Source: Mytilus edulis (Eukaryota). Taken from it: a DNA stretch of 64,000 bases. The translations under genes were made by a program, and so were the position numbers. The stretch lies in contig NC_092347.1 of the NCBI RefSeq assembly GCF_963676685.1, forward strand, positions 14,942,001 through 15,006,000. Reading direction: 5' to 3'. This document shows positions 1 to 64,000 of the stretch, piece after piece; the stretch's first letter is position 1; each line of letters begins with the position of its first letter. The notes under the pieces are model-generated. The model made no database searches. It worked only from the letters and a program-made list of their open reading frames with translations, and was not told the DNA's origin.

Positions 1-377
1 ATCACAATGTATCATTACATCAGCATAATTGTATAAATTATTGGGTGTTCTTCATACAGATATTCTAGCAGCAGCTGGTCACATTGTAGAGGGTTTTCCC
101 TAGCCACAAATAGTTTTTATTTTTTGTCGACCGACTAATATTTTACGATGAATTGAATGCTGATTTGATCTGTATCTTATTGATTTGGATGAGTTTTTTC
201 TTATCATGTATATTTATTTCAAAAACCTTGTGATAAAATCGTGTCAGAACATTATTCCATCGTTGCTTACACAATTGTCAAATTGTTTGCCACTTCCAAA
301 AAAAAACAAAAAAAACCCAGCAACACGGGATTTTCTGAAGCATTGCACAGATACGCATATATATAAAAAAAAAAAAA

Positions 378-1430
378 GAAGATGTGGTTTGATTGCCAAT
401 GAGACAACTATCCACAAAAGACCAAAATGACACAGACATTAACAACTATAGGTCACCGTACGGCCCTCAACAATGAGCAAAGCTCATACCGCATAGTCAG
501 CTATAAAAGGCCCCGATAAGACAATGTAAAACAATTCAAACGAGAAAACTAACGGCCTTATTTATGTAAAAAAAAATGAACGATAAACAAATATGTAACA
601 CATAAACAAACGACAACCACTGAATATACAGGTTCCTGACTTGGGACAGGCACTTACATAAATAATGTGGCGGTGTTAAACATGTTAGCGGGATCCCAAC
701 CCTCCCCCTAACCTGGGACAGTGGTATAACAGTACAACATAAGAACGAACTATAAAAATCAGTTGAAAAAGGCTTTACTCATCAGATGGACAAACATATA
801 AGTGGACGTGGCCGGGTACTTATACATCCCGACAAAAAAAGACACAATGAACAGATCTGAGAGTACTCGCAGTTATCTGACAGCTAGTTCAAAGCCACTA
901 ACAACTAATAAAAAAATCATGCATCTAAGACTAAACTATCAATCCGTACACATCCAACATCCAAAGAATTTAGTGTAAAGACATCATAAACAGCCAGAGA
1001 AAAACATGATCTTGTGCAATGCCAAGTTACAGGTATCGTCAGATTGTAGATCCATGAATATGTATATATATAACATACTAGTAAAATTTAGTTAGCTTTT
1101 AATCTACTGATAACAAAATCAATATTTATTCCAATAAACAATATTCAATGATCTTATTACAGTGTTGAATAGGTAACCTTTTAGAATAAGTTTTTTTGAA
1201 GGAGCGACAAGTTTACATGGATCATTTCTAAATTTCCGGGCACGGTTAACAAAATTTTGTAAAAATGAGGATGTGCTATCCCGTTTGAAATAAGTTTTCT
1301 ACAGGTACATCCAAACTTCAAAACCAACTCTTTATATCTATGAAAAAATTTGATAAAGGTTTTCAGTAATTTATGGTAACGATATCCTTGGTTTAATAAT
1401 TTACCAGTAATACATAGGTTGCGTTGTAGG
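378..1430 (-). mobile_element. Penelope-like retroelement 3' fragment (RT C-terminal relic plus abundant downstream repeat)
   Basis: ORF 1181-1438 (RNLCITGKLLNQGYRYHKLLKTFIKFFHRY) resembles the PLE RT thumb. The adjoining repeat (aagatgtgg...caatgagacaact...) recurs at about 7495, 13885, 27530-27750 and 47100-47320. Confidence 0.6.
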
Positions 1431-2027
1431 GAATACAAATGTAAAGTCTAGCTGACTTACGATGCTAACTGTTGCTTTTGATTTGATGTATTTACTTAAT
1501 TATTCGGTTAGTATTTATATATAAGTACGTCTAAACAAGTGACAACCCAAGGCCAGATCCATCCACTAGATCACCAGTAAAGATGATACACGACTGAAAA
1601 CACATTATATTCATAATTACTCTAAATATGAGCACAACAATGTTACACTATCTGTAAATTTGCGGAGGCAATTTTTTGTTCTTTTCTCACCGGAATTCGA
1701 ACTGATACTATTGAGATATCGACAAGCACTGAATGCTGAATTTGTAGTTCAGTTAAGCTTGAAACAGTATATCAATATATGTTCCTGAGTCAAGATGGCT
1801 GAGTTGTCTATAGCGCTGTACTCTGTACAGGCTTTGTGTCTCGACATTTCAATAGCATGAGCTTGAATAACAACGATGGAAGAACATAAATTTTCTTCCG
1901 CAAATTTGCAGATTTAAAATTGTAGTGCTGATATTTAGAGTAAATAAAATTGAGAATGGAAATGGGGAATGCGTCAAAGAGACAACAACCCGACCATAGA
2001 ACAGACAACAGCAGATATATATATATA

Positions 2028-4554
2028 CTAGAACACACCCGTGATATCGCTGGTCCGTGACTGAATTAAAGTATATAACTATGCGTAAGCCTTATTTTAG
2101 TATTGGTATTTTCATCTGATAAAGTCATGCCGATTATAAGATGCACAGTTTTCTCTGCTTTCAAAATCTTTCTGTTTGAACCCGTCGACCTGGAACTTAT
2201 CAATTGTTGGTATTTATTAATTATTTGGAAAACAAAAGGGCCTGAAATGGAGTATTTTTTTTAATTAACAGCATTGTCCTATAATAGTTATAAATAAAGT
2301 TGAATTCTTTGATTCGCTGTTTTACGTCATGCCCGCTAACAAATTGAAACCTGTACCTATACGCCTTATTTTAAGTCCAGATTTTTAGTATTCGTATTGT
2401 CATCTTAGAAAGTCGTACTGATTGAAATACTACAATAGGGAGCAATGTGACAATGATTGAATTTAGTAGTTTCAACCCTGTGATTATGACCCGTGTATAT
2501 AGCTTTTGTATATATACTTTTGGGAGAAAATTCGAAACCTTAGTCTGAGAAATTCTAAGTCTATACCAGTTGAAATTGTCGATGAAATGGAAAATATTGT
2601 AAAAGATAAACAGTTGGTGTTTGATAAATGGCGAATAGACTTTGAAAATTTATACAACGGAAGCAACAGTGACGAGTTTGATGATGAACATTACGATATG
2701 TAAAGTCTCATAAGTACCAATTAGAATCTAATATGGAGGACCTACTATTTGTTCCGAATGAATATTTGAACCGCAACATTACTTTAGATGAAGTTAACAG
2801 TATCGTTATGAACGCCAAATCAAAGTCTGCGAGTGGTTTCGATGAAATTCTATACAGTGTTCTGATATTCCCTGTTGTGATTGAGACACTGTTACAGCTG
2901 TTTCAGCTCATTTTGGACACTAGCCTTATACCATCAATTTGGAGGAAAACTGTCATTTGTCCTATACTAAAGGATACTTCTTCAGATACACGGCTGCCTA
3001 TGAACTACAGATGTGTTAGTCTACTATCGTGTATAAGCAAACTGTAAAGTGCTTTCATTAACAAGCGAATTACGCATTATTTAGAAAATCAGGATATACT
3101 CGCAGATGAACAGAACGGCTTCAGAAAAAATCGATCTTGTGAGGATCACATTTACACGCTGTACAGTATTGTCCGTAACAATAAGTCTCTCTTTATTGCG
3201 TTTATTAATCTAAGAAAATGTTTTGACTTCATAGACAGAGATATGATGCTGTATAAACTACCCATACACAACATTGATGGCAAACTGTACAACTCTGTGA
3301 AAAAGCATCTATCAGAATTCTGAATCTTGTGTCCGATTAAACAATATTTATCAATGATCAAGTAAAGGAATTGAACGATCTAAACGTAGGAATAGATTTA
3401 GATAATAGAAAATAGTCAGTTTTATTGTATGCGGACGACATAGCTATATTAGCGAAATCGGAATTGGACCTTCAATGTATTTTAGATAAACTTCACCAAT
3501 GGTGTAAGCGATGGCGAGTATTGATTAACACTGAAAAGTCGAAATGTATTCATTTTAGGAAAGGGAAATCTAAACAATTTCACCGTGGGCAGGAATCAGT
3601 TGGAATTTGTTAACGAGTACAAATACTTAGGTATAACAATTAGCTACAACGGCAGTTTTTTGTCAAATGTGGATCTTCTTGCAAAAAGTGCATGGCGGAC
3701 GAGCACTTGGGAATATAATTGCTAAAATCCATAATATTAAAGACTTTGGATATGAATCATATGAAAAAGTATTCAACTCATTTATTGTTCCTATACTTGA
3801 TTACTCGTCTGGTGTATGGGGATACCGAAAATATCAGTCAATAGACAATATTCAGAACAGGGCTATTCGTTACTATTTAGGAGTACACATATTTGCACCT
3901 ATCCTTGCTATACACGGAGATATTGGCTGAATCCCGAGTCAGTATCGGCGTTGGATCAATATGGTGAGATACTGGAATAGACTCATTCGATTTGACAACA
4001 ACCGCATAAGAAAATTATCAAAGTGAAATATATAGTTCGTGCATTTCATGTAAGACGTCAGTTGATGTATAACACTTAAATTTTTGGCACATTTAAAGCT
4101 TAAATTTCTGTTTACAAATATTTGTATGTCTATATATTTTTTTAATTTACTTACCTCAATAAAAGATTAGAACGTGATATAATTGTTATTTTATTTGAGG
4201 TGACTTATAGGTCCATTGGGCCGGGTGTATTAATATTTATTATATATTATATGTTTATAATCTATAAATAATTTACACATGTCACTATAATAAATAATTT
4301 ACTTACTTACTTACTTTATAGCAAAACCCTAAATACACCGTTTGGTGTCAGATGCGGAACGTACAGATAAGGTAATAGGTAACAGGTGACTATACTATTG
4401 GTATCGGTATCGGATTCGACCCGGAACTTGTTAATTATTGGCAATATTATTTATCTGGAAAACGAAACGGTATGGAGTGGGTTAATTAATTCTTTCATTT
4501 GTCGATTTTTCCCCATGACGGCTGACAAATTGGACCACGTTATTTTAGTATAGA
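2028..4554 (-). mobile_element. Non-autonomous Helitron, interrupted by a LINE
   Basis: On the minus strand it has 5'-TC (4554) and CTAG-3' (2028), a subterminal hairpin at about 2037-2054, and an A|T insertion site. It is colinear with the intact copy at 20192-20934. Confidence 0.82.
2521..4313 (+). mobile_element. 5'-truncated, decayed non-LTR retrotransposon (CR1/L2-like LINE)
   Basis: Frameshifted RT pieces (WRKTVICPILK...NYRCVSLLS, EQNGFRKNRSCEDHI, MYADDIAILA, KYLG, PILDYSSGVWG), then AATAAA and a (TACT)n tail at about 4300-4317. Confidence 0.9.
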
Positions 4555-4723
4555 TATATATCTGTATCTGTTACAATGTTATGTATAAATTCCAATATGT
4601 CAAAGAGACACCAACCCGACCAAAGAGGAGACGTTTCTATTTCTTCACAATTATAACAAAAATGTTGAAAAAAATTGAAAACTTAATGCTGAAACAAATC
4701 ATGGAAATAAAATTAAGGAAACA

Positions 4724-6310
4724 TGAACTCTTTCAGAAGGACACGTAGGCATTACAATCATTTATGAACCCTGTCAGAAAGACACATAAACATTACAATC
4801 AATGATAAACTCTTTCAGAAGGACACGTAGGCATTACAATCATTTATGAACCCTGTCAGAAAGACACATAAACATTACAATCATTGATGAACTCGTTCAG
4901 AAGGACACGTAGGCATTACAATCATTTATGAACCCTGTCAGAAAGACACATAAACATTACAATCATTGATGAACTCTTTCAGAAGGACACGTAGGCATTA
5001 CAATCATTTATGAACCCTGTCAGAAAGACACATAAACATTACAATCATTGATGAACTCTTTCAGAAGGACACGTAGGCATTACAATCATTTATGAACCCT
5101 GTCAGAAAGACACATAAACATTACAATCATTGATGAACTCTTTCAGAAGGACACGTAGGCATTACAATCATTTATGAACCCTGTCAGAAAGACACATACA
5201 CATTACAATCAATAAACTCTTTCAGAAGGACAAGTAGATATTGCAATCCTTGACGAACCCTGCTAGAAAGACACATAAACATTACAATCATTGATGAACT
5301 CTTTCAGAAGGACACGTAGGCATTACAATCATTGATGAACTCTTTCAGAAGGACACGTAGGGATTACAATCATTTATGAACCCTGTCAGAAAGACACATA
5401 CACATTACAATCAATAAACTCTTTCAGAAGGACAAGTAGATATTGCAATCCTTGACGAACCCTGCCAGAAAGACACATAAACATTACAATCATTGATGAA
5501 CTCTTTCAGAAGGACACGTAGGCATTACAATCATTGATGAACTCTTTCAGAAGGACACGTAGGGATTACAATCATTTATGAACCCTGTCAGAAAGACACA
5601 TACACATTACAATCAATAAACTCTTTCAGAAGGACAAGTAGATATTGCAATCCTTGACGAACCCTGCCAGAAAGACACATAAACATTACAATCATTGATG
5701 AACTCTTTCAGAAGGACACGTAGGGATTACAATCATTTATGAACCCTGTCAGAAAGACACATACACATTACAATCAATAAACTCTTTCAGAAGGACAAGT
5801 AGATATTGCAATCCTTGACGAACCCTGCCAGAAAGACACATAAACATTACAATCATTGATGAACTCTTTCAGAAGGACACGTAGGCATTACAATCATTGA
5901 TGAACTCTTTCAGAAGGACACGTAGGGATTACAATCATTTATGAACCCTGTCAGAAAGACACATACACATTACAATCAATAAACTCTTTCAGAAGGACAC
6001 GTAGATATTGCAATCCTTGACGAACCCTGCCAGAAAGACACATAAACATTACAATCATTGATGAACTCTTTCAGAGGGACACTTAGACATCATAATCAGT
6101 TATGAACCCTGCCAGAAAGACACATAAACATTACAGTCATTTATATTTCAGAAGGACACGTAGGCATTACAACCAATTATGAACCCTGTCAGAAATACAA
6201 ATACACAACAATCCTTGGCGGACCCTATCAGAAGGACATGTTTGCGTTCTTATCATTGGTAACCCTGTAAGAAGTAAATATGGCCATTACAATCATTATT
6301 GAACCCTTAA
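4724..6310. repeat. 41-bp minisatellite with 82-bp dimer and 202-bp higher-order repeats
   Basis: Alternating monomers tgaactctttcagaaggacacgtaggcattacaatcattta / tgaaccctgtcagaaagacacataaacattacaatcattga. A marker variant (aataaactc...gatattgcaatccttgacg) occurs at 5211, 5413, 5615, 5776 and 5978. Confidence 0.95.
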
Positions 6311-9192
6311 AGCAGGAAATATGGGCAGCGTTCTAGTTTCACCTCATGTTTTTCTCAGACATTTTTTTACAATTATTCCCACTGTGAACTAATTAAAATC
6401 TTACTATACATATAAGCATATTGAATCCACGAAGAAAATGTCATTCATTACAGAAAGGATGAATGATTTAGACATGTGGCGACTTATAGTTCGATTAGAT
6501 TTAGAGAATAGTAGCATTCTTTATAACTCTTTATAACTATATATAGAGGAAATACAGGACTTCGAGTAGGAAAATCTTTATATCCATCGTTACAATAAGT
6601 TACTTCAAATAATATTATGCATTTAATTTGTTATTAGTATCCTTAATAAAATGTTTGCAATTCTTCTTAAGTCCATTTGATAAATCGATTTATTGTACTC
6701 TTAACAATATCGAGATGATACAAAAGTTGACGCATTAACGTGATTAGATAAAGTTTGAACTGGAATTGACCGTCAACCAAGTGGGAGGTTTATCATTAAG
6801 TATAATCTGGTCCAACCCACAGCAGGATAGTCTTAGGACCAAGAGGTCAGGGATGTGACAATTTTACACTTAAAACAACATAATCATCTTTCAAATTTTT
6901 GCCAGATTTTGCCATATTTTTTTTATTTTTATACGTATTAGAAGTTATTTGATGTGTTATTGTTCTACCTTCTATACTCGAACATGTGATACAAAGAAAA
7001 TTCTTAATTGCAATAAGGCAGAGATAATTATACATGTGATAGAGTTTTTACATAATTAGTTGTTTTACCCAGTATTTCAGGCTTAAATTACTACTACTAT
7101 AAAACTTTACATCAACGAAATTATACAAATGTACAGCAATATTGTGCTCCAAAAACAACCATTTTGAAAGTAAGAACTACATTTATGTAACTTGTTAGTT
7201 GTATAATTCAATACTGCAATATCATACAAAGTGTTGGCTAAACATAAAGCAATAATACAGTAACTGCTTTAATTTCATATTTGTATTTGCTCAATATCTA
7301 CAGTTTATCCGCTTCGCCAGTCTTGTGAATCACAAATATGATTGGTTTTGTTATGATTTGATAACTTATTTTTATCAATTGCATATATTATTATTTAGAA
7401 TGAATATTTTGTTTATATATATACATAACTACTCTTAATATCAGGACATATATATGTTGCAGATCTTATTTTTAACCAGATTCTAAAAAAAAAAGAAGAT
7501 GTGGTGTGATTGCTAATGAGACAACTATCCACAAGAGACCAAATGACACAGAAATAAACAACTATTGTATGTTAATGCACTGCCTTTCACAATGAACAAA
7601 GCCCATACTGCATAGCCAGCTATAAAATGCCCCGCAATGACATAAGTTTAATGATGAGTACTATTGATTGTAAATGCAGAGTTTCCAATACGTCTGATGT
7701 TAAAATGAGGTGAATAAAAATCTATTTATCATTAATTATTAACAACAATATAAACAAAAGAATTTCTCATTTGACCAAAAAGGTCACATCATCGAAATTT
7801 TCTATCCAGGTAAACTCAAGTTTTTCCATCCAAATAGACAAGACAATAACAATCAAAACCAAGGAGTAAACAAAGACTAAAAAAAACAAAGGACATTTAC
7901 ATCAACAGTTATAAATAATGAATAAGAAACAACACGAACTCAACTAAAAACCGAGAGCTCCGGAATGTTAAGCATTTCCTGTACCGTATACGGCACCCGT
8001 CGCGTTATTTCTTTGCACAGTTCGGTAATGATGAAAGGTTTTGTCATAATGGCCAATCAGCTCATGATGGCGACCGTAAAATTTCTTCAGTGATGACCTT
8101 AATTTGATAGATTCATAGTCCTGTCTTAGCAACTTTTGAGAAAGCAGTATTCCTCGTTCAACAAAATCAACGTACTTTGATCACTGAATCTATTATTATT
8201 AAGAGACAGTACATCAATTAAAGTATCGACTAAGCTCTCCATCGGGATATTTATACTTAACCATTAAAGCTCCATCAGGGAATTTATATTATAAAAAAAT
8301 GTGTTGAAAAATTGGTTTCTCTTCACTTCCGTAAAACGTATTTCAAAATATAAAAAAAGCTGCAATGTAATATGTTGATAGCTCTATATAGCACTTTTGG
8401 ACGAATATTGATTTGAATGAAATTAATAGTTTGTGTCAAACTGTATACCTGACTAATGTGTTAAATTTATTATATGAGTGTGTTTTCATTTATTTATTAT
8501 TTTTTTGTGATTTTTCCTCCTTGCTGGTTGTAAATATTTTGACTCGAGAAAAAAGCAAAAAAAAAACAAACTATACCTTCTAGGTTTATTTTGGTTAAGA
8601 ATTTCAGTTGTGATGTCTTCCAAAATTCTACTTTTTTTAATCATTGAATTGTTTAAACTTATTATAACCACACAATCAACTATTAAAAGAAAATATAATA
8701 CAACTAACCAACAACAAACTGAAAAAAAGCAAATACTTCTCGAAGTCACCATGAAGTTAACAGTAGAAGTGAACGAACTCAAATATTTCATCTATCCATA
8801 TGGTCGTTTCAGGTCCTAAACAGCAAATTAATGCTTTTAGTCATAAGGTCAAACATTAAAATCTGTCTACCGTTTTATAACAAAAGACTTTTATTATGGA
8901 TTGAAAAATACAGACCGGAAGACAAACACCCAAGCACTTTCTCAAAATACCACTATCGGTCATAAAACCTACAATCCATGATGAACTTAACTTGTCTTTT
9001 TATTAGTTGTTATTGCCTTGGATCAAGCTTTCCGTAAATACGAGGACACTCAGATCTGTACTGTGTGTTTCTTTACGTTTCTGTTAGTTGTTTCCGTACT
9101 TTGTATTTATTTATAGTAAATTTTATACATATGTATGAGTCTTTTCAATTGATCTTTATAGGTTAATATTATGTTCTACTGTTACATTGTAT

Positions 9193-9598
9193 TGTATTGT
9201 CGAAATGCGCATCTGGTGCAGGAACAATGGTACCGTTAATGTTATTACTACCACTGGGTCGATGCCTCTGCTTGTGGACTGTTAGTCCCCGAGGGTATCA
9301 CCAGCCCAGTAGCCAGTACTTCGGTACTGGCATGAAAATACGGATTTCTTTTTGTGTTATTAAAATTTGCTGTTACAAAATGTTAGAAATTATTAGAAAT
9401 TAAGGAATATATCTCCCTCATGCAAAGCTCTGATTCATTTAACGGATTTGGCTATATTTTTTGGACCTTTTGGATTATAGCTCTTCATCTTTTATATAAG
9501 TTTTGGATTTCAAATATTTTGGCCACAAGCATCACTGAAAAGACGTGTATTGTCGAAATGCGCATCTGGTGCAGGAAAATTGGTATCGTTAATGTTAT
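9193..9598 (+). mobile_element. Retrozyme family 1 repeat (about one monomer, one partial and one mutated hammerhead)
   Basis: Reverse complement of the 23500-24150 repeat. The hammerhead at 9529-9572 has core CTGAAAA instead of CTGAAGA; a 3' half-motif lies at 9193-9219. Confidence 0.8.
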
Positions 9599-9849
9599 AA
9601 CACCACTTATCCCAGGTAATGGGAGGCTATGGCGTCTGCAAACATGTTTCGCTCTGCCATATTCTGTATGTGAATGTCTCAAGTCAGGCGCCTGCTGTCA
9701 TTTGTTACTGTATTTTATACTGTTTTGTACATAAATCTTGCCGTGAGTTTTTCTCGTTTGAATTGTTGTACACGTGTCATTTCGGGGTCCTTTTTAGCTT
9801 GTTATACGGTATTGGCTTTGCTTTTGAAGGCTAACGAGGGTCAGTTAAA

Positions 9850-10425
9850 AAAAAATTACGACAAAAGACACAATTGCAGCTTTCTAATAGTGAAATAGCA
9901 ATATTCAATCAGCACCTGCATGCGGCGTATCTCCCAATTGATACAATATTCAAGGGATTGTATTTCCCATCATGATTTCCTTGATAGACTGTTAATGCTC
10001 ACAAGGAAGCTTTTAAACAAGAAATACAAGTGGTGAAGTCATCCCTTCGCAATTTTTACGCACGCCATCATGAGTTGATTGACCCATGATGGAATATCCG
10101 TTTCACAGATGATAACGGATATGTTCCAAATGCCGTAACTACAATCCAATACCCCTTTACCGAGTTAGACTAATTAACGAGTGTATAATAACATGAGCAA
10201 CACGGTGGGTGCCACATGTGTAGCAGGATCTGCTTATCCTTCTGGAGCACCTGAGATCATCTCCAGTTTTTTGGATGGGTTCGTGTTGATCGGCCTTTGG
10301 TTTTCCGTTTTGTGTTCTATTGCTCGTCTATTGGTCTTTTTTCTTCTTTTTTTTAGCGCTAGCAATGGCGTGGCTGTTTATTTTCCACATGAAGGTCCAT
10401 CTGGTATCTTCCGCCACTCTTACTT
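9850..10425 (+). mobile_element. Decayed Penelope-like RT fragment and 3' region
   Basis: Translates in pieces to YDKR..., ISQLIQYSRDCISHHDFLDRLLMLTRKLLN, homologous to the relics at 26850-27140 and 1181-1430. Confidence 0.6.
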
Positions 10426-12450
10426 ACGAAATATAAATTTCTTGACATGTAAAAAGGATTCTGTTTTGTGATGGTACTTAGATTGACTCAAGTGAACTCA
10501 TTAATCGTAGAAAGCTTTGCTGGAGACCTAGTTTGGTTCCTGCAATTATAATTTAAGTTATTTCAACTGTATGTGAGAGGGCTTTTTATTTAAAAATGGC
10601 ATGACTCAATGAAGGACAAAAGGACGTTATGATTTTCAAAGTTGAATTTTACGTTTACTAGTATGCCATCGGAGTAAAAATTTAACATTAACATTGCAAC
10701 CTCGAAGTATATATTAATTTAAAATAAATGTTGTGGAGTTATTGAAAGGAATTTCAGTTAAAAAAAAAAAGGTTCGATTGTGTAAATTTTGATTTTCCTT
10801 TACTCCAGCTGGACGGGAGTTATTTTGTTCTCTCAGGGAATCAACAGAAACTGTATTAGACTCTGTGAGAACTTTTTCAGCAAATGTTCTAATTGTATGT
10901 TTTTGAATAACGGAGAAAGAATGGAGCAATAGCATATACAAGTAAATCGAAATGGTTTCCAATTTAATTAAAACTTTTAAAATAAAACGTTCAAATATAA
11001 CTCAATATTGCTCTCCGAAATTGTCTATTTAAATGAATACAAAACCAGGTGGTTAATTACATCACAGCAATAAGTTTGAAATTAAATACTGAAATCCATT
11101 AGAAAACTTTGAAATGCTAAAATTAACAATGGCGATGTTAAACGTAATGTACTTTTGATTAAGTGTATTACAGTACGTACTAGAATTGGACTTTTTCCTT
11201 CGTTGTTCTTTGCAATAAAAATTAAATGCAAAATATAGATTCCCACATATCCCAGGAACAAAATGGATCTTAGATAAAAAATAAAAAGCTCAGCTGTTTA
11301 ATCCGATATAATAAACGCGATGGATGTAAGTAGTGTCGATAAACATGATGAGATAAAAAGTGCAGGTTCGGTCATTTGTACAGGACGTGGAGATAGAGCT
11401 GGTAGATTTCTTTATGAATTCAACAGAGATGAACCTCGCTGTCTTTTCTGCATGTAGGAACAACAACATGGAACGGCTAACCCGTCAAAATAGAAATTTA
11501 TATCTTTATATATAATGACTGATAAAACATTCCTTACATTTTTTATAAATACAAATTCAAAATACAACCCCCATAATGAAATTTTCCACTCAGAGAGTAG
11601 TTTTTATAGGCTACTATGACAATGAAAATGAAACTGAGGTTGATTTACAGAGATATTTTTTTCTGATACAAGTACGTGCTAGGATGATGAATATATGACA
11701 GGAAATTCAACCTCACCGTAATAACTATTATATGGTAGTGATACAAATCAGTATACCTTGGACTATTATACTAATATCATAATAGTCCTAGAGAATACAC
11801 TGGTTTGTTGTTATACATTATATTAATATAACGGTTGTATGTATATATAATTTTCATCTATTTATATCATATCATTCTATTCTACTATTATTATAGTGCA
11901 GTACAAGTGCATGGTGGACATTCTTCTGTAAAAAAATCAAAGTCTTAAAGGCGGTTAAAGCAATTGCTGCCATGTTAATGTTTTGGAGACTTTTATTTTT
12001 ATCCACATATATGAGAATTAAATCTGACAGGACTGGAGTGATGTCTAGTGAGAAGTAAGAAGGTTTTAAATTTAACTTTATATCAATAAAAGACTTTAGC
12101 AGGAACTCATTTTTAATATCTTTCAGTGTATATAAAGTGCGAATCCAGCTAGTTCATTTTTACTGTTATATGCGGGTATGTCTATTGTAGAATAAAGGAT
12201 CATGGGAAAACTGTATTTGTTTATGTTTTGAAAATATCAAGTTAAGTGATTTGAAGATAAGTTTTAACATATTTTCATTGTGATATGTCTTTATAATATA
12301 CAAACATAGCATTAAAGTTCAAATAAGTGTTATAAAAGCATCATAATATAGCATATCGATTATTGAAAGCGATCCATTTTAGCTATAGATGCGATGAATT
12401 ATCACTGTTAGTGCAGTCATTATTAATGTAGAATTTTCAAAGATGCGAGG

Positions 12451-13033
12451 AAGGAGTAAGTTCGGTAAGGGTCATATTTAGCCCTAATTATAAAGTTCAA
12501 TGCTTTTTGACAAAAAATGTTTTTAGTTGACTTAAAGACATGTGAGAAAGTTTTATCTAACGGTTTCTGTCATAGTCTTATTCTTCAGCGGTGATTTTTA
12601 CATCTCAGTTAGGTCAAAATAAGGGATTTTGCCGAAATTTGACAAAATCAGCAGGATTTCAGCCAAATTTAAGATCAGGAAACATGGAGCGCAGCCGTCG
12701 ACAACCTTAATAATCAAGTTAAACATGTAAAATGTCATAACAAACATTATTATCAAAGATCTTTTTTGTCGACATATGCGCTCTATGTTTCCTGTCCAAA
12801 TATTCAATGGAAATTTACCCATTTTCATTGTTTTTTTTTCATAGAAAATCAAAATGAGTACTATTTGTGACGTCATGAACAGAACGCAGGAATGTAAATT
12901 TGCAAAAAAAGACTTATTTTCTATCTTGTCACTGTATAAGCTTTTATTCATTGTGATAGTGGTCAATAAATCCCGATTTAAAATTTAGGCTAAAAAAGGG
13001 GGCCATTTTAGAGCCTTATCGAACCTACTCCTT
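12451..13033. mobile_element. MITE-like element with about 23-bp terminal inverted repeats
   Basis: aaggagtaagttcggtaagggtc ... gagccttatcgaacctactcctt are imperfect reverse complements; no clear TSD. Confidence 0.65.
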
Positions 13034-14285
13034 TTATTGTAGAATTATGTGATAAATGCACTTGCAACAAACGAAAAAACTTAGTTGATGACTTTAGGAT
13101 TTATGATACATGTATTTTCAAATTGAAATACAAACTCCTCATTCATTCTTCATCAAATATATAGCTTTTCAAACTTGTAACAAAAGCGATTTTCAAAATG
13201 AAAAATTCTAGATCCGCGAATGGATACTACCGCAGAGGTAAAACCATACACATTTGGGTTATTGTACACGAAATGATTGCTACAATTCATTTTTGTTGAT
13301 TTTAGACCCTTTGGAACTCTATGTGGGCTGTTTCAGCAACTAGACAAAAAATCCCCAAACTAGATACACGGTTAGATTCAGCATGTGAACGAATCCCAAA
13401 TATCTATATTAAAGGACTTTTGTCTTTAAATTTGGACCACTCAAAATTGAAAAAGGGACCAAAAATATAAAAAAAAATACATTCATCGGATACATTTGTT
13501 ATTGAAGGCATGACTGTAACAATAGGATTGATATACACAAATATCTTATTCTGGGGGTCTCATTGGGGGGGGGGGGGGGGGGAGGGGGTTCTGATCTCGG
13601 ATCCCGCTTACTGTTTTGGCAGATTCCCGTATTCCGCTTATTGTTTTGGCAGATTCCTGTGTCCCGCTAGACTTCATTTCTCGTTTTTCACGACACAATC
13701 ATTTGACTTTCACCTGTCACGCTTGCAAAAAATCGGCAATCCGGCGTCACGCTTATACCCAAATGCGACCCACTATTTTACTCTATTCTGAATCATATTA
13801 AGCCCATTATACATATATTAAAAAAGTAGTGTGGATTTTTTTATACCTGTTTATCCCGTCTCGTTTCGTTTTTGAGCCATATATAGATGTCGTATGTGAC
13901 AATGAGACAACTCTCCATCCGAGTCACAATTCATAAAAGTAGACCATTATACGTAAACATACGGTCTTCAACATGGAGTCTTGGCTCACACCGAACAGCA
14001 AGTTATAAATGGCTCCAGTGTAAAACCTTTTAAACGGGAAAACAAAGATTCAATCTTTATCAAGATGTACGTAATTAGTGGTGAAGTGTCATGGAAATGG
14101 ATAAAAAAAATAAGGATAAAGATCCCTATACGCTTTATAAGAAACTAAATGGAATACATTTGAAATAAATGTTATTTCTATTGAATTTATTAGAGTGTTT
14201 TAAAACCAAACTTTCCTCCGTAAGTTAAATTTTATCAAATCTTTCTCTTACTTTATCTATTGTTTGAGCAAGTCGGCTAAATTAA

Positions 14286-14540
14286 GGCCTTACAGCTAAT
14301 TTCATAATGCATGCAAAGCAAAACTTTGGTTGGCTTGCTTGCTTTGTTTGGTTAATTGTTTATACAAACTTTGTAAATAAGATTGACATTTTTAAACAAT
14401 ATGATTAGGCATATGATAGTTTAACCTGTATTTTTAATATTTGAATTAAATTGGGTGTTATCATAACGATTATCCAATAAAAGAAAAACAAGCAAGTCAA
14501 CTAAAGTCTTGCTCTACATGCTTAAAGAAATGAGCTGTAA
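14286..14540. mobile_element. Foldback/MITE remnant
   Basis: ttacagctaatttcataatgcatgcaaagcaaaactttggttggcttgcttg pairs with caagcaagtcaactaaagtcttgctctacatgcttaaagaaatgagctgtaa. The left end follows TTAA|GG. Confidence 0.6.
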
Positions 14541-17500
14541 TAGATAAAAAAAAAAAAAAAAAAATTATACAGTGAAAATCCACCGCATATACAGTACTAA
14601 TGATTCGCTCCACAGTAAAAATGAAAGAATAGTATCATTATTCGACAGTAAACATGCATTACGAAATCATCATAGTGGAATTTAGTTAAATATGAAGAAA
14701 CTGAATGACAAAACATATTCTACGTTATACAACTTTATTAATTGTATTAAAATGAATATTTTGTACTGCAACAACATCTTACCTGTTAGTTATAAAGCAC
14801 CTGCACGATCTGTTCGTGAAATGTCATAAATATTCACCTATTTTGGTATATATTTCACAGCTGGATGGCTTTAGGCGCGATAAAACCCCGCTCGCATCTC
14901 TTACTTTGTTTTATTAGTATTATGTATTACTGAACATATACATTTTAACTAATTTTCTTCATTTTCTTCGAAAGTAAAAAAAAGTTCGTCTGTTTATTTA
15001 TCATTCTACATTAGACATTTATGGCATATACAGTAAAAATGATATTTTAGGATCCGCACTTTACATACACTGTCTTTTATATTTCACAAGGAGACAACCA
15101 TTTTACCAGGCTAAAGTTGGGGTTAATTATACATGTGCTGAAACATGTAACTAAAAAAATCATTATGGATTATCCCCTGGTAGTGTTTGTAACTGGGCAA
15201 TAATTGCCTTTATTGATTTTATTTTAACAATTTTCATAATTAATTTAAACTTAACCATTCAGTTAAAACATTTCAACTTTCCAGACGCAAATTTTATAAA
15301 ACGGGACAGAATTAAAATATCTTACAAGACATAAACATGACACGTAAAAAAATAAATATATATATCAGCTTACTAAAAATATTTTCAAAATGATACTTTG
15401 ACATCATTTCTTAAAACTAAGTCCCAAACATAATTACTCAGTTAATTAATATGTGTCATCCTCTTGTGATATGAGATAACTATAATTCTGATGCAATCCC
15501 CAAAATGGGGGGTGGGGGGGGGGAGGGGTCATCACAGACAAACATGACATTAAATTGTCATTATACGAACAAGAACAAACAGCTCTTTCATTAGCGTATT
15601 TAAGGTTATAAAAAGTTTTGGCTTCAAAAGTTCACACAATTGTTGACTTTATACAGAAAATTCGTCCTGGTAAAACATTTAATAGTTCACAAATTATACG
15701 TGATTTTAAAGTAAAATTATTTCTTAAAACACTGCAAAAATTTTCATTCATATTGATTAAAGTGGTATCGTCATAAAGTGCGTTGAAATGAACAGTTCCA
15801 TAGCAACATCGAATTCCCTCACAAAATGTTATCACACACTATAGTAAGGGGTGTCAGTTAAGTTTGTCTATTTTGAGATTACAGGAATAATCATTTGACA
15901 CTACGTATTTATAACCTGTGTGACTTGTGTAGTGATTTTGATTTTACGATAAATTTATGAATGAACGATAATTTTATGAATGCACAAGAGCACCTGACCT
16001 CTTTCTTAAACACCAATTAAACATATAAAACCGTATTTATTAAGAGATAATTCAGTCAAATTTTCAGTTCAAAATCAACAACTGAAATGATTCCATATTT
16101 TGTTGAAACATCGAACGACCGGAGAACGGAAATCGCAGGTATAAAAATGCACTTTTTTCACTTGTAATGACCGCGGATCTATAATTTTTATAGATCGGTT
16201 GAAAACCCAAAACTAATTTGCATAATGTATGCATGATGGAAATTTAGGCGATAGCAATTCATCTGAGTGACCTCAATTAAGGATGCTACCCTTACATATG
16301 TGTCAACCTTACATAATTATGGAGCCAACACACTTACATCGTTAAAATGTAGATTATCTAACAGTGTGTCGCAAACTTTGATTTATATTGTGAATAATAT
16401 AAAGAATACTTAGGGATTGAACAATGTTTCAAAAAATAAACCATGAGATAAGGAAACCCATATCCAAAATCTTCAATTTTTCATAGCTTTTCCTCAAACT
16501 GAGACTTCATGTTTTATCGATTAAAATATCTTTTTCATTGTCTCAATTAATCACTCGATTGATTCTATTTCAATGAGGTTTGTTTATATTTCGCCGTTTT
16601 AATTTCTTCCAATCACGAATTAACTAAGCATTCAGTTCTCGTTAATATATTGCTCTTTTTGACTATCAATGCTTTATTTGACTATCAATAACTTGTTAGT
16701 CGACCGTAATAAAGACCTTTCACTTTCATTTGAGAGAACTTTACTTTTATGGTCAACAAAAAACGTTTATATTCACACAAGACTTTTATTCAACATAATG
16801 AATTTTTCATGTAAGATATCAAAAACGTCAACATGTTCTGTTTATGATATATACACACGTTTGACTGCCATTGAGAGGTTAGAGGTCGATATTTAAACAT
16901 CTCATAGAATTTCGTAACTGTTGTAATTACGGTCGCTGAAGATTTCTATTGTCAGACTAATAACCCTGAAATGTCCTGATTTTTTTTGTTACAGAAAAAT
17001 GGTTAATAAGTCACTTAAGATAATTACAATTTCCAATTAGTAAAAGCTAATAAATATAAATAGGAAGATCAACTTCGCATATCCCTTCATAAATGTATGT
17101 TACAGAGACGTCGCTAGATAATACAACTGTCGAATGACTTAGACAATACATTAAAATGTTCCCCATCATGGTATTGTTACAATAGTTCAACTCATTTTCG
17201 AAAAGAACACATGTTAAGAAACCATTAATATTTTGAGAGGTTATGATAATTAAACTAGACCAATGCACTGAACCGCTACTTCCTATATATAACATGCTAG
17301 ATTGACTACACGATATATATATATATAATGGTTTTGCTCCTTATTGAAGTCTACACGGTAACCTATATTTGCTGAAATGCGCTTCATTTGAACACTATCG
17401 GATATTTATATCATTAGTAATTTTTCAATTTATGACAATTGTTTTCATTTACTTGAAGTTTGTTAAAGATACAAGAAGCATAAGTCATGGAGTCATGATA

Positions 17501-18630
17501 AAATATTCTCACTTTTGTAATTGTATATGGTTTGTGGCTTTCAATTCTTAAATAACTGAATCACCAATGAAAGATAATTCGTTAATGTATGACATGAAAT
17601 TACAAAATATTTCTTCTCTGAAAAAGATGATTTAACATAATTTTTCATTTGTTTTAGATTAGATCTAAAAATCTTGGTTATACAAGTAATGCTAATCGAC
17701 TGCTTAGAAAAAATCGTCTTAAAATGTTGTCTTTTTGTAACTTTGAATGTTATATAGTAGATTATTGCGGAAACTGATTTCAAATTTCCGTTTCCGCAAA
17801 ACTCTAGCTTGATGAAATCAGAATTCCAATATCCGGGCAGACTTGGCTTTTCTAAACGAGTGTTTCCCCGATAGACTTTGTTTCAGTATGAAAATGTCAA
17901 TTATCGGTCAATATTTATATTCTATGAATACATAATCCACGAAGCTTATGAATACAAAGGCATTTATAGATGCTATTAACAAGTTTAAAGGCCAGCCATT
18001 TGGTGTCTCTTCACTAAATAATTCGAAAAATTTATTCTCAATTATGCCTCTATTGACCATAACATTTGTGTCACTAAAACGAAAATTGTAACATTTCATC
18101 ATCGTTTCCATTTTTCTAAAACACAATACGACTTTACATACAATATGCATCATGACATGTACAGGTATCATATCATGAATCTTTAATAGGTAAAATTTGC
18201 ATCATCACGCCTTTTGTTTTTTTGTGGAGTTCTTGTTGCCCATCCTAGTTAACTGTGTAATGTTTTGTAGACTATTGTTGGTCTTATCATTCGTTTTACG
18301 GTTGGACACGGTGCTGTAGTTTTATTGTCTCCTCTATTACGTTAGGTTAATTATTTATATTATTGTATAACAACACTATATTTCATACAAGACGTAATCA
18401 AAAGCTATTATTCCACTGTATATTAAATAGGATTATTATACTTATATAGTTAGTCCAAGATTTGTTCCAGCGTAAAAAAAAAGACTATAAATCTAATTTT
18501 GAGCAGTACTGTGTATCAATGTTTATGTCGTGTTAAGTCATTTAAACAAGCGGATAAGAAAAAAAAGTATGTATATTCATATCTTATATTGAGATAGTAA
18601 ATAAAACAAAGGCAGTGAAATGAAAGTTAA

Positions 18631-18771
18631 TATTCATTCCCTTAGCTTCGAGAGGTTTGAAGATTTGATCACCCTCGACAAATCATATTTCCCTCGGGCA
18701 GAGCCCTCGTGAAATATGAATCTTCTTGGGTGAACACATCTTCGTATCTCCCTCAGGAACGGGAAATAAAT
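18631..18771. repeat. Long imperfect hairpin, probably the end of a non-autonomous element
   Basis: gaagatttgatcaccc...tcatatttccctcggg-cagag-ccctcgtgaaatatga...gggtgaacacatcttc. Confidence 0.55.
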
Positions 18772-20191
18772 GTATAATATCAGATTATAACATGCATGAA
18801 ATATTTCATATCAGATGTATTATCATTACTATATGGAAAACTACATACACAACTGATGTATTGTCCATATCAAAATCATTTAAAAAAAATATACAGTTAA
18901 CAAAACTGATATATTGGTCAAACCTAAATAAATTTCAGTTGTTGGTTTGTTGATTACAAAATTTGTGTTTTCTGGGACCGCAGAAAATCACGAGAAAGCA
19001 TTCATGTGGGTTGCATTTACATTGATTTTACCACGGAATGACTGAATGTCAAATTTTACCCGAGCGATGACGATGGTAAAATCATAATAAATTCAAGCCC
19101 AAGGTTATAAATGGGATAAATCCAGTAAAAAAACTGGATTGAAGCGCTTTAAATAAAAAAAAAGTTCCTAATATTGAACACACTACACCTGTTTAGGTTG
19201 AAGCGAAAAAGATGAATAAGTGACACGTTTTTTCGATTTTCCATAACAGGCGGCTTAGATGCTCTTAGGCTTTTCATAGTTTACAACTTTCCCCTCTGAT
19301 TACTACTGATGTTCAATATGAAATTGAGCTGGCACTCAATGATACCACCGTCATTATCAAACGCATATTGTATAAGTGAATAATTTCCTTTCTTACTGGA
19401 CATATTTAATAAAGCTGATGTTAATTTAAGAAAAAGGGATTTCAACAACTTTGTATCATTATACCTTGTTTGTATTCCCGAGATTATTCATAACTGATGG
19501 TAATTATGTAAGATAAACCAACTACCGTCTTATCTTAATTTGTTTATGTTAAATGTAGTGTTATCTGGCTTCTTCAGTTATCGTAAAAAGAAATTCCAAT
19601 ATGTTTTACGGTTTGATGTTATACGATAGCGATTGATGGACAATTTATTGTCATTCGTCATTTATAATTCAATAACTTAATGAGTGTTTACTTGATGATG
19701 CAAGTAGGAAATATCGTAGCCTTGCGATTAATTTATAATAAATAACATTTAACAATTTATACAACTAATTCCATTATTTCTTCTTATAAAAGAAAAATCG
19801 ATCACTCTGTCGCTTAGGTCTTACTACTCGTTACACCTGTACATGACAACATTAAACTGGTCATTATATTTCTGTCTCCTAATAAAATATCCTACTTGTC
19901 CGGCGTAAGCAGCTCAAAGTATAAGGTTTCTTCGGCCATGTTCACCCAGGTCGATCCATACCTTCCTAAATGTTCGATATTTCATATTGATAATATGACA
20001 TACTTTCGAGTAAAAACTGTGGACACTGTTGGTATGTAAACGAAATAAGACTTTGCATGTATTTCCTGTTTAGTATTCCATTTTAAAAATACAGTTGAGT
20101 AAAAGCAATGTTCATATCATAAACATATGATAAATGGACTCTAAGTGACATATTGAATCGAAACTCGTAGTTCTGGTAAGTTTAGTTATTA

Positions 20192-20934
20192 CTAGAACAC
20201 ACCCGTGATATCGCGGGTCCATGACTGAATTAAAGTATATAACTATGCGCAAGCCTTATCTTAGTATTAGTACTGTCATCTGATAAAGCCGGTCATGCCG
20301 ATTATAAGATACACAATTTTCTCTGCTTTCAAATCTTTCTGTTTGAACCCGTCGAACTGGAACTTATCAATTATTGGTAATATTAATTAGTTGGAAAACA
20401 AAAGGTCCTGGAATGGAGTATTTTTTAATCAACAGCATTGTCCTATATTAGTTATAAATAAAGTTGAATTCTTTGATTCGCTGTTTTACGTCATGCCCGC
20501 TAACAAATTGAAACTTATTTTCAGTCCAGATTTTTAGTATTCGTATTGTTATCTTAGAAAGTCTTACGGATTAAAATACTACAATAGGTAACAATTTGAC
20601 AATTTAGTAGTGTCAACCCTGTGAGTATGACCCGTGTATATAGCATATTAATCCTGAATACACCGTTTGGTGGTGCGCCTGTCAGATGCGGAACGTACAG
20701 ATAAGGTAATAGATAACAGGTGATTATACTATTGGTATCGGTATCGGACTCGACCCGGAACTTCCTAATTATTGGCATTATTAATTACGTGGAAAACAAA
20801 AGGGCCTGGAGTGGTGTAATTTTTAATTTACACCTTTGTACTATATTAGTTGTATATAAAGTTGAATTCTTTGATTCGTCGTTTTTACGTGATGACGGCT
20901 GACAAATTGGACCTCGTAATTTTAGTATTATAGA
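20192..20934 (-). mobile_element. Intact non-autonomous Helitron (743 bp)
   Basis: Minus strand reads A|TC...acccgcgatatcacgggt hairpin (20201-20218)...CTAG|T; no TSD; internal duplication of about 170 bp. Confidence 0.88.
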
Positions 20935-22017
20935 TGATATAAACGCTGTGACGATCAACCCATTCGTATTGTCCGTCATTCCTTTTTGGCCCGTGACATT
21001 TGAAGCAAAATAGGTAAACAATCTTAATAGAAGACTAAATAAATTAGGAGTTTAAAAGATTTATCTCAATTTGTGAAATCATCATAAATAGAATATACTG
21101 ATTAAAAGCTTATCATTTCAACTATGAAACGTGGGCGTCATTTAAAAGGTTAAGAACAGATGTGTAATGTTGAAGGAATATTTGTTCATTACTAACAACG
21201 AATATTAAATCACTTTTAAGATAAATCACTTTCTCTGTCGTGCTGTAGTCTCACATTTTTGTTATCTGTGTATTTAGATTAATTCTATTAATAATGTTTT
21301 ATAAATCCTATTGGTTTGAAAAACAGATTTTGTAACATTTCGAAGGGTTCTGGCTGTAAGAGGGTAACAAGGGAGTATTACTTTTGGCAAAATACCACGG
21401 AGTAGAACGAACTTACAATACTCAAACAGAGATTATAAAAAAAATCTTGAATAGTTTTGCAGATTAAGGCAAAAAGTAAAATAGAAAAGAAAGAAAAACA
21501 CCGTCTTTTCACCAATCAAATTCAAGATGTCAATGTGATAGACTATGCTACTAAAACGCATAATTGTAAACAAGTAAAACTGACCTCTTTGCATTGGTCA
21601 AAGTTCATATTATTTAAAAAGAAAAAAAGAAGTTCATAGTTTTGAGCAATTTCCTTTAAGAAAAATACACCATTTCCAAGAAGATTTTTAAAAAAATAAT
21701 GTGACGGATGTTTCATCTTAAGTTTTTTGTTCTTTTCAGGAAAGTTAATTTTAAAACATATTCAGATTGAAAAAATAAATTATAATGCAACATTGTTTGT
21801 AAAGTTCATTCTGATTGGATAACATCACAAATGTTCGTGTTATAAAAATATACGCACAAACGCAGACGACGTATGGAAAAATTTAAATGTATGATTTGAC
21901 GTTGTTTTCTGCCAGTTTCATTAGAATAGAGATATCAATACTATATTTTAAGCTCCGACTGCACACATTATTGATTTGGTGCCGTCAGAGCTTAAAATAC
22001 AATACAATTATCTCCTA

Positions 22018-22700
22018 CAAAAGTAAAATGACAAAAATACCGAACTTCGAGAAAGATTCAAAACAGACAGTCTCAAATCAAATGTCAAAATCAAACACTC
22101 AAAAACACCAAACAAATGGATAACAACTGTCATATTACTGACTTGGTACAGGCGTTTTCTTATGTAGGAAATGGTGGATTAAACATGGTTTTATAGCTAA
22201 ACATTTCACTTGTATAACAGTCGCATAAAACTTCTTCACTATATTGACAACGATGTGCGAACAAAACAAACAGACATAATAGCTAAAAATGTTAAAAATA
22301 GGGGTACAACAAATGTGCAAACAAAGAAACACAAAAATACATATAGACAAAGCACATTAATAGCAAAACTGAAAAACATGAATACAAAAATTTACAATAG
22401 CACAATAACTCACTGAAGGGATGTATTAGTAACGAACCACGACAAAAGGATATTACCAAAAATGGACTAATCAACTAAGATGATAATTGGTAAAGACAAA
22501 CTAAAGAATACTATAACACGTTCATCTTCGCTAGCCAAGGGTTACGATCCACTCACGTAACCCTTGGCTAGCGGCGAAGATGTAACACGTTATTTAGATG
22601 ATAAACTGCGTCAGTACTTAGAATCTATACTTCGTGTATTATTTGAAGTTGATACTAAATAGTAATCAACAAGGACTTTGTATCTTTCGATGAACTTTTT
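22018..22700 (+). repeat. Abundant dispersed repeat family (aacaactgtcatattcctgacttggtacagg core)
   Basis: Related copies at about 26220-26735, 30535-31030(-), 32855-33235, 34885-35250(-), 45310-45600, 60790-61325(-) and 61560-61905(-). Confidence 0.75.
22523..22582. mobile_element. 60-bp palindromic mini DNA transposon with 9-bp TSD
   Basis: TAACACGTT|CATCTTCGCTAGCCAAGGGTTACG-atccactca-CGTAACCCTTGGCTAGCGgcGAAGATG|TAACACGTT. Confidence 0.85.
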
Positions 22701-23521
22701 AAGACGTTATTCGACATACTCCTCGTTCATCAACTGTCTGATCAGACACTGATTATGCTTTACAAAGTCTGAGAAGCAGCTAAATGCATATTAATTTTTT
22801 TTGGAGGGAGGAGGTACTATCCGTTAAAAAAACACCAAATGAAACAGCTAAAGGTATGTGCTAGAGATCTTTAATTTGTTATTACTTCGAGTTGTCATTA
22901 TCTTTTAACTAAACTATGTCTTTGGGTTTTTTTTTCAAACTTGTTATCGGCAATGCATTATCCCTCTTTGTTGCTGCCCCACACGCCAATGGGCGTTATG
23001 GGCAGTAAGTAAAAGTAAGTATCCCTCTGTTTTAATTGTTATTGTTTTCAGTGTTAATTAAAAAAACAGCTACATTGAACTGTCGCAAGTATAATTCGAT
23101 GTTGCCACTTGTTTTCATATGTGCGCTGCATTTCTAGCGATAAATAATGGATTTATATGAAAATAAGGCGATTATAAATGACTGCAAATGCGACAACTAT
23201 CACCACAGACCAAACAGGTGAGGATATAAACAGCAATAGGTTATCGTACTGAATGTCTATTTGATACTATGACTACATAATAACAATATTTCCTGTTTCT
23301 TTTAAGTGGCAAATAGATTAATTACTAAACAACTGACGTTTGTTTACGTCAATGAGACAGAGCAAGGCCGTAACTATCCTTGAGGCAAGTGAGGCAATTG
23401 CCTCACTAAAATTTCGACAATGATTATTTTTTTTAATACATATATATATAAATATAATAGTCATTTGTTGTTCTGTCTCAACCTTAATTTCTGTAATAAC
23501 ATTAACGGTACCAATTTTTCT

Positions 23522-23565
23522 GCACCAGATGCGCATTTCGACAATACATGTCTCTTCAGTGATGC
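23522..23565 (-). ncRNA. Type I hammerhead ribozyme (intact core)
   Basis: Identical 44-nt motif to 23977-24020. Confidence 0.88.
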
Positions 23566-23626
23566 TCGTGGCCAAAATATTAAAATCCAAAGCTTATATA
23601 ATAAAATTAACGGTACCAATTTTCTT

Positions 23627-23670
23627 GCACCAGATGCGGATTTCGACAATACATGTCTCTTCAGTGATGC
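23627..23670 (-). ncRNA. Type I hammerhead ribozyme with a stem III palindrome variant (TCCGCA)
   Basis: Same motif with one substitution in the TGCGCA palindrome. Confidence 0.78.
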
Positions 23671-23976
23671 TCGTGGCCAAAATATTTGAAATCCAAAGCT
23701 TATATAAAAGACGAAGAGCTATAATCCAAAAGGTCCAAAAAGTATAGCCAAATCCGTGAAAGGAATCAGAGCTTTGCATGAGGGGGATACATTCCTTAAT
23801 CTAAAATAACTTCTAATATTTTGTAACAGCAAATTTTAATAACACAAAAAATCCGTATTTTCATGCCAGTACCGAAGTACTGGCTACTGGGCTGGTGATA
23901 CCCTCGGGGACTAATAGTCCACCACCAGAGGCATCGACCCAGTGGTAGTAATAGAATTAACGGTACCAATTTTCTT

Positions 23977-24020
23977 GCACCAGATGCGCATTTCGACAAT
24001 ACATGTCTCTTCAGTGATGC
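23977..24020 (-). ncRNA. Type I hammerhead ribozyme (intact core)
   Basis: GCATCA-CTGAAGA-GACA(TGTAT)TGTC-GAAA-TGCGCA-TC^TGGTGC: stem I GCAUCA/UGGUGC, CUGANGA, stem II, GAAA, palindromic minimal stem III, UC cleavage site. Confidence 0.88.
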
Positions 24021-26849
24021 TCGTGGCCAAAATATTTGAAATCCAAAGCTTATATAAAAGATGAAGAGCTATAATCCAAAAGGTCCAAAAAGTATAGCCA
24101 AATCCGTGAAAGGAATCAGAGCTTTGCATGAGGGAGATACATTCCTTAACTTGTCATCATTCCTTTTAAACTATTCTTCCTATATATAATTCAGCATCTC
24201 AACGGGTGATGTTTCTCGATTACATTAACCTAGTAACGATAATCATCATGGATCTTTAGTTAAAAACAGGCTCTTGCAGAAAAAGGAAGGTAAAGAAGGA
24301 ATAATTCTAGTAAACTAGTTTTTTTGTGAACAGAGTCTGAGTATTGCATATAACTTCGTTAAAACAATCAAAAAACGATAAGTAGACTGACAAATAAAGT
24401 ACTGGTCTTCGGAAGGGGGCAGTCCTGTCTGCGTATTCATTTCTCTGTTTCACCAACTTTTGACAAATCAAGTACTGGGCATCGCAAGGGGGCAAATCCT
24501 GTCTGCGTATTCATTTCACGAACTTTAAACTTTCTCTTTACAGATAAATGAAATATAAATAATATGAAACATGAATGCATGGATTAGTTTTTATCCATGT
24601 TTCTTTAACCTTAAAAGTTGAAAGAATATCCCATATTCCAATTTGATATTATTGAGGAATCGAAGAACCTTTAACACAGGATTTTGTCTTTACTTATTCG
24701 GGACTACGGAATTTCATTTCTTTATATTCGGGGTTTCGGAATCGGACACCCCCAAACCCTAACCCCTAAATTTATAGATTCTGGAACTAAAATACCACGT
24801 ATGATGGTGCTTACAGGAAAGCTTAATTCCCTTTTGCAAACAAAACTGTTACTACCGATGCTGCTACCGAATTGCTGATGGAGAAGGAATTGGAAGAAGA
24901 CATTGATCATTTTGTTCATGATGATGTGCTACCTTTAGAAACACAGACTGCCCTGGAACAACTGAAAAATTGGAAAAGAGCATGCATGAGTGGCGAGAGA
25001 TTGTGCGGTCTGGTCATGCTCCATGTTCATCGCAATAAGGATATCAGCAGACCAAATTATGATTCTGAAACGATTTGATTGAACCGTCCATAGAAAAATT
25101 TTGAAAACTCTACTGAATCGATGTATGTTCTATGTTCTGGCAGCAGACTCAAATCAGTGATATTTGGATGATTATCTTACATATAAATTTAAATAAAGTT
25201 GTGGTGTTAGTAAAAGTCTTAAAATATGAAAAATTTATATAAAAAGTGTCCAAATTCAAAACATTATCAAACTCTCTAAAAATGCCTAGAATGCAGGATT
25301 TTGCACCATTCATTTTCATACTCATACTCGCTCGGCTCAATTATTTTCTCTCCCTAAAATAAGATGCCTAGTTACGGCCTTGCAGAGAAACAATAACACA
25401 AATATCTAAAAATAGAAGTCAGCGTTCCTTCAACAAAATATGTGTCTACACAATATGCCACCGATTTAAATCATTGATATTAAAATATGTCCAACCAAGT
25501 TAAAAAAAAAAAAAAATCTGTAATTACTAATATTGTATTCACAAAAAAGAAACCCCAAAAACTAATGACTTTTTAAATTTTTATAAACTTCTACTTAATT
25601 TATCAATCCTCAGTAGAATCCTTTCACTTTTATGACACAATACATAAAGGATTAAATAAACCAATGTACAGAATTGTCAATATATTTTGTCATTTTGATG
25701 CTTTGAAAATGCATCCGAGCAGCACATATGGCACAGAAGAAAATAGTTATAAGATCTTAATGATCATTTTGCAATATTTCTATGGCAATACGTGTAAAAT
25801 CTAATTAATCAAATGGGGATTTTCACCCATCACGTGTAAAATCTATAAAAAAAAGATAAGGAATCGACCTTAGTTCAAATTTATTTCTTAAATTCGTTTT
25901 AAAGATGCACTTTTGTGCTTGGAAAGTTATAATTTCTTCATACTAGAAGCATGCAAAGTTTTCTTTTGTTCAAATAAACGTTGAATCATGATTAGTAAAC
26001 TAAATATCCGAAAGGTTCACGTACCCCTCTCCCCAACCCCAGAAAATGTGTAAAACTTTTAAATTACTTTAGATTGGTGTTATTGTGTAATTATACTGTC
26101 CATTTAATTTTGAAGATATTTCAATCGTATCTGATTCTCAATTGATTTTTTTATTTTATTATAAATGTAGAATTACTCAATTTTATTAAGTAAACTTAAA
26201 AGACATGTATGTAAAAATTGAAATCACAAAAATAACCAACGAGGAAAACCCAAAACGGAAAGTCCCCAATCAAATGGCAAAATCAAAAGCTCAAACACAT
26301 CAAACGAATTGATAACAACTGTAATATTCCTGACTTGGTACTGGCATTTTTTACGTAGAAAATGGTGGATTAAACCTGTTTTTATAGCTATCTAAACCTC
26401 TAACTTGTATGACAGTTGCATACAATTTCTTTATATTGACAACGATGTGTGAACAAAACAAACAGACATAATAGGTACAAATGTCAAAAATAGGAGTGTA
26501 GCGGTCAACATTGTGCAATAAAGGCAGTAGTATACCGCTGTTCGAAATTCATAAATCGATTGAGAAAAAAACAAATCCGGTTTACAAACTAAAAATGAGA
26601 AAAACCAATCAAATATAAGAGGGGAACTACGACACAACAGAAACACAACATTACAATGTAAAACACAAAGAAACGAACATAATCTTAATCACTACAAAAA
26701 CAAACAAATATGTAACAAAGAAGCACAAAAAAGGTATTATTTATGATGTTGATACGGAATATTTATCAAATAGGTCTTGGTACTTATTGGTGATTTTTTT
26801 TTTTAGAAAAAGATATCCCTAGTTACCAACTTTCTGCCGTTTTACGAAG

Positions 26850-27150
26850 TCTAGAAGTAGAGTAGAAGCTGCACGCTCTTGAATATCGAAAAAGTTGGGA
26901 AATGTATATCCCATATGCAGGTTAAGTTGGTATATTACTACGAAAGTGGGGGAAATTGATAATTTCCAAATTGAAATTGTCTCGATTGTGGTACTTAGAT
27001 GACCGTGTATGTCGAGTTCGAGGAAGAAGTTTAAAAATGCGGCGGAGGAATTCGTGTCTGTTGTTTCTTCAATGTGTAGTTCTAGGGGGGATATATTTAT
27101 AGAATCCAATCAGAAAAGTTTGGACTGTTAATGGAAAACATTATCAATAT
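26850..27150 (-). mobile_element. Decayed Penelope-like RT fragment
   Basis: SPLELHIEETTDTNSSAAFLNFFLELDIHGHLSTTI, then in another frame IINFPHFRSNIPT*PAYGIYISQLFRYSRACS. Confidence 0.72.
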
Positions 27151-27330
27151 AGAATGAAATTCATAACAGTGTAGCTATGGCCATTCATTGACTGGGGGAA
27201 ATTAGGTGAACGTTCGTCTGTAATGCCCACTGCTCACGACGTACTTATCATAGAAATTTAAACTGTGAGGTCACCAAAGGTTCTAAACGCCTAAATAAAA
27301 TAATTAAAAATACTAATCAGGAATAACCTT
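27151..27330. mobile_element. Single arm of the foldback MITE seen at 51388-51830
   Basis: atgaaattcataacagtgtagctatggccatt...ggtcaccaaaggttct...aatcaggaataac matches the left arm. Confidence 0.75.
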
Positions 27331-28764
27331 TTTAATTTGAAAATAAATAAAAATGGCCTTCAACACGGAGTCTTGGCTCACACCGAACAGCAAGCTATAA
27401 AGGTTGAATACTTAAAATTCTTTACTTGAGTTTTTGTTATGGTTTGACCATCAATTTTCCTAATATGATATCGCACGTTCTTTCAGATTTTTTTTTTTAC
27501 TTAATTGGCTTTAAAAGTTACAATGCATGATGTCGTCTGTTTATGTAGTTCATATGTGTTTTTCGTTTCTCGTTGGTTTTCCCGTTTGAATGGTTTTACA
27601 CTAGTAGTTTTGGGGCCCTCTATAACTTGCTGTTCGGTGTGAGCCAAGGCTCCGTGTTGCAGGTCGTACCTTGACCTATAATGGTTTACTTTTATGAATT
27701 ATTACTTGGGAGGAGAGTTGTCTCATTGGCACTCATACCACATCTTCCTATATCTATCTCTATCTATACATTTTTTTTTCAACAAAAGAATAATCACAAG
27801 AATATAAGTTTTGTAAGAAACGTGAGAAATCGTGTTGGACTTGAAGATAAGGCAAAGTGACAAATATCTGAAAGAATGAATCGTTATATGGTATTAAACA
27901 AAGAAATCAAATGATTTTTTAATTATCCAGAACTCTTCACAAACAAAACCCACATGTATACGCATTGAATAAATAGTGGGCTATTCTTAAATGATCACAC
28001 CGTAGAAGTAGTTGTGCTCTTAATCAATAAGATATTTTGTGAATTAACCCCATCAACTTAATAGTTTTTTTTACAATGGATAAACCTATTTTTTTTATTA
28101 TTATTAAATAATATCATCTCTGAACATTAATTTTCTTATAAATGACACGGTTGTTTGTGATGATTATAATAAATATTTAAAACAAATTCCTTTCAAGCTT
28201 TGTAAAAAGAAAGTTTCATTTTATGTATCGGAATGTGTAACAAGTGAATATTTCAATCCCCACTGGAAGGCCTCTGACGGACTGGGTGAGCATAAAATCA
28301 TAGCCGTTGACAAACAAGTTACAACCTAAAAACGTTTTACTGTCGACCACACTGTTATGCAATTAGTTCTATCTGAATATGAAACGACATGGCTTCTTTG
28401 ATCTTCTTGTTTTTTAAGAAGTAAATAAGAAGAGGTCGTCCAAAATTATTAAATTTTTGTCCTGAATTAATCAAATGCATTATTTAATGTACGATTTGGA
28501 GCGGAACTCTCAAGACTTGTGTTAAATTTCTTGTATAAAGAATGATAACTGCTACAGTTATATTTCCTTCCCGATGATGACAGACAGTATACTGTGGTAC
28601 ATATAATATATTTTCAACTGCTGAAAGTAAACGTATGAGTCAACAAAAACATTTTTCAAATGTTTCGTGCAGTCATTTTGGCTCTAAAGTAAAATAAAAA
28701 GAACTATGCTATATTTAACAGTTTCAATGTCTTTTATTTTTTATCCCCTTTTATAATATAACAT

Positions 28765-29660
28765 TGTTAAATGATAAGTGCAACATTCTCAGTGTAACTC
28801 AAAAACGCAAACCTTTAGACTTCACTTATAAATTACACAATCACTCTCTAGAAAAAGTCGACTCTACAAAATATTTAGGCTTATCTTTTCAATCAAATTT
28901 AAATTGGGACAAACATATCGATAACATGACATCTCTTGGATTTATTCGTAGAAACCTACAAATAGCATCACCTAAAGTTAAAGCTCATGCATATAAAGCT
29001 CTTGTCCGACCAAAATTATAGTACTGCTCAACAATTTGGGACCCACATCAAAAACAGCAAATTTTACAAATCGAAAAAGTTCAGAGAAGAGCAGCACGCT
29101 TCTCATACAACCGCTTCCATAACACCAGCTCAGTTACTGAAATGATGACAGACCTAAATTGGTACCCACTCGAAATTAGGAGTTTACGATACAGACTTGT
29201 TTTCTTTTACAAAATTATTCATGAAATTGTTGCAGTCCCTACACATAACCTTTTGATCCCACTAGACAATAGAACAAGACATAGCAATCCACACTCATTT
29301 AAGCAAATACAAACATCTAAAGACAGCTATAAATATTCATTTTATCAATGAACTGTTATAAATTGGAATCATCTGCCACAACAAATAGTATCATGCAGTA
29401 CAGTAGAGGGATTCAAGAGTATGATCTCAGAATCTGCTCTCATCCCCACATTCTATCCCTAACTATTCTGTTATCAAAAGTATATAGTTTTATCACAATT
29501 TATTTTTTTCAAATGTACAAACGTTATGTTGATTTTTTGATTTTGTTATTTATGATGTTTTGTTGCTAAAGTGTAAATGATAAATTTTATAGTCGACGCC
29601 CGGCGAATAATCTTCAATGATTGAAGAATCGCTAGAAACATAAAGAAGAGAAGAAATTTA
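28765..29660 (+). mobile_element. LINE (CR1/L2-like) 3' fragment, pseudogenised
   Basis: KCNILS...KYLGLSFQSNLNWDKHI...SLGFIRRNL...AYKALVRPKL*YCSTIWDPH...IEKVQRRAARF...YKYSF, followed by a GAA/A-rich tail at about 29640-29675. Confidence 0.88.
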
Positions 29661-31194
29661 AAAAAAAAAAAAAAATAATACGCTAGAATTTTGAATTTGA
29701 TTTGTGTGTTGCATTATGTGACGATATTATTACTTTTGCAATTATGATTGTTCTAATTATCAAAGTTATGTTCTTGATATTCATATAAAACATAACTTTT
29801 ATTCTCTTTCTTTACATAAAAACATCAAAATGCGTATAGTCATTATTATTGTAAAGAATATTTAATAGATAATCTTATAAATAAACGTTACAAAATATTA
29901 CAAGTATCTCTTCAAACTAATCTGTCACAAAACTGACATGTTAGAAATCTGAAGTGAACCGTAAACTATATTTTAAAAGACTAGTGCAGTTATTGATTAA
30001 AGAAATGCAAAAGAATTACTTACCATTTAATACATTTTAAATTTTAAATTTAAATTTCAAACTACAGAGAATGTTAACGTTTATAAATAAGATTTGTCGA
30101 AACGTGCGTTAAGAAATATGTAAATGAAACCAATAGTAAGGTATATTTCCCTTTTTTTTAAAGTCTTTCAGGTGCAACATACCATATCAAAGATCATACC
30201 TCGTGTATTGTTATACAGCACAAAGTATATTGTTGCCATATATCTAGACGAATGAAAACTATATGTAAGTCATTTAAACATATTTATATTAATATTTTAT
30301 CTTATTTCTGATATAAAAAAAAATATAAAAAAACTTTTTATGTTTATGTCTTACAGTTGCCTATAATTGTTTACATCCGCTTCATTTGCTCTTTGATGGA
30401 TGGTTATCTCATTGTCATTCATATCACATATCCTTATTTATTTTCATATTGACAATAACACGGCCATAAAAAAAATCGATAAAAAGACAAAAAGTATACA
30501 AAACAAACAAAACTGAAATTGTTCATGATATTCTAGTATTCTTGTCTTTTATGTTTGTGCCATTGTAACTTGTTTGTTGCTTGTCTTTCGTTTTTGTTAT
30601 GTGATTTGTGTATGTTTCTTTGTACTAATACATCCCGTCATTGTGTTATTGTATTATGGTAAATTTGTGTATTATTATCTTTACATTTAGCCGATGTGCT
30701 TAGTCTATATGTCATATTGTGCTTCTTTGTTTCATATCTGTTTTTTAGTGATTGGGATTTTAACACAATGTTGACATTTTTACCTAGTATGTCTGTTTGT
30801 TTTGTTCACGCATCGTTGTGAAAATAATGGAATTTTATGCGCCTGTCATACAAGTGGGAGATTTAGCTAGCTATAAAGCCAGGTTCATTCAGAAAATGCC
30901 TGTACCAAGTCAGGAATATGACAGTTGTTATCCATTCATTTGATGTGTTTGTGCTTTTGATTTTGCCATTTGATTAGGAACTTTCCATTTTGAATTTTCC
31001 TCGGAGTGCAGTATTTTTGTTATTTTACTTCTCATCATTAGTTGCTGTTTTTATCGTTTGAAATGTTTCCAAAATAAAACTATATTATCTAGTTCTTTTG
31101 TATGTGTTTTCGGAGAGAGATATTTTATTTTGTTTTGTATGATTTATTTAATATATAACTTTAAATTACATATTTTTCTTTTTTTTAGAATAAA

Positions 31195-31989
31195 ATGTCT
31201 TATATACCAAATAACCGTTCAATTGATGACATGAAACTGTGGTCAGTAAAACGTTTTGATGTAAAAGCTGGTCAGAAGTGTTGTTACATCCGGAGTTGCG
31301 CAATACTTCCAAATAAACAACTGATATTTGCTGACGAAAACAACCAACGACTTGTTGTTGTAGGAACCGACGGCAAACATGTATGTGATATTATAGTTTC
31401 TCAGAGACCGTTTGATATTGAACCTATAGATTCTGCAAAAATTGCTGTATCCTATGGAATTTCAAAGTATATTGAAGTAATAAACATAGAAGATAAGAAA
31501 GTAGAGAGCCGAATGGAATTGAAGGGATTTTGTTCCGGACTCACCCTTGTTAATGGAAAACTACTTGTTCTTGTGAACGGACATGGAATACAAGAAATTG
31601 ATTTGACGATTAAAACTGTTACCTCGTTAGAATTGCCAGTTAAACAGTCATTTGTAATTACTTCTGGTGGTGAACGCTTATACTGCGCAGATTTAAAATC
31701 AAATTCCTTGTGTTGTTATATGTCTGGAATATTGGTCTGGCGGTTGACGTCACCTCTGTTGCATATCAGCCAAGCAATTTCTGCTGATGAATACGGTAAT
31801 GTTTTTCTGACAGAGACCGATACTAATCAAATAGTAGCTATTTCATTTGACGGTGCAAATACTCGAAAACTGTTGGATGATAAGCAAGGGATTAATTTAC
31901 CATCAGCAGTGTATTATGACAAATCTACCAAACATTTACTAGTTTGTAACCGAGAAAACGGTCGAGCTTTCTTGTATAGTTTAATGTAA
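31195..31989 (+). CDS. NHL-repeat / six-bladed beta-propeller protein (resembles the C-terminal domain of bivalve TRIM-NHL-like proteins); probably a terminal exon
   Basis: 264-aa uninterrupted ORF with NHL-like blades (LIFADENNQRLVVV, RPFDIEPID, ISADEYGNVFLTETDTNQIVAIS, INLPSAVYYDKSTKHLLVCN). A polypyrimidine tract and AG at 31187-31188 lie 6 nt before the ATG, in frame. AATAAA follows the stop. Confidence 0.82.
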   Translation: MSYIPNNRSIDDMKLWSVKRFDVKAGQKCCYIRSCAILPNKQLIFADENNQRLVVVGTDGKHVCDIIVSQRPFDIEPIDSAKIAVSYGISKYIEVINIEDKKVESRMELKGFCSGLTLVNGKLLVLVNGHGIQEIDLTIKTVTSLELPVKQSFVITSGGERLYCADLKSNSLCCYMSGILVWRLTSPLLHISQAISADEYGNVFLTETDTNQIVAISFDGANTRKLLDDKQGINLPSAVYYDKSTKHLLVCNRENGRAFLYSLM

Positions 31990-33599
31990 TAAATATTATT
32001 ATAAGGTGATGGGGTTATGCGTCAATAAGATGTGCTAAGATTTCAAATATGATGTAGACCACACTTTTTTACTGAACAATTGTTTATTTAAACAAACAAA
32101 AATAAAGTTATGATATAAGATGATGGATGGCGTTGTTGTCCTTGAAGTTATTGTGATACACCTCGTCGTGTGAATTCTATAATGTTATATGTCTATTTTT
32201 TATAAACTTTAATTTAAATGTATACAACAATTACCAAATTAGAAATTCATCATTACAATATTCACACCATGACTTCTGTAACTGAATATACAAATTGATG
32301 TAAAGTAAACGTAAAATGGATAACAACACAGCGAAAATAAAAAAAAAGACATGTGAATTAAGACCGATTAAGTCTGCAACCCTAATAAAGTGTTACAGTA
32401 TGCAAAGCTCATAAATCGGCCTATGATAGAAACAATGAAAATGTAAATAAGTCTGGTGATCTGCAACCAACAAAACATTCTCTAAACGACAAACAGGTTT
32501 TTTTCCTGACACAGATATTCCATAACGGTCGACCAAATGATGAAGTCAGTCATAATGTCGTCTGTAAACTATCTCCACTTCAACATTATCATTAGGAACC
32601 CTTGTATAGATTCTCTATAAGCGGTTATTTTTAGTCTTTGAAATTATACAAGGAAACGCAAGCTATGAAATATTGCATGACCTTAAGAGGCGACAGGATA
32701 TGATTTTACTCGCGTACGTACGAAGTGGTCAAAATTCATTTCTGGATGTTAACTTGAGTAAGTCTTTATCAAATCTTTTGAAATTTTGAAATGTTGTTAA
32801 ATAAATCAAAAGCTCAAGGCTTATTATTTGGTACGGTAGACGCACGTTTCACTAACATAAAGGCAACAATAGTATACCGCTGTTTGAAATTCATAAATCG
32901 ATTGAGAAAAAACAAATCCGAGTTACAAACTAAAACTGAGGGAAACACATCAATTATAAACGGAGAACAACGACACAACAGAAACACTTAAATGTAAAAC
33001 ACACAGAAATGAACTATAAGATAACAATAGCCATTTTGACTCACTTGGTACAGGACATTTTTTTTTTTTTTTAAATGGTGGGTTGGATCTGGTTTTGTGG
33101 CTAGCCGAACCTTTAGCTTTAATGGTAATGACAAATATAACACTAAAATGACAACACTATATGACAGGACTACAATACAAATAAAGAGAAAAACAAACAG
33201 GACAGAGAAACACACAAATAAACAATACAATAGTACATTACAACAAGCGGCTTCTTAAATATTATTTATCATTGAAAATAGGAATAAAGTACAAATTAAA
33301 TACAAAATTATATAAGAATCTTACCTTAAGGATCAAAACTTTCTTAAACATACAAAAAAAATATATTGAAAATTATTTTTGATAATAATACTATTGTTCA
33401 TGCAGGGACATATTATTTATAAATAGGTTGTCTTCCAGATAAATTAGTAAATTCAAAATGAAAGCTTAACAGCCAGTCTTGATTGAAACAATTCACGAAA
33501 TTGTCATATTGTATATGATGATAGAAGAAGAGATTATTTTGAGGAAGTTCACTTAATAGGTCTAATAAAATGCCTATCTATATGATGACACTAGAATGT

Positions 33600-33862
33600 T
33601 TACATTAATAATTGTGTTTCGTCTACATAAAACTCATCAAAGACGCTTATGTCAAAATGGCAAAGAAAGCCAAACAAAGATGAAGAGCATTGAGCATTGG
33701 TGAGCCAAAATTCCAAAAAAGTGTGCCAAATACGGCCAAGGTTATCTGCCTGGGATAAGAAAATCCTTATTATTTAGAATAGTTCATATTTTTGCAAACA
33801 GTAAATTTATAAAAATGACCATTTAATTGATATGCATGTTAACACCGAAGTGGTGACTAACT
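33600..33862 (-). mobile_element. Retrozyme family 2, degenerate copy
   Basis: Reverse complement contains ttTGATGAgttttatgtagacGAAAcac, and the body matches 34612-34880. Confidence 0.6.
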
Positions 33863-34611
33863 GCAGAATAAAATCGAATACGTGAAAACAACCTAGATCA
33901 GCACATAAAAACAGCACAGCCGTACAATGCATTGAATGTCAGCCGAATAGATTCACGCACAAAAGTTACGTCACAGGTAAATTTCTAAAAAGAAATCCAA
34001 AAAATAGGATAGAGTTCAAGCTTAGGTTTGTAATACTGATATAACATGTATTTAATAAAAATGAAAATTACAATACTTATTTTTATAGAATTGTGTTAGT
34101 AATTAGATAATTGATTGTATTATCTAGCTTTGTCGGTATTTCTTCTAATTGTTATCAGTGGCGCTTAAATTAAAACAGTAAGGCCTTATACAAAAACATA
34201 GTTGCAGAGCTTTTAAAACCAAGCATTCCGAAAAATTGTATTAGATACAGCGAAAGCAATCTAAACCTGAAGGTAGAATCCCTTTGTGTTTCGAATAACT
34301 AGAATGGAACATATCAATGATATCAAGTAGACATAACTATGTATACCTTTGGATAGAACACCAGATTAATATCAATGATATTCCTAGTGCTGACTACTAG
34401 ACTGATGGTACCCGAAGCTTGAGGGCTACATTAAAAACGAAGTTGGAGAGCTTTAAAATTCATAGAAAATGAACATTTCAATGATATTTCAAGACAACAC
34501 ACAAGTAATGACTGTTGAGATGGTGATACCATAGTGGCAATACATACACTTATAGTGGCTTTGACCTAGTGGTTGAAAAATAATTGTCAAAGATAATAGA
34601 GTTATTCTGTA

Positions 34612-34880
34612 GTTAGTCACCACTTCGGTGTTGACATGTATATCAATTATATGGTGCTTTTTATAAATTAACTGTTTGCAAAAGTATGAATTATTCTAAA
34701 TACTAAGGATTTTCTTATCCCAGACAACGTATTTGGAACAACTATTTGCAATTTTGGGTCATCAATGCTCTTCATCTTTGTTTGGCTTTTTACTATTTTG
34801 ACCTGAGTGTCACTGATGCGTCTTATGTAGACGAAAACTGCGTTTGGAGTATTGAATTTTAAGCCTGGTACATTAAATAA
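34612..34880 (+). mobile_element. Retrozyme family 2, degenerate copy with a hammerhead relic at 34807-34850
   Basis: gtgtca-CTGATGC-gtcttatgtagac-GAAA-actgcg-tt-tggagt versus the inferred consensus gcgtca-CTGATGA-gtcttatgtagac-GAAA-cgcgcg-TC-tggcgt. Confidence 0.68.
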
Positions 34881-35492
34881 CTTTTAGCATATCGTTATGT
34901 TCTATTGTATTGTTTATTTGTGTATTTCTCTGTCCTGAATGTTCTTCCATTTATTTGTATTGTAGACCTGTCATGTCATGTTGTCATTTTAGTGTTATAT
35001 TTACCATTGGCATAATAGCGGGAGGTTTGGCTAGCCACAAGACAAGGTTCAACTCACCATTTTTTTCTAAAAAGTTCTGGAACCAAGCCTGGAAAATTGC
35101 AATTGTTATCTTATAGTTTGTTTCTTTGTGTGTTGCATTGTCGTTTGTTTTTTTGTTGCACTTTAGTGTTTCTGATGTTTCGTTGTTTTCCTCTTGTATT
35201 TGATGTGTTTCTCTCAGTTTTAGTTTGTAAAACTACTGTTGCCTTTATTTATAATTTGGTACACCAGACGCTCGTTTCGTTTACATTATAGCCCACAGTA
35301 AAGATTGAGTGACAAGATTTGGATAGCTAAATAAAGTCCATTTGGTATCGTCCGTCTCCGGTTAGCATCATCGAATGCGATTAATTACCGAATATTTACT
35401 TACCATTAGCAAAACGACTGGTGCCTTTAATAGTTTTAGTTTCCTTGTCTTTGGTTAGGATTTGTGTTTCTATGTCTTTACGTTCCCGTTTT

Positions 35493-35538
<46 letters not shown>

Positions 35539-36007
35539 TCTTTTCGTCGTGTTTTCAATTGGTTATGGTGAAAAGTTAATGTTTTGTGCAGTTGAATTGA
35601 TATCAATAACAAAGTTAATGGATTAACTTTAAAACTTTATATACATTTTGTTTTTGTTCTCATGATATATTAAAGATTTGCATTTTATACTATCTTTATC
35701 ACACTCATCATATATTCCTCGTGACAGTTCGGTAACAATACCTTCATTACTTGTTATCAGGATTATTTGTTTAGTATACTCATTTAACATTAACTATTGC
35801 ACCCAATAAATAAATAGTTAAAGTCATCGCCTTAGATAAATAGACAAATATATAAATAATCTGCAAGAATAGTATCTACACAAATAAATTATATTCTCGT
35901 AAATTTTATTTCATTTACAGCAAATGCGTCAATAAATAAAGTATTCAGAGTCTACGTGTACTCGTTAAAACAAAATTATAACATTTATCTTTAAATTGTT
36001 TCGTTAA

Positions 36008-37570
36008 GGTTCCACTAAAGTCAAAATATAGGACACTACAGAAATATCTGAACTTTGCCTGTATTTTTCAACCTATATTGAATAAAGTCCTAAACTATGG
36101 GAACATATGTTCATTTAAACATACTCAACATGTACACGCTGTAGAAATTGTAAATTAACTTGAAATTGTTATGTTGTGGTCAAACCGGTTTTGGGGTGAA
36201 CACGTAATTTTCAATCAAATCTGGAGGCCTACGAGATGACTTTTTTTGTTTAAAATTGGTATAGACGATTACTGTTACATGTAATGCAGTACAAGCTAGT
36301 GTTTATTTGTCAAATAAATATGTTTCAATGAGATTTTTGTCCAATTTCTGTATTGTACCTTTGATATGCGTTCACTTAGATACATGAATTTAACTGAAAC
36401 TCGTAAATCACTACATTTTCTTAAAAATCAACATTAGCTTGTACTGCATTATATGTTACAGTATTCATTCATACCAATTTAATAGACAATAACTGTTTAG
36501 TGTCTTTAAATATCAGCTGTATTTGTACGAGGCTAGGAAACAAAGTGTATGCGAGCTTTTAGCGAGCTATTACACCTGTTTCGAGCCGAGTACAAATACA
36601 GCTTATATTTAAAGACACTAAACAGTTATTGTCTTTATCCTGCAATTTATTCTGTATATTATTTGTGTTTTGAAAGACACAAAAACACATATTTTGCATT
36701 TATTTTCGATTTGAAATCCCTTGAGGCCCGTGTAGTAATACGTTCTGTAGTAATCACACATTCAGCAGAAGACGGGTTCGCAAAAAAAGAATCTCGAATG
36801 GTCAACAATAATACATCGCTCAAGGTGAATAATTATCTATTTTAACATAACAACTAATTTCAACAGTAACAACAAATAACAAAACATTGTTTAATTTGAG
36901 ACAGGAGTGTACGAGTTGTCCTACGCTTCAGACTCGACATTTACTAAAAATGCATGCTGAAATTGACATGGTTGTTTTTGTTACACAATCAATCTAATTA
37001 AAATTAAATCTCTCACTCGCTCGTTTTTTAATGCTTGGTCGCTGCGTGGGTTCATGTATGTATGTTATCAGAAAATTGGTGTGATTCTTATTGCTCTAAA
37101 GAAATGTTTGAAAACAAACAGAACGTATAAAAGTAATCGTTAATTCGCAATTGATACGTCATTGGAATGCGACTCCAATACACATTCTGAGGTCACGTAG
37201 GTTCATACAATACTCAGTCCGGCAGCGGGCGGAGCTTTTAAGCGATATCTATATAGTATAGAGATACAGCATAGCGATATCTGTAGGGCTGTATCTGTAT
37301 AGTAGAACACCCAATTGCAGGATAAAAACAAATTAAGTCATCTCGCAAGCCTCCAGATTTTTTTGAAAATTTAGTGTTCACCCCAAAACCGGTTTGGCCA
37401 CAACAATAAACATTTCAAGTTTATTTAAAGTTTTTACAGTGTGTATATGTAGAGTATGTTTAAATGAACATATTTTCCCATAGTTTAGGACTTTATTCAT
37501 TATAAGTTTAAAAATACAGGCAAAGTTTATATGTTTATGATGTGTCCTATATTTTGACTTTAGTGGAACC
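36008..37570. mobile_element. TTAA-flanked foldback MITE (Kolobok-like GG...CC termini) with a nested insertion
   Basis: TTAA|GGTTCCACTAAAGTCAAAATATAGGACAC ... GTGTCCTATATTTTGACTTTAGTGGAACC|TTAA; the outer arms pair for more than 240 bp. Confidence 0.88.
36484..37326. mobile_element. Long-hairpin non-autonomous element nested in the right arm of the TTAA MITE
   Basis: Hairpin of about 150 bp at 36484-36632; tttatcctgcaatt (about 36634-36647) is the inverse of aattgcaggataaa (37313-37326); the MITE arm resumes after 37326. Confidence 0.7.
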
Positions 37571-38690
37571 TTAATGCATACTTTCACCTCTGAATGCAAA
37601 TTATTCTATATTTGTGTACTATTATAGTGCATCTTAAAATTAGTCTCCGACTTTGGCAGGTGTTAAGTTTCATTTCGTAACGGATAATTTGGTACATTAA
37701 CAAACGAAATTATCTTCTTTGAAGGTGTTTGTCCTTTAAACATTTTAATTCCAGATTAGAACTTGAACTTTAATTGACAGATCGCAAAAAAAAAGCATTA
37801 AGTGCGTATATGTATTTTTCTGCGTATTTAGAATTATATCGGCAGTAGTGTTTGTGATATTAAACTATACTGGAATTTAAGCTAACTCAATTCTTAAGAT
37901 TCTTAATATCAAATCTATTTGAAAATAAGACGTTCAAAAATTTTCGTATAAAATATTTTTTTTCTATAAATGATCATTTCTATTTATTGTTACATGTCAC
38001 TCATCGAACCGAAATGAACTCATCCATGCATGACAATAGAACTTGAAATGATACTAGTACTTGAGAGAAACACGTATATCGGCTAAAGTCACCTTGATGT
38101 AAAGTTTGGTCATAAAGTTTGTCGCAATAACTAAGATTGAAAGTTACACGTGCAAAATGTGATGTCGTAGTTGTGCTAAAGAAACTTATGCACTTAAGAG
38201 TAAACTTTCTCACAATGGTAGAAATGAAGCCATGTGATCGACTATTTGTTTTGGTAATAAATTATTTCAGGCAACATATGATCGACTTTATCAAACTCCG
38301 AAACAGTGGTGACGTTGCTTCGCTAAACTATCAAACGTTATTTTTATTATGACTGTAATGTGTTGCAATTGGAAATTGACATATTTGACCTAGATACGAC
38401 ATCCGTTCATGCTGGCTGTTCAAACTCCTCCCTCTAACGAATCACAGTGCCAGTCATTTGCTTGTTTACAAACAAAAAACGAAGGTCCATGGAAAAGCTT
38501 ACACAAACCCTCAGCACTTATACACATCGGACATAGAAATTACCTTAATAACTAAGGTAATCTTTAAGCTTATTAGTTTTATTTTGTGCTTGAATAGTGT
38601 CGTATTAACACACACAACTGGAATGACACTGGACAAAAGTATTGATAAATATATAACAGGTTTAAAAATGTAGTTTGTTTAAATATCAAG

Positions 38691-39058
38691 TTATAATTAC
38701 ATTAGATGCATAATTCATTATATTACGTTATTCTAATTGGCTAACTGCCCATCACGTGTTATTCCTTAAGCAATTGCATTACTCAATAAAACTTATCATT
38801 CATGATAACACGAGGTCCCACAATAAAGTGCACAGGTGAATTGAATAAAAAGCTGATAAAATTCGTGTTTTCGTGATCCTAGCTAAAAAATGTTATTATA
38901 AGTATTGAATACTTCTTTTTGTAACTTCATAGGGTTGTAAAAGCATTGACCGTGCGCACATTTTTAGAATGAAGCGCTTCCGCGCTTCATACAAAATGTA
39001 CTTCGGTCAACGCTTTTACACCCCAATGAAGTTAAACAAAGAAGCATTCAATTCTTAA
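38691..39058. mobile_element. Long-hairpin non-autonomous element
   Basis: ttataattacatt (38691) is the near inverse of aatgttattataa (38889-38901), followed by a hairpin of about 160 bp at 38897-39058. Confidence 0.68.
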
Positions 39059-39735
39059 ATGCATGTAATAATAGTCTATCTGTTCAATCTTGCACGAGTC
39101 AATATTTTATAAAGGGCTTCAGTTGTAGTTTTAAAGATTCTATCAATTTCACGAAACCCTATGTTGATTTATGTTGAATGATAACAATATTGATTATTTA
39201 GGCCAATAACACAATTACATGTACATGTATATATTAATATTTAAATAACAGAAATGATAAAAGTATATAAATCTTGGATATAGATAATATGATATGCGAG
39301 TTATACATAATATATGTAAAGGGGTAACATATTCCATTGGCAACCAATTCTGCATTTCCTTTTTATATAAAATGTGCAGATGTGCTATATATGATTGCCA
39401 ATGAGACAACAATGCCTCCGAACAGTTTGATATCACTGCAACTTTTCCTATAGTATTGATGGTCCAATATGTGCAGACAGTGCGTCGGTGCATTACATAC
39501 AAAGAATAACAAATCTTTAAGTTTAAAAACTTGGTAACAAGATGTGTTATTACTGAATCATTATGTTCGCTAATTTTTCCGAGTGAGGTCAAATGTCACT
39601 GTCAACGGAGTTTTGCACATTCAAATTGCCGACGTGTATCTTAGGTTCTTTTTAACAATAATGATCCATGATTTATAAATGATCAAATCAGTGTTCAGCA
39701 TAGTTTATAGGGACTAAGATAATGAGTATTGTGAT

Positions 39736-39928
39736 CTAAAACTTTTCAGACTCTGGTTCAAATGCAACATTGTCTTTCCCATTGACATGTATTGTCACTA
39801 CTTTCGGTTTCTCGTCTTCCATCCTCGGCCAGTGATATTGTATGAGCGCAATGTAAACATAGCTCCCAATGACTGATCCAACTAATGGCCCAACAATTGG
39901 CACCCAAAACCAGTTGTAATTTCTGTAA
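39736..39928 (-). CDS. Aquaglyceroporin exon 6 (terminal)
   Basis: TTACAG acceptor; encodes [16 protein letters not shown] (TM6); TAG stop at 39736-39738. Confidence 0.92.
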
Positions 39929-42900
39929 CTGTAAATACAACGTTAAAAAATCAATAAATTCAACTTATATCTAGGTCCAATTAGAAAAACTTATTTAAAT
40001 AAACGAAACGAATCGCTCAAAGTCAATCAAAGGTCATTAATTGCTTTAACGGTATATAAAGTCTCAATACGTGTATGTTCTTTGTACAGCATATTAGTGA
40101 CTGTTGTGGCTCCTGTTAACTAATAGTACTGATTGTTGATGATGCATTTTGATTAAATTAAACATAAATGATTCTAAAATCAAACAGAAATTACTAAAAA
40201 ATATTACGAAGATAGAACTAAGTATTTGAAAAATACACGTGACTAAGATAACAAACCTGATAGGTTCCAAGCCCCAACCAGCTATGACTGTAAACAGTCG
40301 GAGTCAGAAATCTCTTGCACAGTTTATAGCATAACCACAGTTAATACACGTGACTTAAATAACAAACCTGATAGGTTCCAAGCCCCAGCCAGCTATTTCT
40401 GTAAACAGTCGGGGTCCGAAATCTCTTGCACAGTTTATAGCATAACCACAGTTAATACATGTGACTTAAATAACAAACCTAATAGGTTCTATTCCCCAGC
40501 CAGCTTATACTGTAAGCAGTCGGGGTCCGAAATCTCTTGCACAGTTTATAACATAACCACAGTTAAGACAAGTGACTTAAATAACATACCTGATAGGTTC
40601 TAATCCCCAGCCAGCTATTACTGTAAACAGTCGTGGTCCGAAATCTCTTGCACAGTTTATAGCATAACCACAGTTAAAAGCAAAACAGGTCCCGATTGCC
40701 GTTACAATCATTCCCATTGCTATTGGTATAACACCTTTAGGTGGCATCATGTTCTTCTCGTCTGCTACAGCATGAATACAACCAAGTAGCAAAAATGTTC
40801 CGAACACCTGCAGAATAGTGGGAAAATATGTGATATCTACATTGCTTTATTTGAACGAATGCTTTTCTTTTCAATAGTTTTCTTTCATATTACTAGGCAA
40901 ATCAAGTGGCCCACTGGATATACAGCAAGATGAATTTATATTTTTCATAAGTTCTTTTATTGTAATGTTTTATGTCTCAATCTATAAAAAAAAATGTATG
41001 ATCGAAACTTTATTTTAAACAACAACTTACTTGATCGAAAAATGCATTAGTTGTAGATACGAACTCCTGTGGAAATGTGGAGAATATTCCCGCCGTAGAC
41101 GTGTTACCATATGTTGACCTTACACCTCCGTCATAATGGTTGATTGCGTCTGAATAACAATAAAAAAAATAATGCCTTTAAAGCAGAAGCGGTATTAAGA
41201 CGCATATGACATATAAAATTTAGTGCAAATTCTGGCCAATTTAAATTAACAAGACTGTGATTGTTCAGAAATAAAAACTAATTTTACATATGGAAAGTTA
41301 ACCAAGGCAAAAAAAGGCTAAAAAAACTTTAAAAAATATTATTAGAAAATTTTAGTTCCCGATAACTTCTATTATTTAGTTAAAAGATTGAACTTAATGA
41401 CCTTTCTTTCATTGTGTGTGCGTCAAAAGCGATTGCCTCTGAATTCCACCAAGAACCCTGAAAACCTTCAGATTTAAAAATCAAGGATATATGTATACGT
41501 GCTTGAGAAGCGTTCTGACTAGAAGGGACCATAAGATATAGGCAAATCAACCTCAGGTCAAATCTATCTACATCTATCCTATAAAACTTGTAATAAAAGA
41601 GAAATTTTATGCTTGTCAATCATGAATAAATAGAGATGTAGAATATACGTCAACGAGACACCAACCAAACGACATACATAACCAAAATACATCTACAGGT
41701 AAACATACCTTCATTTTCACTAAAAAAAATCGGAAGTCAACCAAGAAAAGTTCAATGATCAATTCATCTTGAAGAATAATACTGTATGATACTGAATCGT
41801 TTTGCACTTTGGGTTCGAAAATAATAATGTAATAATATCACATAACATCCTGCAGACGACAAGACGTGAAAAGTTAGGTGAATGTAATAATATTTCCTTT
41901 ATTTGTCTTACATCTTTGATAAGATCTTCAAGTTTTCGAATTTAAAGGAGAACACTTCAATAAGGCTGAAATATCAATATTCTCATAACTTTTAATTACT
42001 GCATATATATAGATTTACCAAAAAACATTTTTCCCCAAGGTGTATCATACCAAGATGTTGGTTTGATGGTCACATTTTATTGGACGAAACAATTTATACA
42101 GAAATAGCCATTTTATTCAAGTTTGTCAATTTTGACATTTATACGACTTCACAGTGTCACATACTACATTTCTGAACTAAAATGACCAGACTATATCATC
42201 CTTTTAATAATACAAAGACAATTTAGGTAATCTAAGAGTGTGAAATATTTTTTACAATTTTTGTTATTTTATAGCGTACTCGCTGTACATTGTGTATAAA
42301 GAATTACAGAAACTGCATCAAACAGCACGGCCTCTTTCTTACTTTTTATTTGAAAAAATATATCTTATTTATGTAGCTTGTTAAAACAATTTACACGGTG
42401 TCCTTGGCACATCCATTTGTAAAACAAAAATACCTTGCTTATCTTTCCTGAAATGTATACTATGGTCTGAATTTTGTGCCTCTTAAGTTACATGGTGGTG
42501 GAACTTTTTTGTAATTGTAAACTCTTTGTGTTTGTTTTTGTTTTTGTTTTTACTTGCTCTATTATTTGTTTTAACTTGCTCTATTATGAAATATGGTTTT
42601 TTTTGCAGTTTTCAATCAAAGATATAATTACCATGATATATTCCAAACTGAACAGCTGCTGCCACAAATGATCCTGCTAACTGTGCTATACAGTAGAGGG
42701 GCCATTTCCACCACGCACATTTACCCATTATACAGAAACCAAGAGTTACTGCTGGATTAAGATGACCACCTAAAAGAAAGATACCTCAATCATACTATAT
42801 TTTTTTCAATACACAATTGACATTTTAAATACATAAATTTAATAAATGATAAGCACAGATATTACCACAGACGATTGTATGCATTTCAAAGATGTGCCGC

Positions 42901-45900
42901 TACTCATTTCTGTAGTAATATGAAAAACATTAGATAGAGTAAGATTGTCAATGAGACAGCTATCCACCAAAGTTCAAATGAAGTGGATGTAATGACTTTA
43001 AAGATTATATATAGCAATGATCTGTTTTATTTTGTTGTCATAGAGATCGCTCTAAGCCTGTGTTTTTATTTTCATTTTCGATAAGTAGTGAGAGCATAGT
43101 GAAAGTATTATATATATTTCTATTCCACTGAACTAAAATTACAAATGTAATTAACGAACATTGGAGGGTTTACGTCACTCTCACTATGTATGACTTTTAA
43201 ATACATGCAAGCAGCAGTTCTGATCGATTTATTTCAGAGACACGTTATAGATGAGGGTCTTAGTATTAACATTCAAAACCCTTTCTTACCATAATCTGTA
43301 ATAAACTTTGTCTAGACCTAATATAGCTGTAATATGTGTTAAAAATAATCATCTAATAATATTTAATCTTTCAAAACGTCTTATCACAGACAAATATATA
43401 AAAAAAAATGATTTTAATATAGATGCTCCACTTTTACAGTTATGTTATTTACAGACTTTATCTCAAGTTTTATAAAAATCATGTAGCAAACATCTTTAAA
43501 ATCGCAAACTTAAAGCTTAAGACATCGGAAGTAAGTCCTTATTTTAACCTTTTTATCTATACTTACCAGACACTCCTCCGCTAAAATAAATGCCAAATGT
43601 CAGCCCAAGTCCTCCAGCAATGTTAAGAGATAGAAAATTACCCATTTGTCCATTACTCAGTGTTAACTGTGCACCGGCTCCAATGGCAAAAGTCTGAAAC
43701 AAAAAGCAAAAAGTTGAAAGTACTTATATCTTACATATGAAGGTCGTTTATCCAAAAGCCAACCCCATATATATTGTTTAACACATAAGAATATGTAGGA
43801 CTTACTTTAAGAGATCTCAATCAACAATTTGAAGCCCATGTAAAAAAAAGATTGATCTTGAGTTATGATAATTTTTCTGAAACCACATCGACTTTGTTAT
43901 TTCCTTATTACCAAATTCAGTACGATTTAATTATCTCCTGAACAACATGTTTTTGTGGGTTGTGTTTATTTGTTATATTTTTTATCTGATACTTATAAAT
44001 AAATCTGTCAAAATTTTGGATTTGTTTTTTAGCATTGTCAAATATATGGAACAATAAATTTGCCAGTTTAAAACTTTATATATTCAGGATTTTGATACAT
44101 GCGGAATGGATTTTGATCATTGTCGAAGACGTACGTCGGCTTATAGTTCTCTGGTGGAGAGATGTCTCATTGGAAATCATAACATATTTAATTTTAAAAT
44201 TTTATATTATAAATAGGCGACTTTCATTGCTTTTGTTTATTGAGAATTATTTGGCTCTTTACGAATGAATTTATCACTAAGATAACGAAATAGTTTTATC
44301 CTTAAATATGATCAAATATGGGAATGTAGATACAATTCAATTTGATTTAAGTAAATATTTATTGAGAAGGTCAAAACAGCATACCATGGAATTATCGTTA
44401 ATACCGAGCCAAATGAAAAGACAAATAGTCTTGACCTCTTTATCTCTTTAGCTTCATCATATGTGTTTTTTAAATTTCTTCTATTTATTTAAGATTTTAT
44501 TATTTCTTTTAGCTTGTCAAATATGGGCAATTTTGTTTTAGAAAATATGGATCAGATCACTTTACAAATCGGAATTGTAATGGACGTATTTTCCTGTTGA
44601 AATAACGTTACATTAATGGTATTTGTTGACAGCTATCAGAAAGATCGGGTGACAGAGTCTTAATCTTTAAAGTTCTCCGAGTGGAATTAAGTCCAGAGAT
44701 TCGAAATTTAAGTACTATTATATGTTTGAGTAAATTTGGTAAGACTTATAGCGGCCATTAAGCGCATTGAAGATAATTTAAGAAAACTTGAGACCTCAGT
44801 GGTGGATCCGGGGGGGAAAGGGGGGTCCGGGGGTTGGAACCCCCCTTTTTTTACGATCAATGCATTTGAATGGGGGCATGTAGTTGGAACCCCCCTTTTA
44901 ACCTGGGTTGGGAACCCCCCTTTTTTAAAATGGCTGGATCCGCCCCTGGACCTGCACATACATTTAGTATATGTTCAAAGCCAGTTACTCATTTTTCATT
45001 TACCGGGAAACAGTTTCTCCAAAACTAGACATGAATGCTGATGCAGAAAATTTCACAATTTTAGATTCAACTTTACGTAATGGATTTATGGTGTATAACA
45101 AATCTCCTAGTATGTCATGGTCTACATTATGATTTATTTACTGTTTTTTACTATTTTATGTAAGTAAGGAAATTTCCACTTACAAATTAAAAGTTACTTG
45201 AAAGCTGACGGGCTATGTTAAAATGACCAAAGTTTTGATTAAACTCTAAATTTTATTTTTGTCTTCTGTATTTTGATCTAGCTTTTAATGTTTATTACGA
45301 AAAATCCATAAAAAGTAAAATCTCAAAATACCGAAATCCATGGAAAATTAAAAAATAGGAAAGTCCTTTTTCAAATAACAAAATCAATAGAATGGAAAAT
45401 ACCTGTCATTTTTATTGACCACTATTTGTGAGCAAAACAAACATATATAAGATGTAAAAATGTCATAAATTGATGTGCATCAGTCAACATTGTGTTATAA
45501 TCCTAATTAGTATTAAAACAAGCTACTATTTAACAAAGCAAAACACTTTATAGACAAATCATACAGGCAAAAACGGAAGACAAAAATACAAATATTAGCC
45601 TAAAAAATTGCCATTTTTTTTTTTTCATTATTTCTCATAATATAAAACATTAATTGTTTCCAGTTTATACGTAATTTTTAATATTTAAAGAATTTAGGAA
45701 CTTTATAAATCTAATCAAGAACCCATAAAGGGCATAATTTTGCAACAATAGTATACACAATATGATTGGAAAAAAGCAAAAAGGAACCTAATACTATACT
45801 ATCTCATAAACATGTTTAACCCCGCCGCAATTTTGCGCCTGTCCCAAGTCAGGAGCCTCTGACCTTTGTTAGTCTTGTATGATTTTTAATTTTAGTTTCT

Positions 45901-48900
45901 TGTGTATAATTCGGAGTTTAGTATGACGTCCGTTATCACTGTACTAGTATACATATTTTTTTAAGGGACCAGCTGAAGGACGCCTACGGGTGCGGGAGTT
46001 TCTAGCTACATTGAAGACCCATCGGTGGCCTTCGGCTGTTGTCTGCTCTATGGTCGGGTTATTGTCGCTTTGACACATTCCCCATTTCCTTTCTCAATTT
46101 TATCCATGTTATGGAAAAACATATATACGTGTAACAAATACTATCATGTATTCCATTACAGAAGCATTCAAAATAAATAACTTATTTGTAATAAATTTGA
46201 GGTACACCAATAAATATGAATACGTTTATGCAGTAAATCTAGAAATAGTTTAATATACATATATATATATATTTGGTGACAGCTTTGCTTCTGAAACATA
46301 TGATTGATCCATCGACACAGCAGTTTTACGCCTAGCGGAAAACATTACTTTCATGTTCAGGTCGATCATATGTTAATGTCATATTAGGTTCTAGACCGTC
46401 AAACCAAAGAATTATAGGGGAATAGATAAATGATCGCTTTTGCTTTTTTTCTTCTGATCGGCAGTATGAAACCTTGCCAAGTGAGGCGTACTTTGGTTGT
46501 GTAGGATGTACAAATACGCAGCCAATTCAAGTCAAAATGGGGGCGTAATATCCGATTTCGCGTGAACAGAGAAAAAACATGCAAAGAACCAATACAATAG
46601 CTAACTTGAGCGGTCTGTAGATGGCCTGTTGCATGGCTAAGCTAAATTTTTGTTCCCGTTCAATATATCCCCATTTTAAGGTGGCAGTCAAAATTTCCCG
46701 CCCTTCATCACGTCGACCCATATTATAGGACCTATGTATTGTATTTATTATAAAATTGTGAATTTCGTAAACATGCATGATATATTTGCCATTGGACATA
46801 TAAGTTCAAAAGGGAACAATTCACATTAGGAACCAACACGGATATATTGAGATCGTGACGATCAAACATTCGGGAAAAAATAAATCAACCGTGGGTTTAC
46901 AATTCTGATTGACTTCCGAAAATACGGGCCCTATCGTTTTATTCAGAGTCGGATCCAACTGTTTAGAACTATTGAAAAAGGTGATGACCATATCTAGAGG
47001 CTGTTGATAGCTAGGAAAATTACAGTCTACACATTTATCAACTGAGTTAATAATAGGGTTAAAACAGTCTGTAGTTAGGTGCCGGGTAGTCGTTGGTTAA
47101 TGTGTAATATTTGTTTTTTTTCATATATTGTTTTACCTTATAAATTAGGTCGTTAGTTTTTTCAATTGTATCACATTAAACATGACGGGCCTTTTATATC
47201 CGACTATACAGGGTTGGTCTATTCAATTGTTAAAGCCCGTACAGGTTCCTACATTCACTTCATTTGAACTTGATGAATAGTCGTCGCGTAGGCCATATTA
47301 CCACATCTCCTTGCTTTATATTGTTACCCTCTTGACACAAAATGTGAAGAGTGATAATATATATTTTCTTTCAAAACATACTTCTACATGTTAACAATTT
47401 AAGTTCACTATGTACACTTTAGTTTTCATCAAGCTCCGTTTTCCTTTATTCAAGAAACGTAATAATGTTATTTCCTTGGGCACAGCACGTGTTTCTGGAA
47501 CTACTTTCATCGAGTTTGAAAAGCCCAAATTATAAAACATTTCAGACTAAAGACATCAAATGAGATGCTGAAAGACAATCCCATATTAATGTAAAAACAG
47601 TCAAAATACAGCATTCGACAACCGACCAATAAATAAAGTCATTCTTCATCATAATAACTGTCGACTGAAACAACATGGAAGACAGAACAATAACAGCTAA
47701 GCCAACAAAAGGATTTAAAGCGGCACTGTTTAGCCGCACACGGGACTAATTGTGTTCTCCATCCCCGTTGTTTTAAAGCTGTAGGTATTCTACAACATAC
47801 CCGTAAATTATAGGGTAATTTTTATGAATTTCCTGTTACAAAACTCAATTTTTAAAAACTAAGGATTTTCTTATCCCAGGAATAGATTACCTTAGCTGTA
47901 AAAATGTGCCAATTATATGAAGAAGCCAAAAGAAAATGTTTTAAATGGGTTATCATGTGCTCGAATTCCTTACATGCATATCAAATAAAGATTAAAATGT
48001 CAACGTTGTGTAGTATCATTGACGTATTTATAACATATACTATAAACACGACCTAGTTTAGTTTCCACGTTGAAAATATAGAACCATTTATTTTGTCAAA
48101 AAATAATTCCATTATTTAATTGAATTTCGTTTGTTAAAAGAAAATGCAGCTTGTACTTCGTATGAAAGAACAAACAGGATACATTACAACATTTTAGAAC
48201 TCGATTGTTGTATTATAGCCTTAATATTGAATACATGAAAAGAACCAAGGACAAAAAAATCAATTCTCGGAAAACGAGGATAAAAATTATAGTTTAAGAA
48301 ATTGGTACACATGTAATATTGTTTCTGAACTGACAATCGTCATAGTGACATACACTTTACATAAACAAAAATGATTGAAGTTGTAACTCCCCATAAAAGC
48401 ACGATTTCAGAATTAATATGGAAGTTCTCCTTATATTCATTTTTGTCAAATAACTCATTCATGTTTTTCAAGTTTTTATTATCCTTGGTTTTATTATCCT
48501 TGGTTTTTAATTTTTTGGGGTTTCAACGCTGCTATAAATTAAAGTAAGTACAGACACTTCGAACGCACCAAAATCAAAAGGTTTCTGTCAGTACATATAA
48601 GCATTGCCTAATTATTATGAGCCGCTTAACTTAATTATGCCAAAAAACTGTTTAAATACTGGTCATCGGTTTTTACTGCGGCAGATATAACAGAAAATTG
48701 ATAAAAAAAATTAGTCGATGTTTTATGAGCCTCTATTAACAATACTCATTCATTTTTCTGAACGACAATAAAATATATAGTTCAATTTTTATCGACAGGG
48801 ATGAAGGGCGGGCTTTAGACTGCCACTTGAAATAGACGAATCGCATGTTGATGGCAGTCATTTTGTCTTGCAACATTTATTCCCAAAATAACTGTTTCGG

Positions 48901-49807
48901 TTTCTTTCTTAAACAATCAGAGTGGAGCATTCATCGAACAAGGTTTTAATGTCCATTTTTGACGATGGAAGTTTTTAACGACCTTGACTGGCTAAATAAC
49001 CCTTGCAAGGTCGGTAATCCATTTTCGACCGAGCGTAGATGCGTATGTATACACCCAACAAAGCCATCTATGTCTCCAACCCCCAATTTTCGTTTGAGTT
49101 TAATAAACACAAAAATTAGTTGGATATTATATAGATATATTGGGGAAAATTGTAAGTATTACATAGACTTTTTTCAATTAAAAATTACTTCAATTTTGAT
49201 AAAGCGATGTTTTGCCTTTATTCCGGTAAAAAGAATAAAGACATATATGATCGTCCATATGAATGATAGATACAATCAATTGTGTATAAATCGTATATCC
49301 ATAACGAAACATTGTTTATTATGATTAAACACAAACAGACCTTATTAACATTCTTTTCTTAATATGTGATGTATTTTGGCTAAGTTTTTTTATTGCTCAT
49401 AAATTCATTTTTTCCAGAACGAATAGGGGATGTTCTTTTTTTTTTTATCATACGTCTTCATGCTTTGGATTTTCTTTAACCTATATATTTAATAAACGTT
49501 TTGTCTAATTCACATGAGATTTATTTTTCTCCTCTTTTTTCATTTTCAGGGTTTTGATTTTATCGGTTTCTTAAATGTCTTAATGATTCAGTAGATTCCC
49601 ATATTGGTAGTCATCAATCTATGTAGTAAAATTAAAAAAAAAAAAAAATGTTTCACAAAACGCATAACTATAAAAAAAAAATGTCATGTCATAAAAAATT
49701 AGAACTTTATTTTGATTTGTAACAATTCTTACCACTAGTATAAAAGTGCCTATAAATTCCGCTAATATTTCACGACCAGCTCTACTGCTTAATTTACACG
49801 ACACCAT
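39736..49807 (-). CDS. Aquaglyceroporin (MIP family, AQP3/7/9/10-like), 6 coding exons, 289 aa: join(49733-49807, 43567-43693, 42632-42769, 41031-41149, 40590-40807, 39736-39928)
   Basis: Manual splicing at GT-AG sites gives one open frame: [25 protein letters not shown]|[43 protein letters not shown]|[46 protein letters not shown]|[39 protein letters not shown]|VFGTFLLLG...[32 protein letters not shown]|[34 protein letters not shown]...FEPESEKF*. It contains the AEFx[11 protein letters not shown], TAGIFxT and NxARDFGPR motifs. Internal exons of 127/138/119/218 nt match the exon sizes I recall for vertebrate aquaglyceroporins. Confidence 0.95.
40239..40676 (-). repeat. 111-bp tandem repeat (4 units) made of the 3' part of aquaglyceroporin exon 5 plus its donor site
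   Basis: Units start at 40239, 40350, 40461 and 40572 (gtgact...gaaatctcttgcacagtttata...accacagttaa). Only the last unit overlaps the real exon. Confidence 0.93.
40590..40807 (-). CDS. Aquaglyceroporin exon 5 (218 nt), second motif NCARD
   Basis: Corresponds to ORF 40577-40807; TGCAG acceptor and GTATGT donor; encodes [15 protein letters not shown]. Confidence 0.94.
41031..41149 (-). CDS. Aquaglyceroporin exon 4 (119 nt), loop C
   Basis: TTCAG acceptor and GTAAGT donor; encodes YDGG...TAGIFSTFP...FFDQ, with an N-glycosylation sequon NTS. Confidence 0.93.
42632..42769 (-). CDS. Aquaglyceroporin exon 3 (138 nt), first NPA motif
   Basis: TTTTAG acceptor and GTAATT donor; encodes [10 protein letters not shown]...[11 protein letters not shown]. 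Confidence 0.94.
43567..43693 (-). CDS. Aquaglyceroporin exon 2 (127 nt)
   Basis: TTTCAG acceptor and GTAAGT donor; encodes the end of TM1, TM2 and ...GGVSG. Confidence 0.93.
44797..44948. mobile_element. 152-bp GC-rich MITE with 5-bp TSD, in aquaglyceroporin intron 1
   Basis: GACCT|CAGTGGTGGATCC...GGATCCGCCCCTG|GACCT. Confidence 0.82.
45805..46103 (+). repeat. Dispersed SINE-like/PLE-associated repeat
   Basis: The 3' end (gacacattccccatttcctttctcaattttat) is the reverse complement of about 1944-2014; the cctgtcccaagtcagg core is shared with about 635-650. Confidence 0.6.
47560..47730 (+). mobile_element. Short LINE 3' relic
   Basis: [19 protein letters not shown] resembles the 3' end of the 28765 LINE. 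Confidence 0.4.
49733..49807 (-). CDS. Aquaglyceroporin exon 1 (proximal, 1a)
   Basis: ATG at 49807, 25 codons ending in FILV, then a GTAAGA donor (phase 0). Confidence 0.92.
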
Positions 49808-51387
49808 CTTCAAAGATAGAAAGTTTTAAAATATCGCCACCAAAGGAGTTAACCTGTCACTTAATTCTTATCAATACAAACATAAATCTCAGGTAATCAT
49901 ACACAATGAAGTTGATATATATTGTTATCTGCAACTTATACCCTAGGGAACATTTAGACACAAACAATTGTTCTTCCCTGATTACTGCAACTTGTTTATA
50001 ATTGTTTAAAGATACATTAGTTTGTTCTGCATAATTCATATTAAAAGTCCAACCAAATTGGCCACCACGAATTTTATTAATTCTCGTTCCATGAAATAAT
50101 AATATGAAATAGGAGTTGATAATTGGTCTGTCTCTTGCTTAGTCCGTTTTTATATCGAATCTAGAATTGGGTTACCCTGAACTATTGTTGCGGATACAAA
50201 TTATCTATTCGCACTGCCGAATGTTATGTTAGGATTGAGTCCTACAGATTAAGATACATTAAACAACTGCGTTTTTACTTTGTGAATATCCTGGATTTTT
50301 TTTAGTGGGAGGAGGGACCAGGGTTAAGAGTGAAGAAACAAAATTTCTATTTATAAATGTTTACATTTTTAGTTTTTGAATTCAATTTAACATTTTGGTT
50401 TTAATTCGTACTTTTTACCATGTCAACAATATAATTGTACTCTTTTTTTTTGTCTATCATCCGAATCCGCCTTTGTTTAGACATAATTTATCTGTTTTAC
50501 ATAATGCATCAAAGTTGTAAAATACGCAGTTTTACAGTTACTTACATGTTTCTACACCCTTAATAATATTTTGATCACATATATAATACATGTTTTTGAA
50601 AAATTACTTTCATGTTTTGCTAATAACTTGTTTGTTAAACAAGTGCAATGCTTGTTTGAAGTATTTGTATACGAAACATATCAAACAAAAACGGTGCTTG
50701 CCTATAGGCATGCACTACTCAAGGTTTCGTATTTTTCATTTTGACAGAATTTTAGATGCACATTCTCATTACAATTTTCTGAACTTTTTTGTTTTTAATA
50801 TGCTGTATAAACAATTTCTTCATAAACCAGGAAAATATTGTTTACGTGCTCATTTATCAGGAAACCTTAAGTTTTCGATGTACTATATAGTTTACTGCAA
50901 AAAGTTGCCCTTTTCCAGAACACATCTAATTGGTTATATTAAAAGTGTTCTATCATTTATGAGGATTTTGATTGGGTCTTCATTCATGTATTCTTTCTTT
51001 CTTTTGTCCATTTTACCTGATACTTCAGATCCCAGTTATTCCGTATATCGTCTTTCTATTTATTTCTATTCTTTATCGTTTGTCCATTTATTCTCATATT
51101 TTGCCAAATAATCTCTATTCTGTAAACCCAATATTGTGTTTACAGAAAGATATTAATACAGACACTCATTTATGTAAATACGTTTGTATTTGTTTTCAAT
51201 AATTAAGTTCAATAAGTTCAAGAGACTGTATACTCGTTATTAAAAATAATTTTGCTTTTGATATTTCCTGTATTTACGATACATGCAATACATTTTTTAT
51301 TGTTCTCATAAAAAAATATTCCAGAAAGATAATCAGGTTAATTCAAAAAGACTAGATTTACTTCAAATAGTGATGAAACTCCATTTA

Positions 51388-51830
51388 GTATGAAATTCAA
51401 AACAGTGTAGCTGTGGCCATTGATTGACACATTAAAATCATTCATTGACTGGGACAATTTAGGTGAACGTTTGTATGTAACGACCAATGCTCACTATGTA
51501 CTTTTTAAAGAAACTTAAACTATGGGGTCACCAAAGGTTCTCAAAACCTAAATAAAGTAATTCGAAAAATTAATCAGAAATAACACGATATTTTGATTTA
51601 TATCAATTATATAAATCAAAACACAAAGTTTATTCCTGATTAATTTTTCGAATTATTTTATAATTAAAGGCGTTAAGAAACCTTTGGTGACCCCACAGTT
51701 TAAATGTCTATCGTAGGTACGTCATTAACAGTGGTTGTTACAGACAAACGTTCACGTAAATTGTCCCAGTCAATGGATGATTTTGATGGGTCAATCAATG
51801 GCCACAGCTACACTGTTTTGAATTTCATAC
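51388..51830. mobile_element. Near-complete palindromic foldback MITE flanked by TA
   Basis: TA|GTATGAAATTCAAAACAGTGTAGCTGTGGCCATTGATTGAC ... GTCAATCAATGGCCACAGCTACACTGTTTTGAATTTCATAC|TA; arms of about 200 bp. Confidence 0.9.
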
Positions 51831-51849
51831 TAAGTCAAAATTTTTGTTG

Positions 51850-54800
51850 TAGGAATGACAGCAATGGAGGACAGGAATCGTGGGCCACCAATGGTAAAAG
51901 AATGACATTAATGGAGGACAGGATTTGTGGACCGCCAATGGTAAAAGAATGACAGCGATGATCTTCAAGAATCAAGGACCATCAATGGCAAAGAAGGACA
52001 AAAATAATGGACCACCAATGGTAACATAATGACAGCCATGAGGAACAAAAATAATAGGCCACCAATGGTAAAATAGTGACAGCCACGAAGAGCAGAAATA
52101 ATAGACCATCAATGGTACAATAGTGACAGCCACGAAGAACAGAAATAATGGACCACCAATGGTAACATAGTAACAGCCATGAAGAACAACAGAAATAATA
52201 GACCAACAATGGTAAAATAGTGACAGCCATGAGGAACAAAAATAATGGGCCACCAATGGTAAAATAGTGACAGCCATGAAGAACAAAATAATGGACCAAC
52301 AATGGTAAAATAGTGACAGCCACGAAGAACAGAAATAATGGACCACCAATGGTAAAATAATGACAGCCATGAAGAACAAAAATAATGGGCCACCAATGGT
52401 AAAATAGTGACAGCCACGAAGAACAAAAATAATGGGCCACCAATGGTAAAATAGTGACAGCCATGAAGAACAAAATAATGGACCAACAATGGTAAAAAAG
52501 TGACAGCCATGAAGAACAGAAATAATGGACCACCAATGGTAAAATAGTGACAGCCACGAAGAACAGAAATAATGGACCACCAATGGTAACATAATAACAG
52601 CCACGAAGAACAGAAATCATGGACCACCAATGGTATCATAATGACAGCCATGAGGAACAAACATAATGGGCCACCAATGGTAAAATAGTGACAGCCATAA
52701 AGAACAAAATAATGGACCAACAATGGCAAAATAGTATCAGCTATGAAGAACAGACATAATGGGCCGACAAAGGTAAAATAATGACAGCCATGAAGAACAG
52801 AAATAATGGACCACCGATGGTAAAAAGAAAGACGGAATCATGGACCACCAATGGTAAAAGAATGACAGCAATGAAGGACAGGAATGAAGGACAACAATGA
52901 AGGACAAAAATCATTCACCACCAATGGTAAAAGAATGATAGCAACAAAGGACAGCAATCATGGACCACCAATGGTAAAAGAATAACGGAAACAAAGGACA
53001 GCAATCATGGACCACTAATGGTAAAAGAATGACAGTAATGAAGGACAGCAATCATTGACCACCAATGGTAAAAGAATGACAGCAATCACGGACCACTAAT
53101 GGTAAAAGAATGACGGCAATGAAGGACAGAAACCATTGACTACCAATGGTAAAAGAATGACAGCAATGGAGGACAGGAATCATGGACCACCAATGGTAAA
53201 AGAATAACAGCAATCATGGACCACCAATGGTAAAAGAATGACAACAAAGGAAGACAGGCATCGTGGACCACCAATGGTAAAAGATGGACAGCAATCATGG
53301 CCCACCAATGGTAAAAGAATGACAGCAGTGAAGCACATGAATCATTGACCATCAATGGTAAAAGAATGAAACACGCAATGAAGGACAGCAATGAAGGACA
53401 GGAATCATAAACCACCGACGGTAAAAGAATGACAGCAATGAAGAACAGAAATCATAGACCACCAATGGCAAAAGCTTATCAGCAATGGAGGACAACAATC
53501 ATGAACCACCAATGGTAAAAGAATGACATCAACAAAGGACAGGAATCATGGACTACCAATGGTAAGAGAATGACAGCAATGAAGGACAGCAATCATGGAC
53601 CATCAATTGGAAAACAAAGACAGCAATGAAGGACAGCAATCATGGACCACCAATGGTAAAAGAATGATAGCAATGAAGGACAGCAATCATGGACCACCAA
53701 TGGTAAAAGAATGACAGCAATTAAGGACAACAATCATGGACCACCAATGGGAAAAGAATGACAGCAATGAAGGACAGCAATCATGGACTACCCTACCAAT
53801 GGTAAAAGAATGTCAGCAATGAAGGACAGCAATCATGGACCACCAATGGTAAAAGAATGACAGCAATGAAGGACAGGAATCATGGACCACCAATGGTAAA
53901 AGAATGACAGCAATGAAGGACAGCAATCATGGACCACCAATGGTAAAAGAATGACAGCAATGAAGGACAGCAATCATGGACCACCAATGGTAAAAAAATG
54001 ACAGCAATGAAGGACAGCAATCATGGACCACAAATGGTAAAAGAATGACAGCAACAAAGGACAGCAATCATGGACCACCAATGGTAAAAGAATGACAGCA
54101 ATGAAGGACAACAATCATGGACCACCAATTGGAAAACAAAGACAGCAATGAAGGACAGCAATCATGGACCACCAATGGTAAAAGAATGATAGCAATGAAG
54201 GACAGCAATCATGGACCACCAATGGTAAAAGAATGACAGCAATTAAGGACAACAATCATGGACCACCAATGGGAAAAGAATGACAGCAATGAAGGACAGC
54301 AATCATGGACTACCCTACCAATGGTAAAAGAATGTCAGCAATGAAGGACAGCAATCATGGACCACCAATGGTAAAAGAATGACAGCAATGAAGGACAGCA
54401 ATCATGGACCACCAATGGTAAAAGAATGACAGCAATGAAGGACAGCAATCATGGACCACCAATGGTAAAAGAATGACAGGAATGAAGGACAGCAATCATG
54501 GACCACCAATGGTAAAAGAATGACAGCAATGAAGGACAGCAATCATGGACCACAAATGGTAAAAGAATGACAGCATCAAAGGACAGCAATCATGGACCAC
54601 CAATGGTAAAAGAATGACAGCAATGAAGGACAACAATCATGGACCACCAATTGGAAAAGAATGACAGCAATGAAGGACAGCAATCATGGACCACCAATGG
54701 TAAAAGAATGACATCAATGAAGGACAACAATCATGGACCACCAATGGGAATAGAATGACAGCAATGAAGGACAGCAATCATGGACCACCAATGGTAAAAT

Positions 54801-56900
54801 AATGACAGCAATGAAGGACAGCAATCATGGACCACCAAATTGGCAATGGTAAAAGAATAACAGCAACAAAGGACAGGAATCATGGACCACCAATGGTAAA
54901 AGAATGGCAGGAATGAAGGACAGCAATCATGGACCACCAATGGTTAAAGAATGGCAGGAACAAAGGACAGCAATCATGGACCACCAATGGGAAAAGAATG
55001 ACAGCAATAGAGGAGAGCCGTCATGAAGCTATGAAGAACAGACATAATGGGCCGACAAAGGTAAAATAATGACAGCCATGAAGAACAGAAATAATGGACC
55101 ACCAATGGTAAAAAGAAAGACGGAATCATGGACCACCAATGGTAAAAGAATGACAGCAATGAAGGACAGGAATGAAGGACAACAATGAAGGACAAAAATC
55201 ATTCACCACCAATGGTTAAAGAATGATAGCAACAAAGGACAGCAATCATGGACCACCAATGGTAAAAGAATAACGGAAACAAAGGACAGCAATCATGGAC
55301 CACTAATGGTAAAAGAATGACAGTAATGAAGGACAGCAATCATTGACCACCAATGGTAAAAGAATGACAGCAATCACGGACCACTAATGGTAAAAGAATG
55401 ACGGCAATGAAGGACAGAAACCATTGACTACCAATGGTAAAAGAATGACAGCAATGGAGGACAGGAATCATGGACCACCAATGGTAAAAGAATAACAGCA
55501 ATCATGGACCACCAATGGTAAAAGAATGACAACAAAGGAAGACAGGCATCGTGGACCACCAATGGTAAAAGATGGACAGCAATCATGGCCCACCAATGGT
55601 AAAAGAATGACAGCAGTGAAGCACATGAATCATTGACCATCAATGGTAAAAGAATGACACACGCAATGAAGGACAGCAATGAAGGACAGGAATCATAAAC
55701 CACCGACGGTAAAAGAATGACAGCAATGAAGAACAGAAATCATAGACCACCAATGGCAAAAGCTTATCAGCAATGGAGGACAGCAATCATGAACCACCAA
55801 TGGTAAAAGAATGACATCAACAAAGGACAGGAATCATGGACTACCAATGGTAAGAGAATGACAGCAATGAAGGACAGCAATCATGGACCATCAATTGGAA
55901 AACAAAGACAGCAATGAAGGACAGCAATCATGGACCACCAATGGTAAAAGAATGATAGCAATGAAGGACAGCAATCATGGACCACCAATGGTAAAAGAAT
56001 GACAGCAATTAAGGACAACAATCATGGACCACCAATGGGAAAAGAATGACAGCAATGAAGGACAGCAATCATGGACTACCCTACCAATGGTAAAAGAATG
56101 TCAGCAATGAAGGACAGCAATCATGGACCACCAATGGTAAAAGAATGACAGCAATGAAGGACAGCAATCATGGACCACCAATGGTAAAAGAATGACAGCA
56201 ATGAAGGACAGCAATCATGGACCACCAATGGTAAAAAAATGACAGCAATGAAGGACAGCAATCATGGACCACCAATGGTAAAAGAATGACAGCAATGAAG
56301 GACAGCAATCATGGACCACAAATGGTAAAAGAATGACAGCAACAAAGGACAGCAATCATGGACCACCAATGGTAAAAGAATGACAGCAATGAAGGACAAC
56401 AATCATGGACCACCAATTGGAAAAGAATGACAGCAATGAAGGACAGCAATCATGGACCACCAATGGTAAAAGAATGACATCAATGAAGGACAACAATCAT
56501 GGACCACCAATGGGAATAGAATGACAGCAATGAAGGACAGCAATCATGGACCACCAATGGTAAAATAATGACAGCAATGAAGGACAGCAATCATGGACCA
56601 CCAAATTGGCAATGGTAAAAGAATAACAGCAACAAAGGACAGGAATCATGGACCACCAATGGTAAAAGAATGGCAGGAATGAAGGACAGCAATCATGGAC
56701 CACCAATGGTTAAAGAATGGCAGGAACAAAGGACAGCAATCATGGACCACCAATGGGAAAAGAATGACAGCAATAGAGGAGAGCCGTCATGGAACACAAA
56801 CTGTTAAATCATGACTCCAATGAAGGACAGCAATCATGGATCACCAATGGTAAAAGAATTACAGCAACGAAGGACAAGAATCACGGACCACCAATGGTGA
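51850..56900. repeat. About 5-kb minisatellite with a 47-bp monomer and nested block duplications
   Basis: Monomer aatcatggaccaccaatggtaaaagaatgacagcaatgaaggacagc. Block 52741-55028 is repeated at 55029-56790, and the first block has an internal 522-bp duplication. Confidence 0.96.
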
Positions 56901-58854
56901 AAACAACTCACCAGGAAAACCAGGCTTATCATTTATTACGCCATGTGCGCGTTTTGTCTTCATGGAGTCACCAGAGGTATTCCAAACAAACCAGTTCGTA
57001 GACACAAAGTCATACATAATCACAATAATCTTGTGAAAAATAAGATGACGTTGTAGGAATGTATTATGCGAAAGATTTTCATCGGAGACAGTATGACGTA
57101 GAAGTCAGCACCTATATGTTAATGTTTGCTACAAGTACAATGATAAGCCTTATGTAATATAAATAAATTAAATTCATCTATTTGTTTCAATATATTGTAT
57201 ATGTAAAATGAAATCAGTTGACCAGGATAAAAGAAGACTTACGTCTTATCAATAAAAATATATAATTAACTTTTTAATTGATGAAATGTATATATGCTTT
57301 TATGTTATACACACTTGATTCAGATTGTAAATTGACCCAAATAAGTTGAAATGCCAACAATTTCTTTTTGGTTGAAAAGAGAGCGCGATTTTCCCACACT
57401 CTATATATTTAAAAAAAAAAAAAAAAAAAAAGAATTAATAGTTTGGTATAACGAAGCTCGGATGTAACATTATAAAATTATTTTCTACTTCAAGAACAGT
57501 TTTCATGTATCTATAGCATGAGCTTATCTCAAACTATTTTGAATTTAAATTACTGTCTTGGTAACCATTGCAACGACAAAAAGGGAAAATTTTATTATTT
57601 TCGTATTTGATATTTCAAGAAAACTTGGCATGCGTGCATATTTTTAATCAAAGATTAGCAATTTCTACCTATTTTCAAAATCTTTCATCCTTAAATAGTA
57701 TGACTCTTAAATAGTCCACTCACGTCCAGAAACAGTATTAAAACATCTAATTAATCATCGTCAGACTCTCAATAAAAATGGTTTTGTTAGGTCACTTAAA
57801 ACATTTCTATAAATCAAGGTTAAATTTCCTATGTAAATACTGTAAATTTCTTCTAAATATAAGTATGGTTCAATAAATAAACAAATTATTTCAAGTTGAT
57901 GAATTGCTAATGGAAAAAAATTTGATTACATGCAACTGTTATTTTTTATTATATCTTTTTGAGTGGTTCAAAACAGGCGTACCCTCCAATGATGTATTGA
58001 TGTTACGTGTGCTCTTATTTATATTGCAATTCGAAAGGCCAATGCGTGCTTTTTAACAACATTTAATAATTATTCACACACATGTAATTTGTTTACGCAA
58101 TTTCGATGTTTTTTGCTACTTTTAAGACTACTTCTAATTACATATCACTCAATGTAAATATACATCTTTGATTTTCCCACGCTTTATCTGTATTTATTCT
58201 CGATACAGATTTATTCATAAAACGCATGAAAAAGCAGAAAAAACACCGTCCAGTTTTTATTTGATAACCTATAAATTTTCGGGTTACACTTCCGTTTACC
58301 TGTTAGTTCAACCACATGAAAAAACATGATAGACATTTATTCAAATCTTAAGAAATATTGCATGCCTTACACGTAACCAAACATACAATCAAAAAAAAAA
58401 TACAAAAAAAAGTGGAAGCGTGTTATAAACAAAAACCAACTTTGAATTCTAAAGTTTTCCATACAGATTTTTCGAATTTGAATATAACAAAAAATATTTT
58501 TTAATCAGATACACGTATGTGTCATTCACTATGTTTTATAAAGAATGAAGTGAACAACTTGATTTCCAATAACGGAAAAAACGGATGTAGAGCAAATATA
58601 TATTTTTACTAGAATACAAGTAGACCAATATGTAGAAGAAACTAAGCTTCAGGCAAATTAGCATTGTTGATTATTATACTATTATACATCTTTTGTCATG
58701 AAAAAATACTTCATAATATATATAGCTTTAAAGCTTCCCACTAAGCAACACACATTCATGCATATTTTTTTTTAAATCTTTGATTTTCCCACGCGTAAGC
58801 TATGATCATTCTCTATATAGGTTTATTCATAATATCGTATGGCAAAGCAAATAT

Positions 58855-59155
58855 GGTTATCAAGGTACCAGGCTTATAATTTGTACGCCAGTCGCGCGTT
58901 TCGTCTAAATAAGACTCATCAATGACCTTCAGATCAAAATAGTTAAAAAGCCAAACAAGTAAAAAGATGAATAGTAGTGAGGACCAAAAATTCCAAAATA
59001 TTGTGCCAAATACGGCGAAGGTAATTTATGCCTTGGCTAAGAAAATCTTTCGTTTTTCGATATGTTCGAATAGTTCATAATTAAAGTAGTAAACAGTAAA
59101 TTTATGAAAATGACCATATAATTGATATTATGCCAACACCAAAGTGCTGACTACT
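58855..59155 (-). mobile_element. Retrozyme family 2 copy, hammerhead relic at 58885-58927
   Basis: Reverse complement reads ggtca-TTGATGA-gtcttatttagac-GAAA-cgcgcg-AC-tggcgt (two core substitutions). Confidence 0.72.
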
Positions 59156-59448
59156 AAAACAAATGTTCATTTTTCATCTTATAGGTGATGTGTACGTTTT
59201 AATACATTTTTGTGTGTGACCCGCAATTGTTTTAGTTTAATCAATTTTTGACTATCTGACTCAAAAAAAGCAACATTTCAGAAAAGAATATTCCGAGGAG
59301 TCAACGATGTAGCAAATTTGAAAAAAAAAATATTTTAAAATAGTGAAGAAAATGTTCTCAATAGAAGTTTTCTTATTATTGTCAAAAACACAGATATATA
59401 TGCAGATACATAAATAGAGTTTTTTTTTTTACTTGAAACGATTCTTAC

Positions 59449-59523
59449 CACTAGTATAAAAGATCCAATGAATTCCGCTATTATTTCACGACTTACTCTA
59501 CTTCTTAATTTCCAGAACACCAT
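59449..59523 (-). CDS. Paralogous aquaglyceroporin exon 1 (distal, 1b): alternative first exon or orphan duplicate
   Basis: ATG at 59523, MVFWKLRSRVSREIIAEFIGSFILV (18/25 identical to exon 1a), same 75-nt length and same GTAAGAAT donor. Confidence 0.8.
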
Positions 59524-60718
59524 CTTAAAGACAGACAGTTTTTAATGTAATTACACTTCACCTTTCACCTAATGCTATATAGTCCTACATAAAATTATAT
59601 TAATCGTAAAGTAATAGATGTTGTCGACTGCAACTTATGAAATACACCTGGGGGGAAAACAACGAAATGACAATTGTTTTAATTGTTCGGTCACAAGTCT
59701 GTAAATAGGATTTTTTTTCACTAATAATAGTAATACTTATATAAACATTAACACTTCTGTTACGTATCTTCCGTTCTTACTCACTGCAGGTCGGACGTCA
59801 TTTTAGATACACAAATATATTTTACATAAATTAATAATATCGTTTGTCTGACTGCATACATTTACATTTTTTTTCGGGTTAGCAATAGCGGAAGCAATAA
59901 AATTTCTCCAGGCTAAGCTATAGCGGAAGCAATAATTTTGAATTCATTTTCATACTGTTGTGCTTTAAAAGGTACACATAATGATGAAACCTCATTTTAT
60001 CAACCGTTTTAGCTACAGGTGTTATTCGTCACCAGTTTTTGAAAAACGTTGGATAGGTAAATCAACCAAAGGGTTTTTTTATTTAAAAAAAAACAAGATC
60101 TAATAATTTGGATCACTTTGGATGCGTCCAGACGAAGATAAAAAGATGTTGAAACTGATGCCTCTAGTTAAGGGTAAACAACTAGTAACAACAATATTAG
60201 GTGCCTCGTTGTAGGCAAACAATTAATCTTTTCAACGATCCTAGATTTATCCATTTAATCCAAATGTTTTCATCTTCACCCTGGCCGACCTACATTGGAG
60301 ACCCTTTTTTTGGTTTGTATTTTATTACCAATCTAAAAAAAAAAGGGAAATTTTGCTATTAACTTAGTACTTTCAAACTCTGAAATACTGTGAATTTTAT
60401 TTAATTCGGTACAATTCAGATCGGTCCATGATTCTTAAAATGTATCTGGTCAATCCAAACATTTCTTTATAATTTTTGCATCCAGCTGTTAAAAAGTAAC
60501 AATATCTGTTTTAATTACGTATAGTACTAAGCCTTAAAAGTCTTATTTACCTTGAAACGTGTATTGGTTGAAAAAGAAATGATACGCAAACGTTACTTTA
60601 CTGTATTTATTATTCCTTCAAAAATCATTTTTATCTATCAAGTCTAGGTATAACAATACAAGTATTACCTTATCGCCTTTAAATTGCGTCTTCAATGGCG
60701 AAATAACGTTTATATCTT

Positions 60719-61325
60719 GGCGTCACTGGTGAGTCTTGTGTGGGCAAGGCGCGTTTTTGGCGTATTGAATTTTAAACCTGATGCTTTTTGTTATCTATTA
60801 ATCATGTTTTTCTGTGTCTAATATGTTCTCCTATTTATTTGTATTGTAGTCCTGTAATATTATGTTGTCATTTCAATGTTATATTTAACTTTGCCATTAA
60901 AGTGCGAGGTTTGGCATGCCTTAAAACCAGGTTCAACCCACCACTTTTATTCCCCTTTAAAAGTGTCCTGTACCAAGTCAGGAAGATGGTCATTGTTATA
61001 TATTGTTCGTTTCTCTTTGTGTTGCATTTTAACGTTGAGTCGTTTGTGTTTTCTCTTATTTTTGAGATATTGAGATAAGACGTGGCACGGTACTTGTCTA
61101 TCCCAAATTCATGTATTTGGTTTTCATGTTACATTTGTTATTCTCGTGGTGTTTTGTCTGATGATTGGTCTGTTTCTGTGTGTGTTGCGTTTCGATGTTG
61201 TGTCGTTGTTCTCCTCTTATATTTAATGCGTTTCGCTCGGTTTTGGTTTGTTACCCCGATTTTGTTTTTTGTCCATGGATTTATGAGTTTTGAACAGCGG
61301 TATACTACTGTTGCCTTTATTTACA
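60719..61325 (+). mobile_element. Hammerhead relic (family 2) fused to the dispersed repeat family
   Basis: gcgtcactggtgagtcttgtgtgggc...tggcgtattgaattttaaacctg is colinear with 34807-35250. Confidence 0.6.
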
Positions 61326-61904
61326 ATTACAAGATGGGTTCCGAAAAATCAAATATCATAATAAGCAAAACATATGTTAAAATAGTATTACCAGCCCTAT
61401 TTTCTGCACCAGATACGTATTTAAACAATTAATGTTTCTTAAATGATACTTGAGGCAAAACTATTTGAAAATCTATATATAATTAAAAAATGAGTGCACA
61501 CGCTGACATGTTTCACCTGTTTAACATATCCTTGCATACATGTTGCAAGTCTGTAATATGAAAGTGTGTGCTGAATGTTCTTGTCTTTGTTTGTTCTGTA
61601 TTCCTGTCATATTGTCTTTTATATTGCCATGTACGCGAGAGGTTAGGATAACCATAAAACCAGGTTCAATCCTCCCCTTTTTCCTTAAAATTTCCTGTAC
61701 CAAGTCAGGAATTATGCAGTTGTCGTCAAATAATCCGTTTCTATGTATGTTGGCGTTTGGTTTTGATACAGTTCAGTGTTTCTCTTGTTCCGTTATTTTC
61801 CTTATATAGATGATGTATTTCCATCGGTTTTAGTTTGTAACCCGATTTTATTTTCTCTTAAGCGATTTATGACTTTTAACAGCGGTATTTTACTGTTGCC
61901 TTTA

Positions 61905-62820
61905 CTACAAGTATCACATAAACATAACATAATAAATGTTCTTTGATAATGAGGCTAAGCAAATATGGACCATGCCGAACAGGTGCGTACACTTACAATT
62001 ACTCCATACACCAAAATAGATTTGACCTATTGCTTATAGCATCTGACAAACTTACAAAATTATAATAACTTATCATTGACCAATGAATCATCTAAATGAG
62101 AACAAAGTGGCACGAAGCATGTCAGACAGACATGTATGTCTTGCAATTTTCCATACACTCAATGTAAATAACCTATCGCTTAAAACATCTGAGAAATAGA
62201 CCAAACCACAAACAATAATCATTGTCCAATAAACCCTGTTAATGAGATCCAGGTCATATAAAACATACAAAGCGGACATGTACACATAACACCCATTCCG
62301 TACACCAACTATGGTGACCATATTGTTTGTAGTCTCCGAGAAATAATCTAAACCGCTAAAACTAAACAGTGTCAAATGAACCATGACATTTAGGTCAAAT
62401 TGTGATGAAACCTGCCTATTGGAGATGTACACCCTCCAATAATTTCATCATTAAATATGATTGACCTATTGCTTAAGGTACTGAAAGACTTGACCACATA
62501 ACTTTGACCTTGATGACTAATCCATGGAATGAGGTCGAGATCAGATGTAAGCTATCTGACCGACATGTAAACATTGCAAGTAACCAATACCAAATATATG
62601 TATCCTTATACTCATAATAGGTGAATATTTCACTACAGAAAAAATGAGGCCAAGTACAATATATATAGACATCTGACAAACGGAAACATAATAACATAAG
62701 GTATCTGCACACACTAGGTATGAAGCATTCATGTCTTTTACATTCTGAAATATAAAGGTTAAAACAAATAGTTAAAGCCGCCCCCAGATAGTGATACCTA
62801 TGTCTCGGATACTGAGACAA
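61905..62820 (+). mobile_element. Degenerate Helentron-associated (HINE-like) element with internal tandem repeats
   Basis: Recurring tgacctattgctta / tgacct / aggtca units, ending in gatacctatgtctcggatactgagacaa (short hairpin). Confidence 0.45.
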
Positions 62821-64000
62821 GCATAAAAGCTTATGGACACAAAAGGATAACAAGTATAGCCATAGCCGTGTAAGAAATCAGACATTTGCATGATAGAAAT
62901 ATTTTCCTTTATTCAGAATAATTTCCAAACTTTTGTAAGAACAAGTTTTAAAACACAATATCCGAGAACGAACTCCGTTCAGTGATCGTTTCCCTCCCGG
63001 AACTGTTTTCCTTTACTATGGAGTATATGGATCGGAGCTGGAACTGCCGGGGAGTTTGCCCCTTTCACTAACAGTCAATCAGCAGAAATATCGACCAAGT
63101 GGTAATAATAAGCTTAATGGTACCATTTTTTTCTCGACCAGAGGTCATTTTAGCACTTATTGTTTCCTCAGAATCGATTTCAAACCACTTAGAAATGAAG
63201 AGCTTATAAACCAAAAAGTACAAAAAGTAGACAAAAAATCATAAAAAACATGAATGAAGAAAATTTATATTTTAGCATCTTTATTTTTCATATGACAAAT
63301 AAGCATCGTTTATCGAATGTTCTTTGTTCAAATTGAATAACACATGTTACATATATCAGACACTAGAAACAATATTATTAAATTGTAAAAGAAAGTATCA
63401 ACACTATAAATATTTACAAGACAAAATGTTCAATCTTTTCCCTATCTAAAAAATGTTCAGAAAAACATTTTTCACTTGTCATGTTGAAATTTGTATGCTC
63501 AAGAATAATACGTTAGTACGCTCTGTTGATTTCCACGTAATAGTAAAGTTGGAGGCAATCCTTCTGTTAATGTTTCCAACCAACTCATATATAAAGCTCC
63601 TGGACAGGAGGCCTTTTTAGGAATCGGTAAAGTTCTGAAAAAGAATATCGGATTTGTTTAAATCATTTAAAAAAAACAAATCTGTTCGAAAACGTTCAGA
63701 GTCTTTTTTTAATGTACATATATATCTTCAGTGATTGACTGATTTGAATTTCTATATATACTAGAGTTACTCCCCTGTGAACACACACAGTATGTTGATA
63801 CTTGTTTAGTATTAATTTTAGTAATGTTGTTTAGATGTTATTCTTTGTTGTATCTATGCTGTTATGTTCATAATTGAGCTTTCTTTAATAAAATATTTCG
63901 TATTCGGTATTGAATTATGTAACCTATAATGATCTATAATTTCACCTCTTAAAGATTAATGGTAACAAAATATAATAATTATCTTAAAACAAATACGTGA

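Follow-up and report, generated by a model that had tools for sequence, protein, structure and literature searches.

The window, by which we mean the whole stretch of 64,000 nucleotides of Mytilus edulis DNA that was analysed, carries an aquaglyceroporin gene on its minus strand (Table 1). Joining six exons at their GT-AG ends yields an open frame of 289 amino acids (exon 1b form), identical over its whole length (100%, 289 aa) to P0009, the RefSeq Mytilus edulis protein 'aquaporin-10-like isoform X1'. Exons 1a and 1b are duplicates of one another (72% identical over 25 aa) that provide two alternative N-termini; in the AEFxGT motif exon 1b has the usual Thr and exon 1a has Ser. The end of exon 5 belongs to a 111-bp unit present in 4.0 copies, which differ pairwise at 7–15 of the 111 bases. 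The three extra copies sit in intron 5, and the exon-like part of two of them contains in-frame stops. The copies retain GT donor-like sites, yet they were left out of splicing in all six of the contig runs described below. The contig also has two paralogue exons with an NPA motif, at a distance of about 4 Mb. Elsewhere in the window, one minisatellite lies between the two first exons (51988-56903, a 47-bp unit repeated about 103 times) and another at 4723-6207 (a 41-bp unit, about 36 times). A 266-codon open stretch on the plus strand (31189-31986) shows a weak NHL-repeat match (E 4e-4) and is likely a beta-propeller exon of a neighbouring gene; the open stretches at 2688-3044 and 28719-29348 (plus strand) resemble, by eye, fragments of a LINE-type reverse transcriptase.

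Table 1. Features of the Aqpg2 gene in window coordinates; codons are given in reading direction.
Feature	Position	Strand	Content and evidence
Exon 1a, alternative first coding exon, 25 codons	59449..59523	-	N-terminus of isoform X2 (P0007); tblastn 100% over 25 aa; GT donor
Exon 1b, first coding exon, 25 codons	49733..49807	-	N-terminus of isoform X1 (P0009)
Exon 2	43567..43693	-	G52 (43615-43613); joined to exon 3 in contigs X1 and X2
Exon 3	42632..42769	-	First motif NPA, N72-P73-A74 (42758-42750); splice joints in contigs
Exon 4	41031..41149	-	Loop C; splice joints in contigs
Exon 5	40590..40807	-	Helix 4, helix 5, loop E; splice joints in contigs
Residues in exon 5		-	G192, C194, C199, Y201, N204-C205-A206, R207, D208
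NCA motif	40649..40657	-	AAC TGT GCA; read from the sequence
Codon of N204	40657-40655	-	
Codon of C205	40654-40652	-	TGT
Codon of C199	40672-40670	-	
Codon of C194	40687-40685	-	
Exon 6	39736..39928	-	Helix 6 with P236 and P240, C-terminus, stop; splice joints in contigs
111-bp unit, four copies	40232..40677	-	88 terminal bases of exon 5 and 23 bases of intron 5

Splicing was assessed in the contig runs X1, X2, X3, X4, X7 and X14 (four studies, three organism labels), chosen from 14 putative-RNA runs as those containing the stretch. None of the listed runs with the stretch is recorded as RNA; we infer that these six derive from RNA, as their joints skip the predicted introns exactly. The joints of exon 4 to 5 and of exon 5 to 6 were found at the predicted introns in 6 of 6 runs, the latter (39928-40590) bypassing the extra copies of the 111-bp unit. 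The Cys codon was covered without any difference in five of the six; X1 has two unplaced differences in exon 5, with no listed row at the Cys codon. A joint 39928-40368 in X2 was considered as donor use by repeat copy 3; most likely it represents an exon 5 allele whose two synonymous changes bring it closer to copy 3, a reading favoured by the end of the shared contig at 40605, adjoining those two sites. Sampling about 6 in 100 of each of the raw RNA runs X22 and X23 gave zero reads on any exon; their reads mapped only to an interspersed repeat within intron 2 (42939-42992), a short element that attracts many reads from other loci.

The protein matches the MIP family (Pfam PF00230, E 8.5e-50, 170 bits with a cut-off of 25), and TIGR00861 also scores above its cut-off. 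The AlphaFold2 model (mean pLDDT 86.7, normal helices) predicts six helices and two half-helices, in which N72 precedes helix 73-81 and N204 precedes helix 205-220, so that both half-helices would be capped by the motif Asn. Exon 5 encodes N204-C205-A206-R207-D208 in loop E, and the codons of exon 3 give a canonical first NPA, which bears out the initial annotation on both motifs. The motif pair is thus NPA/NCA instead of NPA/NPA, and membership of the MIP family stands because non-canonical motifs are known from this family. The five positions P1–P5 that Froger et al. in 1998 reportedly defined for glycerol facilitators are occupied by F139, D208, R212, P236 and I237, with the Asp following the filter Arg. 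When solved structures were ranked, AQP3, AQP10, AQP7 and GlpF all came above the water-specific aquaporins. The best sequence matches were human AQP10 and AQP3 (PDB 6f7h, 9qsx, 8y8n; E 6e-73 to 4e-71), and these two were also the best fold matches (rmsd 1.0–1.6 Å). The usual aquaglyceroporin filter W/F-G-Y/F-R is absent; the filter reads G52-G192-Y201-R207, with Gly (G52) in place of Trp at the filter site of helix 2. AQP10 likewise has Gly at this site and Cys at the position of C199. Both AQP10 and AQP3 differ from the window protein in being NPA/NPA; one turn above the filter Gly, the window protein has N49 and AQP10 a Phe.

Aqpg2 is defined by Gly replacing Trp at helix 2, and its filter has been published as G-G-Y-R (Jia et al. 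2025, PMC12771848). The window gene has Gly at this filter site, stands apart from the tandem Aqpg1 paralogues, and encodes a protein that agrees, by eye, nearly letter for letter with the Mytilus Aqpg2 proteins in the supplement of PMC12771848. Going by its sequence, the gene is the mussel aquaglyceroporin Aqpg2 of that study. The supplement (Table S3 and the protein file) holds no M. edulis Aqpg2, though the window carries an intact, spliced gene. Aqpg2 likely conducts glycerol, water and comparable small neutral solutes passively. Our search of the literature outside subscription journals found no assay of transport by a mussel Aqpg2.

The spread of NCA was determined in an alignment of the best 120 full-length homologues, 118 of which show the motif. 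Cys at the motif centre was confined to the Mytilus cluster, and Pro was retained in 117 of the 118 close homologues. NCARD is present in all members of the Mytilus cluster that cover the motif (14 of the 15 listed, the remaining one being an N-terminal fragment). NCA also occurs in 3 of 93 short hits, two of which match a Bathymodiolus-type and a Perna-type exon by eye. A wider view comes from the supplement of PMC12771848, with 14 Aqpg2 proteins of 13 species. N204, A206, R207 and D208 are invariant in all 14, and position 205 is Cys in 12, Val in 1 and Pro in 1. The holders of NCA are three Bathymodiolus, Gigantidas, Limnoperna, Perna and five Mytilus species (M. chilensis with two copies); Mytilisepta virgata has NVA and Arcuatula senhousia NPA, so that Cys205 is kept in 11 of 13 mussel species from two families. 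The motif is therefore neither a sequencing error nor missing from RNA or from orthologues, in agreement with the initial annotation, which had also recorded the AAC-TGT-GCA codons in each of the intronic duplicates (found here in 3/3 copies). The same annotation had linked NCA to intertidal life, and this link found no support: the mussels bearing NCA live in cold seeps, at a vent, in fresh water and on the coast. Judged by this distribution, NCA is an old trait of the Mytilida as a whole and not specific to the intertidal. The loop-E filter position of Limnoperna Aqpg2 carries Asn instead of Tyr.

A quick tree of 41 proteins, from which isoform duplicates, P0042 and most bacterial hits were excluded, grouped the Mytilus sequences with proteins of chiton, abalone, limpet, snail, scallop and pearl oyster in a clade of 17 members (SH-aLRT 100). 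This Gly-filter clade is separate from the Trp-type mollusc clade. Jia et al. describe Aqpg2 as mussel-specific (PMC12771848); as placed in our tree, the Gly-filter Aqpg2 paralogue is pan-molluscan and predates the mussels (P0002, P0020-P0027, P0033, P0036, P0057). Pro is kept by all 11 non-mytilid members of the clade that cover the site, which indicates that NCA was added later, within the mussels. Most likely, Cys would have been gained once in the ancestor of the Mytilida, changing later to Val in Mytilisepta and reverting to Pro in Arcuatula. Parsimony by hand weakly prefers this course, at three steps versus four for separate gains (Arcuatula grouping with Perna). The change from Pro to Cys would take two base changes, probably by way of Ser. 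No residue co-varying with C205 was found among the mytilid Aqpg2 candidates T189 and H165: T189 is shared by the Arcuatula protein, which has NPA, and H165 is replaced by Leu in Perna and Limnoperna, which have NCA. Two further features were seen among the members of the tree. Mussels have a His in loop B (H70), where all 11 covering non-mussel members of the tree have Ser, Tyr, Cys or Val, and P0002 (Gigantopelta aegis) has NPC at both motifs.

Proline-less second motifs are found in other channels too. Six of 150 diverse representatives have an N-x-x without Pro at this site (NMA twice, and NAA, NSA, NLA and NLS once each), five of the six with a plain NPA as the first motif, and none of the 150 has NCA. 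In yeast Fps1 the motifs are NPS/NLA. For classical aquaporins of mussels, loop-E NSA is given in 8 of the 9 shown of 23 places. AQP7 (NAA/NPS), PfAQP (NLA/NPS), trypanosome AQP2 (NSA with NPS) and algal MIPB (NPS/NAA) resemble the window protein in that a small or aliphatic residue takes the place of one stacking Pro; they differ in pairing this change with a Ser in the other motif, whereas the window protein has a plain NPA there and Cys as the new residue. C-terminal NAA and NLA of bacteria have been described in print (PMC6912568). The initial annotation, which had set NCA beside variants such as those of AQP7 and Fps1, thus finds support: the motif belongs with variants of the NAA, NLA and NSA type. 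The supplement of PMC12771848 also contains M. coruscus Aqpc61 with an independent NCA, Aqpc61-like proteins with NPA/NSA, and Aqpc62 with NPS/NTA. Aqpc61 and Aqpc62 are like Aqpg2 in having no Pro at the loop-E position, and unlike it in subfamily, in their water-type filter and in their independent origin. In the main text of PMC12771848, whose motif analysis deals with the first NPA and the filter, 'NCA' and 'cysteine' have 0 occurrences, and our search of the aquaporin literature outside subscription journals found no remark on an NCA motif. One 'NCA' alongside the NPA motif, in an NMR study of AQP1, is probably the name of an NMR experiment.

The initial annotation had also pointed to a cluster of three cysteines at the pore. 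The three residues are indeed present; that they form a special feature did not hold up, and 'at the pore' is a matter of interpretation. The position of C199 carries Cys in 45 of the 118 homologues, 48 of the 150 distant representatives and human AQP10, that of C194 in 24 of the 150 representatives. A helix-5 wheel puts C194 about 160 degrees away from G192, which faces the pore. Among the 14 Aqpg2 in the supplement, C194 is matched by Cys in four to five (M. chilensis twice, M. galloprovincialis and M. trossulus, with the window protein in addition), the rest (9/14) having Ser or Ala. As far as the compared sequences go, only four Mytilus species, close relatives of one another, have the three cysteines jointly, and two of the three residues are common elsewhere. 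With numbering around the mercury sites of AQP1, AqpZ and AQP3 that is in part our own assumption, the mercury-sensitive site of AQP1/AqpZ, that of AqpZ L170C and that of AQP3 C40 align to Y201, V188 and I29, none of which is Cys. These sites are described as AQP1 C189/AqpZ T183C, AqpZ L170C and AQP3 C40 (PMC11353066); the mercury-binding C40 of AQP3 is thus I29 in the window protein.

The window protein is best described as an Aqpg2 with Cys replacing the Pro of the second motif, and this Cys is likely a buried packing residue and not a sensor, to which we assign a probability of roughly 0.7. Cysteine has a volume close to that of proline. The burial of C205 we infer from homology to solved structures. 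N72, N204 and R207 would still carry out the pore chemistry, and the side chain of C205 would pack on P73, as A95 does on P227 in human AQP7. The two NPA prolines normally stack together and support the half-helices; in AQP7 this packing falls to A95, with a buried area about 10% lower, and water and glycerol pass through AQP7 better than through GlpF (PMC7339978). Within the pore, water is bound by the side chains of the two Asn and the three filter residues only (bioRxiv 10.1101/2022.03.28.486021). In the well-known variants, a Ser in the other motif bonds the amide freed by the loss of Pro, and a free backbone carbonyl of helix 6 points at the nitrogen of the half-helix-E Pro (PMC3111385). 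The window protein retains the helix-6 prolines and has no Ser partner in its other motif. The freed amide NH of C205 may be satisfied by the helix-6 carbonyl already in place, which would explain why the Ser partner of the NPS type is not needed. The effect would be small, at most a slightly looser junction of the half-helices. The wide G-G-Y-R filter is the more likely determinant of selectivity; the modelling of Jia et al. gave no difference in channel properties between the Aqpg1 and Aqpg2 filters (PMC12771848), which weighs against a markedly wider filter. Against the packing role it counts that Pro is nearly invariant among the close homologues, that variant motifs are perhaps not fully equivalent (PMC3111385), and that the retention of Cys in so many species of two families could mean selection for the thiol.

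In principle, the loss of Pro could itself tune permeability: with neither a Pro stack nor a Ser partner the junction would be flexible and, in combination with the filter Gly, would let larger solutes pass (polyols, urea, metalloids), the cause being the missing Pro and not the thiol. We consider this unlikely, though more probable than the other alternatives. The junction of AQP7 (NAA/NPS), with about 10% less buried area, is more flexible than that of GlpF (PMC7339978), and Pro is absent in 13 of the 14 Aqpg2 in the supplement of PMC12771848. In addition, the window protein has an Asn three residues before G52, where AQP10 has a space-filling Phe. However, the 11 covering non-mytilid proteins combine the Gly filter with Pro, as does Arcuatula Aqpg2, and the flexibility of AQP7 is attributed mainly to F74 (PMC7339978). 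The view that the motif is an artefact of assembly, a private allele or a sign of a decaying gene is refuted by the data. The broken partial copies of exon 5 within the intron and the missing M. edulis entry in the supplement of Jia et al. would fit it, but the 289-aa frame is open, splicing is correct in every contig run of the four studies, and the motif is common to two mussel families.

A quite different role would be that of a switch in the middle of the channel that responds to redox state, sulfide or heavy metals, with C205 acting by itself or together with C199. The channel would then shut when oxidation, persulfidation or metal binding where the half-helices meet displaces N204 and R207. 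Its attraction is that C205 adjoins N204 and is two residues from R207, that Cys is retained across most of the mussel species compared, including vent and seep mussels exposed to sulfide and metals, and that cysteines off the pore can modulate aquaporins allosterically via the filter Arg (PMC11353066). Against this stands that habitat does not predict NCA and that C205 occupies the position of a helix-packing Pro. Since position 205 is Val in Mytilisepta and Pro in Arcuatula, the thiol is dispensable in two lineages. Neither C194, mostly Ser or Ala in Aqpg2, nor the ordinary C199 adds to the case, and the known mercury sites have other residues here. A redox gate is thus unlikely, and a thiol switch of the kind outlined seems quite improbable; the thiol chemistry at the pore foreseen by the initial annotation runs into the same observations. 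If true, such a switch would be a gate embedded in an NPA motif against the entry of H2O2, sulfide or arsenite, in mussels from the shore to hydrothermal vents.

Overall, NCA is real, conserved, expressed and apparently unremarked, and it is a small variant among the NPA motifs without Pro, a class that recurs. With it, Cys joins the residues that can replace the Pro of the second NPA, here without the Ser partner of the well-known variants. The value for structure-function work on aquaporins is modest, and would be larger only if the thiol gates the pore. Within one orthologue the mussels offer a natural series, with NCA in most species, NVA in Mytilisepta and NPA in Arcuatula, that informs on the role of this Pro.
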